Of a DNA stretch of 64,000 nucleotides, positions 1-64,000 are shown piece by piece. Each line of letters starts with the position of its first letter. The stretch's first letter is position 1. The notes below the pieces were generated by a model. That model did no database searches. It had not been told where the DNA came from and saw only the letters and a program-made list of their open reading frames with translations. Position numbers and translations under genes: made by a program. The stretch comes from Adineta vaga (Eukaryota > Animalia > Rotifera): contig CP075495.1 in NCBI GenBank assembly GCA_021613535.1, positions 2,480,001 to 2,544,000 of the forward strand, in the 5' to 3' direction.

Positions 1-28
1 AATGAAAATCAAGAAGAATGATAAATTA

Positions 29-2945
29 TTATACAGATAAACGTTTAAGATCAGATCGACATCGAATCGATTCGGAATCTTGACGAAAACGAGTTAACAT
101 TGTTTGTAATCTCGTTGAAGAAAGAATATTGTCAGTATCATTCGTACTATTCACATTGCTTGTTTGACCAAAAGATGTGGATTTATGTATAGGAGAAGTT
201 ACGACTGCTGATGCTGGCCAATCAATTGCTAGAGAATCATTTCGAGATGATTTACCTCCGAATGTCGTTGTCATTTGTGGAATATTCGTTGATGTTTGTA
301 GATGATAATCAATATTGGACGGTTTGCCCATAGATAACGCTCGTCGAACAATAATCGAATCAAAACGTTGCATGGGAACGAGATGTGTCACTTTTCCTGG
401 TAGACGACGAACAGTAAATTTTTTTCGTTCTTTCTTTTTACGTTTAAAACAAGAAAAACAATGGCATGGTTCAGATTCAGCTGGTGTCAATTCAGTTGAT
501 AGATATTCTAGATGTTCAGGCGATGAATATGGAATGAGAGTACCTAAAAGAAACAAAAAGAAAAAGAAAAATATTTGTTATTGTCTTCTTAAAGAAATAA
601 TCGAACCATTTGGACTAATCAAATCACTATCAAAATGAAGGGAATTTCGTGCTACTGCTGATTGAATTTCTTCACGACGTTCATCTTCAGTATTCATTGT
701 TAAAAATCTTAAAACTAATAAATTCATTGATGATGCAACAACAGTTAAACCAAATAGAATAAATGTCATCGATAATACAACATAGAATACATTTGTATTT
801 AATGCTTCATTGGTTTGTAAAGCAACAAAATCACCAAAACCTAATAGAGAAAAAAAACGCAAATTCAATTATCTCATTTCATATTCTCTCTTTTTTTCAA
901 TCAGAGACAAAAAAAAGCGAATCTTTTTACCAATTGTTGTTAATGTTATAAAACAATAATAAACACAATTAAAATAATCCCAAGATTCGTAATGATGAAA
1001 CATTGCTGCACCTCCGGTGACAACACCGACTGCAATCACAGTTCCAACAATAACAAGTTCAGTTTGAGTTGATTCACAATGACGAAATTTAATACATTTT
1101 TTTATTCGTTGAATACACCAACTAGAAAAATTATTTAGACGTTCACCAACTGATTGAAACATAACTAAACATAATGGAATTCCAATGACAGCATAGAGCA
1201 TACAAAACGATTTTCCCCAAGCTATAAAACAGAAAAAATGAATGCATGACATTTGTTCTTTCGATAGATTTTACTTGTAGTTGGACAGGAGTGACCATAT
1301 CCTAGAATAAGAAATGAAAATTCTAATCGGACTAAGTATATACTTATATTCTTAAGTGTTTGAAGGAAGAAGACTCGAGGCAAATTATGTGATTTTTAGT
1401 TTTAATCGGATTTTGAAATGACAGAAACATATGGAGATTAACTAATGATCAACTGAATCTTAAATAAACAAATTCATCTATGAAATCTGTTACGAAATAT
1501 TGCCGAAGAAATGTTTTAGACTTGATTGAAAAATTCTTCATCATTTATTTTTCTGTCATAACAAAACAAAAAAAATCAATGACAGATATTGACAGGATTG
1601 AATTAGAAAAGATTGTCTGTCATTATGAAAGATAAAATCTGTTATTTAATATGTTCGAACGTTTTGTTTTCTTTTTAGGCAAAGAAAAAAAAATTACAAC
1701 ATATAAATCATTTTTTTTCCTCTTTTTATTCAAAGAAACCAATCAATTCAACTCTTTTGTAAAAGATTATGTTAATAATTCGTTAGTTATAGTTATAGTT
1801 TCTATCTTCTCTTCGAATTAATACCTTGAAATGTATATATATTTGCTCCGACATGACATTCTTCGATTGACGTCATTGAAAACACTCGTACTATATCCTA
1901 TGATTTTGACAATCATCTTTCTCTCGCTTTTCTATTAGCGGGCAAATACACTTGTATGACAGGACGTACTCCACGAAGGCTAATGGTTCGAACGGCATGA
2001 GTAGTAGAGATATCAAGTCTCTCTTTGATGAGAAGAAGAAAAAGGAAAAGAAAACTTCATGTGCAAGATGAAGATTAACAAACATCAGTAAAGTTCTACT
2101 TTTCTTCTTTTGTGTCTGTTCTAAACTAGAAAATTAGATAAGCCATTGTTAAAACTAGTAGGTAACAGTAGGAGTCCATCAAAACAATTGAAGAGAATAG
2201 ACGTCAAAGCAAAGAAAACACAATCGAGGCCAAAATGCAACACATATTCTAATTGATTGTTTTCTATATTTTAAACAATGACAACGAGAGAATAATTATC
2301 ATTTCAGGCTTTACAAGTTCTATTTTGAAACACATGAATATGTAACTAAATATTTCTATTTAGGAAAAAAAATGAGAGATTGAGAGACATAAAAAGAAAT
2401 ATAGTGAAACTGTAAATTGTCTTAATTGACATGCAATGCATAACTTTTCATGTTACTCCTCTTTTAGTCTCATTAAAAAGTTAGTGAAAGAGAGAGACAA
2501 AGAAAAGAATGTGATGTTAGACAAACATATATATATATATATATAGATATAAGCAGAAGATTTAATCTTTTCTCAGATCAATCACAATATTGACTTACCA
2601 ATAGTTGTTATGACAGTAAGTGAAAAGAAGAATGCTCCCGGAAATTTCCATTGTGCACCGGCTTTATGTGGTTGATATTTAATAACAATATCTTCAAGTT
2701 CGAAATATTCCATTCGAGATATGTTATATGAAATGAGCATGTTATCTTCGGCCGCTTGATACTGTTTGCGCAAGAAATCTTCAGTATTCGATTCGAGCGC
2801 GTCAAAGATGGCCGCACCAACCAGCAAATAGCTAAAATGAGACATTCATTTGTTCTATTCTTTTTTTTTTCCTTAAAATCTTCTAATTAATATACCTGAA
2901 CGTCGAAACAATAAGTGTTAAGGTACGAACGTTCTGCTTTTTCAT
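29..2945 (-). CDS. KCNK9: Two-pore-domain K+ channel, TASK subfamily (KCNK3/KCNK9/sup-9-like), multi-exon
   Basis: Spliced N-terminus MKKQNVRTLTLIVSTF/SYLLVGAAIFDALES; pore 1 TTIG|YGH (small exon ~1277-1301); pore 2 TTIG|FGDFVALQ; VLRFLT element; C-terminal KRLSV resembling the TASK 14-3-3 motif. Confidence 0.93.
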
Positions 2946-3869
2946 ACTCGCATCATCAACGCACCGACTCGGCCAGCATTAAACTTCCGGCGAGAATGTG
3001 CGTTTGATATTCTGCTTCTTTGTCGATCACCGGGCTAATTTGCTGATATTTGCATCTGTTATGATTTCTGTATATAATAAGAACGATAAAAAGAAAGAAA
3101 CCTAAAAATAGTTTGTCGTTATTGTTCTTGGATACGAATGAATAAATAGATGAATCAATGTCAACAATTGAGTTCAGGGAGGATGAAAATAATGTTTATG
3201 TGTATATATCTGTATGAGTTAATAGTTAAGAATGCCGATCATGAACGGTGATAGTTGTAGTAAGCTTAGTATTGTTGGAATGATCACGGAAAGAAGAGGA
3301 AAAGAAACAACATACATCATAGACGGCAACAAGTTTGCAGCAATACGAGAAAGAAATCGACATTGCGATCATGGCCAACATCGATGCGATGCATTGACAT
3401 GAGTTTTCTATCGAAAGAATTCGTAACGCATGAGAGAAAGAGACAGAAAGCTAAATGATATTTGACAGATTCCGTCGTATTTTGATGTGTTATAGATCTG
3501 CGAATTTCTATATGTGTGTGTTCAAAATATTGGTGATAGTAGTAGAACAAAGTTAGTCAAAATGAGACAGAGAAATAACGACCATTCGAGGAGGAGGGTG
3601 GAGAAAGAACGAAGGATCTGGCACGTATACACACATACGGAGCGAGAACGAACAGTCGGCTGTTTTATTTTTTTTGGAAATAGTGTCGAACCAGCAAGAA
3701 AAAGAAGCAGCAACGCACAGAAACCTTCTTGATTCTTTTTTTCTTCTATTCTCCATCTCTTTCTCGTCTCACTTTCTGTCTCTGTCTTTCTCTTCTTGTC
3801 TCTCATCTTTCCTTCGTGTCGTTCCCATCGTTTCTTAGATAGGCAACGCGCCCAGCAAGAAGTAGTAGA

Positions 3870-3871
<2 letters not shown>

Positions 3872-3907
<36 letters not shown>
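3872..3907. repeat. (GAT)12 microsatellite
   Basis: 12 perfect GAT units read directly; source of the poly-His and poly-Ile ORFs. Confidence 0.95.
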
Positions 3908-3910
<3 letters not shown>

Positions 3911-5774
3911 GACGGCAGCAGCGTGATGCTGTTGTCGATGACAACAAGGCAAATCAGGAACAATGATGATAATGATGATGTAAAGCACATCTCAAACTAC
4001 GTAAGAGTAATATCACATTGATGGACAAATGTATATTTATCAACGTATATTCTACGCTAAAGATAACAGAAAATTCAGAAGATGATTCTCAGATCAGGTC
4101 ACTCTTTATTTTTGTTCTAATTCAATGTGTCTTCCCTTTATTAAATGTATACGCATTTGAAGTTAGTTTGCAGCCGATCGAATGCAAGCAAATAAGCAAG
4201 CGAGAAAACACATAGACAAACGCTTGCGGACATTCTAGTTTATTCAATTCCTTTCCTATTCCACACAACTATTGCTTATTTTTCTTCTCAATCGAAGCAT
4301 ATATATATTTATATATGTAAGATAGTAAAGAACGAGACGAAAAAAATTCCTCGTGTACAAATATAGAATTGTCAAAGAAGCCTCGATGTCAATAAAGTGA
4401 GAGAGAGAGAGAGGGAGAAATGGAAATGAATAGATTGATAGATTGCTAGTTGAAGCTTCGAACGGACGTTTTTTGTCATGTTAAACGATTTTAAAGAGAA
4501 AGAAGAAACTTACATAAGCAGGAGATACTTGAAATCGTCTGGAAGTACGCATCAATTTTCTTTATATCTCTTTTTCTTTCTTGTTATATTATTCATAAAC
4601 TATAATATACAGCTGTTACAATTTCTGTCATCCACACAGGGTTTTCTCTGTACTTTTATATATACATTAATAACTTTAAAATGAATGACAAGATTATTAC
4701 ACAATAGAATAATATATTGTAAGATTTAAAAATAGCAAGTGATTTTTCAAGTCAAAAAAAGAAAGAATAAAATATCGAAAAATATTAACTCGATAGATAG
4801 TATCAATATTTAACAAATGAGAAAAATTACAGAGTAAATACATTAGAGAATATATATATATATATTTATATTTTGTCTCTATTATAGCGCTCATGCGCAT
4901 AACAATCAATTAGATTAAACTCTACATCTACACACACATACACATTATCAACAATTTGTCTCCTAGAATAATTCATTGGAATGAAAAAAACTAATTTCTC
5001 TCGTTTTTTTTTGTTGTCTTCAATCACAAAATCAATTATTTAGGTCTGTAGATTTCTTATTATTCAATGATGTGTCTCGATGAAACGAATGTCGACAATC
5101 AGTTTTCTTGTTTCTTCAACTGTCTCATTCAATCGTCGATCTTCATTAAACATCTGATAGACGACAACACGATCGATATAGATGGAAAGGAAATCAAGTT
5201 TTATGTTGATTTACATTCTCAATTGATGTAAGGATGATAAAAGAGAAAAATATGCAATTTGAATCATTTTATTTTTCAAATACTATATATCAACACAAAA
5301 AAAAACACACGACGCAATAATCGAAAAAAAATCACAATATATCAATATCATATTTACGATGTTTATGAGAAAAATTGTTTTTCTTTTTCCTATATAAATG
5401 AAACAAAACCGAATTTATTCGATGTCAATCGAATGTGAATTTGTCCAGTCATTATGAAGGATAAAACATACTGTCGGATCTTTTCCTTTTCTTCCTTATT
5501 TTGTCGTTCTTACATATGATGTTCGCTATTTTATTTTCTTTTTTTATTTCCGGACTACCGAACGAGCGTTTTCTCTCATTCTCTCTTTCTTTTTCTTTTT
5601 TTAATACCTACCTTCAAATACTTCGTCGTAATATTTTCAGATGCGAGACAAACGTGTAGGGAAAAAGAAGGAAATCAGCGAGTGAATAATACGCAAACTT
5701 TGTAAAATGAGTTCTTTGTTTTTTTTGTCTTCGAGAATTTTACAAGGCATTCTTGCTTTTTTTTGAATTTATAG

Positions 5775-7277
5775 ATGGCTTTGACCAGTAATCAAATACA
5801 ATCAAATCGACGTTTACAAACATGGCCTTTTCTTAGACGCAATGCTGTTTTCAACGGATATCATCATGACAAAACAGATCATAAAATCAATTATGATTCT
5901 GAACTTGATTTAACACGTCGTGGATCGTTAAAATCAATCTTTATGACAGATTCATCAAAAACCATACAAATTAATGAAGAAAATCTTTCGCAAGATCTCA
6001 ACACAACAACTATGAATAAAGGGTGACAAACGAAAGAATAATATAGTGAAAATGATTCAGTAGCAGATTGAGGAAAGAAACATGACATTGAAGGGATTTC
6101 GAGTACCATGATTTTCTCATTATTATACTAGATCATGGTCATAACGAATGCCATCAAGTCAAGATATAACTCTTTTTTTTTTCATCCGGTACAGAGAGAA
6201 AAATAAACATAGACATTTCAATCAAAATTGACTACTTGACCTTCGTCTATAAGTATGAAATATAAATAAATTCACACTTCATATGTGATTAAGTTAGTTC
6301 ATGAAAGAAGATTCATAGTTTTAATTTGTCTTTTTTACATCTTTTTTTTTAGAAATGTTATAACAACAAGTTTTCGAAAGAAATCTTTGGGTGTTGTTGA
6401 AAACATGTATGATTGTCCAATATGTTGTGATAGTTTTTCATTGAATGATCTCAAACAAATGGCATGTTGTTCAACAAAACTTTGTTCATTATGTCTTGTA
6501 ACTCATACGATAACAAATATTACTAATGGCAAACTTCATATTGAATGTCCAGCATGTTCTGTTCAAATAAATTCTTCTTCAATTCTATATAATAGTGAAT
6601 TACCTGTATCATTACGCGAACGTTATCAACAAATTTTAGCACAAGATCTTTCAGAAAAACAGAATACGTGTATAAAATTATGTCCACATTGTAATTATAT
6701 TACTGTTATTGATGAAAAAGATTCTATAAAATATGGAAAGAAATCTCATCGATCAACTGAACGATGGTTACATTGTGAACAATGTGAGAAAGATTGGTGT
6801 TGGTCATGCTATGCTCCGTCACATCCAAATGAAACTTGTCGACAATTCAAAACAAATCATACACATATCGATCTATGGGCACGAACACGTCGTTCTGATA
6901 ATAATAACCAACGTAATGCTCAACGTTGTCCAAAATGTTCAATTTACATTGAAAAAATCGATGGTTGTGATCATATGCATTGTACAAAATGTGATTCGAA
7001 ATTTTGTTATCGTTGTGGTTCTCGTATGAGATTACCATTTTATATTGGACATGATGCGAAATATTCAATATTTGGTTGTAAATATAAATTATGGCCAAAT
7101 CGTCCATTATTACGTTGGCTTGTTCGTGGTTCAATATTTGCCAGTGTGTTTTTATTAACTCCAGTTGTACTTGCAGCATTAATTGCATTAATTGCAATTG
7201 GAATTCCAACAGTTCTCATTGTTGGTTGCTTTGCTTTACCTATTTTTGTAGGTTTAGAATGTCGAAAACGATCGTAG
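5775..7277 (+). CDS. RNF217: RBR E3 ubiquitin ligase, RNF217-like; 5' exon structure uncertain
   Basis: RING1-IBR-RING2 with catalytic GCDHM, then SIFGCKY..P.RP.LR.LVRGS, a C-terminal TM segment and RKRS end typical of RNF217. Main exon ~6353-7277; link to the 5775 exon not resolved. Confidence 0.88.
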
Positions 7278-8173
7278 ATATCTGTGTTCTATTGCAACAT
7301 TACATCCAAGAATTATTTCTTTGTATAAACTGTCTTTCATGTGAGATATAAATCTCATATTTCTTTTTGTATATACAAGTTTATTAAAGTAATGAATATA
7401 AACTACTGATTCTTAATACATTCTATGGAACTAAAACAACGCTTAGATTACACTTATTATTACTATGTAACTTGAGTTGATTTCTACGAAAACGAATCAG
7501 ATTATGATGTCAGAGAGTTCATATGAGTAACATTGAGTTGAACTGAAGTTATTTTCAAATTTGTTGAATTTAACTGAAGAATTTCCTATCATATTAAATT
7601 ACTGATGCAAAAATTGTCTTTTAAAATGACTAATTTATATGAATGGTTAGTTATGCTTAAAAATCATGAAGTTATATGTATTATTAATCAATCAATCTTC
7701 AAGGTAAATTATACTGATTGCAGGCGAATAATTATATAGTTATTGAATTTATTTCAAATCTACTCAGAAAAGAAAAATATCAACATGATTCGACCCTTGG
7801 CGACAACATTTTGACTAGAATTCAAATAAGACTTATAGGAAGCTCCATGTTGAGTTATAGCCTTCATAGATATTGAGTCAAATAATCTAATAAAGCAATC
7901 TAGGAAGTAGTTGTTCAAGTCACGTCTAGTACAGACCTCTTAAGGTATACTCCAGAAGGAAGAACATCATTCTGATTGGCTATAACTTCTATCTAATTAC
8001 AGCATAGTTTTGAAGAGAGAAAGAAAGAGAAAAAATAGAAAATAGAACTGTTTTTGGCACGCAATGCAAAAATATTGTTTATTTGTCATCATAAACATTG
8101 TTTTTACAATTTTCACCATACATTACATAATCCTCTTTTTTTTCTCTCGATGTAGTCTTAAATGCGCTGATGG

Positions 8174-10745
8174 ATGACGTCGTTGCAGTTACATTCATGC
8201 AATCCAGGCTATTTGGTAATGACCATAGCATTTGTATTCAGCGGTTTCATTGTTTGGTTAATGTTAAGTCGTGTATGTATTGAACTATGAACTTTTTCTT
8301 TTTGAATGAAATATCTTGTATGATAACAGTCTAATTCTGCTACAATGGAACTAATCGATACCAAATCTCTTATAAAAAGTCAAGAAGTCATGCAACGTGG
8401 TGATGCTGGTGGTGTTTATGTTCCGAAAAAAATCGGTAATGAAGATCCAAATTTACATTATGGAATAGTTATTGATTGTGGAAGTAGTGGATCACGACTT
8501 TATATATACATTTGGCCAGAACATTCAGGAAGAGAAAATGAATTATTACAGATCAAACAATTGCTGGATAGAGAAGGAAGACCAGTTGTGAAAAAACTCG
8601 AACCAGGTTATTGAATTCTCTCTTTATACATCAAATCATATCACGATATTTTCATCATATTAGGTCTTTCATCAATGGAAGATACACCGGAAAATGCAAC
8701 TGAATATTTGAAAACATTATTAGGTAAATTATTCTTATTCTATAAATTGATAATTATTATTTATTGGATTATTTAGATTTTGCTGCAGCAACTATTCCAC
8801 CAGATAAACATCGCGATACTCCATGTACGTAGAATAATTTTTACTTAGTTTTCTATTTTTATTCTTCGTATAGTATATATTCTTGCTACAGCTGGTCTTC
8901 GATTTCTCAGTACAGAGTAGGAATAATTTATTATAGATTTGTTTTAACAGGAAGACTTTCATTCTTCTTTTTAGTAAACAAAGGAAATTACTTGAAGATT
9001 TATTCAATGATATTGTTCGTGATTACAATTTTCAAATTGAAAAAACTCATATACAAGTTATTCCCGGCAAATTAGAAGGAATCTATAGTTGGATTGCAAT
9101 TAATTATGTTCTTGGACGTTTTCAAAATAATAATACTGCTGAATCAAGTAAATGATTGGAGAAAAAGTTGAATTCAAATTATAATTTAGTGATTATTTAG
9201 TATCTGTTAGTGATGGAAAATCGGTTTCTATTTCAAAAAAACGACCATCTACTGTAGGAATTCTTGATATGGGTGGTGCATCAGCGCAAATTGCTTGTAA
9301 ATGTGCTTTTTTCGATATTGTAATTTGAATACAATTGTATTTTCATCTTTTCTTTTTCTTTTAGTTGAAGTATCGCCTGATGTAAGTTTTGCATTTCTTG
9401 TTTTTCCGATGATTCTTAGACGTTTATTTGTAGATACCAGTTGAAGGTGAAGAAGTAGCTGAATTTTCCTTAGGTTATGATGAACATCAAGAAATGTTTA
9501 AATATAAAATCTATGTTACTACCTTCCTTGGCTATGGTGCCAATAAAGCATTTGAAAAATATATTGATCGAATTATTGATCTCTCACTCAAGTAGATCAA
9601 TTGAATTGAAAATCTTTGTTTTATTTTTCAATATTGTTCTAGATCGTCAACAACAAATTCATCACATATTGTCATCGATAATGCCGATTGTTTACCTCGA
9701 GGATATTCAGCAAATTATACACGAGATAATAAAGCTATAACGATTATTGGTGAAGGAGATTTTACTAGTTGTGCGAAACATTTAGTTACTCTATTGAATT
9801 TAAATGCTACATGTAAACGAAAACCATGTTCAGTTAACGGCGTCTATCAACCGACTATAAATTATGAATCACAAGATTTCTATGGATTTTCAGAGTTTTG
9901 GTATACAATGGAAGGTTTGTTTGAATAGTAGAAGTTTTCATTGAATGAATTGCTTTTTCTTCAAGATGTTTTGAGAATTGGTGGTCCATATGGTCGATTA
10001 ACGTTTTTAAATGCATCATCTGTAAGTAAATAAAAAAACGAATTTTGAATTAATAAAGAAAGAAATTGTTTTCAATTTAAAGAATTATTGTAATTCAAAT
10101 TGGACTGATATTCGTCAATGGTATAATAATAAACAATTTCCTAAGGCTGATTTAAATCGTTTATTGTAAGAATATGATAGTTGTTATTGTAAAAGTAAAA
10201 CTTATTTTGTTTTTTCTTGTTTATTTGTTAAGATTACAATGTTTTAAATCAGCTTGGTTATTTGCATTTCTACATGATGGTTTGAAATTTCCTGTGAATT
10301 ATCAACGTTTACGTTCAGCTTCATTGGTGAATAATAACGATGTTCAATGGACATTAGGAGCGATTCTTTATAAAACTCGTTTTCTTCCCTTAAGGTTTGT
10401 TAAGACAAGATTCCTTTTCAAAACTATAATTTATTTTTCTTTTCTAGAGCGATCAATCAAGTTAAAAGAGCTGTACACTATCGACAATCTCATGCAGATT
10501 CAACTGCTATGATTGTATTAATATGTACAATGTTATTCTTATATATAATGATCTTCTATCGACAAATGATTCGTGCTAAAATTCGATCTATTTTCTTTCG
10601 ACGAAATGGTCTTCATTCATCCTCATCTAGTAGTAATTTCAATCAACGATATCAACTATTAACTTCAATTGTTATCGATGATTCATCGTATTCAAATGGA
10701 AAGCCATTATCGTCGTCATATGTTGGACGATTAAGAGGTGTTTGA
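8174..10745 (+). CDS. ENTPD7: Ectonucleoside triphosphate diphosphohydrolase (GDA1/CD39 family, ENTPD4/7-like), many exons
   Basis: N-terminal TM exon, YGIVIDCGSSGSR, ATAGLR, EGIYSWIAINY, DMGGAS, WTLGA apyrase regions, C-terminal TM. Confidence 0.88.
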
Positions 10746-11600
10746 ATGAGTTATCATCATACTATTCACTTGTTTTCTTTTGCTATACTTTTCTTATCAA
10801 TGTATTTATTTTTGGGGCATGTTATAAGATTGTGTTTTTTTGATATAGGATGAAAATAAAATATTTTTTTCCTTGATTATTCTATTGCATTGGATTAATG
10901 CAAAATCATGAGTGATTTGCTTCGAGAATAGTTGAATATATATATATGTTCGACTTAAAAAAGATCATTATAATCTATTCGTTAAATCAACAATAAAAAT
11001 ATCGAATTATGTACATATTTTCTTTTTATATTTGATCGAAAAAGAAATGTTCTCTATCAGATCATTTCATTTCAAACATCACAACAACTTCTGTCAAATA
11101 GTAAATATGTACTCAGATCAAATCTCTTGAAAAATTTCACTATGTTATTTCTCATTGGAATCTTTCGAAAGAAAAATATACAAGTACAATCTTCTTTACT
11201 TCTTGTTGATTTATTAACGAGTAAGAAAAAAAGCTTCCCTTTTCTCTTAATGAAATCGAGAAATGATCAAAGAAACCACTGATTTACATGAATGAATATC
11301 GAGCTATGAGCCTCGTTCAAGGCCAGTTACTTCTATAATTAATTTCATTCTCATATTAAAAAAAAAAGAATATTAGATTTTTACGGCATGCAAAAGTACC
11401 GACTGAAAAAGAAATGTTTCTTTCTTTTCATGATAATTTGTTCTGATCAGACATATTTTGCAAACATCAGATCATCAATCGTTAATATATAAAATAAAAG
11501 AAGAAAAACATGGTACAAGTGAAAAAAAACAAATCATTTTTTGTTTGCTAATTCAAAGAAGAAAAATATGAGTGAACAAGAACAGATATGATCAAGAGTT

Positions 11601-12540
11601 TTAATCTTTGACTTCAACAATTAGTGGTGCTTCATACATAGAATGACGAATACCGAACGAATAGCCAGGTGCTTGTTGCTTATGAAGCCAAACTTTTTCC
11701 GGTGAATATTTGCCAGGTCCCGGTTTTTGAGTCGTATCACCGGGCATTTCATTTCGTGCAATCATAGTATAATGTGGTGGTTCTTGTTTATAGATACCTG
11801 GTTTAGTTACATTGTAGGCACCTAAAGAGTAAGAGAACGAAATTTTTAGAAAGAAAGAAAGAAAGAATGTGATTTTCTACCAGGTCCAGGTGTTCGTTGT
11901 AAATCCTCATCGAAACCACCTCGTTTACTTCGTCCGGTCAAAGAATAGATAGGTGCTTGTTTCTTAGCACTTTGTACTGTTTTACCAAGCATTCCTGGTA
12001 AACCATAAGCATTTGGTGCTAAAAATATCGTCGAATTTTAGAATATATCGATAGTTTTGTAAAAACAAATCATACCAGGTGTATTATCAAGTCCATATGC
12101 CTTATGACGAGCACCAAATGAATAAGCAGGTGGTGATTGAAAGACAGTTTTCATAGGTCCTTTGTCTTCAGGTTTATAAGCACCAGGTCCTACATGAAGA
12201 TTGTACGAAATTTCATTGAATGTAATAGTTTTCTTTGAAAATTCTTACCAGGACAACGATCACCTTTAAGATCGCCACGTCGAGAATAGAGAGAATATTG
12301 TGGTGAACCATCTTTACCAGTTCGAGAAAATCTTGGATTGGGAAAATAGCATGGACCAGGTGATGAATCATCTTTATATTTACCATGTCGAAGACCAAAT
12401 GAATAAGCTGGTTGTTTTGTATGAACTGATCGTGGATCATGAAAAGTACTTCCAACTAAACCCGGTAGGAGATAGACCGGACCGGGTGTTGAATGCATGC
12501 CCGAAATAGGACCACGTGGTTTGGTTTCTGTCCATACCAT
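11601..12540 (-). CDS. ODF3: Outer dense fiber protein 3 / SHIPPO (PGP-repeat ciliary protein)
   Basis: MVWTETKPRGPI..STPGP.Y.LP start, repeated PGP.AY..P.YSFG units, ends RHSMYEAPLIVEVKD*. Confidence 0.9.
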
Positions 12541-13582
12541 TATTCTGACTGAATCTAAAAGCAAAGTGTGAATAGTAAAATAGAAGAATTGCTTATGATG
12601 ATAGAAGTTAATGGAAACATAATAATAAGAAATCCATACGAATGAAACTGTTTTTACACGCATACACTCTCATTAAACATGTCCTATTAGTATGTATATA
12701 TATATAAACTCGACTTCACTTCTGTTTCGTTTGTTGCCAACGGATGTCGACAACAGACAGTAAGCACCTTGACGTCCGTGACAACAATTGATTAATGGAA
12801 AAACTTTTTTACTCATATTTTTTCTTCTTCTTCTTCTTCTTCTCTTCACATCTAATATCGAAGGAAGAGAGAGAGAGAGAAGACAGAGAAAGAAAAAAAA
12901 GAACAAAATTTTCAAATCAATCAATAAAATATACGTATACATCAGTAGTGCTCCATTACTTCAAATTCATATGGCTTCTTGACTATTGACAAACTCTTTT
13001 TTTCCAGAAACTCAATGAATTAATTGTGTGGTTTATTGCTACTTTATGTTTATTTGACGGTGTAAAAAGAGAGAGAGAGAGAGAAATAAGAAAAAAATTT
13101 TTTGCTATTATTGTTGTTACGGTCGTTAGGTTTTCAATGTTCTTTTTCTTTCTTAACATTTCTTTCTATCCGTATAAAAATACTGTAATATTTGTATAAT
13201 GATCGACGTCAAAAAAGTAGAGTGACTCTATATGCAAATAAAAATATTCAAAAACTTTCAGTAGGTTTTTGTATTCTTAAAATGAAAAGATCCTATGTAT
13301 GCTCATGAATATTGAAGATTATTCAATTTGTTATTTTAATAATGAAGGACATAACCTTGTCGAAAAGATTTCGACAGTATTTATTCTCGTATGACCTTCA
13401 CTATGAAAGGCTTTTCGCTGAATAATTGAAAATCATGTCATGTTCTTAAACATTAATCTTTTCTTTCTTTTTCATTTTTCATATCGTATTCAATATACAT
13501 CGAGATAAAATTTCACTCGAAAACGTTTTTATTTTATTTATTAAAGTCAATTGATTAGAAAGAAATCAAATGTTATGTTTTT

Positions 13583-16286
13583 TTAACTGTTTCTTGATTT
13601 TTCATTTGCCAATGCTAATCGTCGAATATATGAAATGCAAATTGCTGCATTTTCTTGAAGAATTTCATCTTTTGAACCAACCATTTCCACTAATAACTAA
13701 ATAAAAAATGATTTTAATCATTGATTTTCATCCAGATATAAAGAAAAAAACATACGCGAACAACACCGGCTTCATGCATTGTAACACAATTCATTGGATT
13801 TTTGGATAATTGATGTAATGCTTTGGCTGTTGATCGATGAACATTTGGATCAGATGATTTTAAATATTTTACAAGTGGTCCAACAGCTTCGTTATCACCG
13901 AAAGTTTGACGATTATTTCCCCATTTACAACATTCTGCTATCGCTTCTGCAAGATAACGACGAAGAATATCTTCATGCTATTTGAAAAAAAAACAATCTA
14001 TAGATTTGAGAACAATCGAAACGAATTGTTCATACTCGTGTCACTAAATTTGAAAGAAGTTTAACAACACCATGATCTGTTATTACAGCGAGATTTTCTT
14101 CATCTTTAGCAATTTCAGCAATTGCTGCACAGATACTTGCAAGTACTTCGACATCTTTCGATTTTAGTAAAGAAACAATTAATTCAAGACCACCAACAAA
14201 ACTTCGAACCATTTCACCAGAATCTTTGATATTTTTTACACAGGGTGATATTGCCCAAGAAGCTGCAGCTTGTACTCGAGGATTTTGATTTTTCAATAAT
14301 GACCATAATAATCGAACGCCATCCAAACGATCAATCATTCTAAATATCAATAAACTCAAATATATACAAATCATTGATTTCCATAATTCAATCCTTACGC
14401 AATACTTTCCGGCTCTTCACTACATTGCCGTAATGCATGACATGTATTGACTAATAAACCTTGATTTGTTCCTGTTAATAAATTAACTAGAAATGAGATA
14501 CCATTTGCTTTACGAATTAATGTTCGATTGTCTGCTTCTTTGGCGCATTCAGCTATAGCTCCAACAACATTCACTAAAACTTCTTCAGGTTGATTATTTA
14601 ACATTTGAACTAGAATATCAAGTGTTCGAAATTCTTGAAATTGAGCAATGTTCTAATACATAAACAAGTTAAGAAATAAATTCAATGATAATAAAAAACG
14701 CACTTCACGAGAAATGGCACATTTCCATATGGCACCTGTTGCTGCTGCTAATAATGGTTTATTATCCGTTTGTTGTAAAAGATCATGTAAAAGACGAAGA
14801 CCCATATGTTTTCGTACCAGATCACGTATTTCTTTATCTTCCGCACACTAGAAGCAATACTCATATTTGATCACATAGAGAACATTTTTTCGATCTTATT
14901 TTACTTTAAAAATAGCACTCGCACAATGTTTTTGTAATTCAGCATTGCTACTTAACAAATTTTTCACTAAATCAGGAATCATTCCTCGAATCGCCGTTCG
15001 ATAAGTAGACTAGAAACAAAAAGAATGATCTCCTAAATTTCTTTTCGTTTGTAAACTTTACATCAACAGCACATTCTTCAATAATACCACCAACGGGTAT
15101 GAGCATATTTTCATTTGAACTTTTAAGTAATTTCGCCAAAAGAGGTATGACACCGGCACGTTCCATTGCATGTTTATTTCGATCCGATCGACTTAAACTC
15201 CAAAGTGCTAATGCACCAGCACGAGCCACTTCAATATTCTTCACAGTATCGTTATGCGAACTATGATTCATTGATCCATGCGTATTTGGAGAAGCAGTTT
15301 CCAGAAGAGCTACCTGAATATAAATTGAACTGATTATTATTACTTATCTTTAAAATGAGAAACTTACTAATCGTTTGATGCCTCCATTTTGTCGAACGAC
15401 TTTTCGTGCACGTTTGAATTTAGCCACATGAGCTAAAATAAGTGAAATTCAAATAAATTTTTCTATTGAATATTATTCTTACCAATTGTTTCAGCCGCAA
15501 GACATTTTAAGTCTTTTTCTGGTTCATCAAGTAATGTAATCATCGTTTGTAATCCACCAAGATCTGCAATATTTCGACGAATAGTCGAATTTTTACAAAT
15601 TTCTTTCAGAATATGTAATGAGCCAATCTAAAAGACAAATTTTTCTTCTTAATTTATATGACAAAAATCTTAAACAGATTTTTCAATGTTATTTACCTTA
15701 CAATCAAGATTATCTGTTTCAAGTAAGTTCACTAACACTTCCAATCCGCCTGCATCACGAATAGCTAATTGACATATATCCATCGATAAATTAAAATCTC
15801 GAATAGATGATAATGCAATAACAGTTGCCGTTGGATTTCCACCTTTAAGATATTTTACTAATCGTTGAATTTGCCAATATTCCGATGGTAAATCCGTTTG
15901 ATCTTGTCGTGTACGATCTAATAATTGATCATCTTGTTCATCATCATCTTCACTTGAGTCACCGGAATCATTATTTCCGTGTATACCACGTCGACTACGA
16001 TCCGTATAAGTTCCAATTCGAGTCGTTCCATGCCGTTCCGAAAGACCCGCTTTTGATATCGTTGTATTTTCTTTTCGTAATCTACTTCGACTAGTTGAAA
16101 AGGATTCAAGGTCAAAAAATATACAAATCAAACAAAGATCTTACTCAGTTACTAATGTATCCCAATCTCGTGATGATAGTAATAATTTCGATCGATTTTT
16201 ATTATTATCTATTGAAAAACATCTTGTATTACCAAACAAAAACACTAGAAAATCAATCTTTTACCTGCGGTTGTTATTGATGACAT
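13583..16286 (-). CDS. ARMC4: Armadillo-repeat outer dynein arm docking protein (ARMC4/ODAD2), apparently N-terminally short
   Basis: [54 protein letters not shown]-terminal [10 protein letters not shown]. Confidence 0.92.
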
Positions 16287-16375
16287 ATTTTCTTTCTTTT
16301 CTGTTGATTTTGTCTTGTAAATTACTTGTTGTTATAAAGACAAACGAACACCATCAATTCATTCCTACTTATAAT

Positions 16376-16388
16376 GTCACTAAGCAAC
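16376..16388. promoter_or_regulatory. RFX X-box (GTCACTAAGCAAC)
   Basis: Fits the X-box consensus; ~90 bp upstream of the ARMC4 ATG. Confidence 0.6.
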
Positions 16389-16553
16389 TTGACTTATTTG
16401 AAATCAAACAATGAAAGTGTTTATTATTACAAATTGAAAAGGAAAAGAATGTCAGAGTAGTTTACTAATTCTTTCACTTCCGTACACACTCGAAAAGAAA
16501 TATATTTTGTAGGTGATTCTTAGCAGTAATGCACTTTAGACAATTTCCGTTGT

Positions 16554-16566
16554 GTTGCTAAGCAAC
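16554..16566. promoter_or_regulatory. RFX X-box (GTTGCTAAGCAAC)
   Basis: Palindromic X-box in the divergent intergenic region between ARMC4 and the CCDC92/74-like gene. Confidence 0.7.
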
Positions 16567-17107
16567 AGACAGTAAGAGAAAAATAATGTAACTACTTGAA
16601 ATTCATAATCAAATGTTCTTTTTATTAAACAATAAACATGACGATTCATTGAAATATTTTCATATTCGAATAATCTCTTTTGTAACAGAAATCAAATTGC
16701 TTTGTAATGATTAAAATAATTGTTAATTGAAAGTTCTTTTGAATGGTTTGAAAGGAATAGATGGTTTTCACATTTGATCTATTTAAATATAGAAATGATC
16801 GAAGTATTGTTTGAGAAGTGTATCTTGTTAAATAATCGATTGAGTTCATGGACAAAAAACAAGGTCAACAAGTCAATTTTGATATGATTTCGAAATATAT
16901 ATAAAAGAAGTCTAAAATAAAACATTTCTATCGATCATATTCAAATTTTCATCTTGTCAGAATATAACTAAAACGTGATTTAATGCACATTGTTTCTTTT
17001 CACTATGTACCATTAAATAACAAAATATTCGTACAAACATTGCTGTCATTTTGTTAGTTTCTATTTTCTTATCATTAGTCGCTTTTCTATGTATTTTGTT
17101 GTCCATA

Positions 17108-18034
17108 ATGGCATCTTTATGTAAGTTTATATACAGCTGTTTTCTCTTGCAGATCTTTTTTCTCTATTGATGGAGACGAATAATCTAAATGAACGTCTTT
17201 TACGAGCAGAAAAATCCATTGAATTTCTTCAAAATGAACATGCATCGACATTAGCTGATCTTCATCAAGAACTAAATAAATGGCAACGAAAATATAATGG
17301 TTCGACATATGCAATTAGATTTAAAAATCATCTATTTCATAATATTTTGTTTTTAGATCTTACCTTTCAATTAACATTCAATAATAGAGTGATTGATTCG
17401 AATGACGATAGTAATAAGAATCTCGTCTGAAATGATATGTTTATGTTTTAATTTTATTATTCTAGTTAAACTTCAATCTACAGTTGAACAATTAGAAAAT
17501 GAATTATTACAAAATCAAATTCGAGTGAAACAATTAAATAAAATTTTAGAAGAAAAAGATAAACGTGTTAATGATTATAAAAATCGTCTACGAACTCAAG
17601 AACAAAAACAACGTTCATCATCAATTATTCGTTCGACTAATCAATTCATTCGTGAAAAACAACAACAAGATAATATATGTCATTGTCTTTGTCTTGGACA
17701 TATGATTCTACCCAATAAATACAAAACATTTAAAAATACAAATGAACAACGACATATTTCCACCTCACATATACGTTCATCATCTCTTACTGATCGAACT
17801 AATCAAGAACGAACAAAATCTCTATTCATTGGTCAACGTCCATCTCCATTGCGATCGATTGAGTCAAAAGAGAAACAATTATTAACCAAACGTCAACATT
17901 ATCAGAGTGGAACTATCGCGTTGAGTAAAGTTGTCGTGTCACGATCAACAATGAAATTCTCTACTGTTCTTCCACCTATTACAAATAAAAAAGTGCCACT
18001 CAAAGCAACAATACCTTGTGAAGGTGAAGCTTAA
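17108..18034 (+). CDS. CCDC92/CCDC74-family coiled-coil protein
   Basis: AEKSIEFLQNEHASTLADLHQEL...DLTFQL resembles the CCDC92/74 N-terminal domain; C-terminal LPPI motif; spliced from MASL at 17108. Confidence 0.75.
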
Positions 18035-18286
18035 GTCAAGTTTAGTCGTTGATGTTGTTTTTTCTTTTTTTTGTCTTATGTATACAATATGAAATGAAAT
18101 CAACGATTAATTTTGATTGTTTTTTTGAATTCTAATCTGGAGAAATCAATAGAGAACATAGATTATCTATTAAAGTGGGTAATATTAAAAAAAGAAGACG
18201 AATCGAAGGCTGATTTTTATTGAACATGAGAAATATAATCTGAACAACTGTACGAACGAGTATTCAAGACGAGAAAAATCACAATT

Positions 18287-20035
18287 TTAAACTACATTGA
18301 AAATACATAGTACTGAATCTGTTTTCTTTTCCCAACAACCAAGAACAGATACATCACCTCGAACTCGTATTTTTTTCTTTACAATCTCATTTTTATATTC
18401 ATTCGCATCGAGTTCAATAGTTTCATCACCATTACAGATTTTTACCAGAAGTGCACCGGGCACCATCATTTGTATAAGTACGAAATCATTTCGTCGTAAT
18501 AAACGTTGAAATGGTTCAATAAGAATACATTGATGTTCTTCAAATGCTTGATGTAGCATTGGAAACGTAATCGATTGAATAAGATTTGGTACAGGTATAC
18601 GTATACATATCGCTGCTTGATATGTTGTTTCTTGTTTTGTTTTTGCATAGATAGTCAATTCATATAGACCGTCTTTTGTTGGTGGTGCAAGATAACAATT
18701 GTATAAATCATGTTGCATAATATCACGTTGACATAGTGTATGTAATCGTCTCGAACATTCCATCCCATCGATAACTAATTTCGCATATAAATGAGCAGGT
18801 TCTGGTGTTCGTATAGAAACTTTAAATAAATGTTGATCAGCCATTTTAGGTGTACCTAATTTTAATGATGTTGATTGATTAAAAGTTCTCAATGGTTGAT
18901 TAGATTTCATATGAGGTAGACTATGTATTGTATTGCTGGAAATCAATTGATTATTTAGTTGTACATGTTGAAAGGATCTGTCAACAATAGAATCATTCGA
19001 TATTGGTAAATGATGTTCTTTTTGATTGATGGATGTTATTTTTTGTTGACTGAGGACATCAACCATAGCTTCTCTAATGAGTTCTGCTGAAGATGATTGT
19101 TGTTGTTCAACAATATGAGTTAATACTTGTTTTTGTTCATTAAATAATCGATTTAATGTTGCATCATCATCATGCTTTTCTGCCTTGGTAATATCATTCA
19201 TTTTCTGAATAAGCGTAGTTTGTAATTCATTGATTGCATCGATTTCTGCTGATGTTGATTGTAGAATTTCTTCATTTTTTGATACGATTTTTTCGACTTC
19301 TTTTTCTATTGTTTGCATTAATGTCAATTGAAGTTCTTGTGTTGATATGGATGCATTATGTTGTGATTCTAACATATCAATCAATGTTTGTTTTAAAGTA
19401 TCAATAGATGAAGTTGTTGAACTAACAAATTGATCATAAGCTTTTGTTAAGAGATTATTTTGTTCTTCGAGTAAACGTATAATATCGTCTTTTTTATTCA
19501 CGTCCTTTGTTACTTCTATCAATTCTTGTCGTTCTTTTTTAATTGATCGAATTAATACTTTCTTTTTATTATTTATTTCTTTACGAAATGATGCTATGAG
19601 CATTTGTCGTTCAGTTCGCAATGCTTTGTCCAATGTTTCTTTCATAACTGTCACATCAATTCCGATCGGTTTAGGTGATTCTGTTCGTGCACGAGGATGT
19701 AAACTTTTTGTCTTCTCTGATTCATTCGAAGCAATCGTTCGAGTATCAATTGGTACTGTTTTTGTATGATGAGCTGTCAATGGACGACGTTTAGGTAAAG
19801 CAGTTTGTTCAGTTGCTCGAGTAGGACGTTTGAGTAATGTAGATTTTCCGAATATATCATTTGTTGATTCATGTTCACCATTAGCACAATTGAATATATA
19901 ATATGTATTTTTATATGTTGGACGATCTTTTCGAACACCAAGAACATGATATGTTGATGGACCAACTTTAAATGTATGAGTAATATCGAAAAATCCATTA
20001 TCTTGTGTCATAACATTACAATTATTTGTCTGCAT
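18287..20035 (-). CDS. Coiled-coil protein with C-terminal KY (kyphoscoliosis peptidase)-like Ig-type region
   Basis: Long intronless ORF; central heptad region; C-terminal CYLAPP..G.YELTIYAK...FP......QCILIEP pattern as in KY-like proteins. First ATG at 20035. Confidence 0.6.
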   Translation of the reverse strand: MQTNNCNVMTQDNGFFDITHTFKVGPSTYHVLGVRKDRPTYKNTYYIFNCANGEHESTNDIFGKSTLLKRPTRATEQTALPKRRPLTAHHTKTVPIDTRTIASNESEKTKSLHPRARTESPKPIGIDVTVMKETLDKALRTERQMLIASFRKEINNKKKVLIRSIKKERQELIEVTKDVNKKDDIIRLLEEQNNLLTKAYDQFVSSTTSSIDTLKQTLIDMLESQHNASISTQELQLTLMQTIEKEVEKIVSKNEEILQSTSAEIDAINELQTTLIQKMNDITKAEKHDDDATLNRLFNEQKQVLTHIVEQQQSSSAELIREAMVDVLSQQKITSINQKEHHLPISNDSIVDRSFQHVQLNNQLISSNTIHSLPHMKSNQPLRTFNQSTSLKLGTPKMADQHLFKVSIRTPEPAHLYAKLVIDGMECSRRLHTLCQRDIMQHDLYNCYLAPPTKDGLYELTIYAKTKQETTYQAAICIRIPVPNLIQSITFPMLHQAFEEHQCILIEPFQRLLRRNDFVLIQMMVPGALLVKICNGDETIELDANEYKNEIVKKKIRVRGDVSVLGCWEKKTDSVLCIFNVV

Positions 20036-20173
20036 ATCTATTGATGGGATTATAGAACTCAACGAGTAATCTTATAAGATGATCTTCTTCGCTTTTGTTT
20101 TGTCTAAAAAAAGAAAACGTTGCTCTTTTATTAATTTTGTGATGTAAAATAATGATAGAAATAATAACATGAC

Positions 20174-20186
20174 ATCTCCTAGTAAC
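20174..20186. promoter_or_regulatory. RFX X-box-like (GTTACTAGGAGAT on minus strand)
   Basis: Consensus-like motif ~140 bp upstream of the KY-like ATG. Confidence 0.5.
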
Positions 20187-21560
20187 TACAAAACAGACTT
20201 TCATCTATGACGAGTAGGGAAAAAAATGACATGTTATCGTTAAGAAACCTTCTCTTTCTTTTCTATTAAGCAAATGAAAAATGAAGAGAAGAAAGGTGTT
20301 GGAGATCTTATTACAACACATCTCACCAAATTTTCGAATAATTCAATGGAAATAAATAGGGTTTGAATATAAATATAAATTACAAAAAGAATCTTCTATT
20401 CTTGTATTCATGTTGGCTAAACTAATTTGAATCTTTGTAAAATCTGGATAAAAGATGTCATTGATTATACTATCAACTTTCTTGAATGTGACTTTTCCAA
20501 CGTCGATAACAGAATGAGACCATTTTATGAATGTATTCAAGGAATAAGTAAGTCATCGTCATCTGTCTACGTTGTCAAAAAATTCTTGAAAGTAAAAGAC
20601 GAGACGGAAGAAAATCATTGCCATACTATATAAGATACAAAGAAAAAGAGAAAAAGAAGAAAGACAAATCTCAACGTAGAATAAATAGAAAACATACGCT
20701 ACTATGTAAAAGAAAATGTAAGGAAGCAACGAGGACAAGTGCTAACATACATCATTTTGTTGAATTTATTAAAACAAACCATCTGTCTCTTCAACACACT
20801 CCCTAGCAACAAAAGATTTGCTTTAGTCATTGTCAACAGAATCTATTGAATTGACTTTATTTATGAATATTGACTAGATCAATTTTAACTTAATATTGAC
20901 TTATTTCATACAAATAGAAATTAATTATTCATCATTTGTAAAAAAAAAAAGAAAGGAAAAACATTTTATTTATTTCGATTTAAAGGTAAATGACCTAACG
21001 AAAATATTTGATCATGGCAATACTAATCATATAAAACGAATAATATTGATTTACGATAATATCATATATATATATATTTACTTCTTACACAGCATTTAAC
21101 TTCTTTTATTTTCAAATCTATCAATACATTGAAACTATTTCCTCTTCATTGATTATTCAATATATATATATATACACATCAAGAATCTATCACATACTTG
21201 AAATGTATTCATGTAACGATAGAATTTGTTTCTTATACTATATTACATCAATAGATCATTAGAAAGCAATGATACAATACATAATGTGTAATCTTTGAGG
21301 TTACAGAACATATCAGTAGATATTCTATATCGAAAGTTTCATCTTTCTCAATGAAGAGCACTTAATATTTGATATTCTACAACTTAAATCTGACATTAAC
21401 ATATCTAACAGCACCTGTTTGATTATAAAACAATGTGATAGATCACATGTTCGACATTCGAATAATAATAAAAAAGAATTCGAATTTCGTTGAGGAAAAA
21501 AAAAAGATTGTTTCTTTGTATGACATACAAAAAAAAGAAAGAAAAAGGAAAAAGAGATGA

Positions 21561-22182
21561 TCACTCTCGATTACATTCATGAAGATCGATAAGTATAACA
21601 ATAGCGAGATAACCAATTTGTTTTTCTTTATCATTAATTGTCACATGATAAGTTTTATTTGATCGTGAAAATGAATCAATTACTTGAAATAATGTTTCTG
21701 GACATTGTAATGTGGAATATTCGTTTGTATTTGAAGGATTATTTGATTCTATCGTATCGATAATTGCAAGACGACGATCTTTTAAATCACAACTTCGAAC
21801 TTTATATAATTTTCTTCCAATAATAATGGTATAAAGATAATTATTATAACTACAAAGTTCATATGATAATTGACCGAAAAGAGTTTTCTCATCGGTTTCA
21901 TTATTTTTCATATAGATTAAATAAGTTTTCGAATTTGTTGGATCGAATTCTACAGAATAGGATTCGGATGAAAAACGTTTTGATAATGGTTTGGATATTT
22001 TGACCCTAAGATAAAGAGTAATAATGATGTTATATAGGTAAAAGTAAAGATAATAATTACTTGAATTGATCTTTATTATCTTTTGATGGTGAAGCTTTAA
22101 CTGTACAGATAGTTTTAGAATCACAAATGATCTCAAATTTTTCCTTATTTAGAGAAAATTGTCGTGATATTGTATATTTCAT
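21561..22182 (-). CDS. Putative LURP-one-related / tubby C-terminal-like protein (2 exons, intron 22060-22006)
   Basis: Spliced protein starts MKYTISRQFSLNKEKFEII and ends KTYHVTINDKEKQIGYLAIVILIDL, matching the terminal patterns of the LURP-one family; 55-nt GT-AG intron joins the frames. Confidence 0.6.
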
Positions 22183-22931
22183 TTGTTAATAATGAAGCAG
22201 GTGATTGATGAGAAGAATTTTAAGTTCAAGACTGTTTTGATTGTTGCTTGTCTATTTTGCCAAGTCTATATATAAATGTGTGTGTTTCTTTCGTCCTGTC
22301 TCAGGTCCTCCGCTTATAAAATATTTTTGTTATTATGATGAAGGATGAGGCCGAGAAATAGAGAGAGAGAGAGAACGATTCGTGTTGTTCTGCATTAACG
22401 TTAAGTAACGGCAAATATTGCTGATAGAAATAACGTTCTTTTTTCATTCGTCGATGTATATATTTTTCCTCCTATTCTTTCTCTCTCGTGCTCCGTCTTT
22501 TTCCTCTAGTTCTTTTTTTTTGTCAGTAGTTGAGGAAAACAGTAGCTTTTCTTAAACCTAACATAACAATACGCTCACATTTTCTTTTGCGTCAAAAAAG
22601 AGACGAATATTATCGTTTATATAAATTAGTATTCGAATAATAGTAAAGTAAATGTTGACACTCTTACTAGAGCTTCTCATACTCATCATTATTAACAAAT
22701 ACGACATATATAACAAATTTCGTTTTCGCCTAATGGTTTATATTGCCTAATCAAAACTAAATGACGTTATTTGTTTAACATGCATTTACAAGGTTATTCG
22801 AGGTTGATACTGTCTATTTCGTGTGTGTGTGTGTATGTTTCTTTCATTTAGAAGAAAATTACAAGATAAAACTTATGTAAAATACAGATAAAAACAATCG
22901 TATATCGGCTGAGTTAAATAATATGATTTAT

Positions 22932-25836
22932 TCATAAAATCGATCCTAGAAGAAGAAGAAAACGATAAATATCTTTATCCTGTAGATTTATGATTGAAAG
23001 CTTAATCTGTTCTTACCTGGTTTATCATGAGAGTTTAGTTTTTCTATAAGAAATATGTTTGTTGATAATGAATGTGATGAATTTCTTTTCATACCTGCAT
23101 ACTTGACATAATATTACTCGCAAATGAGGAAAATTTTCCTGCAGCTTTCGATACACCATCTTTAAAGTCAGCTGTCATTGTTGATAGGTCAGGTCCTTGA
23201 TAATTCGATCGTGTTGGTTTTCGATTGGGATCACCGAAAAATTCTTCACTAGAAATACTCGTATTTCCATGAAATCGTACGGCAACATTGTTCCGATCGT
23301 TCTAGAAAATATTTCTTGCTGGATGTTTCTTTTTTTTTCATACAAAAAACCAAACACCTTAGTTATCGAATCAAAAAAAATATATTTTTTTATTATTTTA
23401 ATTTGGAAGTTACAGATTCGATCAGTAAAATAGAAGTTTCAATTAGATGAGCACGTGCATATTGTTGAAAACAGGTGTAGATTAGTGAGTATAAAAGACT
23501 ACATAAGGTTTGTTCGCCAATTGTTGTTATTAAGATGAATGCACATGCAGCGGATAGTTGAGATATTTTCTATGATATGTATATTTCATACATATGTGAT
23601 GCTCTCACATACGTACGTCAGAATCTTTGTTAAAGAATTGATCACTTGATATAGCTTTGGCGTTAGAAAAACGTTTTTGTGCATCACCAGCAGTTGCGAC
23701 ACTGCATGATGTCGATGATTGATTAGATGCTTTTGAAGATGAACTATAAAAGAAAAAGCTGATTTAGATCATGATATTTTACAATGATGCTTTCGTTTAC
23801 CCATAATCACCACTGTTAGCAGTTGAACTACTATATTTGGAAGAAGAATATTTATTACTATCACTTGATCCATAATCTTTTGCTGATGATTTTTGATCAA
23901 TAATATCCCAATCAGCACCAAATGAATCCATGGGTTTTGAAGACGATTTCGGTTTAAACAAATCATCATCTAATCTATTTGAAAACAGAACACAAGGGAA
24001 TCAAACTTTGATTTAATCACAATTTCTAAGTAATATATCATTCTCTTTCATTTAACAATTAAAATCTTTAGTCATCATCTGAATAGAACGTTCTCAATGA
24101 TTATCGAGAACGATAATTATCTATACCCAATACTTCACTCCTGTAATGTTAAAACTAAGCACATGCATAGCTGATATTAATAGTTTTAAGTACTTTGTAG
24201 ACTCCTCATCATATCGATCATTATCTCTTGATGATTTTCTGTCATAACTAAACAAGAGATTGAATTGTAATATCACACACATGAATTTTGACAACATACT
24301 TTGATCGACTACTAAAACCAGCTGGTTCATAGTCATCAAAAACATCTCGATTTCGTGGTGCTAATGAAACATTTCTCGTTGTTGTTACACCTTCTTGTTG
24401 AATTGTTTGCATATCTGTCATCGCACTATGACTAACACCACTAAAATCATGTCATACAATAATTTTATTATATATCACTTGATAGAAAGAAACTTTTCGA
24501 TTACCTTCGATTACCAAAACCCATACCAAGACGTTCCATTTGTTCAGCTTTTTTTGGATTGGATTGTTTTAATTTTGCTTCTTCTATGTCACGTTGTTTA
24601 TTCATATCTTGATAAGCAAATTTAAGATTTGCCCTAGAACAGATTAAATTAAGAAAAAACGATCATTTTCTTTCTATGAATATTTATGTTACATTTGCTT
24701 TCCCATTTGTTTTTCGTGTTCTTCACGATTTTTAACTTCTAGATGAGCTTGCTGTTCACGATATTTCTCTTGTTCTTGAACATTACGTTCAATTTCTTTG
24801 AAATCTGTCGATACTTTTTGTGCACCAAAACCTTTCTAAACGATTATATTTGAATAGAAATCTTATCATTTATTAATTCAATCAACCTTTTTCGTTGCTG
24901 GTACACGACGTTGACCAATAGTAGATTTTTTCGGATCGAGTGCTTTTACTGATCCATCATTATTAAATGCATTTGGATCAACTGATGGACCTTCGGTTGG
25001 TTGCCCAGCTTAACAAGAAGATATCGATAGTGAAATTCAACAGAAAAACGAAGATCACTTACTTTTTTCAAGACTTTGATTACTTGAATGTGAAGAAGTA
25101 GTAACATTCTCTTCCCAACCTGTTTTTACAGATGCTTGAGAATGTTCATGGAAAAAATCTTCATCTTTCTTCTCACTAGTTGATTGTCGACGCTCATTTT
25201 TATTTTCATCGTCGAGAAAGATCTAGAAAAACAAATTCTCAATGAAATACTTTGTTTGAGAAATGACCGACTTTAGTTCCATATTGTTTCATTGCTTTCG
25301 TTGCTAATTGATGAAGTTTTTCACGATAAAGTTGAGCAGCTCGACTATTATATTTCTGTTGAATATCTTTTGTTTGACAACCATGTTGTTGAAAAAATGA
25401 ATCCTAGAGAGAAGAAAAAAAATGATTGAAATTGATGAGGAGATGATTTACTCACAGCATTTGCATTGCCACCAACTTGCATTGCTCTAAACAATTGAAG
25501 AAGTATTTCATTGAATTATCGTTCGAAATAAATTTTAAAAAGAAAAACACATACCGAAGTTGAAGCCAACCCCAATTTGTATCAAGATTAATCGAACGAA
25601 TAAATGATAAATGTACACCGAGACCACGATGTCTTGCTGAACAATCAATACATAGAAATACACCATATGTAATTGATGCCCATGTTGGATTTTTTGTATC
25701 ACAATCAAAACATACCTAGTTATATATTTGTAAAAATATCAGAATTTAAAACATGAACAAAACAAACTTTATTTGGTGGCATAGTTTTTAATCGTTTAAA
25801 AATTGCATCAATATCTGATTTTGTTGGTTCTTGCAT
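22932..25836 (-). CDS. ARFGAP2: ADP-ribosylation factor GAP, ArfGAP2/3 (Glo3) type, multi-exon
   Basis: [30 protein letters not shown] zinc finger, QVGGN, GFGAQKV, MERLGMG, Glo3 motifs [10 protein letters not shown] and SISSEEFFG. Confidence 0.92.
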
Positions 25837-26456
25837 TTGTACGTTTGTTTTTTCTTTAAATTCTTATCAGATGAATTTATCTAGTAGAGATGAAAGATTT
25901 GTTTTAACCTTGATCACCCTTAACTATATTTATTTGACAATAAAAGCAAATAAACTTATTGAGTAATGAATAACAACGATCGACAGTTATTATTCGTGTA
26001 TTATTCCTTTAATCAAATCTTAACAAACAATTCGGAAGTAAGAAAAATTCAATAATTCAATTGACGAATTACATATTTGATACTTATTTTTCTAGTAAAC
26101 CCTTTTATTTTCTCTAATTATCAATTTAAGGAAAAGTATCTTGCGACATCTAGTTGATAATGTTATTTGTTATTAAATTACCCTGTTATGAACAAATACA
26201 GAACGAAAAAATAAATCTCGGAGCAGAGCAACAATCTGTTGCTGTGTGGTTGTGGTAAGAGACAAATTTCTGAGTCATATTTTCTTACGATTGCGCAATC
26301 GTCATCGTTGCTGACAGTTTGACAATTGACTCATATTATCAATGATATATAAAATAGTCGTTTTTAATCGTCATCATTCATTTTAATCTTACAACTCTTG
26401 TGAATATTCAACGCATTTTTATCATTACAATTTTAACTGAATCAATTTCTAAAACT

Positions 26457-28968
26457 ATGTTTCCAAATAATCAACCATCAACGACGACGACGACTGCTAC
26501 AACAAACTTACCATTTACATTTTCTCGTCCAGCTGTAGCACAAGCACATCATCCATTTGGTAATCCATCAGGTTCACAATTATTTCAATTCGGTGGTAAT
26601 AATGTTACACCACCTGTTCCGACTATTTCACCATTTGGTAATCTACCAACAACGGTCAATTCTACGAATACGACAGATTCAAGTATAGAAAACACTAGAA
26701 ACTTGATGATTTGATTGAAATTATCGTTTTTTGTTTTAGATATCGGTGGTATATTTGCATTTAGAAGTAATCAACCTGCACTAGTATCACAACCATCACA
26801 CATTTCTACTATGAATCCTACGGGATCAACAGTTAAATTTGCTCCTGTTTCTGCAGAAGGTAAGTTACCTATCTTCGGTTTTTAAACATCGAATTTATTT
26901 TTAATATTTATTTATAGTATCGGAATATATCCGGGTAATGAATAAAATTGTTACAATAAAAATAAAATTTCATTGTATATGCGCTATGAAAGAATATGTG
27001 CATAAATCAATGGATGAACTTCGACTCGAAGATTATCTTTCAAATCGAAAGTTTCCATCATTCAATAGTATATATCATTCAAACAATGCAACTCTCTTTC
27101 CAAGTATGAATATTCGTTTTACATATTTCTTTTCTTTTCGAATAATCATTCATCAATACTAAAAATTCTTCATATCTTTTTAGGAACAATTCCTATCGTG
27201 CCAACAACAACAGGATCTACCGTAAATAATAATAATAATATCATTGGAGCTGTAGCCAATCCATTCAACATACCTACGACATCCAATAATATTTTCAATC
27301 GAACAGTAACAACATTGCCATGGACACAGAATGCAAATCCAACACCAACAGTTACAACTCAACCATTATTTAGTAAGTATTCATCAAAACAATAAAATCA
27401 AAATTAAATTTCACTTTCGATTTTTTCAAGAATTTCCAACAACCACAAATATTCCAACAACGGTGAATTCAGTAATACCACCAGCTTCAAATATAAATTT
27501 TTTTCCCCAATGGCCTCCAACAACATCTCCTGCTACTAATATCCCGGCATCATCGGCATCAAATACAAACGTGATTGTTCCTACACCTGTTGTAACAATA
27601 GCTGGTACAACATTAATACCTAATATTTTTCAACCATCACTAAATTTAAACAGAACAAATCTAATGACAACAACAACAACAACTAGTGCATCGATTATTA
27701 ATCCAACATCGGTGTTTCAAAATGTTTCTACAACACAAACTCAGCCAATTGTTACATCATCATCAGCTGTAATAAATCGACAACAGTTTCTTACTGCATC
27801 ACTTCTTGATCCGTACGGTAATCGTGGAAGAAAAGACTTTACAAATATGAGTTCAATTTCCTTACCGAAGGAATCCACGACTGAATCAGCTTTATCTACA
27901 GCAATACCAGCCCCCATACCAGTCGTACTTCCTATACAATCAAATTTTCAAAAAACACCCGTATCACATTCATCAATTGATTTAAATTTCAAGTTAAAAC
28001 CCGTTTCATCATCTCCCAACGTACATGAAAATATACAGCCAACAACAGATCAACAACTTGTTGCATCGATCGAATCAAAGAAAAGCACTTTATCAGGAGA
28101 TTTTACCGATGAAGAAGAAATTGTCTTACTTGGTCGTACCAAACTATCAAAACTACGTATATCAAATGATTCGATTAATCAATCGAATACTCTTCGATCA
28201 TCACTTTATCCTGTTAGAAATTTAGCTGAATTGGAGAAATTAACAACTTCATCACCAGTATCATTTCCGATATCAACAACTTCAATTAACACTGAATCTA
28301 CATCATCAAATCCGACTGTTGTAATGAAAAAATCAGAATCATCTGTTAATCCTACAACTTTCCATTTACCTATATTGACTCGTGAAGACTACTACATGAA
28401 ACCAAATCAAACAGAATTAAACACATTATTTAATGATAAAGGTCAATGTATTGTTAAACAATTTACTGTCGGTCATGACAAATATGGTTCAGTGACATTT
28501 TACGGTCAAATCAATGTATCTGGTCTCAATCTTGATGAAATAAGTAAGTTAATTTATATAAAAAGGTTTGATTTGAATCTAACTTATGTATATTTTTTTC
28601 CATTTCTATTCTAGTTCAAATTAATCATCATGAAGTAATTGTATATCCTGATGATACGAATAAACCATCGGTAGGTGAAGAATTAAATCGTCCTGCTCGA
28701 ATTACATTATTCCATGTATATCCAATTGATCGATCTACACGAGTCGAAATCACTGATATGGAACGAATCAAAGCAATGAATTACACTGATTATTTACGTA
28801 ACATAACAAGAAAATTCAATGGAGAATTTGTCAACTATGATTCCGACAATGGATCATGGACATTTATGGTAAGAAAACAAAAGATTTCTTTTCGATTCGA
28901 AATATTGACTATTTGTATTCAATTTTTAGGTAAAACATTTTACACGTTACGGTCTCGATGATAATTAA
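26457..28968 (+). CDS. NUP98: Nup98-like nucleoporin (GLEBS + autoproteolytic domain), without Nup96
   Basis: GLEBS CICAMKEY..KSMDELRLEDY; domain PILTREDYYMKP...FTVGH..YGSV.F...VIVYPDD..KP.VGEELN.PA.ITL...GSWTFM|VKHFTRYGLDDN*. Confidence 0.85.
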
Positions 28969-29896
28969 CATGATATACTCATCTAATGATAGAAACACTA
29001 AAGAACCCCTATGCCTTTAAGCTATAGACTAAAAGTCAATTAAGTATAGAGAACTATTCTGATATCTTATAGGTAGCTAGAATTATTCTAATCTAGATAT
29101 TGTTTTACTATTTTTTTTTGAATAAATATTTTTGAAAGACACAGATTTTTTAGTAATGAAGAGTAGAGTAGTAAGCTCTATGGAAACTAGTTGCGAATAT
29201 TCAAATAGAGATGATCAAGAGTTCATACGTAGATTTGATTAGATAGATTAATTGTAGTCAACGAAAGAATTAATTTGATAATGAATGATGAGCACAATAG
29301 ACCGATTTTCGATGACATAGGTAGACTAGTTGTCTTTGACCTAATACATTTGATAAGTACATGTACTAATACTGATGAATTCGATGAGAGATTTGTTGAA
29401 AGAATGCTATTCTATCGTAGTTAATTAATCTTATCACTTCAGCTATATACTATGTGGACTATAACTATCGTTTTTTGATCATTTGAAATGTGTTATCTGT
29501 TATATTATAGAACATTCATGTTGCAAATGACTACCATACAATGTGTGATATATATCGAAGCAGTCAACACGAATAGTAAGTAATCATTTGTCATATTCAA
29601 TGTATTTTAGCGTTGAATTGGAATTCCCATATGATTATTTTGGTGTTAGTGTTTCATTTGCATATTTATTAACAATTGATCAAATAACAATAATATGTAA
29701 GAGATGTGTTTTTCTTCGATATGAATTTGAACAGATAAATTCTATTCTATGAAAAAAAAGTAAGTCCTTATTGTTTTTTATTTTGAAAAATACATGTTTA
29801 TCTTTGATTATTTCATGTTAAATCAGAGTTTGGTTCATTAATCATTGTAAGAATAAATTCGACATGATAACGATAGATAATAGCTTGAAGATATTA

Positions 29897-30880
29897 TTAT
29901 TCTTGAATGAATTTCGAACAATCATTTAATATATTCGAAGTTGTTCTAGTCCAATGAGGTGGAAATGATTGTTGAATAGATGGACGATCACGTAGAGATT
30001 TATAATAGAAATCTATGCATGTATTCATATCTTCGATTACGAGTGAGATTCTTTTCTTACTGAGTTGTTCATGTAATTCGATTGGATATCCACAATGAAC
30101 AAAAAAGGCCAATTGTGAAAAAAGAAATATATCAGCTAATGTAAATAGATTGCCAGTAGCATAGAAAATTTCTTGATTATGTTCTTTCAATCTTTTGTTC
30201 CATCGAATCAATTCATTGACAAGAGTCTCTTTACGTTTTTTCAATAAGTCAAAATCATATCGTTCCTGTGGCGTATGCCAAATGTAATAGATTACATTTT
30301 CACTGCCAATTTTTTGTAAACGAATCGACTAAATATAGTTGAATTCTATATATTGAAAGAAACTACTCATTGAGAAAATGATTTACATCAAAAATACATT
30401 GAATAACTTGTGCTCGTAAATAGAGATTATCCGGTAATAATATTGTTCCTTGATTTTTCATTTTATTCTAGAAAATTTTTCGAATATTTTTTATTATAAT
30501 ATGAATAAATTCCTTACTTCTAGATAAAGACATATAGCTAAAGATTGATTCAGAATTAGATTTCCGATTTTGAATGAAGGTACCTTTGATATTGGAAGGA
30601 AAGAAAAAATGTCAAAAGAAATCTTTTTCTTCGATGTACTTGTCCTCTTGAATTTTGATCAATAAATGGCTTTGTTCGATGTTCATTCTTATCTAAGCAT
30701 ATCATTTGTTGCTTAGAAGTGTTCATTTGTTTTTCATTCAAAGTCATCTGTACTCTCCTAATCGAATAAATCATAGAATCTCATTTCTTTTTCTTCTTGA
30801 TAAGGATTTTTTTCTTCTATTATATTCACCAACAAGGAATACTACCCGATGCCCAATAAAGTTCTATCTGTTCATTGTCT
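29897..30880 (-). CDS. Glutathione S-transferase (rho / GST-A-like); start codon not resolved
   Basis: LYWASGSIPCW|RVQMTL.EK, NSRGQ|VPSF, SLAICLYLE, FTLADIF, RPSIQQSFPPHW. Confidence 0.85.
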
Positions 30881-31648
30881 GAAATATTCTAATTAATAAT
30901 AAAGACAAAAGAAAATCGACATATGTCGTTTTTTCTCGTCGTATTTAAGAGTTAAGAACTGACTTGTGACGGTCGAACATATTGATTCTTAGCTGACATA
31001 TTCGTATCGATTGTCAGTTGATGATTTTTTTTGCTCAGGTTCTGTGATGACTTGTCATTGACAATTAATTCATGGACAGGCGATCGACCTTCTTAATGTG
31101 GCGCGAAAAGAAACGAAGAAAAAACTAAAGTGATGACAGTTTTTTTCTCCTTCTTTTCTATTGATCTTAAAGATCTATCGAAGATTGCTATTACTTCTTT
31201 CTCTTTATTGAAAAGAGATAGAGACAGAAAGAGAGAGAGAGAGGGAGGAAAAATGCATTAGTCGATCTCGTTCTTTTTTTTTCTTTCCTCTTTCTCAACT
31301 ATCTATTTCTTTTAGATAATGATAGAAGCTATGCTATGATTCCAATCGACAAACGAGTGTGCATACTAGTACAACTAATAGAATACATAACGAGAGAAGA
31401 ACGCCAACGATGACGATGATGATTGATCGATATTAGAGAAAAGCAATGTTGTTTTTTGCTTCTGCTACTACTAGTTTACGTCATTGACCTGCATGCGTAT
31501 GTGACGACGGATCGATGCATTGCCATCAGCAATACTCGAATTAATTCGAGATGAAATAAGTAAGTAAGTCAAAGATCTACTTCTTTCTTTCGATCAATGT
31601 ATGAATTAATAGAAATAATTACTCATAGAAAAACTTCTCAATTATCGA

Positions 31649-34600
31649 ATGGCTTTTTCTCGACATTCACTTCGACGTGTTCTTGGTGATATGGTTCATC
31701 GACATAATGCTAAAAATGAATCACTTAATACATCTTCGCTTGTCCACGATAAACTTCTCAATCGATCACAAAAGAAAACTGATCGAAATTCAATTATCAG
31801 CAATGGTTCTCTATCGGTATGAATGGTGTTCTTTTTTTCTTCATGTATATATATATTTATATAAATAAACAATAATTATCTGTTAGTTACCTCAAACATG
31901 TTATGAACGATTACATAAAAATGAACGAGAAGTATGTCAATCATTGAATTATCTTGATCAAGTTTTAACACATAATAAACTGGAAATTCTTCCAAGTATT
32001 ATAACATCATTAATTGAAAATATCTTCGACATTGAAAATGTATTAAAAGGAATATTTGAACATGAATCTGAATCATTTAGGTATATGGAAGTTCTTTTAA
32101 GAATTTTCAATTGTTTCAATATGTTCTTATCTTAATTTAGAACACGTTTACTTAATGATGTCTATTCTCTCCTAGCAGATTTAATTGATTGGTCTGATCA
32201 ATTACTTTTGTCAAAAAATCCAATAGATCATGATGATAAATATAAAACAATATCTCATGATTTAATTCAAGCAATTAAAGTAAGATGAAACGGCTTTCTT
32301 CCAAAGACAAAAATGACAATTAATTTTCTCATAGAATTGTATTCTCTATGCAAATGATACATCTTCCCTTCAAAGTGCAGAAACACGTTCTGGTTCTATA
32401 CAAAGTTTTCATTCATTAAATAGGTCAATTTCATTTTTAATAATCAATCATTTACACGAATCTTTCGTTATTTATTTGTAGTGACGAATCTGTACCTGTT
32501 CTTCCTCCAAAACGCGATAAACCTTCAATAAGTTCTTCCACAACCATTACCTCGAATCGAATTCGAACGAATGGTAGTACACATTCAGTTCCAACAAAAA
32601 TCGACCAAGATAAAGATAACGATCAATGTATACAATTAATCGTTGATGATATTAATCAAATTGTCGAAAAATATACACGTGAATTAGATGATGCAATACG
32701 AACAAAAACAACTGTTCGATCTCCATCGATTGAACATCTATCCAATTCAAATTGTTCAATAACAATGACAACACCTGTACGTCATCATAGTATTGATACA
32801 TTATATGAAACTCAAATATCGAAAATCATGAAAAGTACGATTACAAAAACGACAATTAAAACTGGACATGAAATTATTGATCAAAAACAATCATGTCAAC
32901 TTTACAATGAAACTGATTGTTCTATTCAATCACCTAATGGACATTTTCAAACACAAAAATTTACATTTAGTAATCGAGAGAAAATTAATGATGAAGATGA
33001 ACAAGAAAAATCTTTTGTAACTTCTCAACTTCGACAATTGAATATACCGAAAAATGAAGATATCAACAATGAACCACCACCATTGCCACCCAAAAGAAAA
33101 ACAGGTTCTTTTCTTGCTCTATTTCTTTTGAGAAAAGAAAAAATATATCTACTCGGAAACGGAAAAGGAAAATCCTCTTTTCACTCGAACCTTAGCATTC
33201 ATTTTAATAAGATTGTCTTCCGCTTGATTAGATTAAAGTTCGGACGTAATTGTCAAGTTTAATTTCCGTTCTTCTTCTTTTTTTAGCTCGAGCATACATG
33301 TCTTTATTCGATCGATATGATCAAAATGTTGCCGAAGTCTTTCTTCGTGATACATGTTGTATACCAACACCCCAACGTCGTTTCGAAGATCTATTTGATC
33401 AAATGCAAGAACATTTTCAACAAATGCAAATCTTTACCAATACGGATGATTCATTAAAATCGAAAGAAATCAAAATCAAAAATATCGATGAATCTATTCT
33501 TTATAAAAGTCCAATGAAAATTGATTATCACAGTGATCTTTTTCTTGAGAATATTTCTCATCTACTGGTTTTTAATCTAGTAAAATAGTTGATCATTTCT
33601 TTGTATTTCTTTGCATATATCTAATACTTTAGAATGAAGATCCTTCACTTCGTGGTGGTTCTATGGATGCTTTGATTATCCGAGCAACATCACCTGATAA
33701 GAAAGGTGAGATTTCTAAACTTTTCGTCTGTTTTCATAAGTTTGAATATCTTTAGATTTTGTCTATCAAGAAGCATTTCTAACGACCTATCGCACGTTTG
33801 TTTCTCCGAGTGATTTAATTGAGAAATTGATTCAACGATATACATTTTTTACTCAATTTCAAACGAAGAAAAAGATTTCTCGATATGCTTTTTCACTTCT
33901 TATTCGAGTCATCGATGAAATCGAGTACGTTCATCTTCCTTTTCCAACAAAGTTCAAGCATTGATTAATACCATCTGTTTTTGTTTCTTTTCAGCAATGA
34001 ATTAACAGAAGATTTAATGAAATTTCTTTCAAATTTTGTCACGAATTTAATTCGTCATGGTGAACTTCAATTAGGAAAACTCTTACGACGAAAATCTCTT
34101 GAACGTTTTAATCAATTTTCGAATTCTTCAGAACAAATTCAACACGATATTCTCGTTATACAAAATTCGATTTCATCAAAACGAGCAACTCTACTTGATT
34201 TTCATGCGATAGATATTAGTGAACAATTAACTTTATTAGATTCGGAATTATTTCTTAAAATTCAACTATCAGAAATCTTATACATGTCAATTGAAAAAGG
34301 AGAAGATTATTCACCGAATTTAGCAGGATTTACTGAACATTTCAATAATATTTCCTATTGGTAATCATTTTCGATTGATAAAAATCAATATCCATTTGTA
34401 TTTTTCAGGGTACGATCAAGAATTTTAGAACAAAATTCACAAAAACAACGTGAAGTTTATTTTGAAAAATTTCTCAAAATATTAAAAGTAAGTAGTAATC
34501 GAGATAAAGAATTCTATCTTTATCATACAAACAGAAGTTTACTTAACCTAGTTAATATCTCGACGCAGACACCAGACTGATTTTTATGATTACTTGACTA

Positions 34601-35348
34601 ATCTCTCACATTACTATCTAAATAATATGATTTATCTTATGATAATATTAGATATATCCTTGAAGAACTAGTAGATCAATAAGAAAAATATTCTCCATTT
34701 TTTTTCTAGCATTTACGAAGATTGAATAATTTCAATTCTTATCTGGCTATTCTTTCCGCTTTGGATTGTGGTCCATTAAAACGATTACATTGGTCAAAGA
34801 GTATCATTGATGTAAGATTATCTTAATTTTTGTTGTTGTTGTTGTTATCATTTGATTTCATTTAGTCGATATCGGAACATGCGGGACTTATTGATAGTAC
34901 AGGTTCATTTAAAAACTATCGAGAAGCATTGAATGCATCTGTTGGACAACCTTGTATTCCTTATATGTAAGTTACTTTGTATTCCTACTAAAAAAACAAT
35001 CGTCTGTGTTTTGTTTTTACTAGTGGATTGATATTATCGGATTTGACATTCGTTCATATTGGTAATACGGACTATTTACAAGATGGTCGGACTATTAATT
35101 TTTGGAAACGATGGCAACAATTTACTATTTTACATAAACTTCGTTACTGTCGGAAATGGTAAGTGTGAGATGGGATGAAGAGATATTTGATAGAATCATG
35201 AACTTCTTTTTCTAGGGAACATAAATTTACTCGTAACGATCGTATATTGTATTTTTTTAATAATTTCGATGATTATATGAATGAAGATGCACAATGGATT
35301 CAATCGGAGAAGATCAAACCACGACAAAAAGCGAATCCTTATGCTTAA
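31649..35348 (+). CDS. RAPGEF1: Rap guanine nucleotide exchange factor 1 (C3G-like), multi-exon
   Basis: SH3-binding PVLPPK and PPPLPPKR; REM (LRGG..DALII, YQEAFLTTYRTF); CDC25 domain (SEQLTLLD, SPNL..FTEHFNNISYW, NNFNSYLAILSALD, PCIPY, INFWKRWQQF). Confidence 0.9.
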
Positions 35349-35650
35349 AAAATCGAGTTGTTTAATATGAGATCATTAGATATAAATATATCTGTCAGAT
35401 ATTTTTTGTTTGTCTCTTTCTCTTTCTCCTTCACAGTGACAACGAAAATAAATCTTCGTTGAATTGTTTATGTCTATATCTTTGTTTTCTTTTTTTCATC
35501 CTCCTCAATTTAAATCTTTAAACACACACAGTTTTCTTCCTCATTGTTGTTTTTGTTGGATTTTACATATTTTATTGAGTTTAGAAATGAATAATAATGA
35601 TAATAATAAAACGAAAATTTTCTTCTTCATTTAATCAGATTAAGTTTCGA

Positions 35651-36573
35651 ATGAAATCAGCAAAGTTGGCAAATCTCTTACTAAATCGATATTTATCATT
35701 ATCAATCTGTAGGTTCGATGTAGGTAGTATGATATTGGCAAATGGTTGCAATGAATTCTTTTCCTATTCTTATTTTTTTAGAAGAGTAAAATAACAACGA
35801 AAGAGTTACTTGCAGATTATGAAAAGAAACGTGATTTTAATAAAACGACTGAACCAAAACCTACTTATAATGAGAATCAATTAAATAAACATCGCTTTGT
35901 AGTACAAGAACATCATGCATCTAATTTACATTTTGATTTGCGACTTGAATCGAATGGTGTAATGAAAAGGTGGATTTAAAATTTTAATATTCAAAAACTA
36001 AATTTTTCGTTTCTTTTTCTAGTTGGTAGGTGGATGAAAGTATGTGCAATGAATCAGTTGAATATATTTTGAATAGGTGTGTACCAAAAGGACCTAGTTT
36101 AAGTCCTTATAAGAGACGATTAGCTATTATGGTTGAAGATCATCCAATTTCATATATGAATTTTGAAGGAAAGATTCCAGATGGAGAATATGGCGCAGGT
36201 TTACTTATGAGAAATTCAATGTCATATAAACGATGCTTTTGTTCTGATTTTTAAAATAGGTGAAGTACGAATATGGGATAGTGGAACATATGAACCATTG
36301 GAAAATGATGGTGGTGATATAGATGGAAGTATTGAAAAAGGCGAATTAACATTTCGACTCTATGGAAAGAAATTGAAAGGGAAATTTCGTATGATTCGTT
36401 CTCGATTTGGACCAAATCAACCAAAAAAGCAATGGTTATTATTGAAAACGAAAGATGAATTTGCTAATCAATTATTTGTACTTGAACGTATACTTGATTA
36501 TGGTTCTCGACGAGATTTACAAACTATGAAAGAAAAAAAACCGGCATCGACAAACAAAATCAAAATTACCTAA
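35651..36573 (+). CDS. Stand-alone DNA ligase D 3'-phosphoesterase (LigD PE/LigD_N) domain protein, bacterial-type; exons 35651-35719, 35782-35969, 36023-36025, 36077-36198, 36260-36573 (231 aa)
   Basis: Spliced product [112 protein letters not shown] matches the PE domain end to end; all four introns GT-AG, 51-62 nt. Exon 1 is less certain. Confidence 0.93.
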
Positions 36574-37435
36574 ACGAACACCAAAAAAAAACATTCATAA
36601 TTTGCATTTATTAAATCATCTCTTTTTCTAAATCAGTCAACAACTACTAATATTTTAATTGGATCAATCTTGATGAAAAAGACTTTTGTGTAACTGAAAT
36701 ATGTATGTTATTTTGTTTTGACAAACAGGACAAATATCTTCATTGTTAATGTATATTTGGCAATAAGGATACGCAAAGAAATACTCAAAAGCAAGCACGA
36801 CAATTGAGAAATAACCAAAGAAAAAGAGATGAATGAATGAGAGAGAGAGAAAGAGAGATGTCAAACAGTAGAAGAGAAGAAATAAACAATTAACAGATCA
36901 ATGGACGAAAAGAAAGAAGAGAAATGAAACATGATTTTTCTACTAGACGTATGTAATGAATGAAAGAAACATTTTGTACAAACAAAAGAGAAAAAGAAAA
37001 AAAAACAAGAATAATTCAATCAAAGAGATTTATACATCATGTCAATTCCACTTTGGTAAAAATAATGCATGAACAACAACAAATAACAACAATCATACAA
37101 TGTATTGCTGGCTCATCGATGTAAAATTGCACAATAAAGCGCACGCGCAAGAAAGAGTGTGTATTTGTGTATATGTGAAAAGAAAACAAAGGAAAAAAAA
37201 TACTGTCGTATCCTATCTCAATATTCATTTCTAGTTGCACATCATGATCATGTTGACAGAAAGAAAAATACAGGTAAATACTAAAAAAAACGAAAGAAAG
37301 AAACACAAATAGTAAGATTGGTCATGTATGTATAGATTTGAGAAAACAGAAACAAAACAGGGTAAAGAGAAAGGCACCGATAAGCAAATCATAATGTGCG
37401 AAAAAGAAGAAATATATATATTCACAAGAATCGAT

Positions 37436-40400
37436 TCATTGTTGCCAATAAGGTGGTGGGATAGATGGATGCATTTGTTCCATGAAATTTGCACCCTCAA
37501 TTGATGAAGATTCTGTTGGCATTAAGATTTGAGCTTGAGACGTCATTAGACCCATATTTCCATTATTATCTTCAGATTTTTCTTCTTCACGACGACGTAA
37601 ACATGCAGCTTTGGGATTTAAATTTCGTTCTAAAAACAAAATTTATTTAAATCATATTACACCCTCAATTCTTTCTTACCTCGAACTTGATGTTCAAGAT
37701 TTGTTATTAAATTAACTGCTTGTTGTAGTACACCTAATTTCGTAACTGGTTTATCATTACGCATATGAATGGCACACATACGACCGAGTTCTTTAAATGC
37801 ATCATTGATATCTCGAACACGTAATCTACAATGAACAATTGACAAGATTAAGATATTTGCACAAGAAAAAAAAGTTCTTTGTACAAACCGTTCGCGTGCA
37901 TTATTTGCTGCTCGTCGATCTTTTTCTCGACGTTCTCGTTCTTCAGGTGTTTCATTGGGATCAATACTTTCTTCAGATGGTGGTCCACCACGCATATATG
38001 ACAAATTCAAATGACTATTTGGACTTAATGTTAATGAACTACAAGAAATAGATAGAAAATATATAGTTATAAATTCGAATTTTTCTTTTACTTTCGTAAT
38101 TTTGTTGTTGATGAAGATGATGATATAGGACCTGCATGTGATCCACTTGCACCACCGACAGCAATTGTTAATGGTGTAACATTTTCTTCTGACATGTCGT
38201 GTCGAAGATTGAAATCATTTAATTTACATGTAGTTAATTGTGTTGTACCATTGGTTGATGGTGGTTTATTTTCAACATTAACTTTAACTTTGTCAAGACA
38301 TTCGAGTTTTAAATCAGGATTCATCGTTGTTAAATTTGCATCATTCGATGATGTCGATGACGATGAAGACGCTGGATTTCCATCTACAATAGAGTTATAA
38401 AGAATATGTGTTTGTTTTTTTCCAATGAAAATCAATTTACAATTTAAGTATGGATCATGATGTCGATTTCGTGCTGATGTATCCGATGTTGTTGTTGTTG
38501 CTGTTGTTGTTGTTGGATGAGTGAGAAAAGTCGAATATGGTCCATTGGAATGTGGATGATGATAGCCAGGATAATAATGATGGAAATCATTTGGTCGAAA
38601 ATTATCATCAACATCTAATCTTGGTGGCTAAAAAATAGTAGATAAATATGAATTTTAGTTCTATGAGAAAAAGAAATTGAATAAGTAGAAGAAAAAAAAC
38701 AAAAATCTAAGTCCCATTTTCCCCAAAATCATATATAGATATAGACAAACCTCGTTTAAATTCAATAAACAGTAGGAATCATCAGATAGATCAATTAAAG
38801 ATGTCTGATATTCGAATGTGAAAAAGAAAGATGTAGTTTTTACGAAAGTCTTCAAAGAATTCAAAAAGAAAAGATACTTACAAGTGGATGATAAGTTTGT
38901 GCTGCATTGATCCATGGTTGACTAGATCCTTTGAAATAGGAAGGAAAAAAAACATGCATATTCAATGATTCTATTTCAAAAGATTTCTTTCTTCAACCAA
39001 CATACCATTTACTGATGGTGATGCGACAGGTGTCGATGCTGATGTCGAATATGGATGTTCATTTGGATAAATCTAAATAAACAATCGAGTTTGAATTTTT
39101 TTCTCTTTAATGATTTGCATCTGATATCATACAGATTGTAATGCTTTGCCAAGTGTTTCTCCAGTTTGTACTGTTTGTTCATTGCCATTACTCGTATATG
39201 ATGTTGGTGGTTGTGGTCGAAAACTTGCCATTGGTGGTAAACAGGTACCATTGGCGTCAGTAAATGTTCCATGTTCATTAGGAAGATAAGTTCCTGGTGG
39301 TCCTAACCATCCATGAGCATTTTGACCATCTATTCAATGATAAAATTAACATCTGAAGAATCAATTTAGTTCGTCTTACCAACAAAATAATTGCTTTCAT
39401 TTCCATAGACTGATTTTCCTGGTGGATATCGTGCTGAATTTTCTGGATTATAATCCTCTCCTGTATAAACCTAATATAAAGAAAAAAGAACGATTGTATA
39501 AGAGATCGATAACAAATGTCTTTAACATATTAACATCTAACTTGTTTTGATTGATCTCATGTGTAAATACTTTCCAACAAATCACACAAGTACTCATCTG
39601 ATTATAGATTCCATACTAACTAAATTAATTCGAATGAGTTTTCTTTTTCTCTATTCTGATCTTTCTTTTCTAAGAGAAACATCGAAGAATAACACATTTG
39701 TCAGTAATAAATATCGCTCTATAAATATACGTATCTCGATCGAATGAAGTTTTGATGATGACTTCATGAAAGAGAAAACATGCCGTATACGTTTGCTCAT
39801 CACTAAAATCAACAGTCTCAGATTGACGACGTATCAATTCGATGAAGAGAAGAAAAGAAGAAGAAGAAAAAACTTCGATCACCCACTGATTTCTATGTTG
39901 GCTAATCAAGAGAAAAAGGTTCGTTTGTTTGTGCTCACTCGGCACGAGATCAAAGGACGTGCGATCGCAATCCATGCTGACATTCACATCGGCTCGATTG
40001 AGCAAATGAGAATGTGTTGATTAGCATTATCTTTTTCTTCTCGATTCGATCAATTGCTAATATAGACACATACATACATACATACATATGAAAAAAGAAA
40101 AGAAACCCTTTCGAGTTTTTCGTTGCATATTTTATGTCAAGGTGTCAAATTTAATCCCAAAGATCTTTTCGCTTTTCTCTCAATCAAATAAAACAATACC
40201 TGATACGATGGCCGTGAATAGTAAAACATTTATTAAAAGTGAAATGAATTTATCACAGTTGGTAGATGATGTCAAAATGAGAAATGTGTTTAATTGACTT
40301 GTAATTATTGTGTCAAATAAACTCGATGTATAACATTGCTTGAGAAGAAAAAAAACCCGAAGAAAGTCGATCGATATAGAAGACCTTTCACTGGAACAGT

Positions 40401-42725
40401 GAGATATCCTTATCTTACGACGTGTTAACTAGAGGCGGGAATACGAACAGGAAAGAGAGTAAGAAATGAGACGTATATAAAAAAAATCATCATCATCCTC
40501 TTTTCTTTCTCTCCGTTTTCTCTTTCTCTTCGTCTTCGCGTTTTTTTTTGTTTGCATCCGAAGATAGAGAGAGAGAAGGTGAAATAATAAATATATATAA
40601 AGACAAAAGCTTATATCTCAAACAGGCATCGCGCTTGTCCGGGCGAATGAATAAATCCAGTAACTAAAGATAAACAACTGTATTCGAAGCAATATAATTA
40701 GAAAGAACGAACTTCTTTTCTTAGATTAATTTTGCTTATTCCTTAAGCTACATATCTCATTAGACTTTTTTTAATATATATACATGTTTATATCGTCAAA
40801 CAATTACACAAGCTTGTTTCTTCTTTTGTATATACATACACACACACACACATAAAGTCGATTAACGCATCTTATTTTCTTTCTTTTTTTTTACTCATTT
40901 ATCATTGTCGGAAACAAGCAATAGTAACAATCGAATATCTATTATCATATCTCACGACGAGCGAGAGAGCGTTCGCCTTTATTACATTGTTTGTCCTTTT
41001 TTTTTTACATTCACCGCTAAATGCATATATTATGTTTACAGAGAGTGAAAGCTCGCAGCGCAGCTGGAAAGCTCGTTCGTGTGCCATCGAATGTAGATAA
41101 ACATGACTATTAATTTTATCACATAGAAGAGTTCGGTCAGACAATACATATAATCATATGTATAAAAGAAAGAATCCGATAGACGAAGTGAAATTTTCTC
41201 ATTCTCTTCGAAATTCATTTCATTCATCCAGCTGGTGCCTAAAATGAATGATGTGATGTCACAAGTGAACCGTGAGTTTCTTTTTCTTTCGAATTTTCAA
41301 AAATATAAAAGAAATGACTTTCTCATCTCTCTCTCTTCATCGAGTAAATTAACAAAGTTGTCTACTGACAAAAAAAAGATGTCGTTATGTCAGAAACAAC
41401 GACAGCAAATAATTATATCAATTACTCACACGTCAACATTCAATGTCGCAAATAAAGATAAAGAGATGTCTATATTTGTATATACACAAAAAAAAGAAGA
41501 AGAAAAAAACTTTTTTTTTACCAAATATGGTTCATAATGAAGCAAGGTCATTGCTAGTATTGTCTTCAACGATGCCCGACGAATATGTATAGATGTGAAT
41601 GCGTATGTTCGATGATCAATAAGGCACTACTATGACTCTCGTTCTCTTCTTTTTTCCTCTTCTCTCTCTCTCCCCTCTCGATTCGCGTGCGTTCAATTTG
41701 GACGAGTGAATTTTTTTTTTCAAAATGAGAATGGAAAAGAATGAACGATGTATATGTATGTATGTGTGTTCGCTTGATCTTAACCAGATCGCTCGCATGT
41801 ATAAGAAAAGCAATAAATATCTAATTCATTCATGACTAATTTGAATAAACGTTTAAATAATTATACAAAGTGACAAAACCTTTCATGACAAAGACTTACA
41901 TTAGTCGAACGGCGAGTTTTTTCATTAAGTTTATCTATAAATAAACAAAAGTCAATGATGATTAATCGAAGAAACAAAGAAAAGTCGTTTTACCAGAATA
42001 TGTCAAATCATTTGTTGATGTTCGCGTTGTCTAAAAACGAAGAAAAAAATAAATCATCATTGAATCCAGAATGATTAAAAAAGAAAGTAGTTTACTGAAT
42101 TGGATGTTGGAAATTCTGTCGAACGATCTAAAAAGAAATAAATGTCTAAAGAATAATCTGCCTTTTTTCTAATCATACTTAATGGTTCAGATGTAATAAA
42201 TGGATGGAGAATATCACGAGTGCTGTAATTTCCTTCATAAATCTAAAGAAAAAAAAATCAAATATGAACGAACTCTTTGTGACGATGTCAATAGATTATT
42301 CGTACTGGTTCATCGTAAGTTGTTGATGGTGTCCAATAATCTATAGAAAAATGTGATTCGAAATGAAATGAACAAAAAATTGAAAGCAAACCTTTATTAA
42401 TGTTTGTTGAATACATTCCTTCAGTACTTGTCGAAGTTGATGGAATCTGAGATCCATTGGAATAGGCAGTTGTTGAAGATAACATCTAAACAAATGAAAG
42501 AGGAAATAGTTGTAGTTAGTTAAAATAATGTAAGGATAATACCGATGAAGGTAATGTAGATGATGATGATGAATGATTAACAGTATGGGGAAAATGAGTT
42601 CGATGTTTAACCTAAATCGAACAAAGATTTTTTTTGTTTTATTTAACAAAATAAAAAAAAGTGAAATAACATACAGCATTGAGATCGAGAAGATCACCTA
42701 ATTCTTTATCATTATGTAAATTCAT
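37436..42725 (-). CDS. TCF12: Class I bHLH E-protein (TCF12/TCF4/daughterless), multi-exon
   Basis: AD1 motif [31 protein letters not shown], b[13 protein letters not shown]|[32 protein letters not shown]|[18 protein letters not shown]. Confidence 0.93.
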
Positions 42726-43425
42726 TTTCTTTTTCGTCACTCAATACCAAATTCTCGATATTCAATTGATCATTGATTGAAACAAACAATAAACAAGCGA
42801 GCAAACAGAGACAATACTCATTCGAGAGAAATGACGAACAAGACAAAGGAGTAGATAGAGGTCGTTATCAATCGACTGGAGAAAAAGGAAAAAAAGAGAA
42901 TGAAGAAGACGATAGTGTGATTTTTAACAGATATACATATTCACATGATATTCATTTGGTAAATGTTTATTTTCTTATTCAAACTCGATGATAATGATGA
43001 TAATAGTGGTAATGATAGTCTATTTCCGTTGCCTGTTCATTAAAATAGATAGAATCTTATTAAATTAGACAAGAGATAGATTGTTAGTAGTTAGATGATT
43101 TTTCCTTGGAAAATAAATTCTATCTTAGTGATTCAATGACATGGCTTTTTCTTTCTTGTATTGATTGGTGCAGATATTTTCTTTCTTAGTTTTGAATAAA
43201 TACAAGATTGACGAAAAGAAAAACACGAAGGTTATAGTTATACAAAAACTAAGTGATTTTTTTTCTTCCTCAAGCAAATAAATGGAAAAGAACGAGACGA
43301 GACGATGGCGTCCGCTTCCCTTTTTTCTTCTTCTCTCTTTTACTGCTCCGAAAAAAAAGAAAGAAAGAAAGAAACAGAACAGAGCGCGGTCACATTTTTG
43401 TTGAACTAGTCTACATTTACATTGA

Positions 43426-43939
43426 ATGATGTCGCTTACCGAAGAACGTATCAATGAAATGAAAGAAATCTTTTCCATGGTTGATGATGATGGTGATGGT
43501 TCTATCACACGAATTCAACTTGGTATGTGTCTTCGAGCAATGCAATATTCAATCAGTAATCATGAAATAAATGATCTAATGAAAAAATTTGATTCGGAAA
43601 AAAGCGATCGAATTAATTTTCCTCAATTATTACAAATCATTGCTGCTACTCAACAACCGAACTTATCAAAACAAACACAAACCATTCTTTCTGCTTTGAA
43701 ATTATTCGATACGGAAAATGATGGTAAGAAAAATTTGATTTATTTTCGTAATTTTCTTTTGTTGTTTATTTGTTTACATAGAAACAATATCTGAGAATGA
43801 TTTTCGTTTTCTAATGCAACAAACAGGCGAACCATTATCGAAAGATTCAGTCGATGATATGATTAAATCAACTGATGCTCGTACAAAAAATGGTCGAATA
43901 CAATATCGTAAACTTGTTTCAACAATTATTCATTTGTAG
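43426..43939 (+). CDS. Calmodulin-like / myosin light chain-like EF-hand protein (2 exons)
   Basis: LTEERINEMKEIFSMVDDDGDGSIT..LG..LRA; four partly degenerate EF-hands; ~150 aa. Confidence 0.8.
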
Positions 43940-43957
43940 AAAAAAAGGAGAAAAACA

Positions 43958-46056
43958 TTAGATTTCATTGGATATTGGTAGAATTTTATTTGCATTACCA
44001 CCATTCTGCAAATATTCAATTTGTAAATTAATAATATGATAACGTAATTGAACAATAGTCTTTTCATATTCTTTTAATTTTGTTTTTAACTTCGTATTGT
44101 TTTCATGTAAATTATTATTATATGATTTCCATTCATCTAAAAGAATTCGATATCGTTGATCGTATGTGTTTTTTAATTGTTCAATTTGTTTTTGATGTTC
44201 ATCAATTAAAAGAATCTGTTGTTGATTTTGTTTCGTTATCTAGAAAAGATTTGATCTGTGAAGAGAAAGATTTCATTGACAAGTAATTTCATACTTGATC
44301 ATAAAGACGATGAATTTCATCATTATATTTACGTTTCGTTTCATCAAAATGATGAAGATTCAAAGAAAGTTTTTCACGTTTAGCAATATGTTGACTACAT
44401 TTTTCATTAGCACGTGTTAATTCTTGAATTTTCTGTTCGTAGATGTGTCGTTCATCAATAGTTAACTAAATATTTCTCAAGAAAAGTTGCAAATAATTAT
44501 AACGAAATGAAATGTTTACTTGATGTTTTTGTAATTCTTTCAATTTTTCTTCATATTCTACAATAATTTTCGTCTAAATCAAATCATTAAGTACATCTTG
44601 TCAATTAATTCATTTACCTTTTCCGCTTGAAATTCTTCTTGTTTAGCGGTGATTAATGAACGAACAACTTGTTTATTTTTCTCTAAAACTTGTTCATATT
44701 GTCCAATATATTCGTCTTCAATATCTTGAATCTTTTTTCGATAATCATTTTCTTTCTCAACTAAAGATTTCTTAACTTGTTCTTTAAATGTAATAACTTT
44801 ACTTTGAAAATTTTCAATCATTTGTTGTTTCAATTCAGGTATTTGAGTTTTTAATTGATTTAATTCATTGAAATATTGATCACGTTCTAATGTAACTTGA
44901 TTGAATGCTGGTTTTGTTAATAACGATAAACGATCATTCATATCTTGTTGTAGATTATCATAATCAAATTTTAAACTATTCAATTCCATTTGTTTACTAT
45001 TTAGTTTTAATTTATATTCTTCAAGTTCACTTTGAAGTTGTTTCAATTTTCTTTCATCATCGAGAAGAAAATCCTGAAAAGAAGAAGAAATTTATGAGAA
45101 TAGACTAAAGAGAATATATTGAAATACAGTTTGAAGTTGAATGGAACTCATCAAAGGTCGTTTAGATAATTCTTCAATAGTTTTTTCATATTGAATCTTT
45201 TCCATTGAATGAATTGCTTCACGTTCATTAGATTGATGTTGTAATCGTTTCAATTCATCAATATGTTGTTGACTCTTATCAATGAAGTCCTAAATGTAAA
45301 TTATTTACAAATTTCTTCGAAATCAAATCAGTTTTTTCTTTTACTGTTTGAGTAAAATTCTGTATCATGATTGGTTTTTGATTCTTTAGTAACAATTGAT
45401 CATATTCAAATTGAATTCGATCAAGATTTTCTTGAAGATTTTGTTCATTGAATCGAATTTCATGAATTTGTTGATCAACATGACGTTTTTCATCCAAAAT
45501 TGTTTCATACATTTGTTTTAATGTTAACATTTCAATTTGTTGTTCACTTGTTTTTATTGTTAATTGTTCAATTTTAGTTTCATAATTAAGACGAAGTGAG
45601 AAAAGATTTTGTTCATATTTTTCGTTGATTTCAATCGTTTCACGTTCATGATCTAAAGCTGCTTTTCGATAGATCTCTTCATTTGTTTGAGAAACAGCAA
45701 GACGTTGACGAAGATTTTCATTTTCTTCTTGAAACAAATGATGATTATCTATCACTGGAGGACTAAAGCCAAAAATAAAACATATTCAAAAGAAAAAGAT
45801 GAAATTACTTATTAAAAGGCATATGCTGTTCTTCTTCTTCTTCTTCTTCTTCATCGTCAAAAACGTGTTCATCATTTTCAGTATTTGACAACGATTGACT
45901 ATCAAATGCATTGGCTAACATTTGTTGAATTTCTTCTTGATTTTCGAATTCTTCTTCACATGTAGATAAATCATGTTGATGTTCATGATCATTAATAGCA
46001 TTGGCAATATCAGGATTCAATATTAAACTAACACCTGAATTACTAATACTCTCCAT
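43958..46056 (-). CDS. Coiled-coil protein, possibly CEP152/Asterless-like
   Basis: N-terminal GVSL...EEEFENQEEIQQMLANAFD resembles the acidic PLK4-binding N-terminus of Asterless/CEP152; the rest is coiled coil. Gene is solid, identity tentative. Confidence 0.55.
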
Positions 46057-46198
46057 GAGAAAATAGACAAATATCAATTCTCTTATCTTTGCATGACAAA
46101 ATTATCTACGTTCATTTATACGTTCGTTTTCAAACAAAGACAAAAAACGATTTCTATTACAACGCCGCCGAACGACATCTGTATTTCTTTGATCAATC

Positions 46199-46211
46199 GT
46201 TGTCATAGTAT
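46199..46211. promoter_or_regulatory. RFX X-box-like (GTTGTCATAGTAT) in bidirectional promoter
   Basis: Lies in the ~240 bp between divergent CEP152-like and WDR63 starts. Confidence 0.5.
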
Positions 46212-46294
46212 TCGATGGTTATAATGGCGAGAAGAATTCAATGTGTATGTAGAAAAAATGTTTATTCTTTGATTTTTTACTTCAAATTAATCAA

Positions 46295-49200
46295 ATGAGT
46301 ACACCTCGACAACCACCGAAACCAGCTGGACCTAATAAACCTGCTGGAAATCAACCTTCTACACCACAACGTCGTCCAGGTCTACCATCTCAAACTGGTT
46401 CACCAGCTGTTCGATCGAATGTTCCAAGTACGACATCATCATCGAGACCAAATAAACTCAATTCACCGGCTAATAAACAGACAATTGCTAGTCCAATACC
46501 AGGTATAAACATGTTCTTCTTTTCTTCGAATTGAATTTCTCTTTTTATCTTTCAGTAGTTAAATCAGCAACTGTACGAGAAGTTTCTGAAAATGCTCAAT
46601 GTAGGTCGAAGATTTGAATTGATATAGATGAAGACGAAATGTTTATTTCGTAGATTTACCACCAAATATGCATTCGATTTTTATCTCGTCTGCAACTCAA
46701 CAAGCTTTACAATTATCTGTGGATGAAGATGTTACACAAGATAATAATTGGAAATTAATTGATAAAGAAATTCTTCTAAAAGATATTGAAACTCTTGGAC
46801 AAGGTTCCAATTTTTATGAATTTCAACAACAAATACAAGTAAATTTTTAGAAGAAGAAGTTATAAATTTCTACAATGAAATATCTTTCTCCATCTTTTAG
46901 AATTATCCTGAAAATGAAATAGCAATCGTTTATGATTATGATTATTTCTATTCACAAAATTTTTGTATGTAAAACTGAATATTCATTGAATTACGTTTAT
47001 TCTTTCCTTCTAGTGATTTGTTTCGATTCTTTATTAAAGAATTACATAAAAAATGTATGTTATACGTTATCATTTAGAATACATCCACATATTTTCATAT
47101 TCTAGTCTCCTATGACATTACCAATCGAAGAAGCTGATGATACAGAACAATATGTGCCACCAGAACCAAAAATTTGGGTATCACTCGGAAGTGAAATTGA
47201 AATAGAGAATGAACGTTTAGTAATAAATCGACCACTTGTAAGATAACACGTATATTTTGTTTTCATAAAATTATATATTTGATATATTCGAAAAAATAGA
47301 AACGATTTAAAATTAAAATTCCAACACGTTCAACGACAGCTCCACCACCGAATGAAAAATTTAAAGATGTAGATCCAGATATTGATCGAAAGAAGAATAT
47401 TATCTGTCTTGATTCATATGAAGATAAACAATTTGATATGAAAAAAATGGAAATTGATACTGCTGTTCAAGTATGATGTTTTCTTTGGAATATATTATTT
47501 ATTTATATTGATTTGAAAATGAACAGGCAGCCGCTGAATATCGAGAAAGTTCTTCTCAAACAATTTGGCGTTATCCAAAAAATCAATGGACACAATATGA
47601 ACCACGGACATTGAATGAAGAAGAACAAAAGAAAGCCATGAATGATCAATTATTAATTAATATGATTATGAATTCTCAAGATTTGTATGTTTAAAATAAT
47701 TATTAGGACATTTTCAGAAACGAAAATGTCCTTCTTTGTTGAAATTTTATGTTATGTATTTAGATTCAAAGAAGCATTACAACAAAATATCATTCATGAT
47801 CCATTTTATATTGATTGGAATGAACTCGGTGGTGATTTGGAAGGATTGGGTGGACCAGGTGATTCACATCTTAAAGTAGATTGTCTTTTCTTATATATAT
47901 TCAATTTAATTCTATTCTTTAAAAATAAAATCTATTAGGAATATCAATCATTTTCATCTATCAAACAATCTCGAGATAAGATTGTTACATGTGTTCAATG
48001 GCATCCAACTCTACGAGGTTTGTTTTTTCGAGATTATCCGTTTTTTTTCTAATCGAATAAAAATCAATCTACTTTAGGTATTATTGCGGTTTCACTTGCT
48101 GCAGGACAAGGATTCGATGAACGAGCTGATAATATTAGTAAAATAACATTATCGCCATCATTAATTTTTATTTGGTCATTTGTTGATCCAATTCAACCAA
48201 AAGTATTCTTCTTCTTGATTGTGTTTTTCTTTTTTTTGTATAAACTTTATATTTAGTTATATTTGGAAGCACCTGATGATATTCAATGTTTTCAATTTTC
48301 ACCAACGGATCCACATGTTATTGCTGGTGGTTGTGTCAATGGACAAGTTGTTATGTGGGATATAAAAGAATATGAAGATCGTATACGTAATCCACGTGCT
48401 GATCATCGTGATAAAGATCTATTTATTGTAAGAAGAGTATTATTTTGAACATAATCGACGAAAATACTTTATATTTATAGCCTGGCTTTGAAGATGAAAG
48501 TTTTTTTCAAACACCACATATTCGTTATTGTGCTGTATCCAGTATTGAACATGGACATTCTGAACCGATTACAGATCTTCAATGGATTCCTGATCATTTT
48601 CAAGTATGAAAAGTTTTTTATCATTGACGTTTTACGGCATTATCGTCGTGTTCTTTTCTAGATTACAACACAAGGTTTACCAACAGAAAATCTTGCGGGA
48701 AATTGTTCTCAAATCATGACCTGTTCTTTTGATAGGTAAGTGCAAAAGCATGAGGGGAATATAGATCTAAATGCATTGTGTCATATTTTAGTCAAGTTCT
48801 TCTCTGGGAAACACGTCCACCACGTGGTGGTCCAAAACCATTATCGAAAAAAGAACGAGAAATTCTCAATCCCATGGGTGTTCCATTGACATTTAAGCAT
48901 TTAGATCTTACTTGGAGACCATTTCTACGAGTAATGATATTATTCGAAATATGTGTTGTTTTTTTTTATTAATCTATGTAATTTTAGTTACAATTACAAA
49001 GTCCTGAAGTTGGTCAAGTCGATTTTGCACCACGAAAATTTTCAATTCGTGAAAGTCAAGGTGATCGTGATGCCTGTATGTATATCTTAGAGAAAAGTTT
49101 GTTTGTTTTTCTAACAAATCAATATATTTTTTTTCTCTAGTAAATAAAGAAGATAATACATTTGAAAAGAAAAAAGAACCAACGGGTGGACAATTTGTTA

Positions 49201-50946
49201 ATCCAGTTGATGATCCAAGTAAAACGATATCACAAGCAAGAGCAAAAGTTCTTCAAAATATTGATACATTCTTTTATGTTGGTACTGAGGTATGTTAGAA
49301 ATATTCAATAAGTAGGTTTATTTCATCAAGAAAGAATATAAAGAAGAAAATCTTTTATTTTAAACGAAGTAGTCCAGGACGACGATTGAATAGTAATAAT
49401 CGACGGATTCGATCATGATAATCATCGTTATAGTGACGAGAATTTCCATAATGCGAATCGAGTTCATTGTCAATTAAGAATTGAATATGTTTCAAAACAT
49501 GTGGATCATTCGGTTCTTCTATATCATCAATATCATTTGGATGCATTGAAGTATCTAATCGATACGTATTGATTGAGACGAAACAATAGATCGTTATGAA
49601 AAATAATACAACGATTGATTTAGTAGACATCTCGTTGATGATATAAATGTTGAACTGAAAGGAAGAAAAGATTGAGATCTATACGATTTTATATTCTCAC
49701 CTTTTTTTTCCATATAATTTCCTGTAAATACTAAATGCACGGATGGAAGTCGTCGAGTAGTTTTTTTCTCTTCCGTAATTAATCATGAACATATATAGGC
49801 GTTTAGCAAAATGAAATACTGTTCTTATTGATAGAAAGGTTAATTATTTGTGATTTATTCTTGTTTCATTTGCATTTTTCAGGATGGACAATTAGTTTAT
49901 CAAGATTGGATGCCACAGAAAGAGAATGATTCTGCAAAATTCATTAGTAAGTGAAAGACAAATTCTAGAAATGAAAAGAAAATTTTCGATTATTTTTATC
50001 TGTAGCACCGAAAGCCACTTGGTCATCAGTTGTTATTGATGGTCCTGTTGTTGGTTTGAAACGATCACCTTTCTTTAAAGATGTCATACTCATTGCAGGT
50101 GGTTGGACATTTCAAATTTGGCGAGAAAAAGTTCACGTAAGTTTTAAACATTAAAAGCAGAAAAGTAACTTGATTAAAACGAGTTTGTCATTTTTGAAAG
50201 ATTTCTTTTAAATTGAAATATTTTATAGAAAATCATGAATTAGAACTTGTATTTTGATATTTTAGTCTGGCTCACTTTTACATACATCACCGATGAAAGA
50301 AAAAATCACTGATATCGAATGGTCTCCAACTCGACCAGGTGTTTTCTATATTGCCAAACAAAATGGAAGTATCGATGTTTGGGATATCATTGATCGAACA
50401 CATGCTCCATCAATATCTCAATCGATATCGAATACTGCAGTAACCTATCTTAGTATACGAACAATATCATGTAAAAATAAAGAAAAATTTTTATCATACA
50501 AATTTGAGAATTCATTTTCTATTTAGCTAAACAACAGTTACTTGCAGCTGGAGATAGTAATGGTACACTTCATATCCTTGAAGTTCCACAATCATTACGA
50601 CAACCAATCAATCAAGAATTACAAGGTAAATAAATCGTTTACTTTCTTTTTTTCTTTCTTGAAAATGCATTGATTAATAGTTGTAACGAATTATTTTACA
50701 CGTGAAACTGATCGTCGTGCTTTTGTTAAACATCGTTGGAATTTACGTGAAGAAGAAAAACGTGAAAAAGACCGATTATCAGCAATTAAGATTGGTATTG
50801 CTCCAAGTCATATACCAACTCAAGAAGAAATCGATATTCGAATGAAAAATGAATATAACGATTTCATTCAATTCGAATTTGGAGTTTTACGTGAAATGGG
50901 TCTCCGAGATGAAAATGAAGCACCTGTTATTATACCAGCAAATTAA
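46295..50946 (+). CDS. WDR63: WD40 axonemal dynein intermediate chain WDR63/DNAI3 (IC140), many exons
   Basis: PKIWVSLGSE.EIE, SQT.WRYPKN..TQYEPR, LKEYQSF, LIFIWSF.DPIQP, LEAPDDI.CFQFSP, AVSSIEHGH, RSPFFKD, WSPTRPGVF. Confidence 0.9.
49355..49630 (-). CDS. Putative secreted peptide prohormone nested antisense in a WDR63 intron
   Basis: 91-aa intronless ORF: signal peptide, acidic spacer, RR-LLLFN-RR-PGLLRLK*; TATAAAA at 49693-49687; wholly inside intron 49290-49882. Confidence 0.75.
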   Translation of the reverse strand: MSTKSIVVLFFITIYCFVSINTYRLDTSMHPNDIDDIEEPNDPHVLKHIQFLIDNELDSHYGNSRHYNDDYHDRIRRLLLFNRRPGLLRLK

Positions 50947-51069
50947 TACATACATATAGTCTTCGTTTTTCTATAAATAATAATAAACACAAGCGTTTTT
51001 TCTTTTTACATTTTAAAAAAATACATATAAAATCTGACAGAAAACAAAACTAAAATCTATTGTATCTTT

Positions 51070-52577
51070 TCATTCGTTGTTTTTATTTAATTCATCAATA
51101 TCCAGAACTTTTTCACCGTCAGATTCCCAAGGTTTAATTGCATCATGTGGCCATCGAAGTACAAGTAAATCTGTTGATGATGCAAATTCTTCCGGAGCAT
51201 TTGTATCAGGTACGGGAGTTAAAATGAAATATTCAACTGAATTATTATCATCAGTAAATAATTCAGTTGATAGTTCTTGTACTTTTCGACATTTTTCATT
51301 TGTGAGATTAGAATTGTCATGGAGAAATTCATCTAATGATGGATAAAGTGAGGTAGATGTTGCAGTCGATTCCATAGCTTCCTGCACAATATTTGTAATA
51401 CGTTCTTCTTCACCAGGATCAAATGCAAGTGTCATTAGACCACGCATTAATTGACTATCCGGTGAGATATTATTTATTAATTGTGGTACTGTTGTCATCT
51501 TTTTTATTTTTGATGCTTTGATTTTTTCGTAAACTTCTAAAATTTTTGATAATGCAATACCGGATACACCACCAACTAATTTTCCTCCTACACTTCCAAT
51601 AACACCACCGACAGTGGCGCCAAGAATAGGAACTGGAATCAGGATTGTACCGACAATTGTTCCAGCTGTTCCACCTACTATCTACATAATACAAAAATAT
51701 GTTCTTTATTATGAGTCATTTTCAAAGTTTTAATTCTCACAGTGGTTGATGCTGATGTAACTCGTCTAACAACATATTTTTTCAGAGCAACATCACTTAA
51801 ACTTCCTTTGTTTCGTTCATTTTTCTTCTTTCTTATATCAATAAATGCTGAAATCGATTCTACTGTTGTCAAAATCACTCCCGATCCAACAGCACCAAGA
51901 AATTGTCCAAATGTTCGAACACCAACCATTGCTATATCTTTAACAAGCAATGCTGTTGGATCAACAATCAATAATGTTGCTGATTTTTCTTTTACTAAAC
52001 TACGAAATTTGATGATTTGTTCGGAATAATGTTCACCTGTTCGACACCATCGTGCCCAATGTTCACAATTATTTCCTATCAATGAATAACCACGTTTGCC
52101 AAGTTGAGAAAATGCACGTCGTAAAGTTTCTTCATTGGAAAAACATTGTATATTATCATAATGATGTAAATAAACATCTTCACTTGTACTTTTTAAATTA
52201 ACTGGCCATTCACTTTCAATGATAGCAGCAATATAAACTGAACCTTTCATTAATGCACTACGAGCATGTTCTAATGTATTAAAATAATGTATAACACGAA
52301 GATAGTTTGTTCGTGCTTCACAAACAATGCCATGATGTGCATAATAGAAATCAGTTTTATAAAAACTAACATGATCACCTGGTTGAAGTTTATTTAAATC
52401 AAGAATTTTCTCTTTTCGTGTTTTTTGAATACGTTTTTCATGATGAGTAAAAGCTTTGACAACTTCTAAATATTGAAAAACAAAATAAGAAAATAAATGA
52501 ATTTGTCTATCAAAAAAAAGAAACTTGCCTGTGAGTTGTTCTTTCAAATTCGGAACAAGTCGTTTTCGATCAAGCAT
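51070..52577 (-). CDS. LRAT/NC-domain (PLAAT/HRASLS-like) protein with glycine-zipper segment, 3 exons
   Basis: LQPGDHV..YAHHGIV..VIHY..YSLIGNNCEHWARWCRTG catalytic His/Cys motifs; then GGTAGTIVGTILIPVPILGATVGGVIGSVGG. Confidence 0.85.
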
Positions 52578-52970
52578 ATCTACAAAGAAATAAATAACTA
52601 AAACTTATCGTCGTTTTGTTTTTCAAGGAAAAAAAACAGATGACGTTGTGTTCTATGCATTAATATTGAGTTTGACGTAGGCGATAATGTAGTAGAAAGA
52701 ACAGAAAAGAAAAGAAAACAACTCATTCTGTTGGTCGTACTTGGTGCGCTAGTATCAATCCTATATGAGGGAAACATGACAATTTCGTACGCTATTGATG
52801 ATTTCACCCATTCGTAATAAAGATTAATCATCATTTGCAGTCAAGCAGTTATAAATCATATTAGAAATGCAAAACAGTATGATTACTATCGATTATTATA
52901 CACAGACAAGGAATAAAATTTACAAAAAACAAAAACAAACAAACGAGCGATACACATTGCAAAAGATCGT

Positions 52971-55900
52971 TTAAATTTTGCTATTATTTGGCGTAATTGT
53001 AGTTAATGATGAAGATGAAGATTCTGTTCCACGATAATCCGGTACTAAATCTTTTACTTTTAAACGCATTTCTGCTAATCTTTTTTCGCGTTCACGTTCT
53101 TTTCTTGCTTCAACTGGATGTTGTCGCCAAATAATAAAAACATTCTTTAAAAGTCTTTTTATACTATGTTCTTTTGCTAAATCATCTAAACGCCAGAGAC
53201 GAAGAATTTCTGTCTGTGTATAATCTTGCCAAAGTTTAAAACTATTGATTTTTAAACGATTGATATAATACCTTTCCGCACGTTCTTCAGCAATTTCAGA
53301 TTGTTGTTTATATCGTTGCCAAGAAGTAAAATATCGACGATAAAGTAAATGTTTATAGAATTCCAATGCACGAGATGTTTTGATCTCTATATCTCGCTGA
53401 ATTGTTTCATGCCAAACATTAAACGTACGTTGAACAATAATATAATTATGATGTTCTTCAGCAGTTTGCATTTGTTGATAGCGAATTGTGAGAAGTTTTT
53501 TCAAAGGATTCAATCCATAATAACGCATTCGAAAGAGTCTAAATATTAAATGGATGAAAATGAATGTGTTTGTTTTTTTCTCCAATGAGAAGAACTTACC
53601 GGCAATGAACATCTGCCTTTTCCGATAGTATCTGTAAACGTTCTTCGAATTGTTTTCGTTCTAATTCACGTTCTTTTTCTAAACGACGTTTTTCACGTGT
53701 TTCTTCTACTTTCAAGCGTTTCTCTTCTTCTTCTTGACGATTTTTTTCATCCATCATTTCTACAAAAGAAAAATATACAAGAGAATCGTTCACTTTCATT
53801 ATCATACGTTGTATTTTAGATATTTTTTCTTCTTCCATTGCTCGTCGTTTGATTTCACGTTCCGTTTTCAATTCATGACGTTTTCGTGCTCGTTCTTCCA
53901 TATTTAATAAGATTATATCATTTCTAGTCGAAGGCCGATCTGTAATTACTGATTGATTACTATAATAAAACCAAAAACAAATGAATGAAATGTAATGTAT
54001 CCTTTCGGAGATTACTCTAATCGACTGGTATTTAATTGTTTTTGTAATTCACCACGATTATGTGCTTGAATAAGAGCTGTAGCATGACGTCGATCAGTTA
54101 CCAATTGTTTTCGTTGTTTTTCTTCCATTTCATTCTGCAAAAAAGGAAAAATTTCCAGTTTTTATTTCAGAAAAAAAATAACAGAATTATGTTTTTACTT
54201 GTTGTGTTTTGAGTACTTCAAGATTTGATAATTGATTATGAATAACTTGTTGATCTTGTTGATATTTCAGTTCTTCAATCATTCTTTGTTGATCTAAGAA
54301 AAGATTCAATTTCAACTAGAATATATTAGAAGATAAAGTAGGAATAAACCTTTTAATAAACGATTCTGTTCTTTAAGCATTTTCATTTGTGTATTATAAC
54401 GATTTTCAAATGTATTCATAACACGTGAAGCTGATTTATGTTCAGCCATTTCATGGCGAATACGTTTTTCACGTTGTTTCTTTTTACTTAAATCTTCGTC
54501 ACTACTTGATAATTGATCAAAATCCAAATGCATACGACGTGTATCTGCTGGTATAGATATACCAGTATTATTACTAGAAGAAAAACGATCAAATTCGAAC
54601 AATTGTCTAATGAAAAATGAATCATACTTTGGTTGAAATTCTTCTTGTTGTTCATTTCGTGGTGATGATACTTGGAAGAAATCATCCAGTTTAATATCTG
54701 ATTGTGTTCTTGTTGTTAAAGATGGTTTATCACCGAATGTAACAGCTGAACGTGATCGAGAAGTTACGGAAGATGGACGAGGTACTATTGATACTCGTCG
54801 TGTTTTGGGTAGGTGATATGATTGTTGACGAGTAGTTGGAGTAGCTGAATTTGTTGTTGTTGTTGTTGTTGATGGTGGTAATTGTTCATTCCCCCAAAGT
54901 TTTCCAGTTGATGCTGCATCCAAAAACGAATCAATCTTTCGTTTTGTTGATTCTTGTTCATGTTTCAAATTCTTAGCAATCCGTTCATTACGAATATAGA
55001 TTTGCCATGTAATCATTGATCTAAATAAATAGCAAAAACAAATTGAATAATACGAGTAGTCATATTTATTCATCACTTTCGTAATAATGTTCGTTCATAA
55101 TGGGAAATTGCTTGTTGCATTTTCATTGAAAAGATTTTCATTTCAGTCATATGTATTTCGGTTTCTTCTTCAAGTTTTTTCGTTCGTACCATACTTTTCC
55201 ACCAATTAAATGATCTAAATACATACTTCTGAATAAAACAAAACAAAAATTAGACAGGTTTGAAATTTACTGAAACAATAATTTCCAATCAGCTAAAGCT
55301 GCTGCTCGACCCATTTGTAAACGTCGTTCTGATACGACATGTAACCAAGCAGAAAAATGTTTTTGTAAAATCTAATGACAGTATTTACAGAATAGTTTCT
55401 ATTTATAAAAATAAAATGAATGTTTATCGTACTGTTAAAGATTTCATTCGAAGAAAATCATCAACTAGTGTTTGTAAATGCTTTTCTTTCAAACCGTTTT
55501 GTTCTTTTAATGCAATTTCTTTTAATTTTTGTAATTCTTCTTCTTTACGAGTTCGTTCATGTTCCGCTTTAGTTCGTTCAAGTTTTGCTTGTTCATAATC
55601 TCGATGACTAGAATTAAACGAAAGTAAATTCGATATATGTTCAAGTATCAGTCTTGCAAAATAAAACAAATATGATTTATACATACTGTCGTCGTTGTTC
55701 GTCTTCTTGTGAACGTTTTTCATTCATTTCTTTTCGAATTTCTATCACATGCCGTTCAATCATTTCTTCTTCTTGTTTTGCTTTCAAAGTTCGTTCACGT
55801 TCTTCCTAAATACAGAAGATTATATCATCTAGTTATATGCACGAAGTGAATTTACTTTAAGAACAACAAGACGAGCTTGTGCTTCTGCTTCCTTTTTTGC

Positions 55901-56808
55901 CTGTAATTGTTTTCGTTTTACTTCTCGTTCTCGTTGCATTCGTTCATGATTTTCTTTAACCTATGTATTAAATCATAATATTAAACAAAACATAAAAATC
56001 TTCTTCTTATTTACTTGTCGATGTCGTTCTTCAATTTTTGTTTGAATATCAACTGTCATGGGTTTTGTTTGTTCAATTGCATTTAATTGTTGTCGAGTTA
56101 AAACTTCTTTACTTCTTAAATCTAAATTTTTCTATAATCAATTTATCAAATCAAATCAATCAAATACATACCATGAAGAATATCTTTGACTAGATCACTT
56201 TCATCACGTGTTTCATAATAAACACTTGGATCTTTGAACGTAAATAAATCTTTTGGTTCTCGTAAGAATTCCAATTGATCATCATCATTATCAAAACTCA
56301 GATTACATGCTTGTTTAACAGATCGAACATTTGCTTGAACAATATCATCATCATCATCGCCACTATCGTTCAGACCAGCTTCCAAACGGAGTTTTTCGTT
56401 AACCCATTCATCGAGAATTTCTCGTGCTTCTACAACGATCACAAATAGAACAAATAAGTTTCATAAAAACGAATGAACTCTGTTCGTTTACCTTTGTAAG
56501 TATTATCTATAGTTTTCGCATAAGCAGCTGCTTGATTAGCAAGTAATTTACCCGTTTGTCGACCAGATGAACGTGGAAAAACACTTTCAACGGCAGTGGA
56601 TGATGCATGTTCTACTTGACGTAACCAAGCGGAGATATCATCTAAATTGAGTTTTTTGGAAGAAAAATAAGACATTTTCATTTAATCATTTCACGAAAAT
56701 TTAGATTTTTTTCCTACCATTTTTTGTTGGTTTTGATGGTTTATCTAGAGCCGATTGACGTTTCTCCCAACGATATAGAGTTTTATGTGAGGGAGCAGCA
56801 TCATTCAT
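52971..56808 (-). CDS. CCDC191: CCDC191-like protein (coiled coil with Trp-containing Sfi1-like repeats)
   Basis: LYRWEKR..DISAWLRQVEHAS..AVESVF, EAREILDEWV, MEERARKR, RYYGLNP, repeated F..W motifs, ends KDLVPDY. Confidence 0.75.
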
Positions 56809-56950
56809 AATTTATTCTCAAAAGTCTGATATCTAAAAACAGTAATTCTCATGTACTCAAACATAAATAATCAAATAGATGCAAAAGACGATAACAATTG
56901 GCAGTGGCAGGTACTCCATCGATTTATTCCTTTCAATCGTCGATTTCTTC

Positions 56951-56964
56951 GTTACTATGACCAC
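56951..56964. promoter_or_regulatory. RFX X-box-like (GTTACTATGACCAC)
   Basis: ~140 bp upstream of the CCDC191 ATG; partial consensus match. Confidence 0.4.
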
Positions 56965-57481
56965 GAATTTTAGAATAAACATAAGATGTCGCCATTGTTT
57001 AGCAGGAGAAGAGATATGTTTATTTCTATATGTAGACAAATATCAATGCGCTAAATTAGTTTTCGGCGACGTGAAGAAATGACGCAGAAGCATTTCGTTT
57101 CCAGATTTCATTTAAACTATTATCATATCTGCTGTTAGGAATAAAAAAGTATTTTTAATGAATAATCGCGTTTTTCTTTGCAATGCTCTTCATTTAATTA
57201 ATTATTTTATAATGGCGCAGGTGATCCGTACTTCTGACTAAAGGCGTAAGTACGAAAAAACGCTATCGAGCGAGAAAGATCCTGACTTCTATTTGTAGTG
57301 TTTAAAAGGAGTACAAGTAAGGTTCAAGAAAAAGGTCAGTATTTTATAGTAAGGTTAGAACTCTCCTTTCTCACTTTTGTCATGAATTCAACAGAAAACC
57401 ATCAAAGTGATGAAAATAAGAATCTCATTTTTCAAAAAAAAAACAAAGATAATTTTCATTGAAATAAATGATCATGTTCAA

Positions 57482-58531
57482 TCATAAACCATTGTTGGCA
57501 CCAGTACCAATGAATTGCACCGGTTGATTGTTTGGTACATTGCTTCTATTCAATAAATATCGATTGATAAATAATCGAAATTCATTTCGATACGCTTTTG
57601 AAACTAAAAGATTTGTATATAAACTTGTTGATGCTGCTATATATAAAAGAAATTGATACGTAAGATAACTGAAAAAATTTTGCCATGCAGTTTCTTCTGC
57701 ACTTTTTGTTGTTTTTAATGTTATTGCAGCATAGATGTAATAAATTGGTGATGGTACTGCTGATATACAATAGATTGTAACATCAACACATAACATTCGT
57801 AATAACTGATAATCATATTTTTTAAGACGAATCGTATTAGGATTATTATTATTTGTTACCGTAATTACATTAGAACTAAGATTTGTATGATCAGGTAAAG
57901 GTTTAATACGTCGACGAATTCTTTGAATATTCTTTGCAGCAAGAATACTAAATGTAATCATCATACCTGGTGGAATAATGGCAGCTATAATGATAGCATA
58001 TGCAGTAAAAAAATATGGATATAATCCGGACATCAAACATCGATGATTTTGAATAGTATTGAATATAATCAAATGAATTGGTAAGATAAGCCAAATAAGA
58101 ATAATAAAAATTATAATATATCGAGCTATTCGTGGCCGTCCGAACGCACGAATATTCACATTAGGCGATGAAATTACATAACGATCAACACAAGCCATTC
58201 CAATACAACAACGTGCCATACTAAAAATTGCTGATATAAGATACTGACGAATTTTACAATAGAATTCACTGTACGTTAATGGATCTGTATGATATTGTGA
58301 ATAGAGTGTTGTTGATAATGCAAAACAAAGTACTAATGTATAGAGAAAATAAGCACTGCCCATATACATACTACAACTACTTGTTCGAAATGTTTTTCGT
58401 CGAATTATACATGCATTAAGAATATTGCCACCACTTCCAAAGATCAAAAAAAATGGCATAACGATGATAGACATTCGTGTTTGTATTAATGATAATGTTA
58501 AACTTAACGAAGATGTGGTGATGTTTGACAT
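57482..58531 (-). CDS. Rhodopsin-family (class A) GPCR, intronless
   Basis: Seven hydrophobic segments, GN in TM1, Cys at top of TM3, CVDRY, C-terminal SKAYRNEF. Confidence 0.9.
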   Translation of the reverse strand: MSNITTSSLSLTLSLIQTRMSIIVMPFFLIFGSGGNILNACIIRRKTFRTSSCSMYMGSAYFLYTLVLCFALSTTLYSQYHTDPLTYSEFYCKIRQYLISAIFSMARCCIGMACVDRYVISSPNVNIRAFGRPRIARYIIIFIILIWLILPIHLIIFNTIQNHRCLMSGLYPYFFTAYAIIIAAIIPPGMMITFSILAAKNIQRIRRRIKPLPDHTNLSSNVITVTNNNNPNTIRLKKYDYQLLRMLCVDVTIYCISAVPSPIYYIYAAITLKTTKSAEETAWQNFFSYLTYQFLLYIAASTSLYTNLLVSKAYRNEFRLFINRYLLNRSNVPNNQPVQFIGTGANNGL

Positions 58532-59481
58532 CTTTTAATAATGACACAGAATTGTAAAATTAAATGTAATATATCTCTGTAGAGAACCAATGAAGAAGAG
58601 AAGAATTTTCTAACGGAAGCACAATAAATTCTCCAATAGATTTTCCGTTGCAGGTGATCTTTGAAAAGAGTAGTTAGTATGAATTGTTTCTGTCATTTAG
58701 GATGCACATGATTTTCTTATTATAGCTTCATCATTATATGAACTTATAGGATAAAATTTTAATTTCATAGAAAGAACTTGGTTCAAAAGATTGTTGTCTG
58801 AATTATTGATAGATTATAAAAATATCTTAATGATATGAACATAATATAAAAGAAAAATTATCTAACGGTTCTTATTTACATTTTTTAAAAGTAGAACATC
58901 TCGATTTCAACATTTCTATATGAGTTTTACTTTGAAGCGCAGATGATGACTATATGTTTAACTATAAACACTTAAAATTAACTCACACGAAAGATCATGT
59001 TTTAAATAACAACAGAATCTTGAACACATGAAAAATAAACTCTAACTCTATTTTAATATTTTAAAATTTCTTCAAGTAATGATTAAACAAAATGCACAAT
59101 GTGTATTCATGAGAATTAGATTTGATTTTCTTTCATATCATCTTGTATATTGTACGTCATCTATTGATATATATATATGAACCAATGAAATCTATAAATG
59201 AATCAGATATATCATTGAATACATGCATATTCTTTTCTTTATTTATATTTTATATAAATCAAAAACAAAAAAACTTTGATCTTGATAAAAATGATTTTTG
59301 TCAAATATTCATACATTGTGACATAATCTATTCTTAAAAAAGAAAACTTATAATTATCTAAATTTTATCTATGTAAGTTAACATTTATTGACTTTCTTAT
59401 TATTTTAAAAGTTATTCTTACAGTTATTCGTTGAAATTTTGACAATAAATACACTATGAATTCATCTTAATAATCAATCAA

Positions 59482-61674
59482 ATGGCTAAAAAAGCAAAAT
59501 TACCGACCGAAAGTATTTGTTTATCTAAAATCTTGTTTTAAAATTTTTAGTCTTTATTTCTCTAGTCATTTGTCTCAGTGATGATGATGAGGATGATAAT
59601 AGCAATCATATTAATAGTAAAACTCAACCTGCATCTCTAACTCCTATCAAACAAAATGGAAAATCAATAAAAATGAATAATCAATCAATTGATTCAACGA
59701 TTTGGACTATTCATGAGAAAGATATCATTCATGTTTCTCCATTGCCATCGAAATATTCTGATAAATTCAAAAAACCATTTGAAGTTCGTTGTACAAGCGT
59801 GAATTTTGGTATCGTAGAATTTAGTGTCGAATCTGATATTTTATCAATGACAGAAACAGACTTTGAAATGAAATTAACAGGTAAGAAAAAAAATGATCAA
59901 TAAACAATTGATTATCATGTTTTCTTTAGGTGGTTTTACGGATAATTTAAATATTAAATTAGCCTATACAGATATACTTAAATTTTATTTTTCATTCGAA
60001 TCTTGTCTTCCAGTTGCATTTATTCATGTTCGTAATGAATTTGCTATACTTTTCGATAAATATATTCCTACATCGGACGAACATGGCAAAGGTTTTAATC
60101 CAAATTCTAAAGGTTGAAAAGATTCATTCATTTATAATTTGTATTTAATCAAAAATTTGTTGTTCTTCTTTACATAGATGAAAAACGACGTCATATTATT
60201 TTTTGTTTAAAACCATTAACATCAGATATGGAAAGAATACATATATCAACAATCTATCATTTCCTTAAAATAAAATGTCCGAAAAGTGTAAGTTTAGTTT
60301 GTTTTTAAAATAAATATCAACTCCTTTGTTTTTTCTTCGTATAGGATATTCAATGTATTAGTGGTTCACGAGCTGATGAATTATATAATCTCACTCGATT
60401 TGCAAAACTATCGATACCAACTCCGAAGAAAACATTATTCATTCTCAATACAAATGATTTGTATGTTATCGAAGAATGTACTGGAATGAATTCATTTCAT
60501 CATGATAATGATTTTCATTTCTACTTAGAATGGCTAAAACAGTTGGATTAAATAATAATACTATTCGATTTGATCTTTCATCGGATGATTTACATTGTTT
60601 AAATGAAGGTGAATTTCTTAATGATAATATCATCGATTTCTATCTACAGTAGGATATTTTGAATACTTTTCGATTGTTTGAATATGAATGGATTTAGATA
60701 TATCTATCATGAGAAAATATCAGAAGAAGATCGTCAACGTACTTATTTATTTAATTCATTCTTTTATAAACGTTTAACACAAAAAGATAATCGTGATAAT
60801 CCAAATATATCGTAAGTTGATAAATGATTTAGATTTTTGAGTACGAAATGTATTTTGTTTTTCAATGAATAGAGCAGCTGAACGACGTTATAATCGTGTA
60901 AAACGATGGCTTCGTGATGTTGATTTATTCACTAAAACTTATATCATTGTACCAATTAATCAAAATGCACATTGGTATATTGTTATTATTCAAAATTTAA
61001 ATAATGTTCCAACTGAAGGTGATCTTATAAGTGATGATGAAGATGATCAATATGGTAAGAAATTTCAATTTCATCAATATTTTCCCCTAATCAATTTTTC
61101 TCTAGATGATCGATTAAAATCGAAGAAACGAAGACGTTCATCAAGAATAATTCGTTCTACGAGTAATAATGTATCGAATAGTTCATCACCCAAAACAATC
61201 GATGATTTCATTGATGAACTTGATGATGTTGATGAAGTCACATCGGATAATGATGTACCATTAATACTTGATATAGAATCACTTGTTGGTACAAAAACTC
61301 GTTCACAATCGTCTGCAATAATCATCTTTGATTCATTACGTCTTGCTTCGAAAACACGTGTTGCAGCGACATTACGTGAATTTATTCAACTTGAATATGA
61401 TCATAAGAAAACGTTAACAAGTGGATCATTAGCTCGTAAATTATTCAATATCGATACAATTTTAACAATTGAAGCAACTGTACCACAACAACAAAACTAT
61501 TCTGATTGTGGTTTATATGTTTTACAATATATTGAAAGTTTTTTTACACATCTAACATATTCAACAATGAATAATCAATCGACAACATTTTCGAATTGGT
61601 GTGAAAAGAATTTGAAAGGTTCAACAAAACGAAAAGAAATTTTAAATGTTATTAATGAACATATTATTTCATAA
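59482..61674 (+). CDS. SENP7: SUMO protease, SENP6/7 (Ulp2) type, multi-exon
   Basis: [39 protein letters not shown], catalytic [16 protein letters not shown]. Confidence 0.88.
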
Positions 61675-62541
61675 GATCAATATATTCATCTCATTATCCG
61701 TATTTCACATTTATTACCCTGATGTTTAACATCAAATGTTAGTTCTTCTTTCTTTCTCTTTCTCACTTCTTTTCTTGTGAACATAGACAAATTTTTTTGT
61801 TACAAAAATTAATTCGACATAAAACTTTATGAATAGATTTTAAATTAAACAACTAACAAAAATGTTACATAATTGAAGTTTTATTCATTAAATTCAAATG
61901 AACGATACTTATCATGTTCAATCAATCAAAACAGGTCATTTTTCTATTCGTCAACGATTGAATACAGTGAATCTCTTTCATACAAGCTTCTTTTCTTTTT
62001 TACACATACTCATATTATTAACGGCAACATACATCCATCTATTTCAAAAAAAAAACGATGCATCAACTTGAACGTTCAAAGTTTGATTACGTCTGTACTT
62101 GGTCATGAAGTACATACATTTGATTTTTTCAATTTGAAGAGAAAAAGAACGTATATAACCTCTGCATAATAAGCGGATGGTAGAGAGAAGTATAATCATT
62201 GAAAAAAAGTTATGTACAACACAAAGAAATGACGATGGTAGTGGCAGTATAGGAAGAGAGAACTATGTGAAGTAACGACAAACGAAAGCTCTCTCTCTCT
62301 CCCCCTTTATATATATGTCGCTAAAGGTAGGAAACTGAACGAAGAAATAGAAGTTGTAACACATAAGAAAAAGGTCATGGTCTTCGGAAGAAAAAAAGTT
62401 GTATTGAATCGAGCTGAAGAAGAAGAAGAAGAAGAAAGAACAGAACATAGTGTTCTCGACATATACAACGACAGTAAGAAAAAAAGGAGGTAGAAGAAGT
62501 AGTAGTAGTAGAAAAAAAACCATTTAATATCTCTATTCAAT

Positions 62542-63844
62542 ATGATCTATAATGTTCAACTGATTTTTCTCTTACAAATCATAATCTGTTCGACATTTAG
62601 TAAGTGTCACTTAACTTGTCATTATAGTATCATTTATCTGCTGTCATAAATAGTCATCAATGCTAGCCGTCATCGTCGTCAAATATCTGATGGTACGAAT
62701 AGTATCGCAGGTGTACCACCGTTGTCGTCGCAAAATCTTCAAGGGTCTATACAATCAAATAACATTCCGTACAATCCATCGAATAATCCAAACATTGCCA
62801 TCACCAATGAACAGATCAATCAAAAACAATTAAATTCGAATAATCAATTCATTCCTCCTCCCTCACAAACACAAATAGATCCAATTCGTGGTCGTGGATT
62901 CTATAGTAGTTCAGCATTTCAACCACCACCATTTACAGGTGATAAACCATCAGGTTGGTTTGGTACGAGTCATAACAATTGGGTATCAAATCAAAATGGT
63001 GAATTAGATAAAAATAAATTAGCTGCAGAAAAACATGCAGCATCGAATAAGTAGATGAAATTTTATCATTGTCATAAATTTCTGCTTTGTTTCTCCTATT
63101 TGAAAAATAGAGTTCAAACGAATAATGTTCAAATGCGTCAAGATGGTGGACAATTTTTTCTTGCTAAAGTGGCGAAACAATATGCAAGTAAAGGTGTCAA
63201 AGCTTTTGATATGAGTCCACATGAAAGTAAGAATACGTCGTCATTTATCTATAATGAAATAAATTCTTTCATAGATCTTCAAGGACGTGGTTCTGTTTGT
63301 ATTAATCATGATAATTTTGATGGATATGTATTTGGTCGATTTCCATGTCCGTTACCAGCAAGTACAGGCATGAATCAACTTGATCAATTTTGTTGTGGAT
63401 TAGCTAATTATCAATATTGTTGTAATGCTCAGTTCGTATTCATTAAGAAAAGTCTTTCGAAATTATAATATATTTGATTTTTAAGAGAATTTAGTCAAAG
63501 TCAACGTGGTGTATATAATGATAATCGATATATGAATGATCAACGTTTTCCACGACGATCAACGTATTCTACATCAACGAAACGTATACTTACTATTATA
63601 ATACCTATTGTTAGTTTCATTGTTCTCACTGGAATTATTAGTCTCATTGTATTATATTATAAAAAATTTCGAAAAGAACAAAATCGAACGAGAAAACCAT
63701 CTGGAGCTATTCGATTAGAAGATAATTATTCAAGTAAAACATTTCCTATTAAATCAAATTATAGAATCAATTAATATTTTACTTTTAGTTGTTCCACAAG
63801 ATCCACCAGTTGATAAACTGGGCTATGCTTCGGATGAACAATGA
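62542..63844 (+). CDS. Shisa-like single-pass membrane protein, multi-exon
   Basis: Signal peptide exon; Cys-rich C...F.CP......FCCG..NYQYCC domain; TM ILTIIIPIVSFIVLTGIISLIVLYY followed by basic residues. Confidence 0.75.
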
Positions 63845-64000
63845 GAAATCACTCAATTGCGAAGTATACTTTGCGTCTCTTCGATCTATAATGTACATTC
63901 TTTTTTGAGTTTTTTCGTTAGCTAGTCTTTATACATTCACTATTCTTGAACAGTGTTTCGTTTCTTCTTCATAACCTATATATATATATATTTCTATTTC

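Follow-up and report, generated by a model that had tools for sequence, protein, structure and literature searches.

The 3'-phosphoesterase (PE) domain of bacterial LigD is known from Pseudomonas aeruginosa (3N9B, 3N9D and 2LJ6), where it is fused to the ligase and the polymerase. PE enzymes act on 3' ribonucleotides, an activity distinct from that of PNKP, the usual 3'-phosphatase/5'-kinase of animals, which is unrelated to PE in fold and chemistry. Archaeal PE proteins (3P43, 3P4H and 5DMP) have a single domain that is not fused to a ligase, and 5DMP belongs, according to its PDB title, to an archaeal NHEJ set. In bacterial split operons the PE gene adjoins ligase and PrimPol genes.

No other animals have been studied as well as bdelloid rotifers with regard to large-scale gene acquisition and to their extreme tolerance of DNA breakage. 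In Adineta vaga, Ligase E, Fpg, UVDE and AlkD are non-metazoan repair genes that, like the gene described here, are fixed in bdelloids (PMC10665377, PMC6264785). Hecox-Lea and Mark Welch 2018 (PMC6264785) reported four acquired repair genes, including Fpg, UVDE and AlkD, and PE is not named there. Ligase E is very strongly induced, with a log2 fold change of >7, and was functionally tested (Nicolas et al. 2023, PMC10665377), whereas PE is weakly expressed.

The rotifer PE shares its fold, catalytic residues and HMM family with the PE domain of P. aeruginosa LigD. It differs in being unfused, in a genome without bacterial Ku, and in having introns, a micro-exon, an added N-terminal exon and an ILDYGSRR motif with a tail. 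It resembles archaeal PE in being a single domain without a ligase, and sequence and fold matches to these proteins are strong, but archaeal PE is more distant in sequence and the rotifer has no prokaryotic NHEJ partner. The closest proteins in the tree are PE proteins of bacterial split operons (P0159, P0157, P0161 and P0183, including Bacteroidota and Ca. Kapabacteria bins), which are of similar length and 55-60% identical to the rotifer PE. P0005, P0157 and P0192 also share the C-terminal Y-G-S motif and basic tail. The bacterial genes adjoin ligase and PrimPol genes, whereas the rotifer retained PE alone. We consider it probable that the A. vaga gene is an acquired and domesticated bacterial PE, and that its product works as a Mn-dependent 3'-phosphoesterase with host polymerases and ligases.

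Results and Discussion

Structure of the PE gene

The window, that is, the whole 64-kb stretch of A. vaga DNA that was analysed, contains a five-exon gene at 35651-36573 on the + strand. The exon model, derived from the sequence, gives a CDS of 696 nt encoding 231 amino acids and a stop codon, and the four introns (62, 53, 51 and 61 nt) are all GT-AG. The initial annotation had proposed the same 231-aa model with four introns, and the sequence, exon-wise HMM matches and transcript junctions confirmed it. According to transcript contigs the mRNA spans about 35637 to 36687. The PE family has one locus in the A. vaga assembly (100.8 Mb, 6 contigs). The features of the locus and its surroundings are as follows.

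35215..35348, + strand: last exon and stop codon of the upstream RasGEF-domain gene (spliced transcript contigs; RasGEF Pfam match on an upstream exon)
35330..36764, no strand: 1.4-kb segment containing the entire PE gene, of which only about 160 nt are present at the ohnologous locus G000:C5
35637..35650, + strand: mRNA 5' end and short 5' UTR (transcript contig of run X12 begins at 35637, with AG at 35637-35638)
35651..35719, + strand: exon 1, ATG and 23-codon N-terminal extension (junction 35719>35782 in runs X1 and X12)
35720..35781, + strand: intron 1, 62 nt, GT-AG (sequence and transcript contigs)
35782..35969, + strand: exon 2, N-terminal part of the PE domain with KRDF, EP, QEHH and HFDLR motifs (TIGR02777 positions 1-53, E = 2.7e-17)
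35970..36022, + strand: intron 2, 53 nt, GT-AG (sequence and transcript contigs)
36023..36025, + strand: exon 3, 3-nt micro-exon TTG (three extra letters in transcripts; conserved in relatives)
36026..36076, + strand: intron 3, 51 nt, GT-AG (sequence; absent in Didymodactylos carnosus)
36077..36198, + strand: exon 4, VPKGPS and the EDHPISY segment with the counterparts of E82, H84 and Y88 (TIGR02777 positions 57-95, E = 9e-17)
36199..36259, + strand: intron 4, 61 nt, GT-AG, phase 1 within a Gly codon (junction 36198>36260; position common with D. carnosus)
36260..36573, + strand: exon 5, C-terminal part of the PE domain, ILDYGSRR motif and basic tail (TIGR02777 positions 98-156; stop codon at 36571-36573)
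36574..36687, + strand: 3' UTR (X1 transcript contig ends at 36687)
37657..38010, - strand: bHLH exon of the convergent E-protein gene, E2A/TCF4 type (PF00010; E2-alpha and TCF4 PDB matches of about 1e-16)

Automatic models of the bdelloid PE gene are already present in NCBI and UniProt. P0238, the public A. vaga model, is a 230-aa 'hypothetical protein I4U23_006552 [Adineta vaga]'; its residues 1-23 are 100% identical to the translation of exon 1. The N-terminal extension encoded by this exon is conserved in A. ricciae, in Rotaria and in P0175, a protein from an mRNA contig of a related bdelloid, and is absent from bacterial PE proteins and from D. carnosus. It is rich in Lys, Arg, Leu and Ser with hardly any acidic residues, and ends in a conserved C-R-F/L-D/E. 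At the other end of the protein, the ILDYGSRR motif of exon 5 lies beyond the TIGR02777 model and is conserved at the C-terminus in the family alignment. Both the added N-terminal exon and this C-terminal motif may be relevant to targeting or binding.

Family identity, catalytic residues and predicted fold

Exons were searched singly, and P0238 and P0175 were used as full-length stand-ins. The translations of the three large exons match TIGR02777 (LigD_PE_dom) in order, at positions 1-53, 57-95 and 98-156, with E values of 1e-12 to 1e-17, and they also match Pfam PF13298. P0238, which is 100% identical to the translations of exons 1, 2, 4 and 5, scored 195.9 bits with TIGR02777 (cut-off 144) and 124 bits with PF13298 (cut-off 31.1), so both curated cut-offs were exceeded in the HMM comparison that the initial annotation had recommended.

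In phmmer alignments with 2LJ6 and 3N9B, the residues corresponding to R14, D15, E21, Q40, H42, H48, D50, R52, E82, H84 and Y88 of P. aeruginosa LigD PE are identical, and every catalytic motif that had been read from the DNA beforehand aligned. Counterparts of the metal-binding His42, His48 and Asp50 and of Arg52, His84 and Tyr88 (P. aeruginosa numbering) are therefore all present, and the same catalytic residues are kept in all listed bdelloid orthologs. The AlphaFold model of the ortholog P0175, whose sequence is 64% identical to that of the A. vaga protein, reached a pLDDT of >90 in the core. It superimposes on 3N9B and 3N9D with an rmsd of 1.0-1.4 A, a target TM-score of 0.82-0.86 and 48-49% identity, and Foldseek matched it to 3N9B, 3N9D, 5DMP, 3P43 and 3P4H with E values of 1e-15 to 1e-12. 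The N-terminal extension (a low-confidence helix) and the C-terminal tail are poorly predicted in this model. Profile and residue comparisons confirmed that the predicted product of the A. vaga gene is a stand-alone LigD PE domain.

The 3-nt micro-exon

The micro-exon TTG completes the Ser and Trp codons of a conserved K-S-W motif, and this Ser-Trp pair fills exactly the two TIGR02777 positions between exons 2 and 4. Transcripts report the junction 35971>36076, which skips 104 nt, whereas a direct join of exon 2 to exon 4 would skip 107. Three extra letters are therefore retained in the transcripts, and the mismatch pattern fits TTG. The arrangement AG|TTG|GTAGG is kept within otherwise diverged introns of the related contigs L008 and L010, and L011 has a GTAAG variant. 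K-S-W was also read in two different bdelloid transcripts, with a 1,234-nt intronless contig, L103, coming from a JGI sample.

Across 248 family members, the Ser column holds S in 237 and the Trp column W in 234. Arg and a gap stand in these columns in ten of the 248, and these are the ten public Adineta and Rotaria models. P0238 is one example, with Arg in place of Ser-Trp because the public model fuses exon 2 straight to exon 4. Ser-Trp is missing from all ten retrieved models because gene predictors skip the micro-exon. A protein expressed from the database sequences of Adineta or Rotaria would thus be defective, since it would miss a nearly invariant Ser-Trp. In D. carnosus there is one intron two bases upstream of the position of A. 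vaga intron 2, and the second intron is absent. The micro-exon accordingly arose when a new intron was gained 3 nt downstream of an existing one.

Expression, linkage to host genes and spliced leader

Transcript contigs of three runs from three studies were compared with positions 34501-37300 of the window. Spliced transcripts, on whose existence the initial annotation depended, are present in all three studies, and the junctions 35719>35782 and 36198>36260 were seen in the contigs. In a fourth run, a DNA contig extends without splicing over 35183-36976 and includes the last RasGEF exon, PE and the 3' UTR of the E-protein gene. RasGEF transcripts stop at 35524-35606, and the contig of the convergent gene starts at 36696. 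The three packed genes lie on separate transcript contigs, except in X12, where one contig merges PE and the convergent gene.

L103, an mRNA contig of a related bdelloid, has a 22-nt sequence joined 10 nt before the ATG, which we take to be the published bdelloid spliced leader. The A. vaga genome contains 42 copies of this sequence, many in clustered, paired arrays, and the control contains 0. In A. vaga, the X12 contig has four unaligned letters ahead of 35637, and the AG context is very similar to that of L103. From this comparison, the A. vaga PE mRNA likely receives a spliced leader at the AG at 35637-35638.

The PE CDS has a GC content of 32%, with 18% at third positions, compared with 30% for the whole 64-kb window. 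This agrees with the host-like AT content that had been noted for the gene. Bacterial contigs with close relatives have GC contents of 44% (L014) and 51% (L015).

Bacterial contamination or an assembly artefact could account for a sequence whose closest non-rotifer relatives, among the matches listed, are all bacterial, and the gene carries no HGT flag in the table of Moris et al. 2024. The gene has, however, four host-sized GT-AG introns and a host-like third-position composition; its splicing is seen in three studies, and in a separate dataset one DNA contig runs from host gene through PE to host gene. The same gene order in three other species and the spliced leader on the mRNA of a relative also contradict contamination. 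Introns, splicing, linkage and synteny rule this explanation out, and we give it practically no weight. The contamination argument of the initial annotation is upheld above all by the spliced transcripts and by the DNA contig that joins both host neighbours.

Neighbouring genes and the ohnologous locus

The stop codon of the upstream RasGEF gene lies 302 nt before the PE ATG. The initial annotation called this neighbour RAPGEF1; Pfam supports the RasGEF domain, but the RAPGEF1 identity was not confirmed, and the best PDB matches are SOS proteins. For the convergent gene, its naming as an E-protein gene holds, with a PF00010 match and E2-alpha and TCF4 as the best PDB matches.

Three other bdelloid-like contigs show the genes in the same RasGEF-PE-HLH order, so that the synteny expected in related genomes was found in three other species. 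One of these contigs has a GC content of 46% and a nucleoporin-domain gene (Pfam Nucleoporin2) upstream. In the short contigs of D. carnosus, no RasGEF or HLH was found within 6 kb of the PE gene.

The ohnolog was compared by blastn of window positions 33500-38500 against L102. On contig 5, where the ohnologous region lies, the same pair of RasGEF and HLH genes again converges, and tblastn detected no trace of PE at L102. The absence of the PE segment from the ohnolog means that 1.4 kb were inserted into one ohnolog or else were cleanly lost from its counterpart.

Distribution and origin of PE in bdelloids

PE orthologs were counted in three Adineta species, four Rotaria species and D. carnosus, and the gene is common to all sampled bdelloids. 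The named orthologs are from A. ricciae, A. steineri, Rotaria sordida, R. magnacalcarata, R. sp. Silwood-1, R. sp. Silwood-2 and Didymodactylos carnosus. D. carnosus adds the deepest divergence known in the class (Nowell et al. 2021). A phase-1 intron in the Gly codon before E-V-R is common to D. carnosus and A. vaga, and this shared position supports orthology and an early intron gain. Comparison of these orthologs shows the transfer to predate the deepest known bdelloid split.

The main tree, a careful maximum-likelihood analysis, included 73 PE domains with nine bdelloid rows, and supports are given as ultrafast bootstrap/SH-aLRT. The nine bdelloid rows form one clade (100/94), and their sister group is the bacterial pair P0158/P0159 (94/83). 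The next clade out (97/90) includes proteins labelled by NCBI as Bacteroidota or Candidatus Kapabacteria. The 73-domain tree agrees with a larger, quick tree of 132 rows. Bacterial operons of the PE-ligase-PrimPol type encode P0159 (contig L107) and P0157 (L015), and the gene for P0005 has a PrimPol gene nearby.

In the phylogeny with bacterial PE proteins that had been called for, bdelloids are thus nested inside bacterial sequences. The gene is nested in non-metazoan sequences, linked to metazoan genes and intron-bearing, as is expected of horizontally acquired genes. The old horizontal transfer proposed initially is supported by the nesting in the tree, the introns shared with D. carnosus and the synteny in three species. 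The sequence comparisons as a whole point to a bdelloid-wide gene derived from one old bacterial transfer. The donor most likely had a split LigD operon of the Bacteroidota or Kapabacteria kind, an assignment based on a small number of named metagenome bins, with moderate support for the deep branches.

According to the initial annotation, some eukaryotes have stand-alone PE proteins. PE could therefore be an old eukaryotic gene that was lost from most animals, or it could have come from a fungus or protist and not directly from a bacterium. Many rows near the bdelloid clade are metagenome proteins without names, which leaves some room for such an origin. Yet the clade is nested in proteins from contigs with bacterial operons, and among the named proteins in the best 120 of 2,090 matches no eukaryotes other than bdelloids occur. 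Relatives were drawn from the best 120 to 150 matches, and absence from other animals was judged within those. The ohnologous locus, which is cleanly without the gene, also disagrees with an old eukaryotic gene. We regard a eukaryotic origin as very improbable.

Under a direct bacterial origin, the gene was taken up once from a bacterium that most likely had a split LigD operon, of which the first gene, PE, was alone retained. In the course of domestication it took on an AT-rich composition like that of the host, a place between the RasGEF and E-protein genes and four short introns. A first exon with the N-terminal extension was added, and a spliced leader was most likely acquired. The PE locus in this way illustrates how a bacterial gene becomes an animal gene stepwise, with placement between host genes, loss of operon partners and gain of introns. 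The emergence of a micro-exon of 3 nt, the added first exon and likely trans-splicing belong to the same series of steps.

The ratio dN/dS between species is about 0.34, and is <0.1 where synonymous sites were saturated. The pattern of substitution shows the PE gene to be under selective constraint. A neutral, decaying passenger that is transcribed without a selected function would agree with the low expression, with the branch of the A. vaga copy being longer than those of all other Adineta and Rotaria proteins, and with a dN/dS of 0.34 that is not very low. This ratio is, however, well below 1. Furthermore, the reading frame, catalytic residues, intron positions and the 3-nt micro-exon have persisted through the most ancient splits known among bdelloids, and a decaying passenger is hardly credible.

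Bacterial partners and proposed function

Profile searches of the whole A. vaga genome found no match to TIGR02772 for bacterial-type Ku and none to TIGR02778 for the LigD polymerase/primase. The whole-genome matches to TIGR02779, for a LigD-type ligase, were weak, corresponded to generic ATP-ligase domains and were all far below the cut-off. The initial annotation had noted the lack of Ku, polymerase and ligase modules in the window, and this extends to the whole genome. With neither bacterial Ku nor a LigD partner in the genome, the enzyme would act alone and hand ends to host polymerases and ligases.

The product is predicted to form a PE beta-barrel with an intact metal-binding His-His-Asp triad and an intact phosphate site of Arg, His and Tyr. 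By analogy with the P. aeruginosa and archaeal PE enzymes, it would be a manganese-dependent 3'-phosphoesterase. At nicks, gaps and broken ends it would remove 3'-phosphates and trim 3'-terminal ribonucleotides, leaving 3'-OH ends. Both PNKP and PE are expected to convert a 3'-phosphate end to a 3'-OH, and PE may act in parallel with the host PNKP. PE could in this way be an extra end-healing route for a tolerant animal. If so, a bacterial end-healing enzyme would join the few acquired bdelloid repair genes, above all Ligase E, that have been shown to matter. A. vaga has PNKP in four copies (Hecox-Lea and Mark Welch 2018, PMC6264785), and PE may therefore be redundant. PNKP is over-represented after irradiation in A. 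vaga (PMC6264785, PMC10665377).

In Moris et al. 2024, the gene FUN_008691 is listed as ligD (K01971, PF13298) with an empty HGT column. Since the genome has only one PE locus, FUN_008691 is this PE gene. Its mean normalised count is about 31, compared with about 5,500 for Ligase E, and Table S8 of that study gives it log2 fold changes of 0.63 (2.5 h), 0.96 (8 h) and 1.13 (24 h) after desiccation and X-rays. According to Moris et al. 2024, then, expression of PE is low, and its induction after desiccation and X-rays is small (about 2-fold) and late. R. magnacalcarata is obligately aquatic and non-desiccating (Nowell et al. 2021), and it keeps an intact PE copy. Selection on PE is thus not tied to desiccation alone.

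These last observations also fit a different role, in which PE was kept for healing RNA 3' ends or ribonucleotide ends together with acquired RNA ligases, or acts in mitochondria by means of its N-terminal extension. The extension encoded by exon 1 is basic and nearly without acidic residues, is conserved between Adineta and Rotaria, and is modelled as a low-confidence helix. Enzymes of the PE family act on 3' ribonucleotides. RNA ligases of HGT origin are induced by radiation in A. vaga (Moris et al. 2024), and both the weak induction of PE after irradiation and its retention in a non-desiccating species would agree with such a role. On the other hand, the computed charge and amphipathicity of the extension are crude measures that decide nothing on targeting, and D. 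carnosus has no extension. Most orthologs also have basic C-terminal tails, which suit nuclear import or DNA binding. An RNA or mitochondrial role is unlikely in our view, and we favour a 3'-phosphoesterase acting on DNA ends. A more detailed version, which we put forward only tentatively and consider doubtful, is that PE is a second, mechanistically distinct route for healing 3'-phosphate and 3'-ribonucleotide ends that feeds host or acquired ligases such as Ligase E, that alternative 5' ends, including or omitting the N-terminal extension, might direct it to two compartments such as nucleus and mitochondrion, and that its loss would measurably lower recovery from radiation or desiccation.

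In the literature on bdelloid LigD or phosphoesterase, we found no paper analysing this gene, only one mention and one table row in Moris et al. 2024, with no trace of the gene in the supplementary material of Nicolas et al. 2023 (PMC10665377). The best BLAST matches given for FUN_008691 are from Algoriphagus and Chryseobacterium (Moris et al. 2024). The single mention in the text of that study reads 'Ligase D in NHEJ'. Since the gene encodes no ligase domain, calling it 'Ligase D' is misleading.

Gene models and protein features

The PE gene is named 'Ligase D', after KEGG K01971, in the main text and Table S8 of Moris et al. 2024 (PMC10809525), and the gene so labelled contains no ligase domain. 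The HGT column of the same study is blank for this gene, yet the best hits listed are all bacterial. Three parts of the gene bear on its protein product:

35651-35719 (+), exon 1, encoding an N-terminal extension
36023-36025 (+), 3-nt micro-exon
36460-36530 (+), C-terminal motif of 13 residues

None of the ten public PE models from Adineta and Rotaria (P0238, from A. vaga, and P0163, P0167, P0180, P0185-P0187, P0189, P0191 and P0193) includes the micro-exon. These ten models read K-R where the PE family has K-S-W. Each therefore falls short by one residue, and the Trp that it lacks is almost invariant. The extension encoded by exon 1 comprises 23 amino acids, among which Lys, Arg, Leu and Ser are abundant and a single residue is acidic, and it ends in C-R-F-D. 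It is kept in Adineta and Rotaria and is missing from bacteria and D. carnosus. The extension looks like a candidate organelle presequence or interaction motif. The C-terminal motif lies past the end of the LigD PE domain model TIGR02777 and is common to bdelloids and their nearest relatives among bacteria. In most of these proteins it is followed by a basic tail.

Gene neighbourhood

An ohnologous pair of RasGEF and E-protein genes is found on contig 5 of the A. vaga genome (C5:14764000-14772000), with DNA identity of approximately 72-77% to the pair in the window. The 3' ends of the two genes in the contig 5 pair are separated by only approximately 160 nt at the place where the PE gene stands in the window. 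The gene order nucleoporin-RasGEF-PE-HLH is the same as that of the window in a rotifer-like 454-kb contig (L011, ENA ERZ26165376), whose GC content of 46% is far higher than the 29-34% of sequenced bdelloids. Two open frames in the window were classified by eye:

27331-28614, long open frame, nucleoporin-like
43426-43794, open frame, EF-hand-like

A Pfam Nucleoporin2 gene occupies the relative position of the first frame in L011, and the counterpart of the second in another related contig carrying the PE gene (L008) is a downstream EF-hand gene. With these counterparts, synteny around the PE gene may reach past its immediate neighbours.

Spliced leader and possible isoforms

In a metatranscriptome-like contig of 1,234 nt, the 22-nt bdelloid spliced-leader sequence is located shortly before the start codon of PE (L103:436-466). 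This contig is chimeric and holds two PE transcripts, the second one inverted. In the second transcript (L103:390-445, minus strand), 11 nt of the 3' end of the leader are joined within exon 1, so that translation would begin at the Met of exon 2, without the N-terminal extension. This transcript hints at long and short PE isoforms produced via alternative trans-splice sites. Alternatively, the join may have arisen as an artefact of the cDNA or of the assembly. The matching site in A. vaga is CG, not AG. The A. vaga genome itself contains the 22-nt sequence at 42 sites, in clustered arrays such as C5:9884356-9925969, which are presumably SL RNA gene clusters. Many of these arrays contain facing pairs of copies, approximately 155 nt apart.
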